64,000 nt of DNA from Synergistaceae bacterium (lineage in GTDB: Bacteria; Synergistota; Synergistia; Synergistales; 79-D21): assembly GCA_012517195.1 (NCBI GenBank), contig JAAYVK010000039.1, forward strand, positions 85 to 64,084. The letters run 5' to 3'. A model generated the notes under the pieces. It was given only the letters and a program-made list of their open reading frames with translations. It ran no database searches and had not been told where the DNA came from. Position 1 is the stretch's first letter. Each line of letters begins with the position of its first letter. A program made the translations under genes and the position numbers. This document shows, one piece after another, positions 1-64,000 of the stretch.

Positions 1-906
1 CCGGACCCTGATGCACGTGCCCTGAAACAGGTCCTTTCGAAAATAACGGGGATTCCCTGTCGGGAAATCGTTGTTGGCAACGGCGGAGATGAAATCCTGA
101 CCCTTCTTTTCACGGCTTTCACTGACAGGGGGGAAAAGGTTTTGACACTCTCCCCGACCTTCACGCAATATCCCGAACTCTGCCGACGGTATAAGGTGGA
201 ATGGGTTCCCGTTCCGTTGCGTTTCGAGGAAAACCGGATCCTCTTCGATAAGGAGCGTTTTCTTGAAACGGTTTCCTCCTGTTCTCCCGCCCTTGTCATT
301 CTTGACACCCCGAATAACCCGACGGGAATCCGGATATCCAATGATTTCCTTTCGGAATTTTCAGAACGCTTCAAGGGCGTTTTCGTGGTCGACGAAGCGT
401 ACGGGGAATTCGCAAGAGAAACCTTTCTCGAGGGTTTCCGGAACCGGGCCTTACCCAACCGGCTGTGCATACTGAAAACTCTTTCAAAAGCCTGGGGTAT
501 GGCGGGCCTGCGATTGGGATATGCCGCCTGCTCCCCTTCCGTGGCCGAAAGGATAGAGAGCGTTAGGGACCCCTACAATGTCGGGCTGCTGCCGCAGGAA
601 ATCGCGAAGATCGTTCTCAACTACCGGGAGTGGATGGAAAGCCGCGTCCTGAGCATTCGATACCTGCGGGACCAGCTGGTGAAAGGGATCAATCGGATCA
701 ATGGCTGGAGGGCTTTTGAAAGTGAATCGAACTTTGTTCTTGTCCGGTCCCCCCTTCCGATCTCCCGGGTCCGGGAAAAGATGGAAGAGGCCTGTATCCG
801 CCTCAAGTACCTCGACCTTGAACAACCGGGAAACTGGTTCAGGGTTTCGGTGGGCAGGGAGGAGGAACTGGGGATGTTCATGAACCTGCTTCAGGAACTG
901 AACTGA
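1..906 (+). CDS. hisC: histidinol-phosphate aminotransferase, 5' end cut by window edge
   Basis: Frame 1 is open from nt 1 (PDPDARALKQVLSKITGIP..GNGGDEILTLLF) and runs into the 142..906 ORF. It has NPTG and the PLP-lysine motif LSKAWGMAGLRLGY. Stop TGA at 904-906. Confidence 0.85.
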   Translation, partial: PDPDARALKQVLSKITGIPCREIVVGNGGDEILTLLFTAFTDRGEKVLTLSPTFTQYPELCRRYKVEWVPVPLRFEENRILFDKERFLETVSSCSPALVILDTPNNPTGIRISNDFLSEFSERFKGVFVVDEAYGEFARETFLEGFRNRALPNRLCILKTLSKAWGMAGLRLGYAACSPSVAERIESVRDPYNVGLLPQEIAKIVLNYREWMESRVLSIRYLRDQLVKGINRINGWRAFESESNFVLVRSPLPISRVREKMEEACIRLKYLDLEQPGNWFRVSVGREEELGMFMNLLQELN

Positions 907-939
907 ACGGAACGATTCGAAAACACGGTGTATCAGCGC

Positions 940-967
940 TTGAACGAAGTAAAGTTTATGCTATAAT
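940..967 (+). promoter_or_regulatory. putative sigma-A promoter of yerC
   Basis: TTGAAC (940-945), 16-nt spacer, extended -10 TGcTATAAT (959-967), about 50 nt upstream of the yerC start. Confidence 0.5.
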
Positions 968-1015
968 CAGGCCAAACAACGCAATTGCTGCGTATAAACA
1001 ACGGAGGTGAAACGA

Positions 1016-1312
1016 GTGGCTGAAAAATGGAAGGACCGTCTGACGGACCAGCTTTGCAAGGCCATCCTCGTTCTGGAAACGGAAGAGGAAGTCTACCGGT
1101 TCCTTGAGGATATTGCCACGATCGGAGAAATTCGTGCGTTGGCCCAGCGGCTTGAAGTGGCAAGGCTCCTCAGTGAAGGGTACACCTATCCTCAGATTGC
1201 CCAGCAGACAGGTGCGAGCACGGCAACGATCAGCAGGGTCAAGAAGTTTCTCGAGTACGGGGCCGACGGTTACAAGATCGTTCTCGACAGGCTCAAGGAA
1301 AAAGGCCAATAG
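1016..1312 (+). CDS. yerC: TrpR-like YerC/YecD family protein
   Basis: EEVYRFLEDIATIGEIRALAQRLEVARLL..TGASTATISRVKKFLEYGADGY matches the YerC family. GTG at 1016 has SD GGAGG (1003-1007) 8 nt upstream. The track start GTG at 1007 overlaps that SD. Confidence 0.85.
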   Translation: MAEKWKDRLTDQLCKAILVLETEEEVYRFLEDIATIGEIRALAQRLEVARLLSEGYTYPQIAQQTGASTATISRVKKFLEYGADGYKIVLDRLKEKGQ

Positions 1313-1346
1313 AAAGGCGATTCTGACCGGCTTCAACCGTCCCGAA

Positions 1347-1373
1347 GGCCCCCCTGCCTCGATTCGGGGGGGC
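1347..1373 (+). terminator. possible hairpin terminator after yerC
   Basis: GCCCCCC / GGGGGGC 7-bp stem with a roughly 11-nt loop, followed by GTTTCATTTCT. It lies between convergent yerC and the DUF362 gene. The loop is large and the T-run is weak. Confidence 0.35.
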
Positions 1374-1376
1374 GTT

Positions 1377-2525
1377 TCATTTCTGGTGGAGAAGGACCCG
1401 TGCAAGGATGTTTCTGCGGATTCCGATGGCTTCAACGGGACACATTTCGTGACAGCAAAGGCATCGTACACATTTTTCGAGGTCGATCCGGATCGTTCGG
1501 GTGCCGGTTCGAATCGCGCCGGCCGGGCAGACTTTTTCGCAGGCCCCGCAGAAGATGCAGCGAGAGGAGTCCCAAAACGGCGTCTGTTTTACGAGGGTGT
1601 GGGCAAATCCCCTCAGGGGCGTGGGAAAAAAACGCCTCAGGGCCGAAGTGGCTTTCCTGAAGCGAGGAGAAAGGATGTTTTCCCAGGTGGAGCCGACAAG
1701 ATCGATGTGGGTCCGCGATGCCGGCCCGATCCCCCTGCGAGCGGCTGCAGCAAGGAGGGGAATCGAGAAGGGATTGCTGTATCCCATCATCCATGCGGCA
1801 ACGACATCCGCCGCCAGGGCATTCCCTGAAGCGATCACCCAGCCCAGGGGCTTGGGATCCCCATGCGAAGGACCATTCCCTTCCATTCCGACGACCGCAT
1901 CGATCAAGTTCCAGTCGGGGACGCGGGAAAGATGCGCGTCCAGGATCGCCTCGCAAAGATTCTCGATCGAGCCGCTGCGGTGCGCCCGTTTTCGTGTGGC
2001 CGTATCGAGATAACCGAAGGTGTTTTTGAGGCACGCGGTGATTTCGGTTTCAACGTGCGTCTTGCATTTGGCCACATTGAAAAGAGTGTCGGCTTCCGCT
2101 GCCTTGACAGGAATCCTGAACCTCCCGAGTGCCGCGGAAGAGGATGTTCCGGTTTCTGCAAAACCCTTCGCATTTAGCGGGGATATGTCCAGGTCCCATT
2201 TTTCTTTCAGATCCCGAAGCCCGCAATTTTCCTCGAATAAAGGCCATTGTCCTGCGAAAAGATATCCCGGCGAATCTGAAATCGAGAGATCTGACCCCGG
2301 ATTTTTCCCCCTGACCCAGGCTGCCAGCGCCGAGAGAATTTCAGGGTGTGTAGTGACTGCCTGTTCCGGTTTTGCGGGAGCCAGGAGATTGGCCTTGAAA
2401 AGGACGTTCCTCCCGATCGGAGGTCCTCCGCCCGAACGTTCCATGGCAATTTCCACGGCCTCGCGAACTGCCGCGGGTTCATAAACTCGACAGGAACAGA
2501 CACCGACGCGATAGAGAACACTCAA
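1377..2525 (-). CDS. DUF362-domain protein with C-terminal 2x[4Fe-4S] ferredoxin domain
   Basis: DUF362-like N-terminal and central region (VYEPAAVREAVE..NVLFKANL..NVAKCKTH..LIDAVVGMEGNGP). Two CxxCxxCxxxCP motifs (CIFCGACEKVCP, CVRCLCCHEMCP). Start is uncertain. TTG at 2525 overlaps the nth stop and gives MSVLYRVGV..; the track start at 2579 would overlap nth by 58 nt. Confidence 0.75.
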   Translation of the reverse strand: MSVLYRVGVCSCRVYEPAAVREAVEIAMERSGGGPPIGRNVLFKANLLAPAKPEQAVTTHPEILSALAAWVRGKNPGSDLSISDSPGYLFAGQWPLFEENCGLRDLKEKWDLDISPLNAKGFAETGTSSSAALGRFRIPVKAAEADTLFNVAKCKTHVETEITACLKNTFGYLDTATRKRAHRSGSIENLCEAILDAHLSRVPDWNLIDAVVGMEGNGPSHGDPKPLGWVIASGNALAADVVAAWMMGYSNPFSIPLLAAAARRGIGPASRTHIDLVGSTWENILSPRFRKATSALRRFFPTPLRGFAHTLVKQTPFWDSSRCIFCGACEKVCPAGAIRTGTRTIRIDLEKCVRCLCCHEMCPVEAIGIRRNILARVLLHQK

Positions 2526-3220
2526 GACGGGGAAAATCCTTTCGCCGCTGACGAGGGGCAGAGTTCCGACAGGACGCACCGGTGACAGGCCGGTTTCCTG
2601 GAATGGCAGGTATTCCTGCCGTGAAGGATGAAGTTCAAATGCCCCCCACCCTGCCTTTCGCTGGGTACGGAAGCCTCAAGCTCCTCCTGGATTTCGGCGG
2701 GGCTCTGCCTTTCCGTAAACCAGCCCAATCTCCGGACGATTCGCGCCACATGGGTATCGACTGGGAAAGCAGGCTTGCCCAGCTCGAAAGCGAGAACACA
2801 GGCGGCGGTTTTCGGCCCGATTCCCGGAAGGCTTTCCAGGTAGGAGCGCGCTTCGGCAGGATTCCAGCTTTTCAGGGAATCGAGATCATAGGTTCCAAAA
2901 TCCAGTCGAATCCTCGTGAGAATCTCGCGAATCCTCGCGGCCTTTGTCGGAGCCAGGCCGGCAACCCGAATGGAATCAACCAAAGCCTCCATCGGGGCAT
3001 CCATCACCTGCGCCCAGGTCGGCCACCGCCTTTTCATCTCGAAAAATGCCCTCTCGCTGTTTATGTCGTTCGTATTCTGCGAAAGGAGGGTCGCAATGAG
3101 CCCGTCAAGGGGGCTGCCGAACGACCTGTCGTGAGGCCCCTTCTCCTTTCCCCAGACATTTTCAAGACGGTCCAGGACGGCAATAAGCTTTTCCCGTTCA
3201 ATCGCTGTTCTCGGGTTCAT
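2522..3220 (-). CDS. nth: endonuclease III (HhH-GPD DNA glycosylase/lyase)
   Basis: HhH-GPD motifs (LESLPGIGPKTAACVLAF, PVDTHVARI) and a C-terminal FeS cluster loop CHSRKPACHRCVLSELC. Confidence 0.9.
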   Translation of the reverse strand: MNPRTAIEREKLIAVLDRLENVWGKEKGPHDRSFGSPLDGLIATLLSQNTNDINSERAFFEMKRRWPTWAQVMDAPMEALVDSIRVAGLAPTKAARIREILTRIRLDFGTYDLDSLKSWNPAEARSYLESLPGIGPKTAACVLAFELGKPAFPVDTHVARIVRRLGWFTERQSPAEIQEELEASVPSERQGGGHLNFILHGRNTCHSRKPACHRCVLSELCPSSAAKGFSPS

Positions 3221-5651
3221 CCGATTCCGGTTCCGTTTTCTTGCTGTCTTCAGCGCTCTTTTTGAGCTTTCGGCTTTTTTCCATCCAGGTTTTGAGTTGT
3301 TCCATCACTTTCCCGTAGACGGTGCCGGAGGGATAATCCCCCTTTTCATCCGCCTCCCCGGCTGGAACCCCGGTGAGGATCTCGATCCCCTGCTCCACCG
3401 TTTCGACCGCCCAGATATGGAACAGCCCCTTTGAAACGGCCTCAAGGACCTCGTGATCCAGCATGAGATTGATAATATTTTGCTTGGGAAGCAGAACTCC
3501 CTGGTTGCCGGTGAGTCCACGGGATGAGCAGTAACGGAAGAAACCTTCGATTTTTTCATTGGCCCCGCCGATTGGCTGAATGTTTCCGAACTGGTCCACG
3601 GAACCCGTTACAGCGATGGACTGGTTGATCCCCACACCTGAGAGGGCGGAAAGAAGCGCGTAAAGCTCTGTGGATGAGGCACTGTCTCCCTCGATGCCGT
3701 CGTACGTTTGTTCGAATGCGAGACGCGCAGAAAGAGAAAGGGGCATGTCTTTCGCGAAACGCCGTCCCAGGAAGCTGCTCAAGGTCAGCAGCCCCTTGTT
3801 GTGGATCGGGCCGGTCATCTTGACTTCGCGCTCGATGTTGACCACGCCTTCCTGCCCCATGTAGACGTTGGCCGTGATTCGAACGGGATGTCCGAAGGAA
3901 TATTCCCGGAAATCGAGGACGGTGAGTCCGTTGATCTGCCCTACGGCAAATCCGTCGGTGTCGATTCGAATCTGGCCGTTTTCGTACGCCCTCTGGATTC
4001 TCTCCTCGATCAGGTTGGAGCGGAATCGCTTGGCGTTCAGGGCCTTTCTGACGATGTCCGCGGTCACGACTTTCCGTGACAGCTTTCGAGCCCAGGCAAC
4101 GGATTCGACGAGGATTTCCTCGATTTGGTTGAAATGGGTGGTCATGCGGGTCTGGTTTCCCGCCAGGCGTGAGGAAAATTCTATGATCTCGCCCACGCCG
4201 TCCGCGGTGAAATGCAGGCCGCCTTCTTTCTGGACATAACTGGCGACGAAACAGGCAAGCTGCTTTTCGGTCGATCTTGTCCGCGGCATGTCGACATCGA
4301 AATCCGCCTTGATCTTGAACAGTTTCTGGAATTCCGGGTCATAGAGGTTCAAAAGGTAGTGAATCCAGCGGCTTCCGATGATGACCACCTTGATCTGTAT
4401 CGGGATGGCCTCGGGTCTCAGGGACGAGACCGGGACGAACCCAAGCTGTTCACCCAGATTCTCGATGGAAAGTTCCTGTGTGCGTAGAACGCGCTTGAGA
4501 GCCTCCCAGGACATGAACTGCCGGAGAATTTCTTCCGCATCAAGAACGAGGTAGCCCCCGTTTGCCCGGTGAACGGCACCGGGAACGATTTTCCGGAAAT
4601 CCGTGTAGAGGTATCCCTGGCGGCTTTCATATTCCACTTTGCCCACCAGGTTGTAATAGGTCGAGTTGGTTTCATGAACGATGGGTGCCCCCGCTTCCGG
4701 GTCGTTCGATACGAAAACGTTGACGCTGTAACGGCTGAAGTCGACTTCGGCGTTTTCATCGCGGGCAGCGGCGATGAAAATGTTGAAGTTTTCGATGATG
4801 TCATCCGTCAGGGCGTCGATCCACTCGGTAATCTTTTCCCCTTTCCCGTACTGGGTCTTCAAGTCCGCCAGGTAGGGACGGATTGCGTTGCGGCAGATCT
4901 CGGCCTCCAGGTTCTTGATTTTTTCCTTGAGGTTCTTTTCAAGGTCCCGGATCTTTCTCAGGACTTCGAGGGTCTTTTGGGAAACTTCCTCCGACCTGGC
5001 CTGAAGCTGTTTCTGTTCCGCTTCGGAAAGATTTTCAAACTCTTCCTGCTGCATTTCCTTGCTGATCACGTTTCCCTCTTCGTCCTTGGCCTGGGAAAGT
5101 GGAATGTTCACGAACCCCTGCGGGGTCCGCTTGATCGAGAAGCCCTTTTCCAGGGCCCAGTTCCGGACGGATTCCATCAGGGAATTGACCTGTTCCTGGA
5201 ACTCTTTTACGAGAGTGGCCTTTGCGTCTTCGTACTGGCTGTTTTCGAAAGCCTTGCTCAGGGTGGTCTTCAGCTCGTCGACGAGTTCGGAAAGACTCTC
5301 GGAAAGCTTCTTGCCCATGCCCGGCGGAAGGTTGATCGCCAGGGGCTCGCCCGCGTTCATGAAATTGTAGACGTACAGCCAGTCATCAGGCGAAGGAAGC
5401 TGGGAGGCACGCTTGCGGAGCTGATCCAGTGTATAGGTGGTTCGTCCGCTTCCGTGATCCCCGACGACAAAAATGTTGTATCCCTTGCTGGATACATCCA
5501 GGCCGAATTCCATTGCTTCAACGGCTCTCTGCTGACCGATCAGTCCCTCGAGACAGCCGATTTCTGCGGTTGTTTTAAATCCGAGGGAGGTGTGGGGCGT
5601 TTTCTTTCTCAGCTTTGAAAGGGGAAGTTCAAAATTCCTCGGTCTCGGCAT
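3198..5651 (-). CDS. Lon-like (LonC-type) protease with degenerate AAA+ module
   Basis: C-terminal S16 Lon protease domain with GDSAS serine motif (YDGIEGDSASSTELYALL) and lysine region (GGANEKIEGF). The N-terminal AAA-like domain is interrupted by a long charged helical insert. The Walker A position reads GDHGSGRTT. ATG at 5651 has SD GGAGGG 6 nt upstream. Confidence 0.8.
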   Translation of the reverse strand: MPRPRNFELPLSKLRKKTPHTSLGFKTTAEIGCLEGLIGQQRAVEAMEFGLDVSSKGYNIFVVGDHGSGRTTYTLDQLRKRASQLPSPDDWLYVYNFMNAGEPLAINLPPGMGKKLSESLSELVDELKTTLSKAFENSQYEDAKATLVKEFQEQVNSLMESVRNWALEKGFSIKRTPQGFVNIPLSQAKDEEGNVISKEMQQEEFENLSEAEQKQLQARSEEVSQKTLEVLRKIRDLEKNLKEKIKNLEAEICRNAIRPYLADLKTQYGKGEKITEWIDALTDDIIENFNIFIAAARDENAEVDFSRYSVNVFVSNDPEAGAPIVHETNSTYYNLVGKVEYESRQGYLYTDFRKIVPGAVHRANGGYLVLDAEEILRQFMSWEALKRVLRTQELSIENLGEQLGFVPVSSLRPEAIPIQIKVVIIGSRWIHYLLNLYDPEFQKLFKIKADFDVDMPRTRSTEKQLACFVASYVQKEGGLHFTADGVGEIIEFSSRLAGNQTRMTTHFNQIEEILVESVAWARKLSRKVVTADIVRKALNAKRFRSNLIEERIQRAYENGQIRIDTDGFAVGQINGLTVLDFREYSFGHPVRITANVYMGQEGVVNIEREVKMTGPIHNKGLLTLSSFLGRRFAKDMPLSLSARLAFEQTYDGIEGDSASSTELYALLSALSGVGINQSIAVTGSVDQFGNIQPIGGANEKIEGFFRYCSSRGLTGNQGVLLPKQNIINLMLDHEVLEAVSKGLFHIWAVETVEQGIEILTGVPAGEADEKGDYPSGTVYGKVMEQLKTWMEKSRKLKKSAEDSKKTEPESDEPENSD

Positions 5652-5715
5652 TTCTTTCCCTCCAGTCAAGTGCAGTCCATGCGTTTATGTTAGCACAGGC
5701 CGGGTCCGGATGCCT

Positions 5716-8268
5716 TCAGCGCCCAAGGGCAATCTTGTGAATCTGTGCAACTGCTGTCGGCAGAAAGGCTCCTGCAAGAATCAGCCCCCATTCCTGGAGT
5801 TGAAGGGGATGGATGGAAAGGACCTTCTGAAAGAGCGGAATGTAGGTAATGTAGACTTGGACCCCGATCGAAACCAGCACGGAGAGAATCAGCATGGGGT
5901 TGCTGAAAATCTGTCCCGGCTTGCGAAAGAGGCTGTGGTTCCGGACATTGAAGACGAAGAACAGCTGCGATAGGACCATGGCGTGGAATCCCATGGCTAC
6001 GGCCTTTTCCGGATTTCCGGGGCAAATTCTCAGAACCGTCAGGGTGACGGATAGGACCCCGAGGCTCATGAGTGTTCCATAAAAGAAGATCAGCCGTAGA
6101 TGCCGCGGGGTGAGAATGCGTTCCGCCCGGGGGATCGGCGGACGCCGCATGGTGCCTGGTTCGGCAGGATCCAGGGCCAGAGAAAGGGCGGGGAGAACAT
6201 CCGTAACGAGATTGATCCAGAGGATCTGCAGCGGGAGTAGAATGGCCGGCAATCGGGAAAGAACGGCAAAAAGGACGGTGAAGACCTCGCTCAGGTTGCA
6301 GCAAAGGAGAAATAGAACGGATTTCCGGATGTTTCCGAAAATCCGCCTCCCCTCGTGGATGGCTTTCACGATAGTTGAGAAGCGGTCGTCCTGCAGGATC
6401 ATGTCGGAGGACTCCTTGCTGACCTCCGTGCCCTGGATGCCCATGGCAATCCCCACATCCGCCTGTTTGAGTGCGACGGCATCGTTGACGCCGTCTCCGG
6501 TCATGGCGACGGTTTCTCCGGTTTCCTGGAAGGCCTGGACGATCTTCAGCTTGTGTTCGGGGACCACCCTTGCGATGACAGAAACCGCCGCCATTTTTGA
6601 AGGAAGGCTTTTATCATCCAGCAATTCCAATTCTTTTCCCTCAAGGCTTTCCGGGTACTGCGGGCTGAGAATGCCAACCTCCTTCGCGATCGAACGTGCG
6701 GTGGCAAGATGATCCCCCGTCACCATCACAACACGGATCCCGGCTTCATGGCAGGCAGAAACCGCTTCCTTCACTTCAGGCCGCGGAGGATCGATAATCC
6801 CGATCAGACCGACGAAGCCCAGCCCATCCTTTTCGTTTCCCCAGGCGAAAGCCAGGGAACGCATGCCTTCGCCCGAAATCTCTTCTGCCCGCTCTAGCCA
6901 GCGATTCCGGTCACTTTCCTCCAAGGGGCGGATCCCTTCCGCGGTCCAGATCCGGTTGATTTCGGAAAGGACCCTTTCAGGTGCACCCTTTAGGGCTTTC
7001 CAGGCCCCGTGAACGGTTTCCATCGTCATCGTCCGGGAATCGAATGGGTTCTCCCCGGTGCGGGGAAACCGGTTATTCACTTCATCGAGATCCATTCCCT
7101 TCTCCCTGGCGGTCCGAAGCAAGGCAATTTCCATGGGATCGCCAATATCGCCGCCTTGCTTCAGCACCGCATTGTTGCAAAGCACCGCCGCCTGCAGGAG
7201 GGTTATTTCCTGTTCTTCGCAAACGGGTAGAACGAGCCGTACGGTCATGTCGTTGAGCGTCAGGGTTCCGGTTTTATCCGTACAGATTACGGTGGTGGAA
7301 CCAAGCGTTTCGACTGAAGAAAGATTTCTCACGAGAGCCTTCTGTTTTGCCATCCTGTGAACACCAATCGCCAGCGTCATGGTCGCCACGAAGGGGAGTC
7401 CTTCAGGAACGGCGGCAACTGCCAGGGCAATCCCTGTTTCAAACATTTTGAACAGCCCTCTCCCCTGAAGGACCCCCAGGGTGAAAACAAGAAACGCGAG
7501 AGCCCCGACAAGGACGATCAGAAAACGGCTGAACTGTTCCAGCCTTTCCTCGAGGGGGGTCGAATGCTTTTTCACGCTTTCCAGAAGCCTGCTGATCCTG
7601 CCGAGCTCGGAATCAGGCCCCGTGGCAAAAACAAGGGCCTTTGCGTTTCCCCTGACGATGGCGGTTCCGGAAAAAACGCAATTCAGGCGTTCGGCAAGCG
7701 GTGTTTCAACGGGCAGTCGGCCTGCCTTCTTTTCGACCGGCATCGATTCTCCCGTCAGCGGCGCCTCGTCGAGCGCGAGGTTTCTCGACTCGAGGAGACG
7801 GGCATCTGCCGGGACGACGTCGCCCGCCTCCAGGAGAAGAAGATCCCCCGGTACGACCTTTTCCGCGGAAATGTTGGCTACGGTCCCGTTGCGTATCACG
7901 CGTGCGTTAGGCGAGGTCAGTGACCGGAGGGCTTCCATCGCTCTTTCGGCTCGAAATTCCGTAAGGAAGCCGATCAACGCATTCAGGAGGATCACGACGA
8001 GAATGGCGGACGCATCCAGAACTTCTCCCATCGTGAGGCTGACCGCAGCAGCCAGGGAAAGAAGCCCGACCATTGGACTTTTGAACTGCGACAAAAAAAA
8101 CGACCACCAGGGCCTCGGTTTCGTTTTGGCGAACGCGTTGGGACCGTACCGTTCGAGCGCGGCGTGTGCCTGTTCCTGCGTCAGCCCCGTCTGGGGGTCG
8201 GAGGAAAAGCGTCGCAACAGTTCTTCAACGGGGACGCTGTGCGGATGATCCTCGCTTGCCGGTGACAT
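5716..8268 (-). CDS. P2-type cation-transporting ATPase (SERCA/YloB-like, probably Ca2+)
   Basis: DKTGTLT phosphorylation site (ICTDKTGTLTLN), PEGLP, TGES (LTGESMP), MTGDGVNDAVALKQADVGIAMG, NLVTDVLPALSLALDP. ATG at 8268 (MSPASEDHP..) is preceded by GAGGAGG. The track start at 8367 is upstream of that. Confidence 0.9.
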   Translation of the reverse strand: MSPASEDHPHSVPVEELLRRFSSDPQTGLTQEQAHAALERYGPNAFAKTKPRPWWSFFLSQFKSPMVGLLSLAAAVSLTMGEVLDASAILVVILLNALIGFLTEFRAERAMEALRSLTSPNARVIRNGTVANISAEKVVPGDLLLLEAGDVVPADARLLESRNLALDEAPLTGESMPVEKKAGRLPVETPLAERLNCVFSGTAIVRGNAKALVFATGPDSELGRISRLLESVKKHSTPLEERLEQFSRFLIVLVGALAFLVFTLGVLQGRGLFKMFETGIALAVAAVPEGLPFVATMTLAIGVHRMAKQKALVRNLSSVETLGSTTVICTDKTGTLTLNDMTVRLVLPVCEEQEITLLQAAVLCNNAVLKQGGDIGDPMEIALLRTAREKGMDLDEVNNRFPRTGENPFDSRTMTMETVHGAWKALKGAPERVLSEINRIWTAEGIRPLEESDRNRWLERAEEISGEGMRSLAFAWGNEKDGLGFVGLIGIIDPPRPEVKEAVSACHEAGIRVVMVTGDHLATARSIAKEVGILSPQYPESLEGKELELLDDKSLPSKMAAVSVIARVVPEHKLKIVQAFQETGETVAMTGDGVNDAVALKQADVGIAMGIQGTEVSKESSDMILQDDRFSTIVKAIHEGRRIFGNIRKSVLFLLCCNLSEVFTVLFAVLSRLPAILLPLQILWINLVTDVLPALSLALDPAEPGTMRRPPIPRAERILTPRHLRLIFFYGTLMSLGVLSVTLTVLRICPGNPEKAVAMGFHAMVLSQLFFVFNVRNHSLFRKPGQIFSNPMLILSVLVSIGVQVYITYIPLFQKVLSIHPLQLQEWGLILAGAFLPTAVAQIHKIALGR

Positions 8269-8299
8269 CTGGCTGGAGCCTCCTCGTGTCCGATGTACC

Positions 8300-8328
8300 T
8301 TGCAGTGCTGCCGTCTTTCTTTTAAAAT
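8300..8328 (+). promoter_or_regulatory. putative sigma-A promoter of hypF
   Basis: TTGCAG (8300-8305), 17-nt spacer, TAAAAT (8323-8328), 27 nt upstream of the hypF ATG. Confidence 0.45.
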
Positions 8329-8354
8329 GCGCCCAGTATGGAGGGTTGTCAACC

Positions 8355-10622
8355 ATGGAAAAAGCACGTTTCCTGATCGGCGGGGTGGTCCAGGGAGTAG
8401 GGTTCCGTCCTTTCTGCGCCCGGCTGGCGATAGAGGAAAAGCTCAATGGGTCGGTCAGGAACACGAGTTCGGGAGTTGAACTGGAGCTTTGGGGTGAACG
8501 CGTTCAGATCGACTGTTACCTGAGACGCCTCGAGCGGGAATGTCCCACCGCAGCCTATATTCAATCGGTGAATCTTCTGGAAAGGCAAGAGAATGCATCC
8601 TCTCCCCCCGACTCCTTCAGAATCCTGAAAAGCGAGGAACAATCTATCCGGCGGGTGCTGATCCCGCCCGATATTGCCACCTGCGAATCCTGCCTCGAAG
8701 AAATGCGGGACCCATCGGATCGCCGCTACCGGTATCCATTTATCAACTGCACACTTTGCGGGCCTAGGTTTTCGATCATCCAGGACTTGCCCTACGATCG
8801 CCCGAACACCACGATGTCCACGTTTTCGATGTGCGGGAAGTGTTCGGCCGAATACCTCGATCCCTCCAATCGGCGCTATCACGCCCAGCCGAATGCCTGT
8901 CCGCTTTGCGGTCCGCGATTATGGGCCTGTGACCGCAGGGGAACTACGCTGGCGGAAGGCGAGGATGCAATCCAGGTCGCGGCGGGACTGATCTTTGAGG
9001 GCCGAATCCTTGCGGTCAAAGGGCTAGGCGGATTTCACCTGGCCTGTGACGCGCGAAATGACGAAGCGGTCGGGGAACTTCGGATTCGGAAGCGCCGTTC
9101 CCACCGCCCGTTTGCAATCATGGTCCGTGACCTGGAGGCCGCGGAGAAGGTGGCTGTTTTGACTGAGAAAGGGAGGGACTGCCTGATTTCCTCCCGGCGG
9201 CCCATCGTCCTGTGCCAGGCCCGCGCGGGGTCCGGCCTTTCCTCCCTGCTAAGTCCCGGCCTGGATTCGATCGGGGTCATGCTTCCCTACACACCCCTCC
9301 ACCATTTGCTTCTTGAAGAGCTGGATGTCCTGGTCATGACGAGTGCGAACCAAAGTGAGGAACCCATTGTGGCCGATAACGAAGAGGCCCTGAAAAACCT
9401 GTCGTCCCTGGTGGATGCATTTCTGCTGCATGACCGCAAGATCTGCATGCGAATCGATGATTCCGTCGTTTCCGTAGCGGGAAACCGGGCCTTCTACGTC
9501 CGGAGGGCTCGGGGGGTGGTCCCTCAGCCCCTTTTCCTGCCGAAAAGCGGGCCTTCCGTTCTTGCGGCCGGAGGTGAAATGAAGTCAACCTTCTCCATCA
9601 CGCATGAAGGCGCTCTCTTCCCAAGCCAGTACCTGGGAGATCTCAAGTCGCTTGGGGGAGCGACCCTATACCGGGAAGCCCTGAAGCACTTTCTTTCCCT
9701 GTACGCCATCAAGCCGGAATTTCTGGTTCACGACCTGCACCCCCTGTACCTGTCAACCCGCCTCTGCCGTGAAGTTCTTCCAAATCCCGGCGGAACCCTT
9801 GCCGTCCAGCACCATCATGCCCACCTTGCCGCCTGTCTCTTTGAGAATGGGATCGATGAGCCGGCCGTTGGCCTCATTCTCGATGGAACGGGGTATGGGA
9901 CGGACGGCGGCATCTGGGGAGGGGAAATCCTGTGGGGAGATGCCTCCGGGTTTGAGCGCCTCGGACATCTGGTTCCCTTCACGCTTCCCGGAGGAGAGAG
10001 AGCGATCTGGGAGCCCTGGCGTTGCGGAATGTCGCTTGCCTATGCAAGCGGACTGCAGGAAGAAGCGAAAGAGTGGGCAAAACGCAAAAGCACGCTTTCA
10101 CCGGACTTTGCCCGGTTCTTCGAGGTTTCGATCGCGGCAGGAGTGCAAACGACCTCCTGCGGAAGACTGTTTGACGGGGTGTCTGCCCTTCTGGGGTTCG
10201 TGGAATCCGTCACGTTTGACGGGCAGGCTCCCATGGTCCTCGAGGCTGCAGCGAGAGGTTCGGGATCGCTGCCCTTTTCCGTGGTTGAATCCGACGGGAA
10301 AATCCTGGTTGATTGGAGGCCCGCGATCCGGGAAATTTTCGCAGAAAAGGGCCGGAAGTCCGCCGGTTCAATTTCCGCCGCATTCCATGGTGGGCTGGCC
10401 CGGGCCCTCGGAGAGGCTGCCGCGCTGGCCGCGGAACGGAAAGGAACCCGGAGGGTCGTTCTTTCCGGCGGGGTCTGGCAGAACAGGCGTCTTTTTTCAC
10501 TCATGATGGGGGAAGCCCGAAGAAGAGGCTTGATCCCGGTCATTCATACCCTCCTCTCGCCAAACGATGAATGCGTTTCGGTAGGCCAGGCGGTGGCTGG
10601 ATACCGGAAATGGGGAAAATAG
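8355..10622 (+). CDS. hypF: [NiFe]-hydrogenase maturation carbamoyltransferase HypF
   Basis: N-terminal acylphosphatase domain (GGVVQGVGFRPF). Two zinc-finger repeats (CESCLEEMRDPSDRRYRYPFINCTLCGPRF, CGKCSAEYLDPSNRRYHAQPNACPLCGPRL). YrdC-like and Kae1-like C-terminal domains. ATG at 8355 has SD GGAGGG upstream. Confidence 0.92.
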   Translation: MEKARFLIGGVVQGVGFRPFCARLAIEEKLNGSVRNTSSGVELELWGERVQIDCYLRRLERECPTAAYIQSVNLLERQENASSPPDSFRILKSEEQSIRRVLIPPDIATCESCLEEMRDPSDRRYRYPFINCTLCGPRFSIIQDLPYDRPNTTMSTFSMCGKCSAEYLDPSNRRYHAQPNACPLCGPRLWACDRRGTTLAEGEDAIQVAAGLIFEGRILAVKGLGGFHLACDARNDEAVGELRIRKRRSHRPFAIMVRDLEAAEKVAVLTEKGRDCLISSRRPIVLCQARAGSGLSSLLSPGLDSIGVMLPYTPLHHLLLEELDVLVMTSANQSEEPIVADNEEALKNLSSLVDAFLLHDRKICMRIDDSVVSVAGNRAFYVRRARGVVPQPLFLPKSGPSVLAAGGEMKSTFSITHEGALFPSQYLGDLKSLGGATLYREALKHFLSLYAIKPEFLVHDLHPLYLSTRLCREVLPNPGGTLAVQHHHAHLAACLFENGIDEPAVGLILDGTGYGTDGGIWGGEILWGDASGFERLGHLVPFTLPGGERAIWEPWRCGMSLAYASGLQEEAKEWAKRKSTLSPDFARFFEVSIAAGVQTTSCGRLFDGVSALLGFVESVTFDGQAPMVLEAAARGSGSLPFSVVESDGKILVDWRPAIREIFAEKGRKSAGSISAAFHGGLARALGEAAALAAERKGTRRVVLSGGVWQNRRLFSLMMGEARRRGLIPVIHTLLSPNDECVSVGQAVAGYRKWGK

Positions 10623-10626
10623 AAAT

Positions 10627-10653
10627 GGGGCGCCGGTCAAAGACCGGCGCCCC
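10627..10653. terminator. bidirectional rho-independent terminator between convergent hypF and csp
   Basis: Perfect 12-bp stem GGGGCGCCGGTC-aaa-GACCGGCGCCCC, 5 nt after the hypF stop and 19 nt after the csp stop. The flanks are modestly A/T-rich. Confidence 0.7.
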
Positions 10654-10671
10654 TCTGTATTCAAGCCGCGC

Positions 10672-10869
10672 CTAGAGCGGGCGGATATGGGCCGCCTGGG
10701 GCCCCTTGGCTCCTTCAACAACCTCGAACTCGACGGCCTGGCCTTCTTCCAGAGTCTTGAAGCCCTCCATCTCGATGGCGCTGTAATGAGCAAAGACGTC
10801 TTTTCCCTCTTCCGTGGTGATGAAACCATATCCCTTCGTTGCGTTGAACCACTTTACTGTTCCTTTCAT
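10672..10869 (-). CDS. csp: cold-shock protein (CspA family)
   Basis: [26 protein letters not shown], with RNP1/RNP2 motifs. 65 aa. Confidence 0.95.
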
Positions 10870-10927
10870 TGACTGTACCCCTCCGGTTCTTCGTTTTCCT
10901 GCATCTGCAGGTTAAAAAAACATGGTC

Positions 10928-10956
10928 AATATATCATCGCAGAAACGGCGCGTCAA
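10928..10956 (-). promoter_or_regulatory. putative promoter of csp with a roughly 55-60 nt 5' UTR
   Basis: On the minus strand, TTGACG (10956-10951), 17-nt spacer, TATATT (10933-10928). SD GGAGGGG lies upstream of the ATG at 10869. Confidence 0.5.
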
Positions 10957-10986
10957 TATGGCCGGTTTTTCCGCATCCCTGACCCG

Positions 10987-11967
10987 CTAGTAATTGATGC
11001 CGCTGATGGTTTCTAGCTTGGAAAGCTTGTGGATGGCCTCGATGTACCGGATCGTCCCGCTAGCGGAACGCATGACGATGGATTGAGTCCGGATGCGGTC
11101 ACCTTCGTAGCGCACGCCCTGAAGCAGGTCGCCGTTCGTGATGCCGGTCGCGGCAAAAAAGACATTGTTGCTTTTCACGAGATCGTCCATGCTGAGGATC
11201 TGTTCAAGGTCCATGCCCAAGTCCCTGCATTTTTCCGCCTCTTCCTCGTTTCTGGGCCAGAGCGTGCAGTACATGGCCCCTCCGACGCACTTGAGGGCGC
11301 AGGCGGTAATGACAGCCTCCGGCGATCCACCGATGCCGGCAAGAAGATCAACCCCGGCATCCTCCTTGCAGGTCATCAATGCACCGGCAATGTCCCCGTC
11401 TGTAATCAGCCGGATCCTTGCGCCTGCCTCACGGATGTCCGCGATGAGTTTTTCATGCCGCGGGCGGTCGAGCAATACAACGGTGATGTCCTCGACGTTC
11501 TTTTTCTTTGCCTTTGCGACCCTCCGGATGTTCTCTCCGATCGGAAGCCGGATATCGATCGATCCCGCTGCTTCCGGACCTGTCGCGAGCTTGTTCATGT
11601 AAAAAATGTGCTGGGGAAAATACATGCTTCCTCGTTCCGCCAATGCGACGACACTGATGGAGTTCTGCCTCCCGAGGGAAAGGAGTCTCGTCCCGTCGAT
11701 CGGATCCACCGCGATGTCGACCTTGGGCTCATCCCCTGTCCCGAGGCGTTCGCCGTTAAAGAGCATCGGGGCCTCGTCCTTTTCCCCTTCTCCGATGACA
11801 ACTGTCCCATCCATCCGGATCGTGTTCAGCATGTAGCGCATGGCATTGACCGCTGCCCCGTCAGCCCCGTTCTTGTCTCCCCGGCCCATCCACCGGCCGG
11901 CAGCCATCGCGGCCGACTCCGTTACCCGGACAAGTTCCAGCGCCAGATTTCTTTCCGGAAGCGACAT
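10987..11967 (-). CDS. glpX: class II fructose-1,6-bisphosphatase
   Basis: [51 protein letters not shown] are GlpX signatures. ATG at 11967 is preceded by GAGGGGG. The track start at 12093 overlaps purB. Confidence 0.92.
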
Positions 11968-11980
11968 TGCGAGCACCCCC

Positions 11981-13303
11981 TCAAGCGTTTTGTGGATCGG
12001 CTTCTCCCCTGTTTTCAAATCGGGAGAAAATTTCGTCGACATATCGGGTGAAATAGCGGTAATCGAAAAGCAGGTCCAGGGAGTCATCGTCAAGGTAACG
12101 GCTCACTCGCGGGTCAGAGGCCAGCAGGTCCCTGAGGTGGCCTTCCCCGGCCCAGCACCGCATGGCGTTTTCCTGCACGATGGCGTAGGCATCCTCGCGG
12201 CTGACTCCCATTTCCTCGACCAGGAACAGAAGGATTCTCTGGCTGAAAAGGAGCCCCCGGGTCAATTCGAGATTTCCTGCCATTCTGCCGGGATCGACCT
12301 GCAGTCCGGCGAGAATTCGCTTCAGGGTTTTCAGCGAGTAGTGTGCGAGGTGGAATGCATCCGGCCAGGCAATGCGCTCCACCGACGAGTGGCTGATATC
12401 CCGTTCATGCCACAGGGCAATGTTTTCCATCGAAGCAAGGGCGTATCCCCTCAGAAGACGCGCCATCCCGCAGACCCTTTCGGAAAGAATCGGGTTTCTC
12501 TTATGGGGCATGGCGGAGGACCCCTTCTGCCCCTTGGCGAATGGTTCTGCTGCTTCGAGAACTTCGGTTCTCTGGAGGTGCCTGATTTCCGTTGCAATTC
12601 GTTCCATCGTGGCTCCGAGAATTGCGATCGCTGTCAGGACCTCCGCGTGGCGGTCCCTCTGCAGGATCTGGTTCGAAACGGGAGCTCTCTGTAATCCCAG
12701 CTTCGAACAGACTTTTTCCTCGATTTGCGGGGGGCAGTGGGCATAGGTCCCGACGGCTCCGGAAATCTTTCCGACCCGGATGTGGTTCGTCGCGAGCTCA
12801 AGCCGCTCGAGGTCCCGCTGAAGCTGTGAATGCCAGTTCAAAAGCTTCAGTCCGAAGGTCGTCGGTTCTCCGTGGATCCCATGGGTTCTCCCCACGCAGG
12901 GGATGTGGCGGTACTCCCTGGCTTTTTCCAGCACAAGTCCGGAAAAGCTCTTCAGCGTTTCGATTAGAACGGCGAGGGCTTCCAGGATCAGGAGGGATCC
13001 CGCGGTGTCCACCACGTCGCTGCTCGTCAGGCCGAGGTGAACAAAACGTCCCTCGGGTCCGATTTTCTCGGCGACGGAACTTACAAACGCAATGACATCA
13101 TGGTGAGTGCTGGATTCGATTTCGGCAATTCTTTCCAGGTCGAAACCTGCGCGCTTTCGAATGGTTTCCATCGCTTCGGCAGGAATGCGCCCCTCTTCTG
13201 TCCAGGCCTCGCAGACCGCCAATTCGACCTCGAGCCATTTTTGGAAGCGGTTTTCGTCGGACCATATCCTTTTCATCTCTTCGGTTTCGTAGCGCTCGAT
13301 CAT
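11981..13303 (-). CDS. purB: adenylosuccinate lyase
   Basis: [27 protein letters not shown].. and the fumarate-lyase signature [13 protein letters not shown] at 13303 has SD GGAGGG and forms an ATGA overlap with the ftsY stop. Confidence 0.95.
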
Positions 13304-14250
13304 GAACGAAGTCCCTCCTTGCACAAATCGCCCTCTGGCAAGCCGAGAAGGGCTTCGATAAACTCCCTCGGGTGAAATAGGGCGAGATCCTCAACTTTCT
13401 CGCCCAGTCCGACATACCGCACCGGCAGCCCAAGTTCGTTGACGACGGACAGGATCACCCCGCCCTTTGCCGTGTTGTCGTATTTCGTCAGGACGATGCC
13501 CGTGAGGGGGAGCGCTTCGCCAAAAACCTTCGCCTGCTGAAAAGCGTTCTGCCCCATCACGGCGTCGATAACCAGCAGAAATTCCGCGTTGCCCGGTCCA
13601 GCCTCGCGTTCCACCACGCGAGCCACCTTTTTCAGTTCCTCCATCAGGTTGTGCCGCGTGTGCAGCCGTCCTGCGGTATCGGCAATCACCAGTTCCGCTC
13701 CGTCGGCTTTCGCGGACCGGATGGCATCGAACACGACGGCGGCAGGATCACTTCCCATCCCGTGACTGACCGTCCTTGCGCCGCAGCGTTCGCCCCAGGT
13801 TTTCAACTGGTCGATCGCTGCGGCCCTGTAAGTGTCGGCGGCGGCTAGCACGACCCGGTTGCCTGCCCTGATGAACTGCGAGGCCAGTTTTCCGGCGGTG
13901 GTGGTTTTCCCGCTGCCGTTGACCCCGGCAAGGAGAACGACCGAGGGTTTTCCGGCCAGTCGGAGCGGTGCCCCGTTCAGGGGATTCCCGGCAAAGATCG
14001 CCTCGAGCTGTTTCCCGAAAAGCAAAACCGGGGGGCACTGCTCCATCCCTGGAGTTTTCCTCAGCTTTCTGAAATCGGCGACGAGCCTTTCCGAAAGATC
14101 GACTCCCACATCGCCCTTTAGGAGGGTTTCCTCGATTTCTTCCCAGAAATCGGGACTTTCATCGGACGTCGAAATCAGCCGGGCCAGGGAATTCCCCCAC
14201 TTGGACCTGACTTCTTTCAGTCCGGATCTGAACCGTTCAAAGAAATTCAG
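13300..14250 (-). CDS. ftsY: signal recognition particle receptor FtsY; proposed CTG start
   Basis: NG domain (LLAGVNGSGKTTTAGKLA, DTAGRLH, TKYDNTAKGG). The conserved N-terminus NFFERFRSGLKEVRSKWG..DFWEEIEETLLKGDVG is encoded upstream of the first canonical start (GTG at 14109). CTG at 14250 sits 6 nt after GGAGGTGG. Confidence 0.85.
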   Translation of the reverse strand: MNFFERFRSGLKEVRSKWGNSLARLISTSDESPDFWEEIEETLLKGDVGVDLSERLVADFRKLRKTPGMEQCPPVLLFGKQLEAIFAGNPLNGAPLRLAGKPSVVLLAGVNGSGKTTTAGKLASQFIRAGNRVVLAAADTYRAAAIDQLKTWGERCGARTVSHGMGSDPAAVVFDAIRSAKADGAELVIADTAGRLHTRHNLMEELKKVARVVEREAGPGNAEFLLVIDAVMGQNAFQQAKVFGEALPLTGIVLTKYDNTAKGGVILSVVNELGLPVRYVGLGEKVEDLALFHPREFIEALLGLPEGDLCKEGLRS

Positions 14251-14286
14251 GGATATCCACCTCCAGTTGTGATCCAGTCGGAGCGG

Positions 14287-15618
14287 CTATTCCTCCGCCT
14301 GTGGTTTTCGTGACTTTCTCCGCCGGGAATTTCTTTTCCTGCGGGGCTTTTCCAGGTTATCGGGCCCGGTCGGCGAGACCTCGATCCGGTTTTCGGGAGC
14401 CGGTTTCGCCGGAGCCACCTCCGGTACGGAGGCGGCCGGCTTTCTCTTTTTCCGCCGCGGCCGCCTTCTTTTGGACCGCGTTTCTTCCTGGGCAGGTGAT
14501 TCACTCTTTACCGCTGGACCCGCAGACGCTGCCTGTTTTGCGGGAAGTTCCCTTTCCCTTTTTTCCCGGTCTTCGGTTCTTCGAACGGGTCTCTCCCTGG
14601 AGGTCAACCGGCCGGGGCGCGGGCGGACTGGCCTTTCCACGGGGCAGATCCCGTCCTCGACGATTCTGTCCGAATCCGTTACGGCTTCCTGAAGGAGCGA
14701 ATCGAAAGGAAGCGGAACAACTTCCTCGCGCTGGGGTTCCCAAACCTCGCCTTTCTGGATGGCTTCCTTGAATTTCGCGAACTCGGAAACCGGCACCAGC
14801 AGCTCCGTTCGATCCGGGCAGAAGATCCTCAGGGATTTCCCCATCAGGTCGACACCCGAGATCAGGTAGGTTTCTCCGGTCAGCGACTTTAGCTTCGTTC
14901 CCGGGTTGGGAAGCCCCTTCCAGAGTTCCTGGTAGGTTTGATGCTCGTATCCCATGCAGCACATAAGGCGGCCGCAGATTCCGGAAATCTTTGTCGGGTT
15001 GAGAGCTAAATTCTGCTGTTTCACCATCTTGATGCAGATGGGTTCGAACCGGTTAAGCCATGTGCTGCAGCAACAAGGCATCCCGCATTGTGAAATCCCC
15101 GCTGCGACTTTTGCCTCGTCTCTGCCGCCGATCTGGCGAAGTTCGATTCGGGTTTTGAACTCCCTCGCCAAATCCCGGACAAACCCCCTGAAATCGATCC
15201 GCTGTTCGGCGGTAAAATAGAAAAAAAGCTTGGATCGGTCGAGGAGATATTCGACGTCTACCAGTTTCATGGCAAGATTGTGGGTTTTCAGAATCTCCCT
15301 TGCCCGTTGCAGGACCTGGGTTTCTTCCTCGGCACATTCTTTTCTGAATCCCGTTTCGTCCGGAAGGGGAAACCCGACGAACTGGACCTCGTCAGTCGAG
15401 GAGCCGTTCTTCGCATTTCCATCGGCGGTTTCGGACGTGGGCGCTTTTCTGTACCGCTCTTCCTGGCTGGGGCTGATGGGACCCGCGACGATCCCGATTT
15501 CTCTGCCTCTCGGAGATTCGATGACGATCGAATCTCCCTTGCGAAGGACAAAATCCTCCTCCGTCCTTAAGAAACCAAGGTAACGGGGCTTACCGTAAAG
15601 AATCAAGAAAGTCTTCAA
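14287..15618 (-). CDS. ricT: PSP1-domain protein RicT/YaaT with long basic C-terminal tail
   Basis: PSP1 core (KLVDVEYLLDRSKLFFYFTAEQRIDFRGFVRDLAREFKTRIELRQIGGRDEAK, CGMPCCCSTWL, CGRLMCCMGYE). It sits after holB as in B. subtilis. The last roughly 170 aa are P/R/K/E-rich. Confidence 0.88.
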   Translation of the reverse strand: MKTFLILYGKPRYLGFLRTEEDFVLRKGDSIVIESPRGREIGIVAGPISPSQEERYRKAPTSETADGNAKNGSSTDEVQFVGFPLPDETGFRKECAEEETQVLQRAREILKTHNLAMKLVDVEYLLDRSKLFFYFTAEQRIDFRGFVRDLAREFKTRIELRQIGGRDEAKVAAGISQCGMPCCCSTWLNRFEPICIKMVKQQNLALNPTKISGICGRLMCCMGYEHQTYQELWKGLPNPGTKLKSLTGETYLISGVDLMGKSLRIFCPDRTELLVPVSEFAKFKEAIQKGEVWEPQREEVVPLPFDSLLQEAVTDSDRIVEDGICPVERPVRPRPGRLTSRERPVRRTEDREKRERELPAKQAASAGPAVKSESPAQEETRSKRRRPRRKKRKPAASVPEVAPAKPAPENRIEVSPTGPDNLEKPRRKRNSRRRKSRKPQAEE

Positions 15619-16381
15619 ACTTGGATTCCTCTCTTGTCATCAAAAAAATAAGGTCAATGGCCATTGAGGTCGACAGCTTCGCTTTCTGAACCAGAACCAC
15701 CAGGGTGTCCAGGTCCGCGGCCTTCCGAAATTGACCGGAAAGAGCATACCACCTTGCCCAGGCCGTCGCACGCAGGAGAAGGGCTTCCGTTTTGCCGGAA
15801 GAAGCTTCGGACAGCCACTGAACCCATTCGTCGTCGTTTTTTGGGGGGGCTTCCGGGGCCAGGACCTCCTCGGGGGGCATTCGAAGGATCCAGCTTCGAC
15901 TGCGGAGGGTTGGCAGAAGGTTTTCTTCCTCCAGCAGGAAGAGAATCCTGCCCTGGGGAGGAGGTTCTTCCGCGATTTTTAGAAGGCTGTTCGCAGCAGG
16001 GGGGCTGAGACGGTCGGCGCAATAGATGACCGCAAGCCTGTAATTAGCTGCCACAGGGCGTGAATAGAGCTCCACGAGCTGTTCGCGGCAGGCCTCGATT
16101 CCCGGCGGGGCCTCGGGCGTTCCCAGGCGGACCAGGTCGGGATGGTTTTCGCCGACCCAGCCGGATCCGTTACCGGAAAAGAGGGCGTGAGCATAAAGGT
16201 GCACGAAGGGATCGTGAAACAGCAAGGGAGAACAGAAAACCACCGACTGAGGCACAACTCCAGCGCCGAGAGCCGAGGAGAGTTCCTTCCAGGCCCGGCT
16301 CGACTCGACGGCGTCGAAAACACCGTTCAAGTTTTCTTCCGCTTGGGCGGGAATTACGGGATGTCCAGGCATCAGATGCAC
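15590..16381 (-). CDS. holB: DNA polymerase III delta' subunit-like (reduced)
   Basis: Positioned between tmk and ricT. Clamp-loader box ANSLLKIAEEPPPQGRILFLLEEENLLPTLRSRS (LLKxLEEP...SRC region). No P-loop or zinc module is visible. Confidence 0.65.
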   Translation of the reverse strand: MHLMPGHPVIPAQAEENLNGVFDAVESSRAWKELSSALGAGVVPQSVVFCSPLLFHDPFVHLYAHALFSGNGSGWVGENHPDLVRLGTPEAPPGIEACREQLVELYSRPVAANYRLAVIYCADRLSPPAANSLLKIAEEPPPQGRILFLLEEENLLPTLRSRSWILRMPPEEVLAPEAPPKNDDEWVQWLSEASSGKTEALLLRATAWARWYALSGQFRKAADLDTLVVLVQKAKLSTSMAIDLIFLMTREESKFEDFLDSLR

Positions 16382-16977
16382 CCCTCCAGGGAGCCGAGGA
16401 TCCTGGCGAAGACCTCGTCCGGCTGTCCTTCTCCGTTGACTGCGCGAATTCGGCTTTTTTCCCTCTCCGCAAGGAACCGGTATCCCTCGATGACGCGTTC
16501 GAGGAAGTTTTTCCCCTCCCTTTCGTAGCGGTCGAGGTTTGCCCGGGCCAGGACCCGCCCCAGTGCTGTTTCCGAGGAGACATCCAGCAGGATCGTCAGA
16601 TCCGGGCGCGGGTATTCTGCCAAAGACAGGGCCCGTTCAATTTTCTCAAGTTCGATGCCTCGTCCCCAGACCTGGTAGGCCCGTGTGGAATCATCGAATC
16701 TTTCGCAAATCACGGTGATCCCTTTCCGAAGGGCGGGTTCGATGACTTTCCTTGCATGTTCGCAGCGATCGGCAAGAAAAAGGAAAACCTCCGTCCACGG
16801 ATGTTCAAGTTCCTGGGAAAGGATCATTTCCCGCAAATCTCCAGAACCGGGCCATCCCCCAGGTTCCCGCGTCCAGAGGACCTTCCCGTTTCCCCTTTTC
16901 TTTAGCAGGAATTCCGCCAGGCGCTGTGCCTGTGTGGATTTTCCGCAGCCGTCGATCCCTTCAAAAGTGATGAACAA
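16372..16977 (-). CDS. tmk: thymidylate kinase
   Basis: TTG at 16977 gives M-FITFEGIDGCGKSTQAQRLAEFL, with SD AGGAG 6 nt upstream and 13 nt after the mlaD stop. The track N-terminal extension to 17184 overlaps mlaD. Confidence 0.92.
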   Translation of the reverse strand: MFITFEGIDGCGKSTQAQRLAEFLLKKRGNGKVLWTREPGGWPGSGDLREMILSQELEHPWTEVFLFLADRCEHARKVIEPALRKGITVICERFDDSTRAYQVWGRGIELEKIERALSLAEYPRPDLTILLDVSSETALGRVLARANLDRYEREGKNFLERVIEGYRFLAEREKSRIRAVNGEGQPDEVFARILGSLEGCI

Positions 16978-16990
16978 GTCTTTCTCCTGC

Positions 16991-18358
16991 CTATTTCGAA
17001 AACTGGTAAAACACGCCGACGATATCGCTTGCGGGGTCATGCCCAGGCTCCAGCCGCTCGTAATAGAGCCCCCACCGCGGCTTGACGTACCATTTTCCCC
17101 GAAAAGCCCAGCTTCCACCCTGTTCATCCCACCACTCGGCGGAAAGGAAAAGGGGAAAATCAGACCGGAAATCCAGGGCGGCACCGATTCCTACGTCCCC
17201 CCGCACAATCCCTCCCCAGACGCGTCCCCATGCAGTACGGTATAGGGCTGAAGCGGTAAGCCTGCTTCCATTGCCAAGTCCGGTTCCTTCCAAAAGAAGG
17301 TTCCAGGGAGAGCCGTCCTTTCCAAGGAGGAGGGAAAAATCCATCGCCAGTCCATCCTGGTCATCCTTCCCGGCTACGGAACGGTGGAGGGCAACCTCGC
17401 CCGACGCGCGGATCGATCCGACAGCGGAAACGATTCGCCCGGCTCCCTGGAGGGTTTGCTTCAGGTTTATCCGGCTCTCCTTCTCCCCGGAGGTCGGAGT
17501 GGAATCTCCCAGGGCATCGGAAAGGCTTGAGGAAAGCGCCTCGATTCCCCTGGCGGCTTTTGAAAGATTCCGGATGGCTTCACGCATCTCTTTTCCGGCC
17601 ATTCTATCTTCGTCAAACTGGGCAAACGTTTCATCCGCCCTCTTCAGGAGGGAGGCCAGGGAAGCGATGGATTTTCGCACCTCTTCCCTGTTTTCGAGAA
17701 CGACTTGATCCAGGTGGCTTCCAAGTTCCTGGAGACGGTCGGAAAGCACTTTGATCTGCTTTCGCCCCATTCGTCCAAGTTCCTGGATTTCGGTCCCGGC
17801 CGCCCCGATTCGGCGCATCGCAGAACGGCTGTCCTCTACGAGATCCGGCAGGTTGTCGAGCGCCTTCCCCAGCCTTGCTTTCCGTTCCGGATCACCGAGA
17901 ACCTCGTTGAAATTCTCAAAGGTTGCCCCGAGTGCTTTCAGGTTTTTCTGGATCTCTTCGAGGACGGAATCGAAATCGGGAGGTATTTCCCCGGAAAGCC
18001 GATCACCGGGCTGAAAATACTCCAGGCTCGATCCCCGCTCAATTCGGAGAACCGGCTTTCCTAAAAGGCCCCCCGTTCCGATCAGGATTTTACTGTCCTT
18101 GGGAATCCTCACCGACGGGTCCAGGACCACGGTGACGATTACCCCTTCTGGCGCTAACTTCAAGGTCCGAACCGCACCCGACTCGAGGCCGGAAACGTAG
18201 GCCGGCGCCCCCTGCTCCAGCCCCATTGCGTCCCGGAAGAGGATCTCGTAGGAATTGCCGCCATGCCTGAATAAGGCCCCGCCCGTTATGAAGACCATCC
18301 CGCCCAGAGCAAGAAGGGCGAGAAAGACCGTCAGGCCGACCTTGAACTCCCTGTTCAT
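16991..18358 (-). CDS. mlaD: MlaD-like MCE-domain protein with long helical and beta-rich C-terminal extension
   Basis: N-terminal TM helix (KVGLTVFLALLALGGMVFI) and MCE domain (YEILFRDAMGLEQGAPAYVSGLESGAVRTLKL..KILIGTGGLLGKPVLRIE). About 180 aa of heptad-like helical sequence follow, then about 125 aa that are aromatic/Gly-rich with alternating hydrophobicity, ending VGVFYQFSK. ATG at 18358 forms an ATGA overlap with mlaF. Confidence 0.8.
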   Translation of the reverse strand: MNREFKVGLTVFLALLALGGMVFITGGALFRHGGNSYEILFRDAMGLEQGAPAYVSGLESGAVRTLKLAPEGVIVTVVLDPSVRIPKDSKILIGTGGLLGKPVLRIERGSSLEYFQPGDRLSGEIPPDFDSVLEEIQKNLKALGATFENFNEVLGDPERKARLGKALDNLPDLVEDSRSAMRRIGAAGTEIQELGRMGRKQIKVLSDRLQELGSHLDQVVLENREEVRKSIASLASLLKRADETFAQFDEDRMAGKEMREAIRNLSKAARGIEALSSSLSDALGDSTPTSGEKESRINLKQTLQGAGRIVSAVGSIRASGEVALHRSVAGKDDQDGLAMDFSLLLGKDGSPWNLLLEGTGLGNGSRLTASALYRTAWGRVWGGIVRGDVGIGAALDFRSDFPLFLSAEWWDEQGGSWAFRGKWYVKPRWGLYYERLEPGHDPASDIVGVFYQFSK

Positions 18359-19128
18359 GGACACACCGTCCTTCCTGCCCGGACAGGGCGAAGCCCCGTT
18401 GCGAACTTCCTGACGTTCGGATCCTCGGAGGTTTTCCATTCTTCAGGAGTTCCTCTCCAGGAGATTTTTCCCCGGTCCATCAGGAGAATTGTATCCGAAA
18501 TCCCGATGGCAGTGACCAGATCATGGGTCACCGCGAGGATTCCCAGATTTCGCCGCTTTCCGATTTCCGAAACGAGACGGTCGATGTGGCGCGCAGTTTG
18601 CGGATCCAGCCCGGTTGTCGGTTCATCGAGCAAAAGAATATCGGGTTCGTGAACGAGGGCTCGCGCGATGGCAATCCTCTTTTTCATGCCGCCCGATAGT
18701 TCGGCCGGCATCAGCGATTCGGTCCCGGGCAATTCAACCTGCTCCAGAACTTCGAATACTCGCCTCTCGATCTCTCCTTCGTCCGTGAGGCCAAGGCAGT
18801 AGCGCAAGGGGAAAGCGACATTTTCGCCCACGTTCAGGGAGTCAAAAAGAGCCCCTCCCTGGAAAACGATACCGATCCTCCGTTTCAGATCGATGGTGGA
18901 TTCGTCGTCCTCAGGATGCGTCATCTCCCTGCCGAAGAGGGTGATTTTACCGCGATCGGGCTTGATCAGTCCCACGATCATCCGGAGCACCGTCGTCTTA
19001 CCGCACCCCGAAGGACCCATCAGGGAAAGGGTTTCTCCGGCCGACAGTGCCAGGTCGATTCCCCTGAGGACGGCGTTTTCCCCGAAAGATTTTTCGATGG
19101 CGGTGGCTTCGAGAAGACAGGCCTTCAC
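18355..19128 (-). CDS. mlaF: ABC transporter ATP-binding protein MlaF
   Basis: Walker A GPSGCGKTT, signature LSGGMKKR, Walker B LLLDEPT. Coupled to mlaE and mlaD. Confidence 0.88.
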   Translation of the reverse strand: MKACLLEATAIEKSFGENAVLRGIDLALSAGETLSLMGPSGCGKTTVLRMIVGLIKPDRGKITLFGREMTHPEDDESTIDLKRRIGIVFQGGALFDSLNVGENVAFPLRYCLGLTDEGEIERRVFEVLEQVELPGTESLMPAELSGGMKKRIAIARALVHEPDILLLDEPTTGLDPQTARHIDRLVSEIGKRRNLGILAVTHDLVTAIGISDTILLMDRGKISWRGTPEEWKTSEDPNVRKFATGLRPVRAGRTVCP

Positions 19129-19901
19129 CGGATGCCTCCGAAAAGAATCGTTGAAAGGATGTAGTTGAACGCCAGAATCAGCATATTGCTCCAGACCACC
19201 GCCCGCGTCGTTGCCTCGCCGACGCCGATGGCTCCGTTGCCCGCACGGAAGCCCTCCGCGCAGGCCGTTGTCGAGATGATGATGCCGAAAAACGCGGCCT
19301 TCAGGAGCCCCCCAAAGATGTCCGAAGGCTCCAGGAGAGCCTCCAGCGATTTCAGGAAGGTTACGCTATGGATTCCCCGCGTAACCACGAATAGGTAGCC
19401 GCCGCCGATTCCGATAACAAAGGAATAGATGGTAAGCAGCGGGAGCATGACCAGGCCCGCAACAAGCCGGGGAGAACCCACGAAGGCCACATCGTCCAAC
19501 CCGAAAGCCTGCAGGGCATCCAGCTGCTCGGTGATCCGCATGGAGCTGATCTCGGCGGCCATGGCGGCTCCCACCCGTCCGGTCACCACGAGCCCGGTCA
19601 GGACCGGGGACATTCCACGGACCATGCTGAGTCCAATGACCCCCCCGATGTAGTTGGTCGCTCCGAACCGAACGAATTGGTCGATCGTCTGGACAGCCAT
19701 GACCATTCCCGTGAAGGCGCTGGTGATGGAAACGACAAAAATCGAGCTCACGCCGACACGCTCCAGCTGTTTGGACAGATCCGTACGGCTCCATTTCCCC
19801 CGGAAGATGCCCCGCGCGGATTTCAGGAGGAAGAGGGAAAAAAATCCCAGGGTTTCAAAAAAGCCGATTGCAATCTTTCCAAGCCACCGGAAGATTTCCA
19901 T
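19125..19901 (-). CDS. mlaE: ABC transporter permease MlaE
   Basis: MlaE/Ttg2B-like multi-pass permease (QLERVGVSSIFVV..GAAMAAEISSMRITEQLDAL). ATGA overlap with mlaF. Confidence 0.88.
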   Translation of the reverse strand: MEIFRWLGKIAIGFFETLGFFSLFLLKSARGIFRGKWSRTDLSKQLERVGVSSIFVVSITSAFTGMVMAVQTIDQFVRFGATNYIGGVIGLSMVRGMSPVLTGLVVTGRVGAAMAAEISSMRITEQLDALQAFGLDDVAFVGSPRLVAGLVMLPLLTIYSFVIGIGGGYLFVVTRGIHSVTFLKSLEALLEPSDIFGGLLKAAFFGIIISTTACAEGFRAGNGAIGVGEATTRAVVWSNMLILAFNYILSTILFGGIR

Positions 19902-19907
19902 TAAAAC

Positions 19908-21746
19908 CTATTCCTCCGCGTTCTCGGATCCCACGGAAATTTCCCTTTGCTGCAGCCCGTCCACGTAGTAATTCGTGCTGTAAATCCTCATCGAGCCCTC
20001 TTTCAGCTTTTTCTCGGTGATTTCGCTCAGAAGTTCCGGCTTTTCATCAGCCGGTTCAGAGCCTTTCCCCTTCCGGAGCGGGTCCTTGCCCCCCGGGGTT
20101 CCTGGTGCGAGGATTTCCACGACAACCTGGTTATTGGTTTCACGGACGGAAAGTTCCTTCAGCAAAGTGGGAAAATCCCGAATGGTCGTCTTTCCTTCCA
20201 TGATCGATTCCTGTCCCGGCTCGTTGATTCCCCCTCCCCGGACGACAACCATGCTGCGGCCCGATGCCTCCTTCGGTACCGTCAGCTCGAAGGAGCGCAT
20301 GAACGGATCCTTGCGGTAGGGTCTGAGCCTGACTTCGATCTTCAGCTTTTCGCCCGGGTTGATTTTTTTCCTGTCCAGTTTCACGTCCTCTATGAGGAGG
20401 ATGCGGGGTTCCGAGGTCATTTCCAGATCCAGGCGGAACCCCAGGGGGGCGATTTCCGTGAAGGGGTTCAGCGCGAACGTTTCCATCAATTCTTTCAGTT
20501 CTTTCAGAACTTCCTTTGTCAGGTCCTTGTCGGAGAAGAAAAGATTATTCCTGCCCCAGCCGCCGGGCAAATTGGGGCCCGTTACCGAAAGGTTAAGCCG
20601 GGCTGTTCCTGCCCCAACCCTTCCCCATAGATCGTCCAGAAGACCGGTCAGGGCCTCCGGCGCAAGCTTGCCGAGAAGAAAGGGCGACAGGGCCACATGA
20701 AACCGCTTCGTTTGCTTCGACTTGTTGTCCACATCGTCGAAGCGGATCGTGAAATCATAAGAGGGAGGATAAACGTTGAGCTTTCCGCCGATCGCCTGGG
20801 GCCTGTCCTGCGTCACGGTTCCGATGATGCTCAGGGGCGATCCCAGCTTGAAGGGGGATTCGATGCTGGGAATCACTTCGTGCACCCAGGCTTCCGTGAG
20901 AGGAAAAGCGACCGCCCCGCTGTTCAGGAAAGGATGGGCGAAGGCGAGGAACCTTCCGTCGTCGGAAAGGGCGGTCAGCGTCCCGGTGGCCCCGATGTTG
21001 ACGTCTCCCCATGCCAGCATCACTCCGACGGCTTCCCCGGGTCTCAGCCCGGAAACCTTTCTGACAGGAGGAACCGCGTCGTCCTTTCCTCCGCCAGCAG
21101 CAAGGATGTTCTGCCGGATTTCCCTGGACAGCGATTCCACGGCCCGGAGGCTCATCCCGTCTGCGAGAAGGACGGTCATCGGGGCCTTTTCTTCAAGGCT
21201 GTCTTCAGAAACCGGAGGGTTTTCCTCAGGGGAAGCCTCCCCGGAGGATTCATCCGCCGAGGCGACATCAGGGGAAACAAGTCCCTTTTCCTGCATCGGG
21301 GGCTGGAAAAAAGGCGGGATCCTGTCTTTCCAGTCAAAAACGGCCATCATGTCTTCGATCGGCGTAACGAGGCCAAGGCGATGGTCGCTGAAGTTCCAGC
21401 CGTATCCGATTGCACCGATCAATTTCCCCCCGACGTAGACAGGGCTTCCGCTCATGCCTGCGGCGATTCCTCCGGTCTTTTCGATCAGAGGCCCCTCTGC
21501 CCGGATCAGGATCAGGTGCCTGGGAAGTCCTTTCCTGGGAACAACGCTGAGGATGGTGACCGGGAAGGTCTCCACCTTCTGTCCCTTCAGGACGGTTCGT
21601 GCTTCTCCCCGCATTCCCGGTCGGAGTTCGCTCGCCTTCAGCACCGGATCCCTGGGTTTGAAGTCTGCGCCTTCCGAAAGGAAGGGGAAGAAAAGAACCA
21701 GAAAGGCAATGAAAATAAACGTCCATTTCCGGCAGGAATTTTTCAT
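19908..21746 (-). CDS. secreted SpoIVB-like peptidase S55 domain protein
   Basis: Signal peptide (WTFIFIAFLVLFFPFLSEGA). S55-type serine motif GGIAAGMSGSPVYVGGKLIGAIGYG. About 470 aa of unassigned C-terminal sequence. ATGA overlap with the prfB stop. Confidence 0.7.
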   Translation of the reverse strand: MKNSCRKWTFIFIAFLVLFFPFLSEGADFKPRDPVLKASELRPGMRGEARTVLKGQKVETFPVTILSVVPRKGLPRHLILIRAEGPLIEKTGGIAAGMSGSPVYVGGKLIGAIGYGWNFSDHRLGLVTPIEDMMAVFDWKDRIPPFFQPPMQEKGLVSPDVASADESSGEASPEENPPVSEDSLEEKAPMTVLLADGMSLRAVESLSREIRQNILAAGGGKDDAVPPVRKVSGLRPGEAVGVMLAWGDVNIGATGTLTALSDDGRFLAFAHPFLNSGAVAFPLTEAWVHEVIPSIESPFKLGSPLSIIGTVTQDRPQAIGGKLNVYPPSYDFTIRFDDVDNKSKQTKRFHVALSPFLLGKLAPEALTGLLDDLWGRVGAGTARLNLSVTGPNLPGGWGRNNLFFSDKDLTKEVLKELKELMETFALNPFTEIAPLGFRLDLEMTSEPRILLIEDVKLDRKKINPGEKLKIEVRLRPYRKDPFMRSFELTVPKEASGRSMVVVRGGGINEPGQESIMEGKTTIRDFPTLLKELSVRETNNQVVVEILAPGTPGGKDPLRKGKGSEPADEKPELLSEITEKKLKEGSMRIYSTNYYVDGLQQREISVGSENAEE

Positions 21747-22880
21747 TCTGTCCTCTCTCCCCGGTCAGAAACCGGCTGTTTCCCCGATTTTCGATAGTTG
21801 AGCGCGGCCATGAGGAAGTCGTCGATTTCCCCGTCGAGCACGGCCTGAACGTTTCCAGTCTCGCATCCCGTTCTGTGATCCTTTACAAGAGTGTAGGGAT
21901 GGAGGACGTAGGACCGGATCTGGCTGCCCCATCCGATTTCCTTCTTTTCGCCCTTCAGGGCTTCCAGCTGTTCCCTGCGTTCCTTCAGAACCCTTTCAAA
22001 CAGGCGGGCTCTCAAAAGCTGCATTGCAACCTGCCGATTCATGTGCTGGGAACGCTCCGTCTGGCAGCCGACCACGATCCCCGTCGGTATATGCTTGATC
22101 CGGACAGCGGAGTCCGTCATATTGACATACTGGCCTCCCGCCCCGCTCGCCCGGCACGTCTGAAGCTCGAGGTCCTCGGGGCGGATTTCGATTTCCACGC
22201 TTTCAGGAAGTTCTGGAGCGACCTCCACGGAAGCGAAACTCGTGTGCCGGCGTTTTGCCGCATCAAAGGGGGAAATCCTCACGAGGCGGTGAACTCCCTG
22301 CTCCCCTGAAAGGAACCCATAGGCGTAGGGGCCTTTGATCATGAAGGTGACACTCTTGATGCCCGCCTCGTCATCCTGCAGCAGGTCGAAGACCCGCGTT
22401 TCCATCCCGTGCGATTCCGCCCAGCGCATGTAGATCCGAAAAAGCATTTCGGCCCAGTCCTGCGAGTCGAGCCCCCCGGCGCCAGGGTGGATCGAAAGGA
22501 TGGCGTTGGCGTCATCATATTCCTGTCCCATCAGGAGAATGATCTGGTCGTTCTTGATTGACTTCTTCAAGACTCCCGATCGGGCGTAGAATTCAGCCAA
22601 AAGCTCGGGATCTTCGTTTTCCGCCAGGATTTCCGCCAATATCTCCAGTTCATCGAGCTCTCTTCTGATCGTATTCCAGAGATCGATCCTCGAATTCAAC
22701 TGGGACAGTTCGCGAAGGATTTCCTGTGAGTTCGGCCGATTCCAGAAATCGGGGACAAGGGTTTCCTGGGTCAGCGCGGCTGCGCGCTTTTCAAGAGACG
22801 CGGGGTCAAAGGCTGTCCTGGAACTCGCGAGCCAGCGAGTGCAGTTCCTCCAGTACGGTTCGAATCGGTACGAATGCCAT
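21743..22880 (-). CDS. prfB: peptide chain release factor 2, programmed +1 frameshift: join(22880..22809, 22807..21743) on the minus strand
   Basis: ATG at 22880 (SD GGGAGGAA) opens 24 codons ending CTT TGA C. The +1 frame continues DPASLEKRAAAL..PDFW.. into the 318-aa ORF with SPF (RISPFDA) and GGQ (GAGGQYVN). Confidence 0.93.
22805..22811 (-). other. RF2 +1 frameshift site CTT TGA C
   Basis: Minus-strand reading of 22811..22805 is CTTTGAC. The in-frame TGA is at 22808-22806. Confidence 0.9.
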
Positions 22881-22977
22881 TAGCTGTTCCTCCCTGGAAG
22901 GCATGAAACCGGAGATTGCCCGGCGTTAAAAAAGATTATAACATCGTGTCAGAGCAGACCGAAGAGGGGTTGATCCC

Positions 22978-23979
22978 GTGCAGAAGGCATCTCCAACCAA
23001 GCTGGCCATTCTGGACAAACTGGTTTCCGCGGCGCCTGAAATGGTCCCGAGCGGGGAACTGGTGGCAAGCCTGAAGGTGACCCGCCAGGCGATCTGGAAA
23101 GGGATTGAAAGCCTTCGGGAAGAGACGATCGGAATTGAATCGGTCCCGAATCGGGGATACCGTTTCGCTTCTCCGCCGACTTTCGACCTGAGCCCATCGT
23201 GGCTGGAATACAGCCTCAAGGGATGTCCCCTGGGGCATCCAATCCTTGTTTTCGACAGCGTGGAATCAACCCAGGAAATCGTAAAGGAAGCCGCGAGGCA
23301 GAACATGCCGGCCGGCCTCGTTGCCCTGGCTGAAGAACAACGGTCCGGAAGAGGGCGCATGGGAAGGATTTGGCTTTCTCCGACGGGGGGTAACCTGTAC
23401 GCCTCAATTCTGCTTCGGCCCCGCATCTCCCCCATGCAGATCCAGCTGGTGAACCTCGCAGCCGGGCTGGCAGCCCAGATGACTCTGGAAAGCCTTTTCC
23501 GCGTCCGCTGCTCCCTGAAATGGCCGAATGACCTGCTTTGGAAAGGGCGGAAGCTATGCGGAATCCTGAGCGAAACTGCCAGCGAAACGGACCGGGTTCA
23601 TTACGCCGTTACAGGAATTGGTCTGAATGTCAACATGAGCGTGGAGGAACTCGTTTCTGCCGGTGCTGAAAACCCCTGCTCCCTTCTTGAGATCAGGGGT
23701 GAAAAATCAGACAGGGGGGAGATCCTGGCGGGAATTCTCCGGCGACTGGCGGAAATGATCGAAACGCTTGAAACCGGAGGAATGCAGCGCTTGGTCAGCC
23801 TTTACCGCCAGCGCTGCAGCACCCTTGGGAAAGAGATCCGGATTCTGACAGACTCGGGAATTGATTATGGAATTGCCGAAAACATCACCCCGGATGGAGC
23901 GCTCGAGGTGAATGTCCAGGGAACCCTTCGAATCTATTCCGCCGCGGATGTGCTTCACGTCAGGGCTTCACAGGACTGA
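22978..23979 (+). CDS. birA: bifunctional biotin-[acetyl-CoA-carboxylase] ligase / transcriptional repressor
   Basis: N-terminal wHTH (SGELVASLKVTRQAIWKGIESLREE..NRGYRF). Ligase core (EEQRSGRGRMGRIWLSPTGGNLYASILL, KWPNDLL..GRKLCGIL). GTG at 22978 has SD GAGGGG 8 nt upstream. Confidence 0.9.
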   Translation: MQKASPTKLAILDKLVSAAPEMVPSGELVASLKVTRQAIWKGIESLREETIGIESVPNRGYRFASPPTFDLSPSWLEYSLKGCPLGHPILVFDSVESTQEIVKEAARQNMPAGLVALAEEQRSGRGRMGRIWLSPTGGNLYASILLRPRISPMQIQLVNLAAGLAAQMTLESLFRVRCSLKWPNDLLWKGRKLCGILSETASETDRVHYAVTGIGLNVNMSVEELVSAGAENPCSLLEIRGEKSDRGEILAGILRRLAEMIETLETGGMQRLVSLYRQRCSTLGKEIRILTDSGIDYGIAENITPDGALEVNVQGTLRIYSAADVLHVRASQD

Positions 23980-24781
23980 TCCGTTTCCCCGAAGCGTTCC
24001 AGATCGTGAGGTAAATATCGTGCAGGATCGTCAGCATCTCCTTTTCAAGGGTCGGTGCCGGTATCGCCGCCAGCCGGGGAATCCCCCGGGTTTTTTCTTT
24101 CACGGTTGAGGAGGTCCACGGGTCCACCACAACCACCCACCCCTTTTGAGAGGCTTCCTGCAGCGCGATGGAAAGGGTCTCGAGAGATTGCCCCTTTTCC
24201 CAGAGCGACAGGACCCTGTCGGGCGGGCGGACGGGCTTTTCGACGGCTGCCCGTATCCATTCGCCGGAATAGCCCGTCAAATCCAGGACCTGCGTTCCTT
24301 TCAGCAGCCTTTTCCCAACGCTTACCGTCGTTTCCGTGCGCGACTGGAATTCTGCGAGCCTTCTCTGGTAATAGGCATAGTTCTGGGGATCAATGGAGGA
24401 AAGCGCTCCCAAAAGCCTTTGCCCGATGAAAGCCAGAGAAGACGGGTCCAGGAAGGAAGAGACTTTCACAGGAGCTGCCGTGCCCGTTTCACCGAACAGG
24501 AACCTCACCTGGCGGTCCTTGACGCCGAAAGCCTTCGCTTCCGAGGGATCCATGGCGATGACGGGGAGCATGCGGCTGGGCCTGGAAGTACGGACGGTTC
24601 GCCCGCCTGGATCCCAACCGGAGAGAGGGTGAACGCGGACTTGAATCCCCCCCACGAAACGCACCATCAAAGTCAGCCACGGAGAGGTGACGGCAATATC
24701 CCTCGCCGCGGCTGCCTTTCCGCAGAAGCAAAGAAGAAGCAGAAAGCCAGCGAAAACCCTAGCGGCTCCCCGGTTTTTCAA
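23960..24781 (-). CDS. exported TroA/ZnuA-like (cluster A-I solute-binding fold) protein, metal ligands not conserved
   Basis: Signal peptide (VFAGFLLLLCFCGKAAAA). IAVTSPWLTLMVRFVGG and FLDPSSLAFIGQRLLGALSSIDPQNYAYYQRRLAEFQ resemble the ZnuA blocks (V.TS..PL..L...V.GD and DPH.WL.P.NA......I...L...DP.N...Y..N...F), but the His positions read Ser, Leu or Thr. The functional call is tentative. Confidence 0.5.
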   Translation of the reverse strand: MKNRGAARVFAGFLLLLCFCGKAAAARDIAVTSPWLTLMVRFVGGIQVRVHPLSGWDPGGRTVRTSRPSRMLPVIAMDPSEAKAFGVKDRQVRFLFGETGTAAPVKVSSFLDPSSLAFIGQRLLGALSSIDPQNYAYYQRRLAEFQSRTETTVSVGKRLLKGTQVLDLTGYSGEWIRAAVEKPVRPPDRVLSLWEKGQSLETLSIALQEASQKGWVVVVDPWTSSTVKEKTRGIPRLAAIPAPTLEKEMLTILHDIYLTIWNASGKRISPVKP

Positions 24782-25334
24782 TCGGGATGCCCTCCCTGCA
24801 GAGCGGACACTCTTCCGCCGTGTAAGTCGGGAATGTTGCCTGCCACAGGGAATGAAGGGGATGGGGGAAGGTCGCCTTTCCCCCGCTTCGGTCCACGATG
24901 CAGCCCGTCCCCACCCAATGGGCGCCTGCAGCCTGGATCAGGTTCCCGACTTCCAGGGCTGAACCGCCCGTAGTGATCACGTCCTCGACAACTACAAAAC
25001 GGATCGGCCCCGGTTTGGGAAACCGCCTGAGCTTCATCGCTCCGTTTTCTCTTTCCGCAAAGTAGAAGGGAACGTCAAGGTGCCGTGCAACCTCGTGGCC
25101 GATGATCAGCCCCCCAAGGGCAGGGGCGAAAACGGCCCCGGGATTCAGAGAGGCAAGGCAGGCTGCCAGTTCGCGGCCCGCATGTTCCGCATACCTCGGG
25201 ACGCTCAGCAGGAGTGCGCATTGCATGTAGTGACCGCTGTGCAACCCGGAGGTGAGCCGAAAATGCCCCTCAAGGAAAGCCCCTGTTTCCTTCATCATGG
25301 AAAGGAGCGATGTTTCTTTCAGCTTTTCCGGCAA
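24759..25334 (-). CDS. pyrE: orotate phosphoribosyltransferase
   Basis: GAFLEGHFRLTSGLHSGHY.. and the PRPP loop VVVEDVITTGGS. Last enzyme-coding gene of the pyr string. Confidence 0.92.
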   Translation of the reverse strand: MPEKLKETSLLSMMKETGAFLEGHFRLTSGLHSGHYMQCALLLSVPRYAEHAGRELAACLASLNPGAVFAPALGGLIIGHEVARHLDVPFYFAERENGAMKLRRFPKPGPIRFVVVEDVITTGGSALEVGNLIQAAGAHWVGTGCIVDRSGGKATFPHPLHSLWQATFPTYTAEECPLCREGIPIEKPGSR

Positions 25335-26047
25335 CGGAATCCCTCCTCAATTTCTTGAAGAATTTCCAGTGTCGCTGCTTTCGGATCATCCGCCTGGATA
25401 ATGGGACGACCGACAACGAGATAATCTGCCCCGTTGCGGATCGCCTCTAGGGGGGTAGCGGAGCGCTTCTGGTCATCCGAAACCTTCCATGGCCGGATGC
25501 CCGGCACCACGGTGACAAGCGAATCTCCCGCGGTTTTTTTGACCCCGGGAAGGTCAAGCGGGGAACAGACCAAGCCGTCAATTCCGCTTTCTACACAAAG
25601 CTCCGTTCGGCTTTTAACCGCGTCTTCCAGCCGGCATCCGGGGCAAACCCGGTTAAATGACGGAGCGTCCAGGCTGGTCAAAACGGTGACTCCGAGAAGA
25701 ACCATTTCAGAATCCGCGTCATCTCTTGCAGAAACGGCCGCTTCCAGCATTTCCCGGCCTCCCCCGGCGTGGAGCGTAAGGGCCCAGATGCCGAGGTCGG
25801 AAAGTGCGTCAACGGCTCCCGCAATGGTATTGGGGATATCGTGGAGCTTCAGGTCGAGGAAAACCTCGAACCCGCGTGAGGAAACTTCCTTCAGGAAAGG
25901 GGCCCCCCCCTGCGTCCAAAGGCGCGGGCCGATCTTGACATAATTCACGAGAGAACCGACCGTGGCCAGAAATTCTCGCGCTTCAGCAAGATCGTGAGTG
26001 TCGAGTGCAAGGATCAGCGGATTTTTACGGGAATCGGCCATGTTCAT
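25319..26047 (-). CDS. pyrF: orotidine 5'-phosphate decarboxylase
   Basis: LILALD..KIGP..FLDLKLHDIPNT..DYLVVGRPI are OMPdecase motifs. ATGA overlap with pyrD. Confidence 0.92.
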   Translation of the reverse strand: MNMADSRKNPLILALDTHDLAEAREFLATVGSLVNYVKIGPRLWTQGGAPFLKEVSSRGFEVFLDLKLHDIPNTIAGAVDALSDLGIWALTLHAGGGREMLEAAVSARDDADSEMVLLGVTVLTSLDAPSFNRVCPGCRLEDAVKSRTELCVESGIDGLVCSPLDLPGVKKTAGDSLVTVVPGIRPWKVSDDQKRSATPLEAIRNGADYLVVGRPIIQADDPKAATLEILQEIEEGFRCRKS

Positions 26048-26970
26048 TTTTTCCCCTTTCCGATCAGGTCCATGGGTGAAGAATAGCCCTTCGCGGCCAG
26101 GTGTTCAAGAAGCTCTCTTCCGATGTTCCTGAAACAGCCCAAATCGGAAAAATGAAACGTTCCGACGGCAACGGCGCTCGCCCCGGCAAGCATCATCGAA
26201 AGTGCGTCTTCCGTTTTCGAAACGCCTCCGCATCCGATGACGGGGATTTGAACTGCAGAAGAGACTTCCCAGACAAGCCTTAGAGCCAGAGGAAAGATCG
26301 CCGGCCCCGACAGGCCCGCAACTTTTCGAGAAAAGACGGGTTTTTCAGAAACCGGGTCCATCGCCATGCCGAGCCATGTATTAGCCACGACCAGCGCATC
26401 GGCCCCGGCGGCCTCCGCAGCCCTGGCAACCTCGGCGATATTTCCGCACTGCGGTGTCAGTTTGGCCCACAAGGGCCCCTTCCAGCAGCGGCGGGCCAGT
26501 TCAACCGCCCTCGCGGCCAGGGAAGGGTCGGCTCCCCAGGCCATTCCCCCGGCATCCACATTCGGGCAGGAAATGTTCAGCTCAACCGCCAAAAATCGCT
26601 CCTCGAACACAGAAAGCCTGGAGAGGACGGCCGCGGTTTCCTCTTCGGACTCCATTGCAACGTTCGCGACCACCCCTACATCCCCGGAAGAAATGTTTGG
26701 CAGGTCGTCGCGGAGAAAATTCTCGATTCCAGGGTTCTGCAGTCCAATGCTGTTCAGGAGACCGCAGGGGGTTTCCCAGAGGCGGATCCCGGGATTCCCC
26801 TCCCTGGGGTGAAGCGTCAGGGCTTTTGTGCAGGCGGCGCCAACGAAGGCGCAAATGGGATCCTTCCAGTACTCGGGTTCATGGGGCCAGGTCCCGGAAG
26901 CGATGATCAGGGGACTCCGAAGAAGAACCCCTCCAATGGAAACCGCGGACGAAACCGGTCGATCACTCAT
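26044..26970 (-). CDS. pyrD: dihydroorotate dehydrogenase B, catalytic subunit
   Basis: Class 1B PyrD pattern (ASGT..NSIGLQNPG..LNISCPN..VIGCGGV), adjacent to pyrK. Confidence 0.92.
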   Translation of the reverse strand: MSDRPVSSAVSIGGVLLRSPLIIASGTWPHEPEYWKDPICAFVGAACTKALTLHPREGNPGIRLWETPCGLLNSIGLQNPGIENFLRDDLPNISSGDVGVVANVAMESEEETAAVLSRLSVFEERFLAVELNISCPNVDAGGMAWGADPSLAARAVELARRCWKGPLWAKLTPQCGNIAEVARAAEAAGADALVVANTWLGMAMDPVSEKPVFSRKVAGLSGPAIFPLALRLVWEVSSAVQIPVIGCGGVSKTEDALSMMLAGASAVAVGTFHFSDLGCFRNIGRELLEHLAAKGYSSPMDLIGKGKK

Positions 26971-27763
26971 TCCAAAGAACCTCCCTGGAGTCGAACACGG
27001 GGCCGTCGGTGCAGGTCTTCCGCAACCCCGTCACGGTCCTGACCACACAGCCATGACAGCCTCCGATCCCGCAGGCCATCCTTGTCTCCAGGCTGATCCA
27101 GCAGGGGAGTTTACGCCGTTCGCAGGCCGCCTGGACAGCTTTCAGCATCCCCGTGGGTCCGCAGGCCCAGACCACTTCGGTCACGGGGTCGAGTTGATCG
27201 ATGCAGGCGAGGGGGGTTCCCCCGAGACCGACGGAGGCATCTTCCGAATAGACGCAAAGGCCAGGGATCCTTTCCGCGGCCCAGGTTGCGAGCCCCATCC
27301 AATCCCTGCCAGGCACCCCAAGGTGAACTTCGATCTTCGGTGTTTCCTGCCGGGCCAAGAGAAAGGGGGCGATTCCCGTTGTGCCCGCCAGGCAATGTAC
27401 CCGTTTCCCCGGTTGTGAAGGGAACCCGTTCCCGAGAGGACCCCGAAGGACCAGCCGCTCTCCTTCCGGAAGAGAGCACAAAAGACGTGTCCCTCTACCG
27501 GCAACGGCCACCAGGAGTTCCAGGCTGTTTTCCCCTGTGCCGCAAACGGCAAAGGGTCGACCGAGGAACGGATCCATTCCCAGGCTGGTTCTCAGCATAA
27601 CGAATTGACCGGGCTGAATCCGGGAAAAGGGCTCCCGGGACTCAAGGGAAAGAACAAAAAGGTTTTTCGTGAGGTCCTTCTTTTTTGAAAGGGTGACGAC
27701 CCTTTCTATAAGCGAATCCGAAGAACGGTTTTCACACATCTTTCTATTCCCTGGAGCGGTCAA
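26963..27763 (-). CDS. pyrK: dihydroorotate dehydrogenase B electron-transfer subunit
   Basis: FAD/NAD-binding ferredoxin-reductase fold and a C-terminal 2Fe-2S Cys cluster (CGIGGCHGCVV..C). Start is ambiguous: TTG at 27763 or ATG at 27739. Confidence 0.85.
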   Translation of the reverse strand: MTAPGNRKMCENRSSDSLIERVVTLSKKKDLTKNLFVLSLESREPFSRIQPGQFVMLRTSLGMDPFLGRPFAVCGTGENSLELLVAVAGRGTRLLCSLPEGERLVLRGPLGNGFPSQPGKRVHCLAGTTGIAPFLLARQETPKIEVHLGVPGRDWMGLATWAAERIPGLCVYSEDASVGLGGTPLACIDQLDPVTEVVWACGPTGMLKAVQAACERRKLPCWISLETRMACGIGGCHGCVVRTVTGLRKTCTDGPVFDSREVLWNE

Positions 27764-29042
27764 AAACGACGCGTCCCTCGACCATTGTCAGCACGGGCCA
27801 GCCGAAAAGGGAAAGTCCCTCCCAGGGAGAAAGACGGGCCTTGCTTTTCCACTCCTCCACCGCGACCTTTCGCTCGAGATCCATGTCCAGAACGACGAGA
27901 TCCGCCTTTCCGAGCCGTGTCAGCCTGCCATGCGACGGCCACTCCCCTGGAAGGAGGGACGCGGGACCGCTCGTAAAGAGCGCAAGAAGCCGATCCAGTC
28001 CGAAAGGCTTTCCTCGATTCAGCCAGCAGGTAAAAACACCGGGGAAAGCGCATTCGATCGAAGCGATCCCGAACGGTGCCTCCGGAAACGGCAAGTCTTT
28101 CTCGTCGAGGTGCCACGGGGCGTGGTCCGTTGCGATCGCGTCCACGGTGCCATCGGCAAGGGCCTCCCAGAGGCTTTCGATGTCATCAGAAGACCGGAGA
28201 GGCGGGTTGACCTTGAACCGGGAGTCAAAGCCGGACTCGATCACGGATTCTTCCGAGAAGCGAAGATGGTGCGGTGTGACATCGCAGGTGACGGCAAGCC
28301 CCTCTTTCTTTGCTTCACGGACCAGGGAAACCGATTCGCGTGTGCTCAGATGAGTCAAATGGACGGGAACTCCCGTTTCCCTTGAAAGCGAAATGGCCCT
28401 GAATACTCCGATTTCCTCCGCGGAAGCCGGGATTCCCTTTAGCCCTGCAAGAGAGGAGCATCGTCCTTCGTTGACCTGGCCGCCGCGGGACAGGCTCGTA
28501 TCCTCCGGGTGCTCCATGATCCTGACCTTGAGGCTCTGGCTGTACTGCAACGCGGTCCGGAAAAGGCGGGATGAACCGACCGGGGCCCCGTCGTCCGTGA
28601 AAAGGACGCATCCTGCCGAAGCCATTTTCCCCATCTCGGCCAGTTCCTTGCCTTCCCGTCTTTTTGTGACCGCCCCGGCTGGAAGGATACGGGAGTACCC
28701 TGCACGGATCCCTTTTTCGATCACATACCGGACGAGGGCATCGTTATCGACGGCCGGATCGGTGTTCGGCATCGCAACGGCGGTTGAAAACCCTCCCGCT
28801 GCGGCAGCCGCTGCTGCACTTTCAATGTCTTCGCGCCATTCAAAACCGGGATCCCGCATGTGACAGTGAAGATCCACAAACCCTGGTGAAAGCACTTTCC
28901 CCCCAAGGTCAAGGATTTCAGCCCCGGGAGCAGACACGTTCTGGCCGAACGTTTCAATTATTCCTTCCCGGACCAGCAGGTCGAGGGTCCCCTCGTAGAA
29001 GGTTTTTCCGTCAAACAGGGTCGCATTCTTGAAGAGAATCAT
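27744..29042 (-). CDS. pyrC: dihydroorotase
   Basis: MILFKNATLFDG..GFVDLHCHMRDPG..DHAPW. ATG at 29042 forms an ATGA overlap with the pyrB stop. Confidence 0.92.
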   Translation of the reverse strand: MILFKNATLFDGKTFYEGTLDLLVREGIIETFGQNVSAPGAEILDLGGKVLSPGFVDLHCHMRDPGFEWREDIESAAAAAAAGGFSTAVAMPNTDPAVDNDALVRYVIEKGIRAGYSRILPAGAVTKRREGKELAEMGKMASAGCVLFTDDGAPVGSSRLFRTALQYSQSLKVRIMEHPEDTSLSRGGQVNEGRCSSLAGLKGIPASAEEIGVFRAISLSRETGVPVHLTHLSTRESVSLVREAKKEGLAVTCDVTPHHLRFSEESVIESGFDSRFKVNPPLRSSDDIESLWEALADGTVDAIATDHAPWHLDEKDLPFPEAPFGIASIECAFPGVFTCWLNRGKPFGLDRLLALFTSGPASLLPGEWPSHGRLTRLGKADLVVLDMDLERKVAVEEWKSKARLSPWEGLSLFGWPVLTMVEGRVVFDRSRE

Positions 29043-29968
29043 GCCATGACACCTCCGAGGCATAGGTAAAGGAGAGCCATCCTGACCGCTACCCCGCTTC
29101 GAACCTGCTGCAGGATTCGGCTCTGGGTTCCGTCGGCGATGCTTGAGTCGATCTCGACCCTTCTGTTGATCGGGCCCGGGTGCATCACCAGCGCGCCCTC
29201 CTTCGCTTTGGAAACAAGTTTCTCGTCTGCCCCGAACCGCAGGTGATATTCATCCAGGGAAGGGAACAGCCCTTCTTCCTGTCTTTCGCGCTGGATTCGA
29301 AGGAGGTAGACGATATCGGCGTTTTTGACCGCTTTCCAGGGGTCGGGTTCGTACGTGACTCCCAGCGATTTCACATCGAACGGCATCAGCGTTTCCGGTC
29401 CCGAAAGGACGATCTCGCAGCCCAGTGTCCTGAAGACCTGGATGTCGCTGCGGGCAACACGGCTATGAAGGACATCCCCAAGGATCGCCATTTTGCGCCC
29501 TTCAAGGTTTGGAAAAGATTTCCAGGCCGTGTAGGCGTCCAGGAGGGCCTGCGTAGGGTGCGAGTAGGCCCCGTCTCCCCCGTTGAAAACCACCGCCCGC
29601 TTCAGCTTCCGGGCGAGGTAGTGGGCGGAACCGGAAGCCCCGTGGCGGACAACGACAGCATCTGCCCCCATGGCCTCAAGAGTCCAGGCAGTGTCCCGCA
29701 GGGTTTCCCCCTTTGATACGCTGGAACCTGATGCGGACCAGTTGACGACATCTGCGCTCAACAGTTTCTCTGCAAGTTCGAATGAAACGCGGGTTCGGGT
29801 CGAAGCCTCGAAGAAGAGGTTCACCACGAGTTTTCCTCTCAAGGCAGGGACTTTCTTGATTGGCCTGTCGATCAGGTTGTCCATGTTTTTCGCCTGGTCA
29901 AGGAGGAACAGGATGTCCTCTCTTTTCCAGTCCTTCAAATCAAGAACGTGCCGATGCTTCCACTCCAT
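29039..29968 (-). CDS. pyrB: aspartate carbamoyltransferase catalytic subunit
   Basis: FFEASTRTR, HPTQALLD, HPGP are ATCase signatures. Confidence 0.95.
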   Translation of the reverse strand: MEWKHRHVLDLKDWKREDILFLLDQAKNMDNLIDRPIKKVPALRGKLVVNLFFEASTRTRVSFELAEKLLSADVVNWSASGSSVSKGETLRDTAWTLEAMGADAVVVRHGASGSAHYLARKLKRAVVFNGGDGAYSHPTQALLDAYTAWKSFPNLEGRKMAILGDVLHSRVARSDIQVFRTLGCEIVLSGPETLMPFDVKSLGVTYEPDPWKAVKNADIVYLLRIQRERQEEGLFPSLDEYHLRFGADEKLVSKAKEGALVMHPGPINRRVEIDSSIADGTQSRILQQVRSGVAVRMALLYLCLGGVMA

Positions 29969-29974
29969 CTTTCT

Positions 29975-30526
29975 TTACCCCTCCTGCCTCTCGCAGATAA
30001 CGACTTCGTTGATCCCGTCGATTTCGCTGACCCTGACCTCCACCACCTCATCACGGGAGGTGGGGACATTTTTCCCCACGAAATTCGGGGCGATCGGAAG
30101 TTCCCGGTGTCCACGATCCACGAGGACGGCCAGCTGGACGATGTCGGGCCTTCCAAGGTCCATGAGCGCGTCGAGTGCGGCCCGGATCGTCCGGCCGGTA
30201 TAGATGACGTCGTCTACAAGGACGACATGCCTGCCGGTGATGTCCAGGGGCATGGAAGTGCTGTGCACGACCGGGTGGTCGTGAAGAAGGGTCAGGTCGT
30301 CCCTGTAGAGCGTGATGTCAAGCTCTCCGGTCGGAACCCGGACTTGCTCGAACTGCCTGAGGACATCCCGGATTCGCTGGGCAAGGAAGACACCCCGGCG
30401 CTGGATCCCCACAAGAACCACTTTCTCCAGCCCCTTGTTCATCTCGACGATTTCATGGGCCATCCGGCGAATTGCCCGTTCCATGTCCGTTTCGCTCATC
30501 AGCTTTGCTTTCTCTCGCAATGTCAT
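29975..30526 (-). CDS. pyrR: bifunctional pyr operon attenuation protein / uracil phosphoribosyltransferase
   Basis: [57 protein letters not shown] at 30526 has SD GGGAGGGG 8 nt upstream. Confidence 0.92.
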
Positions 30527-30547
30527 CCCGCATTCCCCTCCCACTGG

Positions 30548-30588
30548 AAAAAAAGGGGGCATAGCGCCCCAAAAGCGCCATGGCCCCC
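30548..30588 (-). terminator. pyr leader attenuator terminator
   Basis: The minus strand reads GGGGGCCATGGCGC-TTTT-GGGGCGCTATGCCCCC followed by TTTTTTT, ending 6 nt before the pyrR SD. Confidence 0.7.
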
Positions 30589-30620
30589 TGGATTGGCCCA
30601 TTCGATTTTTCGCATGCTGT

Positions 30621-30660
30621 CCTCCCCTTTTGGGCCTCGCTGGACCCCTTTAAAAGGATT
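30621..30660 (-). promoter_or_regulatory. PyrR-binding anti-antiterminator hairpin
   Basis: Minus-strand RNA CCUUUUAAAGGGGUCCAGCGAGGCCCAAAAGG. The loop UCCAGCGAGGC matches the conserved PyrR binding-loop motif (UCCAGAGAGGC-like), flanked by a CCUUUU/AAAAGG stem. Confidence 0.6.
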
Positions 30661-30680
30661 TCTATCCCGAACGCGCCCCG

Positions 30681-30709
30681 ATTATACCCCGCCCTTCAGA
30701 TAAATGCAA
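30681..30709 (-). promoter_or_regulatory. putative sigma-A promoter of the pyr operon
   Basis: On the minus strand, TTGCAT (30709-30704), 17-nt spacer, TATAAT (30686-30681). The -35 lies inside the last codons of rnc. Confidence 0.55.
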
Positions 30710-31442
30710 CCGGTTGTATTTGTCGAAGCAGGTCCAGCGCACTGCGGGCTGCGGAGAACTCCGCTTCCTTTTTTGAATGCCCCGTACCTGTCGATAGAAT
30801 CTCGCTCCCTGAACGGACACCCACCAGAAAAAGCGGGGCATCATCCTGTCCCGTCTTTTCCAGAAGGAAATATTCCGGTAGAGGTTTTCCCAGTGCCTGC
30901 AAGGTTTCTTGCAGGGCAGATTTGGGGTTGTGCGTTTTTGACTCGAACGCCAGCCTCTCTGCGGTGGAAAAGAACCGTTCAAAAAAGGCTCTCGCTTCGG
31001 GCAGCCCCGAATCAGCGTAAATGGCTCCAATCAGAGCCTCTAATGCATCTGCCCCGATGGACCGGTTCCCCCGGTTCTTCTGCTTCTCCATTCCTTTCCC
31101 GATTCTCAGGAATTCGAGGAGTCCGATTTTTTCCTCAATTTCAAAAAGCGTTTCTTCGCAAACGAGCGCGGACCGTTTTTGTGTCAGTTCTCCCTCCGCG
31201 GCCTCGGGAAAACGTTTGAGAAGCCTTTCCGTTACGATCAGCTGCAGGACGGCATCCCCGATGAATTCCAGCCGCTCGTTGTCTTCTTCAAGCCCGGCTT
31301 CGTGCCGGTAGGAAGAATGCGTCATTGCAGCGTCAAGAAGCGACAGGTCCGCGAAGCGGTATCCGATCCTTTCCTGAAGGAGAAGCAGCTTTTCCTTCCG
31401 GAACCGGTCATCCTTGCGGGCCTGCTCGAAACGGTTCGTCAT
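30696..31442 (-). CDS. rnc: ribonuclease III
   Basis: RNase III signature HSSY..NERLEFIGDAVL and a C-terminal dsRBD (GPDHAK-like GTGHSKKEAE). ATGA overlap with fabF. Confidence 0.93.
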   Translation of the reverse strand: MTNRFEQARKDDRFRKEKLLLLQERIGYRFADLSLLDAAMTHSSYRHEAGLEEDNERLEFIGDAVLQLIVTERLLKRFPEAAEGELTQKRSALVCEETLFEIEEKIGLLEFLRIGKGMEKQKNRGNRSIGADALEALIGAIYADSGLPEARAFFERFFSTAERLAFESKTHNPKSALQETLQALGKPLPEYFLLEKTGQDDAPLFLVGVRSGSEILSTGTGHSKKEAEFSAARSALDLLRQIQPVAFI

Positions 31443-32677
31443 TCCGAAAAGGATTGAATGGCCAGGACCCCGTTGTGCCCCCCGAATCCGAAGTTGTTCA
31501 CCAGGGCTCTCTTAACCGGGTATTCAACCCCTTTGATTCCCACCACGTTGATGTCGCATTCGGGGTCCTGGTTTTCGAGATTGAGGGTCGGGTGGACGAA
31601 GCCTTCCGCAATAGACTGAATCGCGGCAATGGTTTCGAGGGCGCCTGCCGCTCCAAGGCCGTGGCCAATCATCGACTTCGTGGAATTGACCAAAACACTC
31701 GGGGTGCGATCTCCGAAAACGGTCCGGATCGCCCGGGATTCCATCTTGTCGTTTAAGGGCGTTGATGTGCCATGAGCGTTGATCAGGTCCACGTCCCCGA
31801 TCGTCCAGCCAGAGCGGTCGATGGCCTGCTTCATGGCTCTCGCCGCGCCGTCCCCTTCCGGATCAGGAGCCGTGATGTGATAGGCGTCGCAAGTGGAGCC
31901 ATAGCCGGAGATTTCCGCATAGATCCTGGCTCCCCTGCTTCTTGCGTGGTCGAGATCTTCAAGAATAAGGACTCCAGCCCCCTCGCCGAGGATGAACCCG
32001 TCCCTGTCCGCGTCGAAGGGCCTGGAGGCTTTTTCCGGTTCATCGTTTCGGGTGGAAAGGGCCTTGATGGCTGCAAATCCGGCAACCCCGAGCGGAGAAA
32101 TGGCCGATTCCGCTCCACCCGCCAGGATGATGTCCGCTTCCCCTCTCCGGATGGTATTGAAGGCTTCGATTATCGTGTGAGTGGCAGTCGCGCATGCGGT
32201 CACCACGCAGATGTTCGGTCCCTTCGCCCCGTAACGGATCGCCAGATAAGCCGCGGGCATATTGCTGATCATCATCGGGATAAAGAAAGGGCTCACGCGG
32301 TTGGGGCCTTTCTCGATCAGTGTTTTGATATTCTCGTAACTCGTGAAAATGCCGCCCTCCGCGCTGCCCAGGAAGACCCCGAAGCGCTCCTTGTCCAGCC
32401 GCGAAACGTCAAGTGCCCCATCCTCCACGGCAAGGGCCCCGGCAGCCATCGTGAAATGGATCACTCGATCGGTTCGCCTGGCTTCCTTGTGATCCATCCA
32501 GTCGTCGGGCCTGAAATCTTTGACTTCTGCTGCAATTTTCACGGGGTAATTTTCCGCATCGAAGTGGGTAATCCGGGCGACCCCGTTCGTTCCCGAACGA
32601 AGCGCCTCCCAGTACGCGTTCTTTCCGATCCCGATAGGGCTTACAACGCCTAGCCCGGTGATGACGACTCTTCTCAA
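31439..32677 (-). CDS. fabF: beta-ketoacyl-ACP synthase II
   Basis: RRVVITGLGVVSPIG.., active-site C (VVTACATATH), HGTSTP, GHGLGAAG. TTG at 32677 has SD GGAGAAGGAG 7 nt upstream. Confidence 0.95.
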   Translation of the reverse strand: MRRVVITGLGVVSPIGIGKNAYWEALRSGTNGVARITHFDAENYPVKIAAEVKDFRPDDWMDHKEARRTDRVIHFTMAAGALAVEDGALDVSRLDKERFGVFLGSAEGGIFTSYENIKTLIEKGPNRVSPFFIPMMISNMPAAYLAIRYGAKGPNICVVTACATATHTIIEAFNTIRRGEADIILAGGAESAISPLGVAGFAAIKALSTRNDEPEKASRPFDADRDGFILGEGAGVLILEDLDHARSRGARIYAEISGYGSTCDAYHITAPDPEGDGAARAMKQAIDRSGWTIGDVDLINAHGTSTPLNDKMESRAIRTVFGDRTPSVLVNSTKSMIGHGLGAAGALETIAAIQSIAEGFVHPTLNLENQDPECDINVVGIKGVEYPVKRALVNNFGFGGHNGVLAIQSFSE

Positions 32678-32730
32678 GCCGGGTCACTCCTTCTCCTGGA
32701 TAGGTCGAAAATAAACTACAGACGTTGAAG

Positions 32731-32756
32731 GGGCCGGGCGTATCCCGACCCGGCCC
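32731..32756 (-). other. GC-rich stem-loop in the acpP-fabF intergenic region
   Basis: 8-bp perfect stem GGGCCGGG/CCCGGCCC with a 10-nt loop and no T-run. It may be an mRNA-stability, processing or partial-termination element. Confidence 0.4.
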
Positions 32757-32768
32757 GGTTCATACGAA

Positions 32769-33020
32769 CTACTCCTCGACTCCCAGTTTCCCGATCACGT
32801 AATTGAGCGCTTCTCCGACGGTGGTGAGTTTCTCGGCGTCTTCATCGGGAATCTCGATGTCGAACTCCTCTTCGATGCCCATGATCAACTCGACGATGTC
32901 GAGTGAATCCGCGCCGAGGTCCTCGATAAAGGAAGCCTCATTCTTGATCTGGCTCTCTTCCACATCCAGCCTGTCGATCACGATTTCCTTAAGCCTTGAG
33001 AGGATCTCTTCTTTCTTCAT
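32769..33020 (-). CDS. acpP: acyl carrier protein
   Basis: [13 protein letters not shown] phosphopantetheine-attachment site. ATG at 33020 has SD AAGGAGGTGA 5 nt upstream. Confidence 0.95.
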
Positions 33021-33045
33021 GTGCTTCACCTCCTTCCGAATGACT

Positions 33046-33792
33046 TTAGACCATTGTCATACCGCCGTCCACGGCGATTGTCTGGCCGTTGACGTAGGAT
33101 GCTTCTTCCGATGCTAGAAAGGCGACGACCGCTGCGACATCTTCCGGCCTGCCAGGTCTTCCTGCTGGCACCGATTTGAGCATGGCCTCACGGATTTCCG
33201 GCTTCAGGGCCGCTGTCATGTCGGTTTCGATCCAGCCCGGGGCGACTGCGTTCGCCGTGATCCCTCTCATCCCGTATTCCCGGGCGATGGATTTCGTCAG
33301 GCCCAGCAGGCCCGCCTTCGAGGCGCAGTAATTCGCCTGCCCGGGATTTCCAATGATCCCGACGACGGAGCTGATATTGATGATTCGGCCCCAGCGGGCG
33401 CGGGTCATATCACGAAGTCCCTCGCGCGAACAAAGAAAGGCTCCCTCGAGGTTCAGGGAAAGAACCTCCCGCCAATCTTCGTCCTTCATCCTCATTAAAA
33501 GACCATCCCTCGTGATTCCCGCGTTGTTGACGAGAATCGAGACTGGGCCAAGGGAATCCCGAACGGCTTCGAAGAGGGCACGGACTTCCAGGGCACTGGA
33601 AACATCCGCCCTGAAGAGACCGCAATCCCCTCCTTCGGACCGGATCGCTTCGGCAGTTTCCCGTGCAGCTTCTTCTGAACGGCTGTAGTTGACCGCAACG
33701 GATGCACCGCGACGGGCCAGCTCGATCGCAACGGCACGGCCGATCCCCTTTCCCGACCCGGTTACAAGGGCGACCTTTCGCGTTTCATTCAA
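33046..33792 (-). CDS. fabG: 3-oxoacyl-ACP reductase
   Basis: SDR motifs [13 protein letters not shown]..YxxxK (YCASKAG). TTG at 33792 has GGAGGAGGA upstream. Confidence 0.93.
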
Positions 33793-34747
33793 CGGGATCC
33801 TCCTCCTCTCCCCTGAACAGGGCGATCATCCTGGAAAGTCCTTCCGTCGTCGACGTGTCCAGGGTGACCGCTGTCCTGGCCCCCTTGCGGACAAGACCTG
33901 AAAGGACGCTACCGGGCCCGATTTCCAGGTAATGCGAAATGCCCTCCCGTTCCATTGCCTGCACAGATTCCAGCCAGAGCACCGGGCTGTAGGTCTGTTT
34001 TTGAAGAGCCTCCCGGATTTCCCGGGGGTTTGTCAGCAGGGTCGCGGACACGTTGTTGACGAGCGGACAGGAAGGTTCCTTCCAGGTGCATTGCGAAAAA
34101 GCATTTTGAAGGCGTTCCGCAACAGGTTCCATCAGGCTGCAGTGAAAGGGAGCGCTAACCTTCAGCGGGATCGCCCTTTTCGCTCCGAGGCGGCGCGCAA
34201 TTTCAACCGCCCGCGCCACGGCTTCCGTGTGGCCAGAAATTACAATCTGTCCTGGAGCGTTGTAATTCGCCGGGCTGCAGACCTGCCCCTGGGCGGCTTC
34301 TTCACATGCCTGTTTCACAAGGGCGTCATCCAGCCCCAGGATGGCAGCCATCGCACCTTGCCCGACCGGAACCGCCTCCTGCATCCACTTCCCTCGCAGG
34401 TGCACGAGACGGACGCCGTCCTCGAGGCTTAGGGCACCGGCTGCCACCAGGGCGGTGTATTCCCCGAGGCTGTGACCGGCAACCAAAGCCGGGGTTAAGG
34501 GCCTCCCGAGCTCGTCTTCGAGAACCGCCTTAACTGCAATCGAGACAGTCAGAATCGCGGGCTGTGCGTTTTCGGTCCGGGTGAGTTCCTCTTCCGGTCC
34601 TTCGAAGATGATCCGGGTCAGAGAGTAGCCGAGAGCCTGGTCCGCCCCCTCAAAGACTCGCCTGGCGGAGGAGTGGCTCTGGAAAAGGGGCTTTCCCATT
34701 CCCACTTCCTGTGCCCCCTGCCCGGGGAACAAGAGCGCGTAGCGCAT
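33785..34747 (-). CDS. fabD: malonyl CoA-ACP transacylase
   Basis: MRYALLFPGQGAQ.., active site GHSLGEY. ATG at 34747 has SD GGGGAG. Confidence 0.93.
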   Translation of the reverse strand: MRYALLFPGQGAQEVGMGKPLFQSHSSARRVFEGADQALGYSLTRIIFEGPEEELTRTENAQPAILTVSIAVKAVLEDELGRPLTPALVAGHSLGEYTALVAAGALSLEDGVRLVHLRGKWMQEAVPVGQGAMAAILGLDDALVKQACEEAAQGQVCSPANYNAPGQIVISGHTEAVARAVEIARRLGAKRAIPLKVSAPFHCSLMEPVAERLQNAFSQCTWKEPSCPLVNNVSATLLTNPREIREALQKQTYSPVLWLESVQAMEREGISHYLEIGPGSVLSGLVRKGARTAVTLDTSTTEGLSRMIALFRGEEEDPVE

Positions 34748-34751
34748 CGAA

Positions 34752-35708
34752 TCACTCCCCGTTTCTGAAATCGGAAGCAAGTCTGGTGAGGACCTCTTCC
34801 GCCTCTGCAAACATCGTTCTGATGATCTCGGCTGCGGGCCGAATTTCACGAATCAGGCCTGCGATCTGTCCCGCCATGACGGATCCCCATTCGACATCGC
34901 CTTCCACTACGGCTTTACGAAGCCTCCCGGAACCCAGTTCCTCGAATTCCTGCACGTCTGCAAGCCGGTCCTCGAGCTTGTCGAATTCCTGGGTGAGCCT
35001 GTTTTTCAGACAACGCACCGGGTGGCCCGTCCTGCGGCCGGTAATCACCGTGGAACGATCTCCGGCAGCAAGGATCTCCTGTTTGTAAAGCGGGTGGGCG
35101 TTGCACTCAGAGCAGCAGACAAAACGGGTTCCGAGCTGAACCCCCTCTGCGCCGAGTGCGAAGGCGGCCGCGATCCCCCTTCCGTCCCCGATGCCGCCGG
35201 CCGCGATCACAGGAATTTTCACCGCATCCGCGACCTGGGGTACAAGCGTCATCGTCGTCGATTCCCCGATATGTCCCCCCGACTCCGTGCCTTCCGCGAC
35301 CACGGCGTCGGCTCCCTGTTTCTCCACGCGACGGGCATGCGCGACGGAAGCGATGACCGGAACCACGATCGTCCCGAGCGGCTTGAGGCGCTCGATGACT
35401 TTCCCTGGGGCTCCTGCGCCTGTCGTGACAACGGGGACGCGGTGAGCCGCCGCGAGTTCGATCGCGTCTTCCGCGGTTGGGGAAAGAAGCATGATGTTGA
35501 GGCCAAAGGGCCGGCTTGTCAAAGTCTTTGCCTTCAGGATCTGTTTTTCGAGAATATCCGGCGGAACGTTTGCAGCGGCGATGATTCCCAACCCTCCTCC
35601 ATTGCTGACTGCAGCGGCCAGGTCGGCATCCGCCACCCAGGCCATGCCTCCCTGAAGGATGGGATACTCGATCCCGAGCAGCCTGGCGATGCGGTTATTT
35701 TTCAGCAT
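34752..35708 (-). CDS. fabK: enoyl-ACP reductase II (FMN-dependent, nitronate monooxygenase fold)
   Basis: LGIEYPILQGGMAWVADADLAAAVSNGGGLGIIAA is the FabK/NMO family N-terminus, located inside the fab cluster. ATG at 35708 has SD AAGGAGG. Confidence 0.88.
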   Translation of the reverse strand: MLKNNRIARLLGIEYPILQGGMAWVADADLAAAVSNGGGLGIIAAANVPPDILEKQILKAKTLTSRPFGLNIMLLSPTAEDAIELAAAHRVPVVTTGAGAPGKVIERLKPLGTIVVPVIASVAHARRVEKQGADAVVAEGTESGGHIGESTTMTLVPQVADAVKIPVIAAGGIGDGRGIAAAFALGAEGVQLGTRFVCCSECNAHPLYKQEILAAGDRSTVITGRRTGHPVRCLKNRLTQEFDKLEDRLADVQEFEELGSGRLRKAVVEGDVEWGSVMAGQIAGLIREIRPAAEIIRTMFAEAEEVLTRLASDFRNGE

Positions 35709-36720
35709 GTCGGCCTCCTTGCATTTCCAGGATGATATCGCCATACGTCATTCCCGCTCCAAAGCTGGTGATGAGGACCTTCTGGGAGGGGGCCAGCTTC
35801 CCTTCGGCGTACGCCTCGTGAAAGGCCAGGAATACGGAAGCGGCCGAGGTGTTCCCGTACTTGTCCAGGTTGACGAACGTTTTTGAGGAATCGACCTGGA
35901 GTCTTTTCAAAACGGAATCAATGATGCGCAGGTTTGCCTGGTGGAAAATCCACCAATCGATCTGAGCCGGTTCCAGCCCTGATTTTTCGCAGCTTTCCCG
36001 GAGAAAGCCCGGCAATGCCTGGTTGACGAACTTGAATACTTCGTTCCCCTTCATCTGGACCGAGTGGAGATTTTCTTCCAGGGTGTTCGGGGAGGTCGGG
36101 TTCTCAACAAGTCCTCCAGGGAAACTGATCAGGTCATGCCGTGTCCCGTCCGACCTGAGGTCGGATGAAAGGATCCGGGCCAAAGCACCGGCCGGGTTTG
36201 AGGAAAGCACCATCGCTCCCGCCCCGTCGCCGAAAAGGACGCAAGTGTTCCGGTCCTGCCAGTTGATCAGGCTGGAAAGGACTTCGGCCCCCACCACAAG
36301 GACATTCTCCCAGAGGCCCGAAGCGATGCCGGCCGTGGCGATTGCCAGGGCATAAACGCAGCCGGTGCACCCCGACTGGAGATCCGCGGCTCCGGCCCTG
36401 GTCGCTTCCAGCTTCCCCTGCACCTTCGCCGCGACACCGGGGAAAAGAGTGTCGGGGGAATTCGTTGCAACCAGGATCATGTCCAGGTTTTCCGGTTTCA
36501 GGCCGGCAGAACCGAGGGCCTCCAGTCCTGCGGCGTAGGCGAGGTCGCTGGTCAGTTCACCTGGGGCTGCGATGTGCCGGGTCCTGATTCCCGTCCGTTC
36601 AACGATCCATTCGTCCGTGGTATCCACCATTTTTTCAAGATCCTGGTTGGTCAGGACCCTTTTTGGCAGATGGATTCCCGTCCCTGTAACAAAGACAGGC
36701 TTTCCGGAAAAAAGAGGCAT
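35695..36720 (-). CDS. fabH: beta-ketoacyl-ACP synthase III
   Basis: GTGIHLPKRVLTNQDLEKMVDTTDEWIVERTGI.., active-site Cys in LQSGCTGCVYAL, plus HQAN and GAGMTYG. ATG at 36720 is 1 nt after the plsX stop. Confidence 0.93.
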   Translation of the reverse strand: MPLFSGKPVFVTGTGIHLPKRVLTNQDLEKMVDTTDEWIVERTGIRTRHIAAPGELTSDLAYAAGLEALGSAGLKPENLDMILVATNSPDTLFPGVAAKVQGKLEATRAGAADLQSGCTGCVYALAIATAGIASGLWENVLVVGAEVLSSLINWQDRNTCVLFGDGAGAMVLSSNPAGALARILSSDLRSDGTRHDLISFPGGLVENPTSPNTLEENLHSVQMKGNEVFKFVNQALPGFLRESCEKSGLEPAQIDWWIFHQANLRIIDSVLKRLQVDSSKTFVNLDKYGNTSAASVFLAFHEAYAEGKLAPSQKVLITSFGAGMTYGDIILEMQGGRHAEK

Positions 36721-36721
36721 T

Positions 36722-37726
36722 CTAGAGTTTTCCTCCCTCCAGCAATTCTTCCCGAATGAGCTCGACTCCCTTTTTCTCGACGAAATCATGGGCAACCCGA
36801 ATGGCATTGGCGACGGCGGTCGCCCTGGATCTGCCATGGGCCTTGATCACGGCACCGTTGACCCCGAGAAGGGGGGTCCCGCCGTACCGTTCATAATCAA
36901 AGCGAGTCCAGAGTTCCTTGATCATCGGGAGCATGAACACCATGCCCATTTTCGGCAGGAGGCGGTTCCCCATTTCCTCCTTCAGCAGTGCGTAAACCGC
37001 CTCGCCGAAACCCTCCATGAACTTCAGAAGGACGTTTCCGGTAAAGCCGTCGCAAACGACGAGGTCCGCCGTTCCGAAGGGGATGTCCTTCCCTTCCACG
37101 TACCCCTTGAAGTTCAGCTTTGCCCCTTTGATCATCTCCCTGGCGGAGAGGATCACTTCGTCTCCCTTGATTTCCTCTTCGCCGTTTGAGAGGAGGGCGA
37201 TCTCGGGTTCTTTCACTCCGAAGATGTGACGCATGTAAATCTGTCCCATCAGCGCGAACTGGAAGAGGTTCTCGGGTTTGGCTCTCACGGTGGCTCCGAC
37301 GTCGATGAGCATGCTCGTCCGGTTCAGCGCCGGCAAAGGCATGCCGAGGCCGGGCCTCTCTATCCCGGGAATGCGGCCGACCACGAGAACCCCGCCCGCC
37401 ACGATGGCCCCGGTGTTCCCGCAGGAAACGCACCCCTGTGCTTCCCGGGAATGAACCATTTCCATTGCGATTCGGAGACTCGCGTCCTTTTTCTTCCGGA
37501 TGGCAACCACGGGAGATTCGTCCATGGCGATCGCATCCTCGGCATGGACAAGGTGAAGCCTTTTAAGAAGACCTGCTTCGACGCCTTCCAATTGCTCCCG
37601 GACAAGAGGTTCCTTTCCTACAAGGGCAATCTCCAGATCCGGGTGGTTCCGGCAGGCAATCACCGCACCCTTGCAGATTTCATGAGGGGCATTGTCCCCC
37701 CCCATTGCGTCAACCGCTATGAGCAA
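36722..37726 (-). CDS. plsX: phosphate acyltransferase
   Basis: MLIAVDAMGGDNAP.. and VCDGFTGNVLLK are PlsX signatures. Confidence 0.95.
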   Translation of the reverse strand: MLIAVDAMGGDNAPHEICKGAVIACRNHPDLEIALVGKEPLVREQLEGVEAGLLKRLHLVHAEDAIAMDESPVVAIRKKKDASLRIAMEMVHSREAQGCVSCGNTGAIVAGGVLVVGRIPGIERPGLGMPLPALNRTSMLIDVGATVRAKPENLFQFALMGQIYMRHIFGVKEPEIALLSNGEEEIKGDEVILSAREMIKGAKLNFKGYVEGKDIPFGTADLVVCDGFTGNVLLKFMEGFGEAVYALLKEEMGNRLLPKMGMVFMLPMIKELWTRFDYERYGGTPLLGVNGAVIKAHGRSRATAVANAIRVAHDFVEKKGVELIREELLEGGKL

Positions 37727-38312
37727 TCCCTTTCCCTCCCGCTCTCGATTCCGGTTCTTCGAATTCTGTCATGAGGATAAAACGCGCGACAAAAACATCC
37801 TCATCCATGACTCTCGTTCTCACGCTGACCACCGAGCGGCCGTTCTTGCGGGTTCCCACCTTTGACCTCGCAATGCAGCGCTCTAGCGGGAAAACCGACC
37901 TCAGAAAACGGACCCTTGCCGATTCGATCGATGAGGGCCCGGGCCGAACCGAGGCGAGAGCCAGCGTTGCCGCCTGGGCGAAAAGATAATGTCCTCCGAT
38001 CGCCCCGTCCTCCGCTGAAACCATTTCGCTGTCTGGGACCAGGAGAGAAAGTCCCCATTGCCCGGGCTCAAGGCCCAGCAGTTCGCCGAAAAGGGAAGCC
38101 CTTTTCATCGCCGAGAGGGGACCAGAAGCCTTTTCCGCCATTTCCCGCATGCGCTCGCGAAGCTCGGGAACGTTCAACAGCGCCCGGTCGAGCCGGACGG
38201 TGCTCACGCTCACGGATAAAGAACGGGCCAAATCCTCGTCTGTCATGAGGGGGTTGGCTTCAAGAAGCTTCAGCAATCGTCTCTGGCGCGCCCTTTTCTG
38301 GACCTGCTGCAA
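37710..38312 (-). CDS. fapR: fatty acid/phospholipid synthesis transcription factor FapR
   Basis: TTG at 38312 (SD GGAGGG 7 nt upstream) gives MQQVQKRARQRRLLKLLEANPLMTDEDLARSLSVSVSTVRLDRALLNVPELRER, followed by a thioesterase-like domain (GHYLFAQA). The track start at 38441 lies inside the rpmF terminator and promoter. Confidence 0.88.
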   Translation of the reverse strand: MQQVQKRARQRRLLKLLEANPLMTDEDLARSLSVSVSTVRLDRALLNVPELRERMREMAEKASGPLSAMKRASLFGELLGLEPGQWGLSLLVPDSEMVSAEDGAIGGHYLFAQAATLALASVRPGPSSIESARVRFLRSVFPLERCIARSKVGTRKNGRSVVSVRTRVMDEDVFVARFILMTEFEEPESRAGGKGIAHSG

Positions 38313-38329
38313 GGCTTTGCCCTCCGGAA

Positions 38330-38344
38330 TAAGACCTGGTCTTA
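38330..38344 (-). promoter_or_regulatory. candidate FapR operator (autoregulation)
   Basis: Perfect 7-1-7 palindrome TAAGACC-A/T-GGTCTTA between the predicted -10 and the fapR SD. It resembles the B. subtilis FapR box (TTAGTACC.GGTACTAA-like, from memory). Confidence 0.45.
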
Positions 38345-38367
38345 ATAACTCCTCTGAAAACCATGCC

Positions 38368-38396
38368 AGTATAAACAAGCCCTTCTTTCCGGTCAA
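38368..38396 (-). promoter_or_regulatory. putative sigma-A promoter of fapR-plsX-fab operon
   Basis: On the minus strand, TTGACC (38396-38391), 17-nt spacer, TATACT (38373-38368), immediately after the rpmF terminator. Confidence 0.55.
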
Positions 38397-38399
38397 GAC

Positions 38400-38432
38400 A
38401 AAAAAAGGCACCCCCCAGGTGGGGGGTGCCCC
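38400..38432 (-). terminator. rho-independent terminator after rpmF
   Basis: The minus strand reads GGCACCCCCC-ACCT-GGGGGGTGCC followed by TTTTTTT, about 15 nt after the rpmF stop. Confidence 0.75.
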
Positions 38433-38447
38433 GCCGGTCACAGGAAC

Positions 38448-38645
38448 CTACTTCGCCTCGGGTTCAGAAACCTCAAGCACTTTTCTCCCGCGATAATACC
38501 CGCAGCTTTTGCACGCATGGTGTGCCTGCAGGGTTTCACCGCAACGGGGGCATGTTCCAACGGCAGGCGCTGAAAGACCTCCGAGCCATTGGGCTTTCCT
38601 CTTATGCGTCCTGGAATGGGAAACTCTCCTCTTGGGAACTGCCAC
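38448..38645 (-). CDS. rpmF: 50S ribosomal protein L32 (zinc-ribbon form)
   Basis: MAVPKRRVSHSRTHKRKAQW.. with CPRCG..CKSCG. Confidence 0.95.
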   Translation of the reverse strand: MAVPKRRVSHSRTHKRKAQWLGGLSAPAVGTCPRCGETLQAHHACKSCGYYRGRKVLEVSEPEAK

Positions 38646-38660
38646 TTCAATCCTCTCCCT

Positions 38661-39224
38661 TCAACATTCCTCAGAAACATCCGGCAGGATGTCCTTGAGA
38701 ACCTGCAGCCTCGGGTCACTTCCCTGACTGGAACATCCGCAGTCTCCCGCGTTCAGGTCGGCGCCGCACAAAGGGCATAAACCCGCACAATCCTCACGGC
38801 AAAGTACCTTGTCCGGCAGGGAAAGGATGAAGCTTTCCCAGATTTGCTCGGACAGGTCGATCTCCACCGAATCCTGCGGATAGGAAACGACCGTTTCGTC
38901 GACGTTTTGCCCCTCTTCGACAGCAGACGGAGTATAAAAATACCGGAAAGACCCCGCAATTTCAAGAGGGGTCTCCCTCAGGCAGCGGGAACATGGAGCC
39001 GCTGCGCTGAAGGAAAGGCGGATTTCAAGGAAAAAAGTCCGCCCGTTCCCCAGTTTTTCGGCATGAACCCGTAGCGGGCTTTTCAGGCTGTAGTTCAGGC
39101 CCGAGTAATCCAGTTCAGCCGGTAAGCTTAAGGACCAATCGGCAGCGGAAGATTCTTCCGCGCCTTCGAAAATCAGCGGGATTCGCGCTTTCCAGTCTTC
39201 CGGGCAGGCCTTGCTTCCGGACAA
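38661..39224 (-). CDS. yceD: YceD/DUF177 family protein (23S rRNA accumulation protein-like)
   Basis: Position immediately upstream of rpmF. C-terminal CREDCAGLCPLCGADLNAGDCGC motif typical of DUF177. Confidence 0.85.
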   Translation of the reverse strand: MSGSKACPEDWKARIPLIFEGAEESSAADWSLSLPAELDYSGLNYSLKSPLRVHAEKLGNGRTFFLEIRLSFSAAAPCSRCLRETPLEIAGSFRYFYTPSAVEEGQNVDETVVSYPQDSVEIDLSEQIWESFILSLPDKVLCREDCAGLCPLCGADLNAGDCGCSSQGSDPRLQVLKDILPDVSEEC

Positions 39225-39227
39225 CCC

Positions 39228-40427
39228 CTATCGCCCCTCGGCAAGGGCCTTGGTGTCCCTTGCGATCACAAGTTCCTCGTTCGTCGGGACGACCAGTATC
39301 CGGACCCTTGAGTCTTCGGTGCTGATGATGGCTTCCTTCCCGCGGATATTGTTCTTGGAAAGGTCGAGCTTTGCGCCCAGAAACTCGAGTCCCTCGGACA
39401 CCATCTGGCGCACGAGAACACTGTTTTCGCCGATCCCGGCAGTGAAAACGACCGCATCGATCCCGCCCATCGCGGCGGCGTAGGCGCCAATGTACTTTCG
39501 GACTCCGTAGCAGAGCATATCCAGTGCGAGCGCGGCCCGTTCGTTTCCGGTTGCCGCGGCTTCCTCAATATCCCTGAGGTCGCTGCTGATTCCGGAAATG
39601 CCGAGAACACCGCTTTCCTTGTGGAGGATATGACTCATCGCCTTCGGTGTGATTCCTTCCTGCTCCATCAGGTGCAGGATCATAACGGGGTCCAGGTCTC
39701 CAGCCCGCGTTCCCATCAGGATCCCCGGAACGGTGCTGAAACCAAGGCTCGTATCCACCGATCTGCCTCGGTCTACGGCCGTGATGGAACTGCCGTTCCC
39801 CATGTGGCAAGTCACGATTTTCAGTTCCTCGACCGGACGTCCAAGGATTTCAGCGGCCCGGTTGGCGACATAGAAATGGCTGGTGCCATGGAAGCCATAG
39901 CGGCGGAGGCGGTTTTCCTCGTAGTAGTGGTACGGCAGGCCATAGGTAAAGGCCTTTGCCGGCATGGTCTGGTGGAATGCGGTGTCGAAGACGGCGACTT
40001 GCAAAATCTCGGGAAGGACCTCGAGAACTGCGCGAATCCCCATGAGGTTTGCCGGGTTGTGGAGAGGGGCAAGAGGGACGCATTCCTCGATGACATCCAG
40101 AACTTCCTTGTCAATGACGACGGATTGGGCAAACTTTTCACCCCCATGAACGACCCGGTGGCCGACCGCGGAAAGCTCGTTCAGGCTTGAAAGGGCTCCA
40201 TGGATGGGATCGAGCAGGTGTTCGATCACGAGACGGATCGCCACTTTGTGATTGGGAATTTCTGTTGTGGTCGAAACCGCATCCATTCCCGTCCTGGTGT
40301 GCTTGATCATCGATCCTTCGATCCCGATGCGTTCCACAAGACCTTTTGCAAGCACCGATTCGTCCGTCATGTCGAAAAGCTGGTACTTGAGAGAGGAACT
40401 ACCGCAATTCAGAACAAGAACCTTCAT
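39228..40427 (-). CDS. ackA: acetate kinase
   Basis: MKVLVLNCGSSSLKYQLFDM.., HRVVHGG, GFHGTSH. ATG at 40427 has SD GGAGG 7 nt upstream. Confidence 0.95.
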   Translation of the reverse strand: MKVLVLNCGSSSLKYQLFDMTDESVLAKGLVERIGIEGSMIKHTRTGMDAVSTTTEIPNHKVAIRLVIEHLLDPIHGALSSLNELSAVGHRVVHGGEKFAQSVVIDKEVLDVIEECVPLAPLHNPANLMGIRAVLEVLPEILQVAVFDTAFHQTMPAKAFTYGLPYHYYEENRLRRYGFHGTSHFYVANRAAEILGRPVEELKIVTCHMGNGSSITAVDRGRSVDTSLGFSTVPGILMGTRAGDLDPVMILHLMEQEGITPKAMSHILHKESGVLGISGISSDLRDIEEAAATGNERAALALDMLCYGVRKYIGAYAAAMGGIDAVVFTAGIGENSVLVRQMVSEGLEFLGAKLDLSKNNIRGKEAIISTEDSRVRILVVPTNEELVIARDTKALAEGR

Positions 40428-40503
40428 TAAAAAACCTCCCTTGACCGATTGGTTGCACCCCATTAACCTCTAAAAACTAACCTCAAAATAAAGGAGAAGC
40501 GAT

Positions 40504-41715
40504 TTGCGCCAGCAGAATGTTGTCGGTATCATCGCCGAATACAACCCGTTCCACAACGGGCATGCCTACCACCTTCAGCAGGCCGTAGAGCGGTCGGAAG
40601 CCCGCGCCGCCGTGGTAGTCCTCTCGTCAAACTTTGTGCAGAGAGGAGAACCCGCGCTCCAGGACAAATGGTCCCGGGCCGAAACCGCCTTGCGCTGCGG
40701 AGCCGATCTTGTCCTCGAGCTTCCCGTTCCCTTCTCCTGCCACAATGCCGGGGTCTTTGCCAAAGGGGCGGTAGGAATTCTCGCTTCCACGGGAGTCGTA
40801 ACGCATCTTTCTTTCGGCATGGAAGGAGAAATCCCCGAAATGGATGCGATCCTGGACATTTTATTGCATGAGCCTCTTCCTTTCAAGGAAAAGCTGAAAT
40901 CCTTGCTCGCCCTGGGGATGTCGTATGTCGAGGCCAGGGCAAACGCGATCGATGCTCTTTTGCCGGGGGTCAAGGAAGCACTTTCGACTCCCAACAACAA
41001 CCTTGCACTGGCCTATTTGCTTGAAGTTCGAAAACGAAGGGCGCCGCTCGAGATTACCCCTGTGATTCGAAAGGGAGGCGGTTTTCATTCCCAGGAGATC
41101 GGGCCTATCGCGAGCGCCTCGGCAATCCGCCGCCGGCTTCGAAACGGAGAAATTGAGCAGGTGGAAGGATCAATGCCCCCCGCCAGTTTCCATAGGCTTC
41201 AAAAAGATCTTGAAGAGGGGCATTGCACCCTGGATGAATCGAGGCTATTTTGCGCCTACCGCATCCTGCTCGCCCGCTCAACGAGAGACGACCTCTCGAG
41301 AGTGGCCGAAATGGGGGAGGGGTTTGAAGCCAGGATGAAGTCTGCAATGGCTCGCTCCGCCGATCTAGAAAACCTGATTTCGGAGTGCGTTTCAAAGCGA
41401 TACCCGCGAGGAAGGGTCTGCCGCCATTTTGTTCATGCCCTGCTCGGTTTCGAACACTGGGAAAACCGCGCGTTCCAGCGGCTCGGCCCTCCATGCATCC
41501 GCGTTTTAGGAGCGAACGGAACGGGCCGCCTTTTACTGCGCGAAATACGCCGGGAAGCCTCTCTCCCTGTCCTCTGCCGGTGTGATGAAACGAAAAAGGG
41601 ACCCATTGCCTCGCTCATGGGTTTCGAACGCAAGGCCACGGAGGTCTGGGAAAGCCTGACGAGCCGCCCCCGGCCTGACGCGGAGAAGAAGGCGGTTCCT
41701 ATCCTGGTTCCTTGA
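40504..41715 (+). CDS. tmcAL: tRNA(Met) cytidine acetate ligase-like nucleotidyltransferase (YlbM/UPF0348)
   Basis: VGIIAEYNPFHNGHAYHL..VVVLSSNFVQRGEPA..DKWSRAE..GADLVLELP matches the YlbM/TmcAL family. TTG at 40504 has SD AAGGAG 7 nt upstream. Confidence 0.8.
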   Translation: MRQQNVVGIIAEYNPFHNGHAYHLQQAVERSEARAAVVVLSSNFVQRGEPALQDKWSRAETALRCGADLVLELPVPFSCHNAGVFAKGAVGILASTGVVTHLSFGMEGEIPEMDAILDILLHEPLPFKEKLKSLLALGMSYVEARANAIDALLPGVKEALSTPNNNLALAYLLEVRKRRAPLEITPVIRKGGGFHSQEIGPIASASAIRRRLRNGEIEQVEGSMPPASFHRLQKDLEEGHCTLDESRLFCAYRILLARSTRDDLSRVAEMGEGFEARMKSAMARSADLENLISECVSKRYPRGRVCRHFVHALLGFEHWENRAFQRLGPPCIRVLGANGTGRLLLREIRREASLPVLCRCDETKKGPIASLMGFERKATEVWESLTSRPRPDAEKKAVPILVP

Positions 41716-42202
41716 AGCTGTTTTTCGGAGGGAAACGCTCCCTGAGTCTCCGGAATACCCCGGGGGGGACCATTCCCTGCACGGAACCGCCGAAATGAAA
41801 AACTTCCTTGATCGCCCGGCTCGAGAGATAGGAATACTGGGCGTCCGTAACGATGAAGAGGGTTTCAATTTCAGGTGCCAGCTGGCGGTTCATGAGAGCG
41901 AGCTGGAACTCGTATTCGAAATCGGAAAGAGCCCTCAATCCCCTGATGATGATTCGGCTTTGTTCCTTTCTCATGAAGTCGACGAGAAGCCCTTCGAAAA
42001 ATTTAACGTGAACGTTCGGGAGGTGACTGGTTGCTTCCCTCGCCATGGCCTGCCTTTCGTCCACGCTGAATGTGGCTCGTTTCTGGGGATTGTGCAAAAC
42101 TGCGACAACCAGCTCGTCAAAAAGCGATGAAGCTCTCTCCGCGATGTAGATGTGACCATTGGTGATCGGGTCGAAGGACCCCGGATAAACGGCTCTGATC
42201 AT
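41699..42202 (-). CDS. coaD: phosphopantetheine adenylyltransferase
   Basis: MIRAVYPGSFDPITNGHIYIAERA... ATG at 42202 forms an ATGA overlap with the rsmD stop. The 3' end overlaps convergent tmcAL by 17 nt. Confidence 0.93.
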   Translation of the reverse strand: MIRAVYPGSFDPITNGHIYIAERASSLFDELVVAVLHNPQKRATFSVDERQAMAREATSHLPNVHVKFFEGLLVDFMRKEQSRIIIRGLRALSDFEYEFQLALMNRQLAPEIETLFIVTDAQYSYLSSRAIKEVFHFGGSVQGMVPPGVFRRLRERFPPKNSFKEPG

Positions 42203-42717
42203 CGCTCTTGCCTCCTTGGGCCGGTCCTGTATAGAGAAAGGCTGCTGTCTCCATATCGGCGCGTTGTCCAGGGGTAGCCAACCACCGAATCTGGAAGATT
42301 TTCCCTTGATGAATGTTCGAGAACGAACACTCCACCCTCCGCAAGAAGCTTCATCCATGAAACGCTGCCGCCTGCTACCAACTCCTGCACCCAGCCGTTT
42401 TCGTACGGCGGATCGGCAAAAATCACTTGAAAGGTCCGGCCCTTTTTCACGAGCATCGCCAGCGCCCTGTGCACATCCATGCAAAGGAGCTCGAGCTGAA
42501 AAGACCCGTCCCTGCCGCGGTGACGATCCCTCAATTCCCTGCAGGCGGTGCGGTTGCTCTCTACAGCAACAACCGGATTGTACCCGCGCCTGCCGGCTTC
42601 AAGGGCAACCCTGCCGGTTCCCGAGAAAAGGTCCAAAAACGGCCCGGTTGCGGGTTCACCAAGGAGATTGAACAGGGTCTGGAGAAGCTTTCCGGAAGTG
42701 GGACGAACGGGATTCAT
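42199..42717 (-). CDS. rsmD: 16S rRNA (guanine966-N2)-methyltransferase
   Basis: RPTSGKLLQTLFNLL..FLDLFSGTGRVALEA..IFADPPY are RsmD motifs. rsmD-coaD pairing as in B. subtilis ylbH-coaD. Confidence 0.88.
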   Translation of the reverse strand: MNPVRPTSGKLLQTLFNLLGEPATGPFLDLFSGTGRVALEAGRRGYNPVVAVESNRTACRELRDRHRGRDGSFQLELLCMDVHRALAMLVKKGRTFQVIFADPPYENGWVQELVAGGSVSWMKLLAEGGVFVLEHSSRENLPDSVVGYPWTTRRYGDSSLSLYRTGPRRQER

Positions 42718-42801
42718 CGGGGACCTTCCTGGCCCGACTTCGTGAAACGCTTCCCATTTGCCGACCGGCGAAACCGTATGCGACCCATGAAGCGGGATCT
42801 C

Positions 42802-43788
42802 CTACCGGCGGAATTGAAGATCCTGCGACGGCTCATCCGAAAGATGCCCTGCGGCTGCTTCCATGGCGAGCCGAACAGCCGGGGTATGCAGCGGAGCCCC
42901 TGCATCTTCAAGTTTGACAAGACATTCGTTTCCCAGGAAGACGAGGCGGAAAAAAAAAGTCTGTTCAAACCCTTCGTCCGAGGTGATGGTCTTGAGCAGA
43001 GCATGCCCTTCGGATGACCAGTAGACCGCCTTGAAAGACCAGTGGAACTTCCCCGTCGCCCCCGTTTTCCCGACCAATTCCTCCGTTTTCTGCCGTGTCC
43101 GTTTCGGGTCGCTGATGAACAGCTTTGAATGCATGGCCATGATGTCCTCCGGATTCTCGGGTTGAGAGGATGAACCGTCCCCGTAAACTCTTTTCTTCTG
43201 GACCGTCAGACGATAAATGTTTTTCCCCATGGCTTTCCATTTCGAGCCATACTTTGTTGTCAGTTCGAGAGCGGGGTTGACCTCAAGTGAAGAAATTTCC
43301 AGGTGAGGGGCGAGGGAGAGTTTCTCGCTCGCCTCCCGCGCATACCACTCCTCATCGGTCACGAGGTAAAATCTCCCGCCTTCGGCCAACGAAAGAGAAA
43401 GACTCTCGGGGAATTTCCCCTCGGTAACTCTCCTGAAAGCATGGCGGTTTTTCGGCCAGGGACAGGGAAAGTTCATGTATATTGCGTTTAGGCTTGACGG
43501 AGGGACGCATTTTTCAAGGAGATACCGGGCATCGCCAAGCACAACCCGCGCGTTGGAGATCTTGCCCGACGAAAGTCGCCTGGCGGCTTTCAGAACGCAA
43601 ACGGCCGACACCTCCATCCCGATAACCAGCGTTTCCGTTCCGAAACTTTCCGCTAAGTGAACAAGAAAATCTCCATTTCCGAAGCCGATTTCCAGCACTT
43701 TTTTCGGGTAACCCGAGAAACCGGAAGCTGCAGCTTCGAGACAGAACTTTCGGGCCGTCCAGCAGATTTCAGGAAACGATTCGTACAT
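42802..43788 (-). CDS. trmB: tRNA (guanine46-N7)-methyltransferase-like protein with about 115-aa C-terminal extension
   Basis: VLEIGFGNGDFL..GMEVS..IYMNFPCPWPKNRHAFRRV (compare the TrmB FPDPWPKKRHHKRR box), then TKYGSKWKAMGKNIY. Residues after about 215 have no motif I recognise. Confidence 0.7.
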   Translation of the reverse strand: MYESFPEICWTARKFCLEAAASGFSGYPKKVLEIGFGNGDFLVHLAESFGTETLVIGMEVSAVCVLKAARRLSSGKISNARVVLGDARYLLEKCVPPSSLNAIYMNFPCPWPKNRHAFRRVTEGKFPESLSLSLAEGGRFYLVTDEEWYAREASEKLSLAPHLEISSLEVNPALELTTKYGSKWKAMGKNIYRLTVQKKRVYGDGSSSQPENPEDIMAMHSKLFISDPKRTRQKTEELVGKTGATGKFHWSFKAVYWSSEGHALLKTITSDEGFEQTFFFRLVFLGNECLVKLEDAGAPLHTPAVRLAMEAAAGHLSDEPSQDLQFRR

Positions 43789-43849
43789 TCAGAGTCCCTC
43801 CCAGAGACGCCCTTTCATTCTATCCGTTCTCGCATTCATGGCAAATGTC

Positions 43850-43878
43850 TTGACCGCCCGTGCGTTTGGCCCTAAAAT
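43850..43878 (+). promoter_or_regulatory. putative sigma-A promoter of tRNA-Pro
   Basis: TTGACC (43850-43855), 17-nt spacer, TAAAAT (43873-43878), 12 nt before the tRNA 5' end. Confidence 0.5.
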
Positions 43879-43890
43879 ACACGCTGTTCT

Positions 43891-43968
<78 letters not shown>

Positions 43969-43976
43969 GGATTCAA

Positions 43977-44009
43977 GCGGGAAAACTTCGGTTTTCCCGC
44001 TTTTTGTTT
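43977..44009 (+). terminator. rho-independent terminator after tRNA-Pro
   Basis: GCGGGAAAAC-TTCG-GTTTTCCCGC followed by TTTTTGTTT. Confidence 0.7.
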
Positions 44010-44020
44010 GAGGTGGCGTC

Positions 44021-44854
44021 ATGGAGGCAAAATCAGCTTATTTCAGGGCCAACACGGATATCGGGCAAAATTTCCTGGTGGATGCGGGGGTTCTTGACCG
44101 GATCATCGCCGCTGCCGATCCGCAGCCCGGGGAGATCCTGCTCGAGATCGGTGCCGGAAATGGTGTTCTGACCAGGCGCCTTCTTTCCCGGTCTCCGGCG
44201 CGTCTCTATGCGGTCGAAATGGACCGTCGCCTGGCTCCATTCCTTAACCCGCTGGAAAAGGACCCCGCCTTCATCCTTCTCTGGGGGGACGTCCTTGGAA
44301 TGCACCTTGCGGAAGAATTGTCCCCCTGCCCCGGAAGGCTGGTTGCCAACTTGCCCTACCACATCACGACACCTCTTCTGTGGAAGCTTCTTGAGGAACT
44401 CGTTCCGGCAGGTCTCCGGGAAATGACCCTCATGGTCCAGAAAGAAGCAGCGAACAGACTTGCCTGGGGAAGACCCGGGAAAAACAGGTCTCCGTTGGGA
44501 ATCACGCTGCAAAAAATGGGACGTGTCGAATGTCTCTTCGATGTTCCGCCTTCTGCGTTCCGCCCGGCTCCGAAGGTAAATTCGACCGTCGTCTCGATTC
44601 TCATTCAGCAAAATTTTGACTTGGCTCTGGATCCGCTTTGGCGGGAACTTCTACAACGCGCTTTTGACCAGAGAAGGAAGACCCTTCTGAACAACCTGAG
44701 GAACTGGCTCGGGACGCGCGGGATCGATGGAGAAAGCCTGCTGAGGGAGCTTGCCCTTAATGAAAAGGTCCGTGCCGAGGAGTTGTCGCTCGAGGATTGG
44801 GATCGATTGAGAAAAACCCTCTCGGAAGAACCAGGAGAAAAGGGGCGGTCCTAG
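44021..44854 (+). CDS. rsmA: 16S rRNA (adenine1518/1519-N6)-dimethyltransferase
   Basis: GQNFLVDAGVLDRII..ILLEIGAGNGVLT..VANLPYHITTPLL are KsgA signatures. Confidence 0.93.
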   Translation: MEAKSAYFRANTDIGQNFLVDAGVLDRIIAAADPQPGEILLEIGAGNGVLTRRLLSRSPARLYAVEMDRRLAPFLNPLEKDPAFILLWGDVLGMHLAEELSPCPGRLVANLPYHITTPLLWKLLEELVPAGLREMTLMVQKEAANRLAWGRPGKNRSPLGITLQKMGRVECLFDVPPSAFRPAPKVNSTVVSILIQQNFDLALDPLWRELLQRAFDQRRKTLLNNLRNWLGTRGIDGESLLRELALNEKVRAEELSLEDWDRLRKTLSEEPGEKGRS

Positions 44855-44863
44855 GACCGCCCC
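44842..44863. terminator. hairpin shared by convergent rsmA and hup
   Basis: GGGGCGGT-CCTAGG-ACCGCCCC, flanked by AAAA on the left and TTTTCTT on the right. It includes the rsmA stop codon. Confidence 0.6.
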
Positions 44864-44907
44864 TTTTCTTCCTGAAAGGATGAAAGCATGAACTGTGGAG
44901 GATTCCC

Positions 44908-45186
44908 CTACTTTGCGACCTGATCCTTGAGGGCCTTGCCTGCACGGAAAACGGGAACCTTTTTTGCGGGGATCTTGATGACTTTCTTCGGGTTTTGGGG
45001 ATTGCGCCCCTGGCGGGCCGCCCTTTCCCTCACCTCGAAGGTTCCAAAGCCCACCAGCTGGACCTTCTCTCCCTTGGCCAGCGCTCCCTGGATCGCGCCA
45101 ACCAGGGCGTCGACCGCATGAGCCGCCATTTTCTTGCTCATGTTCGTTGTTTTGGCGAGCTCATTGACTAGGTCGGTCTTGGTCAT
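44908..45186 (-). CDS. hup: DNA-binding protein HU
   Basis: [53 protein letters not shown] at 45186 has SD GGAGGAGGTG 8 nt upstream. Confidence 0.95.
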
Positions 45187-45253
45187 TCCCAACGCACCTC
45201 CTCCACGGATTGTTGAGGCGAAACTGGACGCCTCACAAAGCTTTTATAAGTTA

Positions 45254-45282
45254 TTATTACCAGCTTGTTCCGCGAAGGTCAA
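45254..45282 (-). promoter_or_regulatory. putative sigma-A promoter of hup
   Basis: On the minus strand, TTGACC (45282-45277), 17-nt spacer, TAATAA (45259-45254). The 5' UTR contains a GAGGCG/CGCCTC hairpin. Confidence 0.5.
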
Positions 45283-45317
45283 GAGGAAGATCGAAAAAAA
45301 CACGATGTAGACAGCTT

Positions 45318-46637
45318 CTATCGGTTTTCGGGATTTTGAGCGCGCCAAAATATTCTTAACGGAGAACCGGAAAAATCTTCCAATTCCCGCAATTTCTTTT
45401 CAACGTGACGGTTGAAGGAGGTGGTGACGATTTTCGGGTCGTTGACGAAGAAGGCAAAAGAGGGCGGGGCCACCGACACCTGCGTGCAATACGAGAGCCG
45501 AAGCACTTTCCCGGATCGGCTGCAGGGCATCCTTTCAAAAGCCAGGAGATCCTTCAGAAGTCTGTTCAGCTTGCCGGTGGAAATTCGCCGACTCCGGTTT
45601 TCCGCGACCCGGAAAAGGATAGGCGGTAATTTTTCGACTCCCCTTCCCGTCAGGGCAGAAACGAAAAGCACCGGTACATGGGAAGCGAAAGAGAAGCCTT
45701 CACGGATGCGGTCCCGTATTTCGTCTCCCAGCCTGGGGCTTTTTGGCAGCAAATCCCACTTGTTCACCAGGAAAACCAGGCCTTTTCCCCGTTCCAGGAC
45801 CTGTCCTGCGACCCGCTGATCCTGTTCCGTCGCGATTTCCTGGGCATCCATGACAAGGACGCAAACATCCGCACGATCGATTGCCTGGTAAGTCCGAACC
45901 GTCGAGTAGTATTCCAGTGCGGAATCCACGTGGGATTTCTTGCGGAGGCCCGCTGTATCCACCAGGCGGACAAGGTGCCCGTCGAGCTGAACGAGGGAAT
46001 CCACGACGTCGCGGGTCGTTCCCGGGAGATCGCTTACCAGGGCCCTGTCCTCTCCGGCCAGGAAATTGAGCAGGCTTGATTTCCCCACGTTCGGCCTTCC
46101 GATCAGGGCGACCCTGAGCGTTTCCATGTCATCATCGATTTCTTTCCCGGCAAGAAGTTCCCGGATGTGCTCAAGGAGGACCTCGATGTTCCTTCTGTGC
46201 TCGGCGCTAATGCCGACCACCCTTTCGAACCCCAGTTCCATCGAAGACCAGAGTTCGTTCTCGTGAACAGGATCATCCATTTTGTTGGCCGCAACTATGA
46301 CCGGCTTCCCGGATTTTCTCAGAAGCATGGCGATGTCCCGGTCGATTCCAATGGGACCTTCCCGCCCGTCCAAAACAAAGAGGATGACATCGCTTTCCTC
46401 GATCGCCACTTTCACCTGACGGGCAATGAGCTCATCGAGAGGATGTCCGCTTTCCGGCAGAAGCCCCCCCGTATCGACGAGGTAAAAGCGGAGATCCCCT
46501 TCTTCGACTTCAGCATAGAGGCGGTCCCGGGTGACCCCGGGCATATTGTCGACGATGGCCCTTCGAGTCCCCGTCAACCGGTTGAATAGGGAACTTTTGC
46601 CGACGTTCGGTCTGCCGACGATGGTGACGATAGCCAT
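45318..46637 (-). CDS. der: ribosome-biogenesis GTPase Der (EngA)
   Basis: Two tandem G domains (GRPNVGKSSLFN, DTGG; GRPNVGKSSLLN, DTAG, NKWD) and a KH-like C-terminus. Confidence 0.95.
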   Translation of the reverse strand: MAIVTIVGRPNVGKSSLFNRLTGTRRAIVDNMPGVTRDRLYAEVEEGDLRFYLVDTGGLLPESGHPLDELIARQVKVAIEESDVILFVLDGREGPIGIDRDIAMLLRKSGKPVIVAANKMDDPVHENELWSSMELGFERVVGISAEHRRNIEVLLEHIRELLAGKEIDDDMETLRVALIGRPNVGKSSLLNFLAGEDRALVSDLPGTTRDVVDSLVQLDGHLVRLVDTAGLRKKSHVDSALEYYSTVRTYQAIDRADVCVLVMDAQEIATEQDQRVAGQVLERGKGLVFLVNKWDLLPKSPRLGDEIRDRIREGFSFASHVPVLFVSALTGRGVEKLPPILFRVAENRSRRISTGKLNRLLKDLLAFERMPCSRSGKVLRLSYCTQVSVAPPSFAFFVNDPKIVTTSFNRHVEKKLRELEDFSGSPLRIFWRAQNPENR

Positions 46638-46652
46638 GGAAACCCACTCCCG

Positions 46653-48473
46653 TTATTCAAAATCGACGCAGAGGCGAGGAATTTTGCAGCTTGTGATGTT
46701 AACTGAGAAAAAGGGCTCCAGGATTTTTCGGAGCTTTCCCAAATCACGGACCTTGACTTGAATCGAGTCTGCACCGCGGATACCCGCGAGCACCTCGATC
46801 CCCTCCTGTTCCATCGCGTCCCTGATCTGTTTCAGGATTTCCCCGCGATGGGAAACTTCAACGAGAAAAGAATAGGGAGGCAGGTCCAGCTCGTTCCTTT
46901 CTCTCAGCTCCTGGTTCCAGAAAAATTGGAAACCGGCTTCAAGGGCGATCTGCCATCCCTGCCTCGGCCGTCTGCTTTGCAGGAGGACCTTCCGCTTGTC
47001 CGCGTTTTTGCCGACCCAGCACGATTCCCAGATGACACGGAAACCTTCAGCCCTCGCACCGAAATCGGGTTTCCAGTCTGTGGTGTCTGCGTCCAGCCAG
47101 GCAATCAGGCCGACATCAAGATTTCTGCACAAACCGAGGAGAGAGCGCGTCCCGAGAAGAATTCCAGCCCTTTGTCCCAATTTCCTGTACAAATCCTTTC
47201 TGGCCTTTTTGCCCATCGAGGCGAACTCGGCCAGGAGAAAGACCGGCCCCTCCGACCTGAAATGATCAAGCGCAGCCTGAAAAGTGGACTCCAGTCCCAA
47301 TTGGCGGGCTTCCACCAGGCGGCTTCGGCAAAACGGGCAGACTTCCGGCCATGGGATCTCTTCCCCGCAGGAAAGACATTCTCCGAGCTTTTTCTCGAGA
47401 TGCCATCTTGTCCTGCCGCCGCAGCGGCTGCAGCTGATTGTCCGCCCGCACTCCAGGCAGCGCAGTTCACCTGCATAACCTTTCCGGTCAAGGAGCCAGA
47501 GGGCATTTTCCCCATCATTAAGGCATCTGCGGGTTTCGTCAAGGAGCTTCCTGGAAAGAGGAATCTCCTGATTGGAAAAGAAAGAAGGGGTCCCGCTCCG
47601 GCCCGGGGATGGGGATTTGACAAAAACCACCCGGCCCCTTGGAAGTTCGGGGGCATTGACGCCGGAAGTAAGATAAACCCGGGAAGAGGGAAATGTCCCG
47701 CCCAGGATCAGGGAGGCACCTGAAAAAGAAGCCCGTTTTGCGGCGACGCTTCTTGCGCTGAGCCTCGGAAAAAGGGGCATCTGGTGGCCAGGATCGGCCT
47801 CTTCCTCGACAATAACGAGGGAAAGCGCCCCCAGGGGGGCAAAAACAGAGCCTGAGGTTCCAAGAACGATCTTTCTTTCAAGAAGGCGAACGGCTTTCCA
47901 GGTTTCCCATAACCTGTCCCCACCCCCGACCGGCCAGACGCAGGCATTCTCCCTCAGGCCCGCCGGCAGGGTTTCGTAGAAGGATTGGAGGCGCTCCCGG
48001 TCCGGGAAAAGGACCAGTGTGCCATTTTCATTTTTCTCGATGGCTTCGGTGTACCTTTGGAAACGATCGGATTCCCGCGGAAAATAACAGAAGGAAGGCG
48101 CTCCTGCCTGCCGGGAAATCGAGGACGGGCGTTCGGCCGGACTGAACTTTTGGCCCTTCAGAAGAGCCGAAGGGCAAGCTGCCTTCAGAACGTGTCCGAC
48201 TCCGAAGGGAAGGGCCGCCCCCAGCCACTGGACCGTTCTCCAGAGATCCTCGGTCAGGCAGGGAGTTGGGTCGATCACGGAATAAAGGTTGCGAAGAGGC
48301 TTATCGGTTCGAGTTGCATTCAAAAAGGCCGACGATTTCCAGGTAAACCCGGTACGAAGCCCTTTGCCCAGCGGAACGAGTACGCGCAGCCCTTCCGGGA
48401 GGGGGTTTTCAAAGGAATAGGTCAGAGGCGTCCACCAAGGCGATGGAAGAACGACGTCAATTTCGTGGAGCAC
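46653..48473 (-). CDS. priA: primosomal protein N' (PriA) homolog with degenerate helicase motifs
   Basis: PriA N-terminal DNA-binding region, zinc Cys-rich region (CLECGRTISCSRCGG..CLSCGEEIPWPEVCPFCRS), and coaBC-priA synteny. Walker A, DEEH, SAT and motif VI positions are substituted. Start is uncertain: GTG at 48473 is chosen just after the coaBC stop, and the track extension to 48701 overlaps coaBC. Confidence 0.8.
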   Translation of the reverse strand: MLHEIDVVLPSPWWTPLTYSFENPLPEGLRVLVPLGKGLRTGFTWKSSAFLNATRTDKPLRNLYSVIDPTPCLTEDLWRTVQWLGAALPFGVGHVLKAACPSALLKGQKFSPAERPSSISRQAGAPSFCYFPRESDRFQRYTEAIEKNENGTLVLFPDRERLQSFYETLPAGLRENACVWPVGGGDRLWETWKAVRLLERKIVLGTSGSVFAPLGALSLVIVEEEADPGHQMPLFPRLSARSVAAKRASFSGASLILGGTFPSSRVYLTSGVNAPELPRGRVVFVKSPSPGRSGTPSFFSNQEIPLSRKLLDETRRCLNDGENALWLLDRKGYAGELRCLECGRTISCSRCGGRTRWHLEKKLGECLSCGEEIPWPEVCPFCRSRLVEARQLGLESTFQAALDHFRSEGPVFLLAEFASMGKKARKDLYRKLGQRAGILLGTRSLLGLCRNLDVGLIAWLDADTTDWKPDFGARAEGFRVIWESCWVGKNADKRKVLLQSRRPRQGWQIALEAGFQFFWNQELRERNELDLPPYSFLVEVSHRGEILKQIRDAMEQEGIEVLAGIRGADSIQVKVRDLGKLRKILEPFFSVNITSCKIPRLCVDFE

Positions 48474-49689
48474 CAGCCGAACCCGCTTCCAGGATGAAAT
48501 CCCACAATCTCCAGGCGACTTCTTCTTTTGACCCGGAGAATGTCTCTTTTCCGCCTTTTTGGTCGAGGATGTGAATGGTGTTGTGTTCTGAGCCGAACGC
48601 CCCATCCGGGCCTGTGATCCTGTTCGCAACAATGAAATCGAGGTTTTTCGAAACCAGTTTTTCTGCGGCGTTTTTTTCGAGCGCGTGGGATTCCGCGGCA
48701 AACCCGATCAGGACCTGGCCTGGCTTCTTCCTTGCCCCGATCGTGGCGGCAATGTCAGGGTTCTGTTCGAACTGGACGACCAGGCTATTTTTCCCGCCTC
48801 GCTTGATTTTTTCAGCGGAAAATTCCTTCGGGCGATAATCTCCTACCGCAGCGGCCTTCACGATAAAGTCTGCTCTTTCGGCCTGTTCCAGAACCGCCTC
48901 GAGCATGTCCAGGGCACTCTGCACACGCACGAGGGCGACTCCATGGGGAGGCTGGATCGAGACCGGCCCCGAAACCAGCGTGACTTCCGCGCCCCTGTAC
49001 CACGCGTTTTGGGCGATGGCATATCCCATCCTGCCCGAACTCGGGTTCGAAATGAAACGGACGGGATCCAGGAACTCCCAGGTCGGTCCGGCTGTAACCA
49101 GCACTTTCTTCCCCTCGAGATCGCGAACCGGGCAAAGGATTCGCCAGATTTCCTCAAGGATGACCTCAATGGAAGGAAGACGCCCCCGTCCCTCTGTTCC
49201 GCAGGCCAAAAAACCGGTATCCGGCTCAAGGACCCGGTACCCGTTTCTGAGGCAGGCCTCCTTGTGCCTCATCGTCGTCTCATGTTCCCACATGTTCACA
49301 TTCATCGCCGGGCACAGGAGTACCGGGGCACGTGTTGCCAGAAGCGCCGCGCCGAGAAGAGTTTCAGCCTCCCCGTTTGCCGCCCGGCGCATCATGTTCG
49401 CGGTGCAGGGCGCGATGCAGACGATTTCCGCCCATTCCGCCAGGGTGATATGGGGAATTTTCCAGCCGTTTTCAAAATCAAGAAAGTCCTTCTGCAGCCA
49501 TACCCGACGCCCGGAAAGAGTTGACAGCACGAGAGGGCTAACCAGCCTCTCCGCGGATTCGGTAAGGATGATTTCCACTTCGTTCCCGGCGCTCCTAAGG
49601 CGACGGACGAGATCCGGAACCTTGTACGCCGCAATTCCTCCGGTTATGCCCAGAAGAATCCGGCGCCCCTTTTTCCATTCCATGCTCAA
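48457..49689 (-). CDS. coaBC: bifunctional phosphopantothenoylcysteine decarboxylase / phosphopantothenate-cysteine ligase
   Basis: ILLGITGGIAAYK.. flavoprotein domain (PAMN), and a CoaB domain (LVTAGPT..DPVRFISNPSSGRMG). ATGA overlap with rpoZ. Confidence 0.93.
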   Translation of the reverse strand: MSMEWKKGRRILLGITGGIAAYKVPDLVRRLRSAGNEVEIILTESAERLVSPLVLSTLSGRRVWLQKDFLDFENGWKIPHITLAEWAEIVCIAPCTANMMRRAANGEAETLLGAALLATRAPVLLCPAMNVNMWEHETTMRHKEACLRNGYRVLEPDTGFLACGTEGRGRLPSIEVILEEIWRILCPVRDLEGKKVLVTAGPTWEFLDPVRFISNPSSGRMGYAIAQNAWYRGAEVTLVSGPVSIQPPHGVALVRVQSALDMLEAVLEQAERADFIVKAAAVGDYRPKEFSAEKIKRGGKNSLVVQFEQNPDIAATIGARKKPGQVLIGFAAESHALEKNAAEKLVSKNLDFIVANRITGPDGAFGSEHNTIHILDQKGGKETFSGSKEEVAWRLWDFILEAGSAGAPRN

Positions 49690-49925
49690 GACACTTCCGT
49701 CTCCCGGGGTTTTCCGGTTTTTAGGAATACCACCTTGCCGCCGGCGATTTCTTCCAGGGCTAGGGAAATGTACTTCTCCCTGGTGGTGTCTTCAACCAGG
49801 TACCGCCCTTTTTGTTCACTTAGCTGCCTGGCCCGTTCCGCAACCGCGACCGTCAAAAGATACTTGTTCTCGATCCCGCGTTTCCGGATGATTTCCTCGA
49901 TGTCATAAAAGATCATCCTGTCCAC
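49686..49925 (-). CDS. rpoZ: DNA-directed RNA polymerase subunit omega
   Basis: NKYLLTVAVAERARQL motif, 79 aa, in the gmk-rpoZ-coaBC order. Confidence 0.9.
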   Translation of the reverse strand: MDRMIFYDIEEIIRKRGIENKYLLTVAVAERARQLSEQKGRYLVEDTTREKYISLALEEIAGGKVVFLKTGKPRETEVS

Positions 49926-49931
49926 TCCCCT

Positions 49932-50495
49932 CTATCGGTCCATTTCATTCCTGATGATTTTCTCGATTTCCGCGGCCGCACGCTCAACCTGGTCGTTGAC
50001 AACCGAATAATCGTACCGCCCCGAAAAGGACATCTCGGACGACGCGTTCCTGAGCCGCGTTTCAAACGCCTCTTTCGCTTCCGTGCCGCGCGCTGATAGG
50101 CGCTTCTCCAGTTCCTGGAAACTCGGAGGCAGGATGAAGATCATTACAGAATCCGGAACTTTCTCCTTGACCTGGAGCGCCCCCTGGACGTCGATCTCGA
50201 GAACGACAGACTTTCCCTTTTCCAGTTGTCTTTCGACATCCTCCAGGAGTGTTCCGTAAAGGTGACCATGAACATTTGCCCATTCGAGAAAACGGCCTTC
50301 CCGGGCAAAAGCCCGGAAAGTTTCTTCATCAAGAAAACGGTACTGGATTCCCTCCGATTCTCCCTCGCGCGGAGGCCGGGTCGTGCAGGAAACCGAGTAG
50401 ACGAGATCCGGGATTTTCTCGAACAGGCGGGCCCTCACCGTTCCCTTGCCAACACCGCTAGGCCCTGACAGAATAAAAAGCCGGCCCCTTTTCAT
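49932..50495 (-). CDS. gmk: guanylate kinase
   Basis: [34 protein letters not shown] at 50495 overlaps the remA 3' end by 38 nt. Confidence 0.93.
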
Positions 50496-50754
50496 CCCGC
50501 TCCTCCGTATTGGTCTGAGGTTCAAATCGGGAAGAGATCGTTTCCGGCTGAATTGCCGAAAGGATCACATGCCGGCTGTCCATGACGAGGATTGCCCGGG
50601 TTTTCCTTCCCTGCGTTGCGTCGATCAGAAGTCCGCTTTCTTTCGATTCCTCCTTCAGCCTTTTGATCGGGGCGGAAGAAGGGTTGATAATCGCTACGAT
50701 CCGTTCGGCGACAACCATATTACCAAATCCGATATGGACCAGATGATAGGCCAT
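50458..50754 (-). CDS. remA: RemA/YlzA (DUF370) regulator
   Basis: [63 protein letters not shown] matches RemA. ATG at 50754 has SD GAGGTGA 5 nt upstream. Confidence 0.88.
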
Positions 50755-50759
50755 TCGAA

Positions 50760-51881
50760 TCACCTCACCAACTTTGAGAGTTTCCCTTCCGATACAACCC
50801 GTTCCATTTCCCTCATCAGCTCAGGCAGACCTTCCCCGGTGAGCGCACAGGTCGGGATCACCGATTCTCCCTGGCGTTCATAGCTTCGAATAAACCTTTC
50901 GGAGGCTTCGCGGCCAACGAGATCGGTCTTGTTCAGGGCGATGATCCGCGGCATCTCCCAGACCCCCAGGTCTTTCAAAATTTCCTCCACGGAAACCAGG
51001 ACCGATTCATCCTCGATCTTTGTGGCGTCGACCACCCAAACCAGGACATCGGCTTCGCGGATTTCCTCGAGGGTAGCGCGGAAAGCGGCAATCAGGTCCG
51101 GGGGCAGGTTCCTGATGAATCCAACGGTGTCAGTGAGCAGGGCTGGCCCGAAATTGGGGAGACGAAAAGCCCGAACCGTCGTATCGAGCGTCGTGAACAG
51201 CTGGTCTTTCGAGAGAACAAGGAAATCGCCGGAAAGGGCTCTAAAAAGGGACGATTTCCCGGCGTTCGTGTATCCAACCAGGGAAAAGAGCGGCAGGCCT
51301 GACCGGTTCCTCCGCTTTCTCTGGTTTTCCCTCCTTCCACGAATTCCCTGCAGCTTCTTTTCGATGCTACGAATCCGTCTTTCAAGTTTTCGGCGGTGCC
51401 TTTCGAATTCCGTCTCTCCAGGTCCCCGGGTTGCGATTCCGGCTCCCGTTCGAGACATTTGCATTCCTAGCCCCTTCAAATGGGGAATTTCATAGCGGCA
51501 AAGGGCAAGTTCCACCTGAAGTTTCGCTTCGCTCGACCGTGCCCTTTTCCGGAATACTTCCATGATGACACGGGGCCGGTCCCAGACGGGGCATCCGGAA
51601 GTTTCGCTCAGGTTTTTCGCCTGGACCGGGGTCAGCGAGGTATCGAAGACCAAGAGGCCCGCCCCTGTTTCCTTTGAAATTTTCCCCAGTTCGCCGGCTT
51701 TCCCCTTGCCGATAAATGTTGCCGGATCCTCTCTATCCCGGTGCTGCACTATTTTTCGCACGGTCTTCTTCCCAAGCGTTTCCAGGAGGACTTCCAGTTC
51801 TTCCAGCAGTTCCAATGCCGAAGAGTCTCTCTTCCCCGTATCGAGGGAAACGAGAAGCACCCGTTCTTCAGATGCGTCCAT
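50760..51881 (-). CDS. hflX: GTPase HflX
   Basis: HflX N-domain (RALIFDL-like [32 protein letters not shown]) and G domain ([21 protein letters not shown]). The ATG at 51881 is chosen by N-terminal alignment logic, and its SD is weak. Confidence 0.9.
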
Positions 51882-52521
51882 TCCGGTAAGCTGCCGACTC
51901 GCTCTCGAGCCTTCGATATTCACTGGAAAGCCTCTCAAGAATCCATGTCCTGCCCGCTTTTTCAGAAAGGTCCGATGGTATTTCACCAGGATCGATCGGA
52001 TAACCGTAATTCATTACTATTTTAACAGGTCTTGGGAAAGCCCTCCCCATTGGCAGTGCATCGAAAGTCCCGGACACATGAACAGGGAGGATCGGGCATC
52101 CCGATTTCTGGCTGAGAAGGGCAACCCCTCCTTCCAGCGGCTGAAGATTCCCGTCCTCGGACCGCTTCCCCTCGGGAAAAATCAGAACGTTCTGCCCGCT
52201 TTCGAGAAACCCGAGAAAGGTTTTCAGCACCAGGGCCGCCTTCCTTTCGTCCTCCCTCGAAACCGGCACCGCTCCCAGCGTCCGGAGGGCAAATCCAAAA
52301 AGCGCGGGTCGAAAAAGAGACGCCTTGGCAATATACCGCATCCTTTCCTCGAAAACACTGCCCACTACCGGAGGATCAAGGTTGCTGCAGTGATTGGAAG
52401 CGAGGATGAGCGGTCTCTTGCTTGGAATTCTTTCCCTGTTCAACACGGTCAGCCGGTTGAATATCCTGAAGAAGACCAGGTAGGCATTCTTGACGAGAAA
52501 GTAAAAGAGCTTAGAGAGCAC
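51868..52521 (-). CDS. plsC: 1-acyl-sn-glycerol-3-phosphate acyltransferase
   Basis: NHCSNLDP (NHxxxxD) and FPEGKRS motifs. GTG start at 52521. Confidence 0.85.
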   Translation of the reverse strand: MLSKLFYFLVKNAYLVFFRIFNRLTVLNRERIPSKRPLILASNHCSNLDPPVVGSVFEERMRYIAKASLFRPALFGFALRTLGAVPVSREDERKAALVLKTFLGFLESGQNVLIFPEGKRSEDGNLQPLEGGVALLSQKSGCPILPVHVSGTFDALPMGRAFPRPVKIVMNYGYPIDPGEIPSDLSEKAGRTWILERLSSEYRRLESESAAYRNGRI

Positions 52522-53236
52522 CGCCGGCCACCCCCGAACCGTTTTCCCCGAACGTCCTGTCGATCAGGCGGAGGATTTCTATGACGACCTGTTCCACCGT
52601 CTTTTCGGTTGTGTCGACAACTATGGCGTTTTTGGGAACCGAAAGCGGGGCGATCTCACGGGTCGAATCCGTTTCATCCCGCGAGAGGACATCGGAGAGC
52701 ACTTGCTCGAACAGAACTTTTTCCCCCTTCGAGGATTGTTCGAGGAACCTCCTTCTTGCCCTTTCCTCAGCGCCCGCGGTCAGAAAGATTTTCAGACCCG
52801 CTTCCGGAAAGACGACGCTTCCCATGTCCCGCCCATCCGCAACAAGCCCTGGAAGAACAGCCTGGGATTGCTGCAGGTGCAACAGGCGTTTCCGAACCGA
52901 CGGCAAGGCGGCATAAAGGGAAACGATCCGGTCGATTTCAGGCGTGCGGAGAGCTTCCGACACGTCTTCGGCCCCGATGCGGACCCGGTCTCCTTCGAGC
53001 GTGAGCTGGAGATCCTCAAGGGCTGTACGCAAGGAGTCCTTTTCAGTCGGAGGAATCCCCTTTCGAGAAAGGAAAAGGGCGATCGCCCGGTAAAGCAATC
53101 CGGTATCGAGGTATCTCAATCCGGTTCTTGCGGCAACAGCCCTCGCCACGGTGCTTTTGCCGGAGCCCGCGGGTCCGTCGATGGTTACGATCCTGAGCCT
53201 GCGTTCTTCTTTGCCTTTCATCCGTTTTCTCCTCAT
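52511..53236 (-). CDS. cmk: cytidylate kinase
   Basis: IVTIDGPAGSGKSTVARAVA..LDTGLLYRA. ATGA overlap with rluB. Confidence 0.92.
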   Translation of the reverse strand: MRRKRMKGKEERRLRIVTIDGPAGSGKSTVARAVAARTGLRYLDTGLLYRAIALFLSRKGIPPTEKDSLRTALEDLQLTLEGDRVRIGAEDVSEALRTPEIDRIVSLYAALPSVRKRLLHLQQSQAVLPGLVADGRDMGSVVFPEAGLKIFLTAGAEERARRRFLEQSSKGEKVLFEQVLSDVLSRDETDSTREIAPLSVPKNAIVVDTTEKTVEQVVIEILRLIDRTFGENGSGVAGGAL

Positions 53237-53958
53237 CCCGCTATCCGTGCCAGGTCGTCCTGCCCGAGTTCACGAATTTCTCCTGTTCGTAGACCGCCGA
53301 TTTCAAGTTTCCCGATTGCGGTACGGATCAGGCGGATCACCCTGAACCCATGAGCTGCCGCCATGACTCTCAACTCCCTTTTCCTTCCTTCCCGGAGGGT
53401 CACTCGAATCCAGCTGCCGGATTTGCCGGGAACTTTTTCAACCCGGACGGGGCAAACCCACTTGCCTTCCACGATCGCTCCTTCTTCCCATTTTTTCAGA
53501 TCCTCAGGGGCTGGAACACGGTCCAGCCGAATCTCATAAATCTTCAGTACTCCGCCGGAGGGATGAATCATCTTTTGTGCAAAGGCCCCGTCATTCGTCA
53601 AAAGAAGGAGGCCTTCGCTTTCCTTGTCCAGCCTGCCCACCGGGAAAAGGCCCAAATCCAGGTACCAGGAAGGGAGCAGATCGAATATCGTTTTTTCTCT
53701 TCGATCGGAAACTGCACAGACGAAACCTCGAGGCTTGTTGAGAAGAAAATACCGCTTTGAAATTGGAGAAACAGGTTTCCCATCCAGGGTAACCTGCTGT
53801 CCGAGGAGGACCTTCGCCCCGGGTTTGGTTTGCGTTTCCCCGTCAATGGCGATTCTTCCCGACAGGATCAACTCCTCCACCTTTCGCCTGGATCCAAGCC
53901 CGCACTCGGCAAGATACCGATTCAGCCTTCTAGTTTCCGGTGTACCGGTGGGCATCAT
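53233..53958 (-). CDS. rluB: pseudouridine synthase (RsuA/RluB family)
   Basis: S4 domain (RLNRYLAECGLGSRRKVEELI) and catalytic GRLDKESEGLLLLTNDG. Confidence 0.88.
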   Translation of the reverse strand: MMPTGTPETRRLNRYLAECGLGSRRKVEELILSGRIAIDGETQTKPGAKVLLGQQVTLDGKPVSPISKRYFLLNKPRGFVCAVSDRREKTIFDLLPSWYLDLGLFPVGRLDKESEGLLLLTNDGAFAQKMIHPSGGVLKIYEIRLDRVPAPEDLKKWEEGAIVEGKWVCPVRVEKVPGKSGSWIRVTLREGRKRELRVMAAAHGFRVIRLIRTAIGKLEIGGLRTGEIRELGQDDLARIAG

Positions 53959-54542
53959 TGCCTCTCTCCCATTAAAAGGGCATCTTCGCCTTGCTGCTCG
54001 TCCTCGAGTTCCTCCAGGGTAGGCAGATCCGAAATCGAATCGAGGTTGAAGGCATCCAGGAAATTCGCTGTTGTCCGGAAAAGCAGGGGGGTCCCAGTGC
54101 CCTTTTTCCTGCCCGCAATCCGGATCAGGCCTAGCCTTAGAAGTGTTTCGATGACCTTGTCCGAACGAACTCCCCGGATTTCTTCAATTTCAGCTCGCGT
54201 AACGGGCTGTTTATAGGCAACCACGGAAAGGGTCTCCAGGGCGGCCCGGCTTAACCGGAGCGGCGGATTCTGGACGCTTTCCCGAAAACGGGAGACATTT
54301 TCCGAAAGTTCAGGGGCAGATGCAAGCTGCCATCCACCCGCAAGGCGGACCAGCCGGAAACCGTGCTCATTCTCATAATGAGTTTGCAGAGACCGGAAGC
54401 CTTCCAGGACTTCCTTTTCTCCTACGTTCAGCGTGCGGCAGACCTCTTCGACCGTTAACGGTTCCGCGGAGACGATCAGAAGTGACTCAAGGATTCTGGT
54501 GATTTCCATTCGGGATTCAGCAGAACTGGATGCAGGGGTCAC
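53955..54542 (-). CDS. scpB: segregation and condensation protein B
   Basis: ILESLLIVSAEPLTVEE..YKQPVTRAEIEEIRGV are ScpB motifs. GTG at 54542 has SD AGGAGG 9 nt upstream. Confidence 0.88.
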   Translation of the reverse strand: MTPASSSAESRMEITRILESLLIVSAEPLTVEEVCRTLNVGEKEVLEGFRSLQTHYENEHGFRLVRLAGGWQLASAPELSENVSRFRESVQNPPLRLSRAALETLSVVAYKQPVTRAEIEEIRGVRSDKVIETLLRLGLIRIAGRKKGTGTPLLFRTTANFLDAFNLDSISDLPTLEELEDEQQGEDALLMGERQ

Positions 54543-55257
54543 CGAAAGAATCCTCCTGGATAATTTTTAGCCTGCCCTGTCTTGCCAATTCAAGCAAAGC
54601 GAGCAAGGTCACGATGAAGTTCCGCCTCGGTGTCCGCGCTTTGAAAAGAACGCGAAGGGATATGCGGCCCCTTCCCTGAAAAGCATCCTCGATTTCCGCC
54701 ATTTTCCGCTCGACCAGGAGAAAGTCGCTCTCCAGGGCTTCAAACCCCAGCATTTCATCCGTCACTAGCCCCTCCGTTTCTCTCGAAAAGGGGGCCTTCG
54801 AAGCGAGAAGTTCCCACCAAAGCCGGGAGAGACTGAAAAGATCCCCATAGTCGTAAAGGCGGCATTCCTCTTCAATCTGCCTGACCCGGAATCTCTGTCT
54901 TTCTTCCAGCCGTCCCGCGAGGACGGTCGCGGCTTTTCGAAAGGGCCGATACCGCTGGATAGCAGCCCGCAGGACTTCATCCGGGTTTTCCTCCGCCAGC
55001 TCGGCCTGAAAACCGGGTTCTTCACAGGGCTGGGGGAAAAGCCCCCGCACCTTGCCCAGAAGAAGCCTCGCGGTCAGCGCGATAAACTCGCTGACTGCCC
55101 GGAAGGGAAGCGCCTTCTCGTTCAATAGGTAGGAAGAATAGGTCCGTATCAGATCACTGACCTGGATCCTGCTGGCCTGGATTTCCCCCGATTCAACGAG
55201 CCTGCAGAGAAGATCCAGGGGGCCGGAGAAATCCTCAAGCTCGATCTCAAACGCCAA
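54517..55257 (-). CDS. scpA: segregation and condensation protein A
   Basis: EDFSGPLDLLCRLVE..I.VSDLI. kleisin N-terminus, in an scpA-scpB pair. TTG at 55257 has SD GAGGGGAA 6 nt upstream. Confidence 0.88.
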   Translation of the reverse strand: MAFEIELEDFSGPLDLLCRLVESGEIQASRIQVSDLIRTYSSYLLNEKALPFRAVSEFIALTARLLLGKVRGLFPQPCEEPGFQAELAEENPDEVLRAAIQRYRPFRKAATVLAGRLEERQRFRVRQIEEECRLYDYGDLFSLSRLWWELLASKAPFSRETEGLVTDEMLGFEALESDFLLVERKMAEIEDAFQGRGRISLRVLFKARTPRRNFIVTLLALLELARQGRLKIIQEDSFGDPCIQFC

Positions 55258-55284
55258 AGCGGGTTCCCCTCGGGAGAATGCATC

Positions 55285-56274
55285 CTACCTGAACAGGCCG
55301 ATGGCTTGAACGATCTCGTCGATCGTCCCTTCAGCCACGACTTTCGCCCTGCGGGCGCCTTCGCGAAGGATGTCTCCAAGCTCGTCACCGTGCTGCTCAA
55401 AGTATCTCCGTCGTTGCTGGATCGGGATCAAAAGCTTCTCCAGATGGGCAAAAAGGGCTTTCTTGCACTCGATGCAGCCGATTTCCGCTGTTCTGCAGCC
55501 GTTTTCAAGCCGTTCTCTTTCTTCCAGATCCGGATTGAAGACCTTCTGAATGTCCCACACCGGGCAAACGTCAGGATTTCCAGGATCCTTCCGGCGTTCC
55601 CTCTGGGGGTCGGTTTTCATCGTTCGGAGTTTTTCCCAGAGTTCTTTCAGATCTTCTGAAATGTTCAGCGAATTTCCGTATGATTTGCTCATCTTCCTCC
55701 CGTCCGTACCCGGGACCTTCGGCGTCGGAGTCAGCAGGGTTTCCGGCTCGGGGAAGATCGGACCGTAAAAGTAGTTGAACCTCCGGGCGATTTCCCGGGT
55801 CAACTCAAGGTGTGCGGATTGGTCCTCCCCTACCGGGACCCGGGAGGCTTTGTAAAGGAGGATGTCGCCAGCCATCAGCACAGGGTAACCAAGAAAGGCG
55901 TAGGTTCCGAGGTCCTTGTTCTGCATGTTCCGGATCTGGTCCTTGTAGGTCGGGCAGCGTTCAAGCCACCCAAGCGGCGTGATCATGGAAAGCGCCAGGT
56001 GGATTTCCGTGTGCTGGGGAACCATCGATTGGACGAAAATGCTGCACTTTTCCGGGTCCAGCCCCGAAGCCAGCCAGTCGAGGATCACTTCCCGGCAGTT
56101 GGACCTGATCTGTCCCGAATCGGCATACTCGGACATGAGAGCATGCCAATCCACGATCGAGTAGAAGCACTCGTACTCGTCCTGAAGTTTCACCCAGTTC
56201 GTCAGGGCCCCCGCCAGGTGTCCGAGGTGCAGCTTTCCGGTAGGTCGCATGCCGCTGAAAACTCGTTCTTTCAC
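55285..56274 (-). CDS. trpS: tryptophan--tRNA ligase
   Basis: VFSGMRPTGKLHLGH (HIGH) and KMSKS (GRKMSKSYGN). GTG at 56274 has SD GAGGAGTGA 6 nt upstream. Confidence 0.95.
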   Translation of the reverse strand: MKERVFSGMRPTGKLHLGHLAGALTNWVKLQDEYECFYSIVDWHALMSEYADSGQIRSNCREVILDWLASGLDPEKCSIFVQSMVPQHTEIHLALSMITPLGWLERCPTYKDQIRNMQNKDLGTYAFLGYPVLMAGDILLYKASRVPVGEDQSAHLELTREIARRFNYFYGPIFPEPETLLTPTPKVPGTDGRKMSKSYGNSLNISEDLKELWEKLRTMKTDPQRERRKDPGNPDVCPVWDIQKVFNPDLEERERLENGCRTAEIGCIECKKALFAHLEKLLIPIQQRRRYFEQHGDELGDILREGARRAKVVAEGTIDEIVQAIGLFR

Positions 56275-56287
56275 GATCGATCACTCC

Positions 56288-57091
56288 TCATGCGTATGTG
56301 CTTCGGTTCCCCAGGTCAAAAAAACCGACCGGTTCCTCTTCAGGAAGGACTTCGGCCGGAAGACCTGTTCCTGCCATTATAAGCTGACTCAGGCCTTCAA
56401 GGGATGCGGCTTCCATCTCTCCATGGTCGCAGGTCAGAAGCGAAAGCCCGAGGAACCGCCCTTCAAGCATCTCATGATAACGCAGGTCCGCGGTAACAAA
56501 GGCATCGGCTCCCATTCGGCTGGCTTCGGCGATCAAACCGCCCCCGGAACCGCCGCAGAGGGCGAGCCTCCGGATGACGGAATCACCTTTCCCCTGAACG
56601 CGGATCCAGGACAACCCCCAGCTTTCTCGGAGAAAGGCCGAAAGTTCTCCCAACTGGAGAGGCTTTTTCAGTACTCCGACGGCCCCGGTTCCCCAGGCTC
56701 CCCCCTGGCCCGGAAGCAGAGGAAGCACATCGTTGAGCCCGGCCTTCTCGGAGAGGATTCGATTGACGCCTTTCGGGGAAGCGTCCCAGTTGGTGTGAAC
56801 GGCATAGAGAGCGATTCCTGCCTTGATGGAATGGAACAGGGAAGCCCCCGAGAGTGTTTCCGGCAAAACCCTGGGTGTCGGTCGAATCAAAACCGGGTGA
56901 TGCGTGACCAGGACATTCGCACCGATAGCGGATGCCTTCCGGATCGAGTCCAGGGTGGCGTTCAGGCTGATGGCGACTTTCTCAACCTGTGAGTCCAGAT
57001 CTCCCGACAGCAACCCGGGATTATCCCATTGCTCCGACCATGCGCCGGGGATCAGGCGGTCAAGTTGATTCGCAAACTCGCGCAGTTTCAT
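56288..57091 (-). CDS. Nif3-like dinuclear metal center protein (YqfO/YbgI family)
   Basis: DNPGLL..VLVTHHPVL..HTNWD..GGGSGG are NIF3 signatures. ATG at 57091 has SD AAGGGGGG 7 nt upstream. Confidence 0.85.
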   Translation of the reverse strand: MKLREFANQLDRLIPGAWSEQWDNPGLLSGDLDSQVEKVAISLNATLDSIRKASAIGANVLVTHHPVLIRPTPRVLPETLSGASLFHSIKAGIALYAVHTNWDASPKGVNRILSEKAGLNDVLPLLPGQGGAWGTGAVGVLKKPLQLGELSAFLRESWGLSWIRVQGKGDSVIRRLALCGGSGGGLIAEASRMGADAFVTADLRYHEMLEGRFLGLSLLTCDHGEMEAASLEGLSQLIMAGTGLPAEVLPEEEPVGFFDLGNRSTYA

Positions 57092-57114
57092 TGCCAAGCC
57101 CCCCTTGCAAAAAG

Positions 57115-57139
57115 AAAAGCCACCGGCTGGTGGCTTTTT
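57115..57139 (-). terminator. terminator after tRNA(CAU), potentially bidirectional
   Basis: GCCACC-GGCT/AGCC-GGTGGC stem flanked by an A-run and a T-run. The minus strand reads ..GCCACCAGCCGGTGGC TTTTCTTTTT. Confidence 0.65.
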
Positions 57140-57150
57140 ATTTCGCTCGC

Positions 57151-57227
57151 TGGTGGGCCCACCTGGAATCGAACCAGGAACCTTCCGGTTATGAGCCGGT
57201 GGCTCTAACCAATTGAGCTATGGGCCC
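57151..57227 (-). tRNA. tRNA with CAU anticodon (elongator Met or lysidine-type Ile2; not initiator), CCA encoded
   Basis: Manual cloverleaf: acceptor GGGCCCA/TGGGCCC, D-arm GCTC-AATTGGTTA-GAGC, anticodon loop CTCATAA, T-arm CCTGG-TTCGATT-CCAGG, discriminator A. No C1:A72 mismatch and no GGG/CCC anticodon stem. Confidence 0.88.
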
Positions 57228-57237
57228 CAATACGGAA

Positions 57238-57420
57238 CTATTCGTTTACCGTGATGCAGCCGACCGGGCAACTGTCGGCAGCTTCCTGGGCGCACTCGGC
57301 TCCCTCTGCCCGGATGACCTTTGCCTTACCTGCATCTTCGTCGAGTTCGAACACTTCCGGGCAAATCTGGGAACAGACTCCGCAACCGATGCATTCTTCC
57401 TGGTTGACTTTTACATGCAT
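57238..57420 (-). CDS. small single-cluster [4Fe-4S] ferredoxin
   Basis: MHVKVNQEECIGCGVCSQICPEVFELDEDAGKA..CAQEAADSCPVGCI has the CxxCxxC...CP pattern of Thermotoga/Pyrococcus-type ferredoxins. ATG at 57420 has SD AAGGAGGTGA. Confidence 0.85.
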   Translation of the reverse strand: MHVKVNQEECIGCGVCSQICPEVFELDEDAGKAKVIRAEGAECAQEAADSCPVGCITVNE

Positions 57421-57485
57421 AAAAGGGGTCACCTCCTTCGCGAAACCGATTTTAACTCAGCGGCGATGGGGCGTCAAACCGCCTT

Positions 57486-58289
57486 CTAACTCACGATCGA
57501 AACCAGGGGAGTGCCATCCTGGGATTTTTCCAGGCGAAGCAGGGCTCGATAATCCGCTACCGCCTTTTTGGCAGGCTCTGCTGAAGCGATGAAAACTCCA
57601 GTCCCTACGACTTCCGCCTTGAACTCCTTTGCCATCAGAAGCATCCCGGCCGCCGTGCTGCCTCCCCGCATATAGTCGTCGACCAGGAGAACCCGCTTCC
57701 CTTTTTGAAGCTGACGGGTCCCGAGATACATTGCCTGGACATCACCGGTCCCGGTGGGATAATGAACAGCGACCGCAGGCCCGTCCGAAGCTCGGTTGCG
57801 AAAGCGGCAGACAGCAAGGGGGAGGCCGAGACAGTGGGCGGTGAAGAGCGCGAGCGGAATTCCCTTGACTTCGGAAGTCATGACGACATCCGCTTCGCAT
57901 TCCAGGAAATCGGAAGCCAGGGCCATTCCGAGGCTAAAGGCATACATCGGGTCGAAAAGGATGTCTCCGTAATAAATCAAACCTCCCGGCAAAACCCGGT
58001 CCCTGTCGGACAGCAGTTTTGCGACGGTTTCCAGGATTTCCTTCCGCTTGTGACGGGACAAGGTCGGAAGGAAAGACGCTCCCCCCGTTCGGCCCCGGTC
58101 CACGGAGATCGTTCCGATTCCCTCTTCCGTGAGGGATGAATTGATGATCGAAACGTCATCGCTGATGACGGTTTTGGAAACCCTGAACCCCTCTGCCATC
58201 TGGGTCATGGAAATCAGGCGGGAAGGGAAAAGCAGGAAACGGGAAGCGATTCGAACAAGACGTTCAGTTCTCTGGATTTTCACCGTCAT
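57486..58289 (-). CDS. purR: pur operon repressor (B. subtilis-type PurR, PRT fold)
   Basis: RTERLVRIASRFLLFPSRLISMTQMAEGFRVSKTVISDDVSII wHTH, plus a PRT domain (VLLVDDYMRGGSTA). ispE-purR synteny. The ATG shares 1 nt with the ispE stop. Confidence 0.88.
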   Translation of the reverse strand: MTVKIQRTERLVRIASRFLLFPSRLISMTQMAEGFRVSKTVISDDVSIINSSLTEEGIGTISVDRGRTGGASFLPTLSRHKRKEILETVAKLLSDRDRVLPGGLIYYGDILFDPMYAFSLGMALASDFLECEADVVMTSEVKGIPLALFTAHCLGLPLAVCRFRNRASDGPAVAVHYPTGTGDVQAMYLGTRQLQKGKRVLLVDDYMRGGSTAAGMLLMAKEFKAEVVGTGVFIASAEPAKKAVADYRALLRLEKSQDGTPLVSIVS

Positions 58290-59140
58290 CACTCCCAGAA
58301 GAAGATTCTTTCGACCCCCGCTGCATGGGCAAGCATCTCGCCGCATCCCGCGCAGTCCGCATCTGGGGGGAAGAGCGCAAAAGCAGCGCTTCCGCTCCCG
58401 GAAAGTCCCCATGCCAGGGCGCCTGCCTTTTCAGCGAGACCGAAAATTTCATAATATTCGCTGTGCCTTTCAAGAAGGACGTCCAGGAAATCGTTTGGGA
58501 GCAAACCGGCCTTTCGCCCGGAGGCAAGGAGAGACAAAACCGTTTCGCTTTCCTCGATGGCCTTCTCTTCGGGCGTCCAGCGACCGGCCGCTTTCCTGTC
58601 GATTTCCCGGTAGGCCTGGGCGGTTTCGGACCGCCAGCAGGGAATTAGAACCAAACCGGAAAGACGGAATGTTCCAGGAATCGGTTCAAGTCTTTCCCCC
58701 ATCCCTCCAACTCTTGCGATGGGCGCGGAACCGCAAAGGAAGGGCACGTCCGCTCCGATTTCCTTTTCGAATCCGAAAACCTCGGGGCCGCCGAAGGTTC
58801 GTTTTGCCCATTCGATCAAAGCCGCGGCATTCCCGCTTCCCGCCCCAAGCCCCGTTCCCGGGGGGATCGCCTTGTAAAGTTCGATTTCTACGCTTTGGGA
58901 TGCGAGGTTGGCTTTCCGAAGACGTTTCAGTGCTTTATCGATGATATTTTCGTTCTTGATAACACAATTGTAAACCATTATTCGGTCTTTTGCGGTGGGG
59001 GATGGCGTTCGGATAAGAAGGAATTCCGGTCCTCCGACCCGGAAAAAAACCGACTGCAGCTCGTGCAAGCCATTTTCTTTCTGCCCTGTTATGCGGAGCG
59101 TGAGGTTGAGTTTCAGCGGTGACGAAAGCAGATATTCCAT
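58289..59140 (-). CDS. ispE: 4-diphosphocytidyl-2-C-methyl-D-erythritol kinase
   Basis: SPLKLNLTLRITG..KAIPPGTGLGAGSGNAAA is the GHMP kinase motif. ATG at 59140 has SD GGGGGAG. Confidence 0.92.
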   Translation of the reverse strand: MEYLLSSPLKLNLTLRITGQKENGLHELQSVFFRVGGPEFLLIRTPSPTAKDRIMVYNCVIKNENIIDKALKRLRKANLASQSVEIELYKAIPPGTGLGAGSGNAAALIEWAKRTFGGPEVFGFEKEIGADVPFLCGSAPIARVGGMGERLEPIPGTFRLSGLVLIPCWRSETAQAYREIDRKAAGRWTPEEKAIEESETVLSLLASGRKAGLLPNDFLDVLLERHSEYYEIFGLAEKAGALAWGLSGSGSAAFALFPPDADCAGCGEMLAHAAGVERIFFWE

Positions 59141-59179
59141 GATGACTCCCCCTTCTCCAGATGGAGGCAACTGAAAAAA

Positions 59180-59202
59180 GGCCCCGGCATTGTGCCGAGG
59201 CC
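59180..59202 (-). terminator. rho-independent terminator after veg
   Basis: The minus strand reads GGCCTCGGCA-CAA-TGCCGGGGCC followed by TTTTTTC, 17 nt after the veg stop. Confidence 0.65.
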
Positions 59203-59219
59203 TTTTCCTTCGGAATTTT

Positions 59220-59465
59220 CTAGAATAGTTTTTCGTGTCCAGGCAAGATTTCCAATTCGACCTCTTTTGTTAAAAGCTCGACATAGCTGAAGGAAACCGT
59301 GCTCTGCTGTGATTCCACATACATCGTGAACAGGTTGGGGTATGTTTCTAGGATAACCCCCTGCCGCTCCTCAACCTTCCGTCTTCCTTTCGTCGCCCGG
59401 TAGCGAACCTTTTCTCCCTTGTGAACCGCTACCTGGGCCCGAATCCTGCAAAGATCTCCGCTCAT
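59220..59465 (-). CDS. veg: Veg (DUF1021) protein
   Basis: KGEKVRYRATKGRRKVEERQGVILETYPNLFTMYVE..VSFSYVELLTKEVEL parallels B. subtilis Veg ([38 protein letters not shown]). ATG at 59465 lies downstream of the predicted promoter. Confidence 0.85.
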   Translation of the reverse strand: MSGDLCRIRAQVAVHKGEKVRYRATKGRRKVEERQGVILETYPNLFTMYVESQQSTVSFSYVELLTKEVELEILPGHEKLF

Positions 59466-59494
59466 CGACTTCACTCCCAGGAGCATTTTGTCGC

Positions 59495-59523
59495 ATTTTA
59501 CCACACAATTAGGGAAAAAACAA
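59495..59523 (-). promoter_or_regulatory. putative strong sigma-A promoter of veg
   Basis: On the minus strand, TTGTTT (59523-59518), 17-nt spacer, extended -10 TGgTAAAAT (-10 at 59500-59495). Confidence 0.55.
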
Positions 59524-59545
59524 GGATTTCACAGATGCCTTCGGC

Positions 59546-61471
59546 TCAAAGCCTCGTTTGCCGAAGAATTCGTTTTTCCCCGACCCTCCTGGTTACTCCG
59601 ATTGAATCCATGTACTCCAAAAAGGGCAGAGCATACTTTCTCGATGATCCGGAAAGATCCCTGAACGCCGCAAGTGTAATGCCATCCCCGCACTTCCGAA
59701 GGATCTCGATCCCCTTCTCCAGGATTTCGCGGGAAAGGACGAGATCACCGCCGATCACGTGGATTTGCGAGTTTTCCCTGAGCTGGCGAAGAAGGTTGGA
59801 AAATTCCCGGCGGTCCAGGCCGGTTTCAAGTAAGGCCTCCTCCAGGGAGGGCAATTCGAAACCCCGTTTACGGCAAAGCCCCAGAAGGCGCTCCGTCTCC
59901 TTCTCGTACCGGGAAGCTTCCCTTTGTTCGAAACCGCTCAATGCAACACGGTTTTCAAAAATACGCAGAAGCCCCTTGTCAGCGAAATGGGAAAGGGCCG
60001 CCTTTGCAAGCCTTGGGTCTTCTCCCCGGAAAAGTCCCGCGAGCGCTTCCTCGAAGGTCATCCCGGCCAGGTGCGGTTCCCGTTCGTGAAAGCGGGATAG
60101 CCGCTCGGAAAGCAGGGCCCATTCGGTTTCCATCCGTTTCCTGGAAATCAGCCAGGTCAACCCGGAAGAAAGGACAACGACAGACTCCCTGACCCGCTGG
60201 TCCTCAAGAACATCCTTCAGGTCCAGAACAGGAAGCTGGGTGATTTCCGAAGCTCTCTCCAGCGTCACGACGCCGACCTCCCCGAGGATTGCCCCGATCC
60301 TTCCGGAAAAGCTTTGCGAAAAGGAAAGCCGACGAATCATTTCCTGGTAGCAATCTTTTTTCTCCCGGTTCCGGGGCTTCCACCCATAGGGGAAAAGAAC
60401 CTGTCCTCCCCCTATCGTCTGGAGAGGGCTATAGGAACGAATGACGAAGCGCTGCCCGTACGCAGCTGTAATCGGTTCTTCCAGCACAAGCTGGGCCAGG
60501 CTGCTTTCACCGGGATGGATTTTTGCCGAGGGGTCAAAAAAGCAAACCCGGCAAAGGATGTCCGAAGTCCCAATATGCAGCCGGACGCGCTGCCAGTGCT
60601 TAATCGGCTCCTTGTTGCCCTTCAGGGATTTCAGGGCAACGTCCAGGCACTGGGTCGGTTTGAAGAGAGAAGGGCTGCAGAGGACGTCACCGCGGCGGAT
60701 CTCCTTGAAAGAGATCCCCGCAAGATTTACCGCGGTCCTTTGACCGGCAAAGGCTGCCTCGACCGGAGCCTCGTGCACCTCCAGGCTCCTGACCCGGGCG
60801 ATCTTCCCCGAAGGAAGGAGCTGAACCTCCTCCCCGACCCTGATCACTCCGCTGTATGTCGTTCCTGTGATCACAGTACCGAATCCAGAAATCGGGAAAA
60901 CCCGGTCGACGGGAAGGAAAAACGGCCCCTTGCTGGAACGTGGCTTCAAAGCTTGGGAAAGTTTCCGGATCTCCGAAAGCAATTCTGTAATACCGGTTCC
61001 ATTCAAGGCGGACACAGGGACAATCGGCGCGCTTTCCAGGAAACTGCCCTTCAGGAGGGCGCGAACATCTTCCAGGGCCAGTTCAAGGAATTCCGGGTCT
61101 ACCCGGTCGACTTTCGTCAGCGCCACGAGACCGTTTTCGATGCCCAGCAGCTGGAGGATATCGAGGTGTTCGCGCGTTTGCGGCATCACGCCCTCATCCG
61201 CGGCCACGACAAAAAGCACCGCGTCAATACCGGCTATTCCGGCAACCATTTGCCGGATGAACCGCTCGTGGCCCGGGACATCGACAATGCTGACGGTCGT
61301 CCCGTCGGGAAGCTCCAGCGGGGCAAAACCGAGTTCAATCGTGATGCCCCTTCTCTTTTCCTCCTCGAGCCGGTCACAGTCGACCCCCGTCAAAGCCCTG
61401 ACGAGAGCCGTCTTCCCATGATCGATGTGCCCGGCCGTTCCGAAAACAAGGGGAATTTCATGACGCTTCAT
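59546..61471 (-). CDS. selB: selenocysteine-specific translation elongation factor
   Basis: G domain GTAGHIDHGKTALVRALTG..DVPGHERF..TKVD, and a long C-terminal winged-helix (SECIS-binding) extension. Coupled to selA by a 14-nt overlap. Confidence 0.93.
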   Translation of the reverse strand: MKRHEIPLVFGTAGHIDHGKTALVRALTGVDCDRLEEEKRRGITIELGFAPLELPDGTTVSIVDVPGHERFIRQMVAGIAGIDAVLFVVAADEGVMPQTREHLDILQLLGIENGLVALTKVDRVDPEFLELALEDVRALLKGSFLESAPIVPVSALNGTGITELLSEIRKLSQALKPRSSKGPFFLPVDRVFPISGFGTVITGTTYSGVIRVGEEVQLLPSGKIARVRSLEVHEAPVEAAFAGQRTAVNLAGISFKEIRRGDVLCSPSLFKPTQCLDVALKSLKGNKEPIKHWQRVRLHIGTSDILCRVCFFDPSAKIHPGESSLAQLVLEEPITAAYGQRFVIRSYSPLQTIGGGQVLFPYGWKPRNREKKDCYQEMIRRLSFSQSFSGRIGAILGEVGVVTLERASEITQLPVLDLKDVLEDQRVRESVVVLSSGLTWLISRKRMETEWALLSERLSRFHEREPHLAGMTFEEALAGLFRGEDPRLAKAALSHFADKGLLRIFENRVALSGFEQREASRYEKETERLLGLCRKRGFELPSLEEALLETGLDRREFSNLLRQLRENSQIHVIGGDLVLSREILEKGIEILRKCGDGITLAAFRDLSGSSRKYALPFLEYMDSIGVTRRVGEKRILRQTRL

Positions 61472-62876
61472 TTCCCTTGGCCTCCCTTTCGGCGGCAATG
61501 CGGGCCAGGGCACACCGGATTTTTTCGAAATCCCCGTCTTTCAGCGTTCTTACGTGAATTCTCAAGGCATCTTCCTTGACGGCCGCAACGACGGGAATTT
61601 CCCCTTCCCTTAGCTTTTCCTGCAGTTCGCCCGCGGAAATGCCCGGATGGGCGACAGAAACCCCGTACCCCTCGAGCGGGATCTCGGGGTAACTCCCGCC
61701 CCCGACGGCATCCTGGACAGGAATCGTGGAAAACGTGAAGGAAGGACAGCGGGTTCTCAGATATCGGCAAAGCCGGCGCGCCTTCTGCAAGATCGCGTTC
61801 TTGTCTGCAGAAATCATTTTGATCGTCGGGATCGCCTCCGCATTTCCCGAAAGGTTCTCCCTGAGAGTGGCTTCCAGGGCAGCCAGGGTCATTTTATCCG
61901 GCCGCAAGGCCCTCATGAGCGGATGCCGTTTCAGCTTCTCGATGAGTTGGGACCTGCCTGCGATGATCCCCGCCTGGGGGCCGCCCAGCATCTTGTCGCC
62001 TGAGAAGGTCACGAGGTCGACTCCGGCCATGATGCATTCCCGGACGGAATTTTCCCCCTTCAGGCCGAAGCTGCCCGGATCCAGCAGGAAGCCGCTCCCG
62101 AGATCTTCCAGGAAGATCAGCCCCTTTTCCCGTGCTAGGAAGGCCAGGTCTTCACGGGGAACCTCCGAATGGAAGCCGACTATCCTGAAATTGGAAGGAT
62201 GGATTTTGACGAGCATGGCAGTGGTTTCTGTGATGGCCGCTTCATAATCGCGAAGATGAGTCCGGTTCGTCGTCCCCACTTCGACAAGCCGTGTCCCCGA
62301 AGCTGACATGATTTCCGGAATCCTGAACGAACCGCCGATCTCCACAAGTTCCCCTCTTGAAACGATCGCATCCTTCCCGGAAGAAAGAGCGGAAAGACAC
62401 AGGATCACGGCTCCCGCGTTGTTGTTGACCACCAGAGCAGCATCGGCTCCCGTCACCTGGGTCAGGAGCCATTCCACGTGGTCGTTTCGGTATCCCCGTT
62501 CTCCCGAAGAGCGGTCGTATTCCAGCGTGCTGTAGGAAGAAGCGCATTCCAGCACCGCTTTCAGTGCGGACTCGCAAAGGCAGGATCTTCCGAGGTTCGT
62601 GTGAATGACGACCCCCGTTGCATTGACGACCGGGACCAGGCTTCTCGCGGACGCTTTCGCGATTCGCTCCCGGGCCGTTCTCCGGATCAGGTCCACGTCG
62701 ATGCTGATCGTCGTTCCTTCGAGTAGGGATTTCCGTAAGCTGCCGATGATGTCGGAAAAAATATTCTTGACGGCCTGGCGCCCGATTATTTTCTCGAACG
62801 GAGCGACCCACTCTTCAGAAAGAAGGATTTCCATTGAAGGAATGCGTCGGAGCAGTTCCCTGACCCTCTCGTCCAT
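61458..62876 (-). CDS. selA: L-seryl-tRNA(Sec) selenium transferase
   Basis: VVNATGVVIHTNLGRS..NNAGAVIL..FSGDKMLGGPQAGII (PLP lysine) are SelA signatures. ATG at 62876. Confidence 0.93.
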   Translation of the reverse strand: MDERVRELLRRIPSMEILLSEEWVAPFEKIIGRQAVKNIFSDIIGSLRKSLLEGTTISIDVDLIRRTARERIAKASARSLVPVVNATGVVIHTNLGRSCLCESALKAVLECASSYSTLEYDRSSGERGYRNDHVEWLLTQVTGADAALVVNNNAGAVILCLSALSSGKDAIVSRGELVEIGGSFRIPEIMSASGTRLVEVGTTNRTHLRDYEAAITETTAMLVKIHPSNFRIVGFHSEVPREDLAFLAREKGLIFLEDLGSGFLLDPGSFGLKGENSVRECIMAGVDLVTFSGDKMLGGPQAGIIAGRSQLIEKLKRHPLMRALRPDKMTLAALEATLRENLSGNAEAIPTIKMISADKNAILQKARRLCRYLRTRCPSFTFSTIPVQDAVGGGSYPEIPLEGYGVSVAHPGISAGELQEKLREGEIPVVAAVKEDALRIHVRTLKDGDFEKIRCALARIAAEREAKGNEAS

Positions 62877-62922
62877 ATCACCGACCCCTTTTCGATTGAT
62901 TTCCCCTTTTGAGTTTAACGGG

Positions 62923-63528
62923 TTACGGCTCATTCGGGCTGCATGGCGAACAAATGTCGCCGGTCAAAAGCAAAAGAAGGTGCCGGATCAGGATCGTCAT
63001 CGCTTCGGAAGTCAGAATTACTGGAGATAGAGTTTCCAGGGGACAGCCGGGAGGTGCGGGGAGGCTCACCAGCGTTGTGTTTCCGCCCGTCTGCGATTTC
63101 TGGACTTCGTCGGCCTCAGGGTCAAAAAGGAGAACCCATCCTTCGAAAGCCATCCCCACAAGGGACCATTCTTCTGCCCCGATCTTTGGGGGAAGTTCGT
63201 CGTACCCCGCATGCCCGGCTCCGGTGTCGGCAGAACGAAGAATTTCGGCAAGACCCGGCAAAAGACCTGAAAGGTTTTCTCCCGCGAGTAGCATTTTCCG
63301 GTCCGAAATGTCGGCTTTTTCGTAAAGGCGAACGGCAATGGGGAGGCCCTTTTCGGAAAGATCTTCGGTCCGGGATTCAAGAAAGGAGAGCCCGGACAGC
63401 AAAGAAGGGTCCACGGACGTTTCGAATCCAGGCACGGCAGAAGCCTGACGCGAAGCAGCCAAGCTCAGGATCTGCTCTGACAGGTCGTCGGCAATTTCTT
63501 CGGGAACGGAAAAGAAAACGGTGTCCAA
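62923..63528 (-). CDS. hypothetical acidic protein; weak resemblance to the N-terminal (non-catalytic) part of PrmA
   Basis: TTG at 63528 has SD TAGGAGGGG 5 nt upstream, right after the hemW stop. It gives MDTVFFSVPEEIADDLSEQILSLAAS... No catalytic or SAM-binding motif is seen. Function is unknown. Confidence 0.5.
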   Translation of the reverse strand: MDTVFFSVPEEIADDLSEQILSLAASRQASAVPGFETSVDPSLLSGLSFLESRTEDLSEKGLPIAVRLYEKADISDRKMLLAGENLSGLLPGLAEILRSADTGAGHAGYDELPPKIGAEEWSLVGMAFEGWVLLFDPEADEVQKSQTGGNTTLVSLPAPPGCPLETLSPVILTSEAMTILIRHLLLLLTGDICSPCSPNEP

Positions 63529-63539
63529 AAAAACCCCTC

Positions 63540-64000
63540 CTAGACGAGACGCTCCCAAATCGAGTTGCCCAGCCGGAACCCTTTACCGGATAGAGAGATC
63601 CGGCCGTTTCGCTTCACGAAAAGATCGGGCGGCAGTTCCGACAGGGCCTTGCCCAACTCCCTTGAAATGTCTTCACCGAACCGCCTCCTGAAGGTTTTCC
63701 ACCGGATTCCCCATCGTGTCCGTAGTGCAAGGATTGCAGCCTCACGGGCCCGGTCTTCCTGGAGAAGGCTTTCGGTCCATTCCCAGGGAAGACCTTCCCG
63801 GCGCAAATACCGCATGAGGGGCGCGACGTTCCGGTAGCGCAAGCCGTCCAGGTAGCCCCAGGCTGAAGGTCCCAGCCCCAGGACATTGCCCTGCTTCCAG
63901 TAAGAAAGGTTATGCCTGCACCAGCTTTCGTTCCTGGCAAAACTTGCCACCTCGTATTGCAAAAAACCCCTAGAGCCGAGATACCATTGTGCGAACCGGT
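63540..64000 (-). CDS. hemW: radical SAM heme chaperone HemW (HemN-like), 5' end beyond window
   Basis: The frame stays open to nt 64000 (..RFAQWYLGSRGFLQYEVASFARNESWCRHNLSYWKQG..), which is the HemN_C region. Stop TAG at 63540-63542. Confidence 0.85.
   Translation of the reverse strand, partial: RFAQWYLGSRGFLQYEVASFARNESWCRHNLSYWKQGNVLGLGPSAWGYLDGLRYRNVAPLMRYLRREGLPWEWTESLLQEDRAREAAILALRTRWGIRWKTFRRRFGEDISRELGKALSELPPDLFVKRNGRISLSGKGFRLGNSIWERLV

Follow-up and report, generated by a model that had tools for sequence, protein, structure and literature searches.

Synergistota carry a probable pseudohelicase form of PriA in which the ATPase motifs are replaced by other conserved residues

The PriA-PriC route of replication restart in Escherichia coli still requires helicase activity, and to our knowledge PriB and DnaT do not occur beyond some proteobacteria. 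The single E. coli substitution K230R (priA300) deprives the protein of ATPase, helicase and translocase activity, and restart by the PriA-PriB pathway is still supported, with primosomes being assembled (PMC5778457). A PriA of this kind is already known from Deinococcus radiodurans, where the protein has no ATPase or helicase activity in vitro, binds forks and DnaB, and carries arginine in place of the Walker-A lysine (Lopper, Boone & Morrow 2015, PMC4504706); this is the ATPase-inactive Deinococcus PriA to which the preliminary description of the present locus had referred, and the published work bears that reference out. The Synergistota and Deinococcus phyla also have in common that both use DciA (PMC5109545). 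The novelty here lies in a further case, one that spans a phylum and is more extreme than the first, and a literature search combining Synergistetes with PriA returned only irrelevant matches.

Within the window, by which we mean the whole 64-kb stretch of DNA that was analysed, lies a 606-aa reading frame with a GTG start (Table 1, coordinates including the stop codon) that we consider likely to be the single, orthologous PriA of this Synergistota bacterium, turned into a pseudohelicase that senses forks independently of ATP and provides a scaffold for helicase recruitment. Because the extension that takes the longest possible frame to 48701 falls within coaBC, and because the homologues in our alignment all start at the MLHEIDVV position, we set the start there; the coaBC stop and the priA start overlap by 17 nt. 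The gene lies here in the order remA-gmk-rpoZ-coaBC-priA-der-HU, which is kept, at least partly, in nearly all of 80 Synergistota loci, and the locus shows the orthologous arrangement gmk-rpoZ-coaBC-priA, which we take to be the order in Bacillus subtilis as well. The Pfam matches of the neighbours and the order in the Synergistota loci bear out the coaBC-priA position that had been proposed from the sequence. An Rfam scan of the 64-kb window found two tRNAs and nothing else.

Table 1. Coordinates of the priA gene, its neighbours and the parts of the encoded protein within the window.
Feature	Coordinates	Strand	Basis
priA CDS, Synergistota-type PriA pseudohelicase (probable)	46653..48473	(-)	homology, predicted fold, start agreeing with homologues
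coaBC, directly upstream of priA	48457..49689	(-)	Pfam DFP and Flavoprotein
rpoZ, 79 aa, between gmk and coaBC	49686..49925	(-)	Pfam RNA_pol_Rpb6, E=7.6e-13
der (engA), directly downstream of priA, gap 15 nt	45318..46637	(-)	Pfam MMR_HSR1 (two) and KH_dom-like
3' DNA-binding domain, residues 1-105	48159..48473	(-)	Pfam PF17764, residue frequencies in 75 species
Short linker at the place of the winged-helix domain, residues 106-125	48099..48158	(-)	alignment A1
RecA-like lobe 1, residues 126-290; fold intact, ATP motifs replaced	47604..48098	(-)	AF2 pLDDT mostly >90, Foldseek
Former Walker A / motif I, FPRESDRFQRY, residues 131-141	48051..48083	(-)	no glycines, acidic residues; profile alignment
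Former motif II and start of aromatic/basic loop, VIVEEEADPGH, residues 220-230	47784..47816	(-)	HMMER alignment
Former motif III, LILGGTFPSSR for LGSATPS, residues 255-265	47679..47711	(-)	G259, P262 and S263 (near-)invariant
RecA-like lobe 2 with CRR inserted, residues 303-530	46884..47567	(-)	AF2, Foldseek, profile HMM
WLLDRKGYAGE, clade signature for canonical FLNRRGYAP, almost invariant, residues 326-336	47466..47498	(-)	alignment
Cysteine-rich region (CRR), four CxxC pairs, two Zn sites, residues 339-382	47328..47459	(-)	alignment
Former motif VI, WESCWVGKN for QVAGRAGR, residues 482-490	47004..47030	(-)	HMM alignment
C-terminal domain (probable), residues 531-606	46656..46883	(-)	AF2 model, Foldseek

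Similarity searches assign the protein to PriA. The N-terminal 3' DNA-binding domain (3'BD) was recognised by Pfam (PF17764, E=1e-11, with a score of 45 bits where 22.7 is the cut-off, match over 1-96 of 96 positions), and the family profile matched the 3'BD of PDB 2d7e at E=3e-12; the Pfam scan of the 606-aa protein gave no DEAD, Helicase_C, PriA_CRR or PriA_C match. A profile HMM found Klebsiella pneumoniae and E. coli PriA at E=1e-71, with the best single-stretch alignment running along the E. coli PriA-deltaWH structure (6dcr_A) at E=1e-70. The top NCBIfam matches were all PriA models, with scores below the curated equivalog cut-offs (TIGR00595 / PRK05580, 147 bits against 230 for TIGR00595; NF004067, 173 against 763), and all NCBIfam PriA cut-offs are missed; RefSeq sometimes labels clade members 'prephenate dehydrogenase'. 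The AlphaFold (AF2) model (pLDDT 85, pTM 0.84) retrieved PriA structures as its nine best Foldseek matches in the PDB (E 1e-38 to 1e-29; best 8fak_H, 1e-38, TM 0.77), the next family being Mfd at 1e-8, and its fold includes the paired RecA-like lobes that make up an SF2 helicase core. The predicted structure thereby follows the PriA fold throughout, with the 3'-end-binding domain, the two RecA-like lobes, the two-zinc cysteine-rich insertion and a probable C-terminal domain. The identity and domain layout originally read from the sequence are therefore upheld by the Pfam 3'BD match, the profile HMM and AF2/Foldseek, and the profile-HMM and structure-based alignments and AlphaFold model that had been suggested as a check yielded a PriA fold with replaced ATP motifs.

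The ATPase motor presents a different picture from the fold, in that intact SF2 motifs (I GxGKT, II DExH, III SAT, VI QxxGRxGR) were found neither at the aligned positions nor elsewhere in the protein. HMMER alignments to solved PriA structures pair EEEA with DEEH, GGT with SAT and ESCWVGKN with (Q)VSGRAGR. In the profile alignment with 6dcr_A, R137 (48063-48065), invariant in 75 species, falls on K230 of E. coli PriA, the Walker-A lysine of GSGKT, and Y141 on the tyrosine of TEVY; across the clade the former P-loop holds no conserved glycine, positions 131 and 134 often carry an acidic residue, and 132 is often a proline. At motif II, E223-E224-E225-A226 stand in place of D-E-E-H, so that the histidine is gone, with E225 invariant and the acidic Walker-B residues retained in the clade as (D/E)(E/D)E. 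Both arginines of motif VI are missing from a site where W482, S484, W486 and G488 are (near-)invariant. Still present are motif Ia (LvLFPE), motif Ib (GAVFAPL) and, in motif V, the GT. Judged from these alignments, the nucleotide site has been rebuilt, and the residues that have taken the place of the lost motifs show strong phylum-wide conservation of their own. The sequence marks of a PriA pseudohelicase of the Deinococcus-Thermus type (Walker-A lysine changed to arginine, poor motifs I and II) are present in R137, the lack of motif I glycines and the loss of the motif II histidine.

The preliminary description had held that every helicase motif was degenerated, which stands for motifs I, III and VI and for the histidine of motif II and does not for the acidic Walker-B residues, motifs Ia and Ib, or the GT of motif V. 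Its peptides for the former motifs I and II were placed correctly (Table 1), and the flanking blocks that it had paired (LVLFPDRE with LVMVPEIG, and IVLGTSGSVFAPL with a stretch of 13 residues) agree with the HMM alignments. It had also named an intact GxGKT or DExH elsewhere in the protein as evidence that would tell against it, and a regular-expression scan of 36 family members disposes of that: [AG]x4GK[ST] occurred in none, and no DExH/D was found at a conserved position, the sole hits being DExD/Q matches at three isolated, unrelated places.

We infer that this PriA neither binds nor hydrolyses ATP and would, for that reason, neither translocate nor unwind, although some residual binding of a nucleotide or other anionic ligand may persist, given the conserved acidic Walker-B residues and the arginine at the lysine position. 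A stronger form of this proviso would be that the protein continues to work as an NTPase or helicase through a non-canonical site, for example one in which Arg137 and the DEE/EEE triad bind Mg-nucleotide without a glycine-rich loop. The retained Walker-B acids, the invariance of E225 and R137, and the well-folded RecA-like lobes of the model are all consistent with such a site, which we nevertheless regard as very improbable: the former P-loop offers no conserved glycine and commonly places acids at 131 and 134 and a proline at 132, the motif VI arginines and the SAT of motif III are gone, K230R by itself inactivates the E. coli enzyme (PMC5778457), and D. radiodurans PriA, with a less degenerate P-loop, has no measurable ATPase (PMC4504706).

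The elements that touch DNA and zinc have fared otherwise than the motor. Across the 75 species the 3'BD retains, at Y19, G36 and R61, counterparts of residues that the review PMC5778457 gives for the 3'-end pocket of E. coli PriA, with Asp17 replaced by T18, and adds a clade-specific, invariant P12-W13-W14. The aromatic-rich loop (ARL) of PriA directly follows motif II (PMC5175346), and an aromatic and basic loop is retained here at residues 226-245. All eight zinc cysteines of the CRR (C339, C342, C348, C351, C366, C369, C379 and C382) are at least 95% conserved. The C-terminal domain, which is S10-like in PriA and where Pfam PriA_C finds no match and the HMM alignments fade beyond about residue 569, appears in the AF2 model as beta-alpha-beta-beta-alpha-beta at 536-604, in a full-length Foldseek alignment to PriA. 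The winged-helix (WH) domain is absent, its place being taken by a 20-residue linker against a gap of about 130-200 columns relative to PriAs of 740-850 aa (alignment A1). Since the WH domain is missing as well from many of the short canonical PriAs whose motifs are intact, we do not treat it as family-defining.

Such a pattern bears on whether the protein is still a restart factor at all, or a neofunctionalised PriA derivative, such as a regulator or repair factor with structure-specific DNA binding, with restart left to a second PriA or to a PriC/Rep-like or RecG-dependent route. A long stem branch, many clade-specific invariant Trp and Arg residues and the loss of the WH domain speak for this reading, and we think it unlikely since the elements that have been kept (3'-OH pocket, CRR and, probably, C-terminal domain) are those specific to fork recognition in restart, synteny is unchanged, the Deinococcus analogue still binds forks and DnaB (PMC4504706), and canonical PriAs without a WH domain are common.

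Substitution patterns point to a protein under sustained constraint. Omega for the whole of priA was 0.147 against locus L005 and 0.150 against L001, and no domain exceeded 0.24: lobe 1 gave 0.17-0.19 (computed on block 106-320), lobe 2 0.10-0.14 (block 396-530), and the CRR, where constraint is strongest, 0.06 (block 321-395). Neighbouring housekeeping genes had omega values of 0.00-0.14, a range in which priA sits nearest to hflX (0.12-0.14). Conservation among 75 species reaches at least 95% at 66 positions, the replacement motifs included, and WLLDRKGYAGE, LGGRxPSS and WESxWRG recur in 75 Synergistota species that share the gene order; invariant Trp and Arg residues specific to the clade are many (PWW, W192, W326, W459, WESxWRG, W507 and W519). 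In a neighbour-joining tree the stem branch of the clade is long, and no other gene of the cluster evolves as fast as priA, which shows about 35% identity across the phylum versus about 55% for der and coaBC. The clade comprises 92 genome matches confirmed by tblastn, and the 80 whose titles were listed are Synergistota apart from one titled simply 'bacterium'. None of the loci examined has a broken reading frame.

These data also settle most of the question whether the gene is a paralogue or pseudogene decaying by neutral drift, its work being done by an intact priA elsewhere. It is true that priA evolves fastest in its cluster and falls below all NCBIfam PriA cut-offs, as such a gene might; yet its frame is open in every locus examined, every domain is constrained at an overall omega of 0.15, the replacement motifs are nearly invariant in 75 species, and the gene holds the ancestral coaBC-priA slot with its start codon coupled. 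A tblastn search with a canonical PriA (P0083) over the 64-kb window and the 80 Synergistota loci (each up to about 14 kb) matched this gene alone. Neutral drift is ruled out by the overall and per-domain omega values, and we find the paralogue explanation as a whole barely credible. The ortholog comparison that the preliminary description had called for thus shows substitutions shared phylum-wide under purifying selection (omega 0.15), and of the two parts of its own counter-scenario, neutral decay fails across the phylum and a second intact priA is absent within the 64-kb window.

Set beside canonical PriA from E. coli and K. pneumoniae (PDB 4NL4, 6DCR, 6DGD and 8FAK), the Synergistota protein has the same overall fold and the same domain order of 3'BD, lobe 1, lobe 2 with the two-zinc CRR and, probably, C-terminal domain. 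The LxRxGYA and (Y/L)PPF blocks occur in both, as do motifs Ia and Ib and the motif V GT. Identity is 20-23%; the Synergistota protein lacks a WH domain and has lost the histidine of motif II along with motifs I, III and VI. With Deinococcus-Thermus PriA it has in common the degenerate motifs I and II and the arginine at the Walker-A lysine, but there, as described in the paper, the lysine-to-arginine change sits inside GKT, while in Synergistota, another phylum with a short 606-aa protein that lacks the WH domain, the whole glycine-rich loop and motifs III and VI are replaced. E. coli priA300 has the same lysine-to-arginine change at the Walker position, where it was introduced by engineering as the one substitution in a helicase that is intact in other respects; priA300 depends on PriB and DnaT. 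Five 20-mer matches to a published Deinococcus priA cloning primer in metagenome contigs were set aside as chance, since they encode a 38-aa ORF and not priA.

Short metagenomic PriA-like proteins in which Walker A and motif VI are lost, many of them with arginine at the Walker lysine position, occur sporadically (P0182, P0184, P0187, P0196, P0199, P0206, P0207, P0213, P0216, P0217, P0222, P0248, P0258, P0087, P0089 and others). They differ from the Synergistota protein in retaining LNRRG, some with a GTQ signature, and in the neighbour-joining tree they lie apart from the Synergistota clade, next to short canonical PriAs. Because a profile built from them (A3) scores canonical PriAs almost as highly as its own best members and returns mostly canonical proteins, they do not form one clade.

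We think that the Synergistota protein most likely acts as a passive fork-recognition scaffold, by analogy with D. radiodurans PriA and with E. coli priA300 in the PriA-PriB pathway. The retained elements (the pocket of the 3'BD, motifs Ia and Ib, the aromatic/basic loop that follows motif II, CRR and, probably, C-terminal domain) suggest that it would still recognise abandoned forks and D-loops, and its rigidified core together with the CRR would probably recruit the replicative helicase DnaB. Since Synergistota use the loader-like factor DciA (PMC5109545), DciA is probably recruited too. By analogy, the partner proteins would presumably be DnaB, DciA and SSB, with corresponding contacts. More speculatively, Arg137 and the acidic Walker-B triad could pair in a salt bridge inside the protein, which would occupy the former ATP site and hold the two lobes in a fixed conformation. 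A wider proposal, which we regard as possible though doubtful, is that loss of the PriA motor is an ancient shared trait of a proposed Deinococcota-Synergistota(-Thermotogota) lineage, or has recurred in DciA-type bacteria; in Synergistota the Arg137/Walker-B latch, with the Trp-rich WESxWRG standing in for the arginine fingers, would lock the lobes in one conformation and make PriA a constitutive fork sensor, independent of nucleotide, whose CRR directly recruits DnaB or DciA.

Because the protein scores below curated PriA thresholds and is mislabelled in places as 'prephenate dehydrogenase', automated surveys would count Synergistota as lacking PriA. The clade instead represents a second whole phylum in which the PriA motor appears to be more thoroughly disabled and kept so under purifying selection, with similar losses in scattered metagenomic lineages, and this strengthens the view that the essential job of PriA is to recognise forks and recruit the helicase rather than to unwind DNA. 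DciA-type bacteria make up the majority of bacteria. Synergistota PriA would offer a natural, highly diverged separation-of-function protein with which to study how PriA hands DnaB over to forks in DciA-type bacteria.

The preliminary description had placed a PriA homolog in the conserved coaBC-priA position, and both the homology and the position held up, the latter through Pfam identification of the neighbouring genes. Within the 606-aa protein, Pfam recognized only the PriA 3' DNA-binding domain (3'BD; E=1e-11, above cut-off), with no match to DEAD, Helicase_C, PriA_CRR or PriA_C, and all NCBIfam matches were PriA models (best 1e-50) that scored far under their curated cut-offs (TIGR00595, 147 vs 230 bits). 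Searching PDB sequences with phmmer retrieved K. pneumoniae and E. coli PriA at 2e-31, which improved to 1e-71 with a 36-member family profile that aligned in one stretch, over positions 5-569, to 6dcr_A, a winged-helix-deletion construct of E. coli PriA. The AlphaFold2 model built from the 36-member alignment was confident (pLDDT 85, pTM 0.84), and its nine top PDB structural matches were all PriA (8fak_H E=1e-38, TM 0.77), with Mfd as the first non-PriA family at 1e-8. These results show PriA fold and orthology. Long PriAs carry a winged-helix domain that is absent here, leaving a 20-residue linker alone after the 3'BD; the domain is likewise missing from many canonical short PriAs whose motifs are intact.

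The longest possible priA frame extends to 48701, the added stretch falling within upstream coaBC, and the MLHEIDVV position is the start in all priA homologues. The overlap between the coaBC stop and the priA start, in different frames, suggests that translation of priA is coupled to that of coaBC. Bacillus subtilis has the order remA-gmk-rpoZ-coaBC-priA, so priA here occupies the ancestral slot. The rpoZ gene completes this Bacillus-like cluster, which is notable in a diderm phylum.

Positions and identification of priA, its neighbours and other features of the window
Feature	Position	Strand	Description
priA ORF	46653-48473	minus	intact, 606 codons, GTG start
coaBC stop/priA start overlap	48457-48473		17 nt, different frames
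P-W-W, priA residues 12-14	48432-48440		start of 3'BD; invariant, clade-specific
hflX, remA, gmk, coaBC			upstream of priA; Pfam
rpoZ	49686-49925	minus	upstream of priA, between gmk and coaBC; 79 aa; Pfam RNA_pol_Rpb6 E=7.6e-13
der, HU gene			downstream of priA; Pfam
rsmA/ksgA		opposite to priA	downstream of priA; Pfam
selB + selA	59546-62933	minus	selenocysteine machinery, adjoining each other
tRNA gene	57154-57227	minus	~2 kb from selB/selA
Lon-like protein	3198-5669	minus	823 aa; matches LonB/LonC-type AAA + LonC helical domains (context scan)

The peptides and coordinates previously given for the degenerate motifs proved correct. HMM alignments set E223-E224-E225-A226 on D-E-E-H, G258-G259-T260 on S-A-T and S484-C-W-V-G-K on S-G-R-A-G-R of motif VI, and alignment to E. 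coli PriA paired R137 with K230 of GSGKT and Y141 with the TEVY tyrosine. The pattern [AG]x4GK[ST] occurred in 0/36 family members, none of which had DExH/D at a conserved position. We then compared 75 sequences of this clade of Synergistota-type PriAs with 74 motif-intact PriAs. Y130, R137 and Y141 are the sole conserved residues of motif I in the clade, and positions 131 and 134 are often acidic. Judged from these alignments, all ATP-contact motifs have been lost apart from the acidic Walker B, and the earlier claim that every motif is degenerated goes slightly too far: it stands for ATP contacts but not for the DNA-contact motifs or that acidic element, which are kept.

Motifs of canonical PriAs and their counterparts in the Synergistota clade
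Motif	Canonical	Clade	State
I	GVTGSGKTEVY	YePrDsdRwerY	lost
Ia	LvLVPE	LvLFPE	kept
Ib	RSAVFAPL	GAVFAPL	kept
II	DEEH	DEE/EEE then S, N or A	His lost, acidic triad kept
III	LGSATPS	LGGRmPS	lost
V	GTQ	GTR	G and T kept
VI	QVAGRAGR	WEScWRG	lost
Pre-CRR block	LNRRGYA	LDRKGYA	kept
CTD start	YPPF	LPPF	kept

What is retained comprises the pocket of the 3'BD, motifs Ia and Ib, the character of the aromatic-rich loop (ARL), the cysteine-rich region (CRR) and a unit like the C-terminal domain (CTD). The ARL, which in PriA follows right after motif II (PMC5175346), is still aromatic and basic (W/Y/H at 230 in 73/75; R/K at 231 and 234), with P236 and R241 invariant in the 75 Synergistota sequences. The E. 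coli 3'-end pocket residues include Asp17, Tyr18, Gly37 and Lys61 (PMC5778457), and the clade has Y19 in 74/75, G36 in 67/75 and R/K61 in 68/75, with Asp17 replaced by Thr or Ser. All CRR cysteines are conserved (8/8). Besides P-W-W, further clade-specific invariant tryptophans are W192, W326, W459, W482, W486, W507 and W519.

Peptide patterns specific to the clade, scanned against a single genome of each GTDB species, yielded 92 confirmed loci; the best 80 of the 92 were listed. All of these 80 are named Synergistota except L058, titled only 'bacterium', and they include Synergistaceae, Aminobacteriaceae, Thermovirgaceae, Acetomicrobium, Dethiosulfovibrio, Aminivibrio, Cloacibacillus, Aminiphilus and Caccocola. 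Nearly all show at least part of the hflX-remA-gmk-coaBC-priA-der-HU order, and neither they nor the 64-kb window contain a second PriA-like sequence. Against the nearest of them (L005, 84% identity), Nei-Gojobori dN/dS of priA was 0.147 (dS 0.58), and against a further locus, L001, 0.150 (dS 1.27), compared with 0.00-0.14 for neighbour genes in the same genome pairs (hflX 0.12-0.14, rsmA 0.10-0.12, der 0.035), so priA is the fastest gene of the cluster, yet clearly constrained. By region, omega was 0.06 in the CRR, the most constrained part, 0.10-0.14 in Lobe 2, 0.17-0.19 in Lobe 1, 0.16-0.24 in the 3'BD and 0.13-0.23 in the CTD. Across 75 species, 66 positions are at least 95% conserved, many of them in the replacement motifs (R137, E225, G259, P262, S263, W326-Y333, W482, S484, W486, G488). 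A search of 1.84 billion representative proteins resolved the clade into ~55 clusters at 50% identity, every one scoring >310 bits, with generic PriAs from ~287 bits. The substitutions are thus shared by related genomes, and purifying selection acts on priA across a phylum. Decay of priA is ruled out by the phylum-wide conserved lineage, the omega of ~0.15 and the conserved replacement motifs.

In Deinococcus-Thermus PriAs, motifs I and II match poorly and Arg replaces the Walker lysine (Lopper et al. 2015, PMC4504706). PriA pseudohelicases are thus on record from Deinococcus; the Synergistota member is new, being phylum-wide and more extreme, and is apparently undescribed, as we found no description of it in the literature. 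Beyond the clade, 16 of the next ~95 representatives, each of these 16 being 607-677 aa long, have likewise lost Walker A and motif VI. At least 18 short PriA-like proteins outside the clade miss some or all of the ATPase motifs, most of them both Walker A and motif VI (P0182, P0184, P0187, P0196, P0199, P0206, P0207, P0213, P0216, P0217, P0222, P0228, P0233, P0243, P0248, P0258, P0087, P0089). Several of the 16 and many of the 18 carry Arg at the Walker-Lys position, and two lie in priA-def-fmt synteny (L081:4001-5887, L083:4001-5929). In a neighbour-joining tree they fall beside short canonical PriAs, apart from the Synergistota clade, and when they are used to build a profile, canonical PriAs score nearly as high with it as its own best members. 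They look like scattered, separate motor losses, and motor loss seems to recur in uncultured lineages. One of them, P0199 (MCD6420071.1), is labelled Synergistota bacterium and points to either a deep Synergistota lineage whose PriA is different or a contig binned wrongly.

The earlier reading of an ATPase-dead PriA acting as a scaffold is supported. From the motif losses, the ATPase is very probably dead, and the scaffold model as a whole is reasonably likely. Going by established SF2 and PriA knowledge, the protein would not hydrolyse ATP and so would neither translocate nor unwind, it would still bind abandoned forks and D-loops in a structure-specific way, and DnaB, probably with DciA, would be recruited via surfaces including the CRR. 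More speculatively, R137 may pair with the acidic triad and, with the Trp-rich motif VI replacement, fix the arrangement of the two lobes. In E. coli, PriA K230R has no ATPase, helicase or translocase activity and supports restart via the PriA-PriB pathway (2018 review, PMC5778457). Synergistetes, like Thermus-Deinococcus, have DciA in the dnaA-dnaN-recF-gyrB region (PMC5109545).

RefSeq mislabels two orthologues (P0029, P0109) as 'prephenate dehydrogenase' (WP_133956789.1, Aminivibrio pyruvatiphilus; also Aminirod propionatiphilus), and GenBank and JGI name the same orthologues PriA. Because the family falls under all NCBIfam PriA cut-offs, automated pipelines may conclude that Synergistota have no PriA. 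The finding reveals no new mechanism; it broadens a supposed single exception, Deinococcus, into a recurring pattern and provides a naturally occurring separation-of-function PriA with which restart in DciA-type bacteria could be studied.
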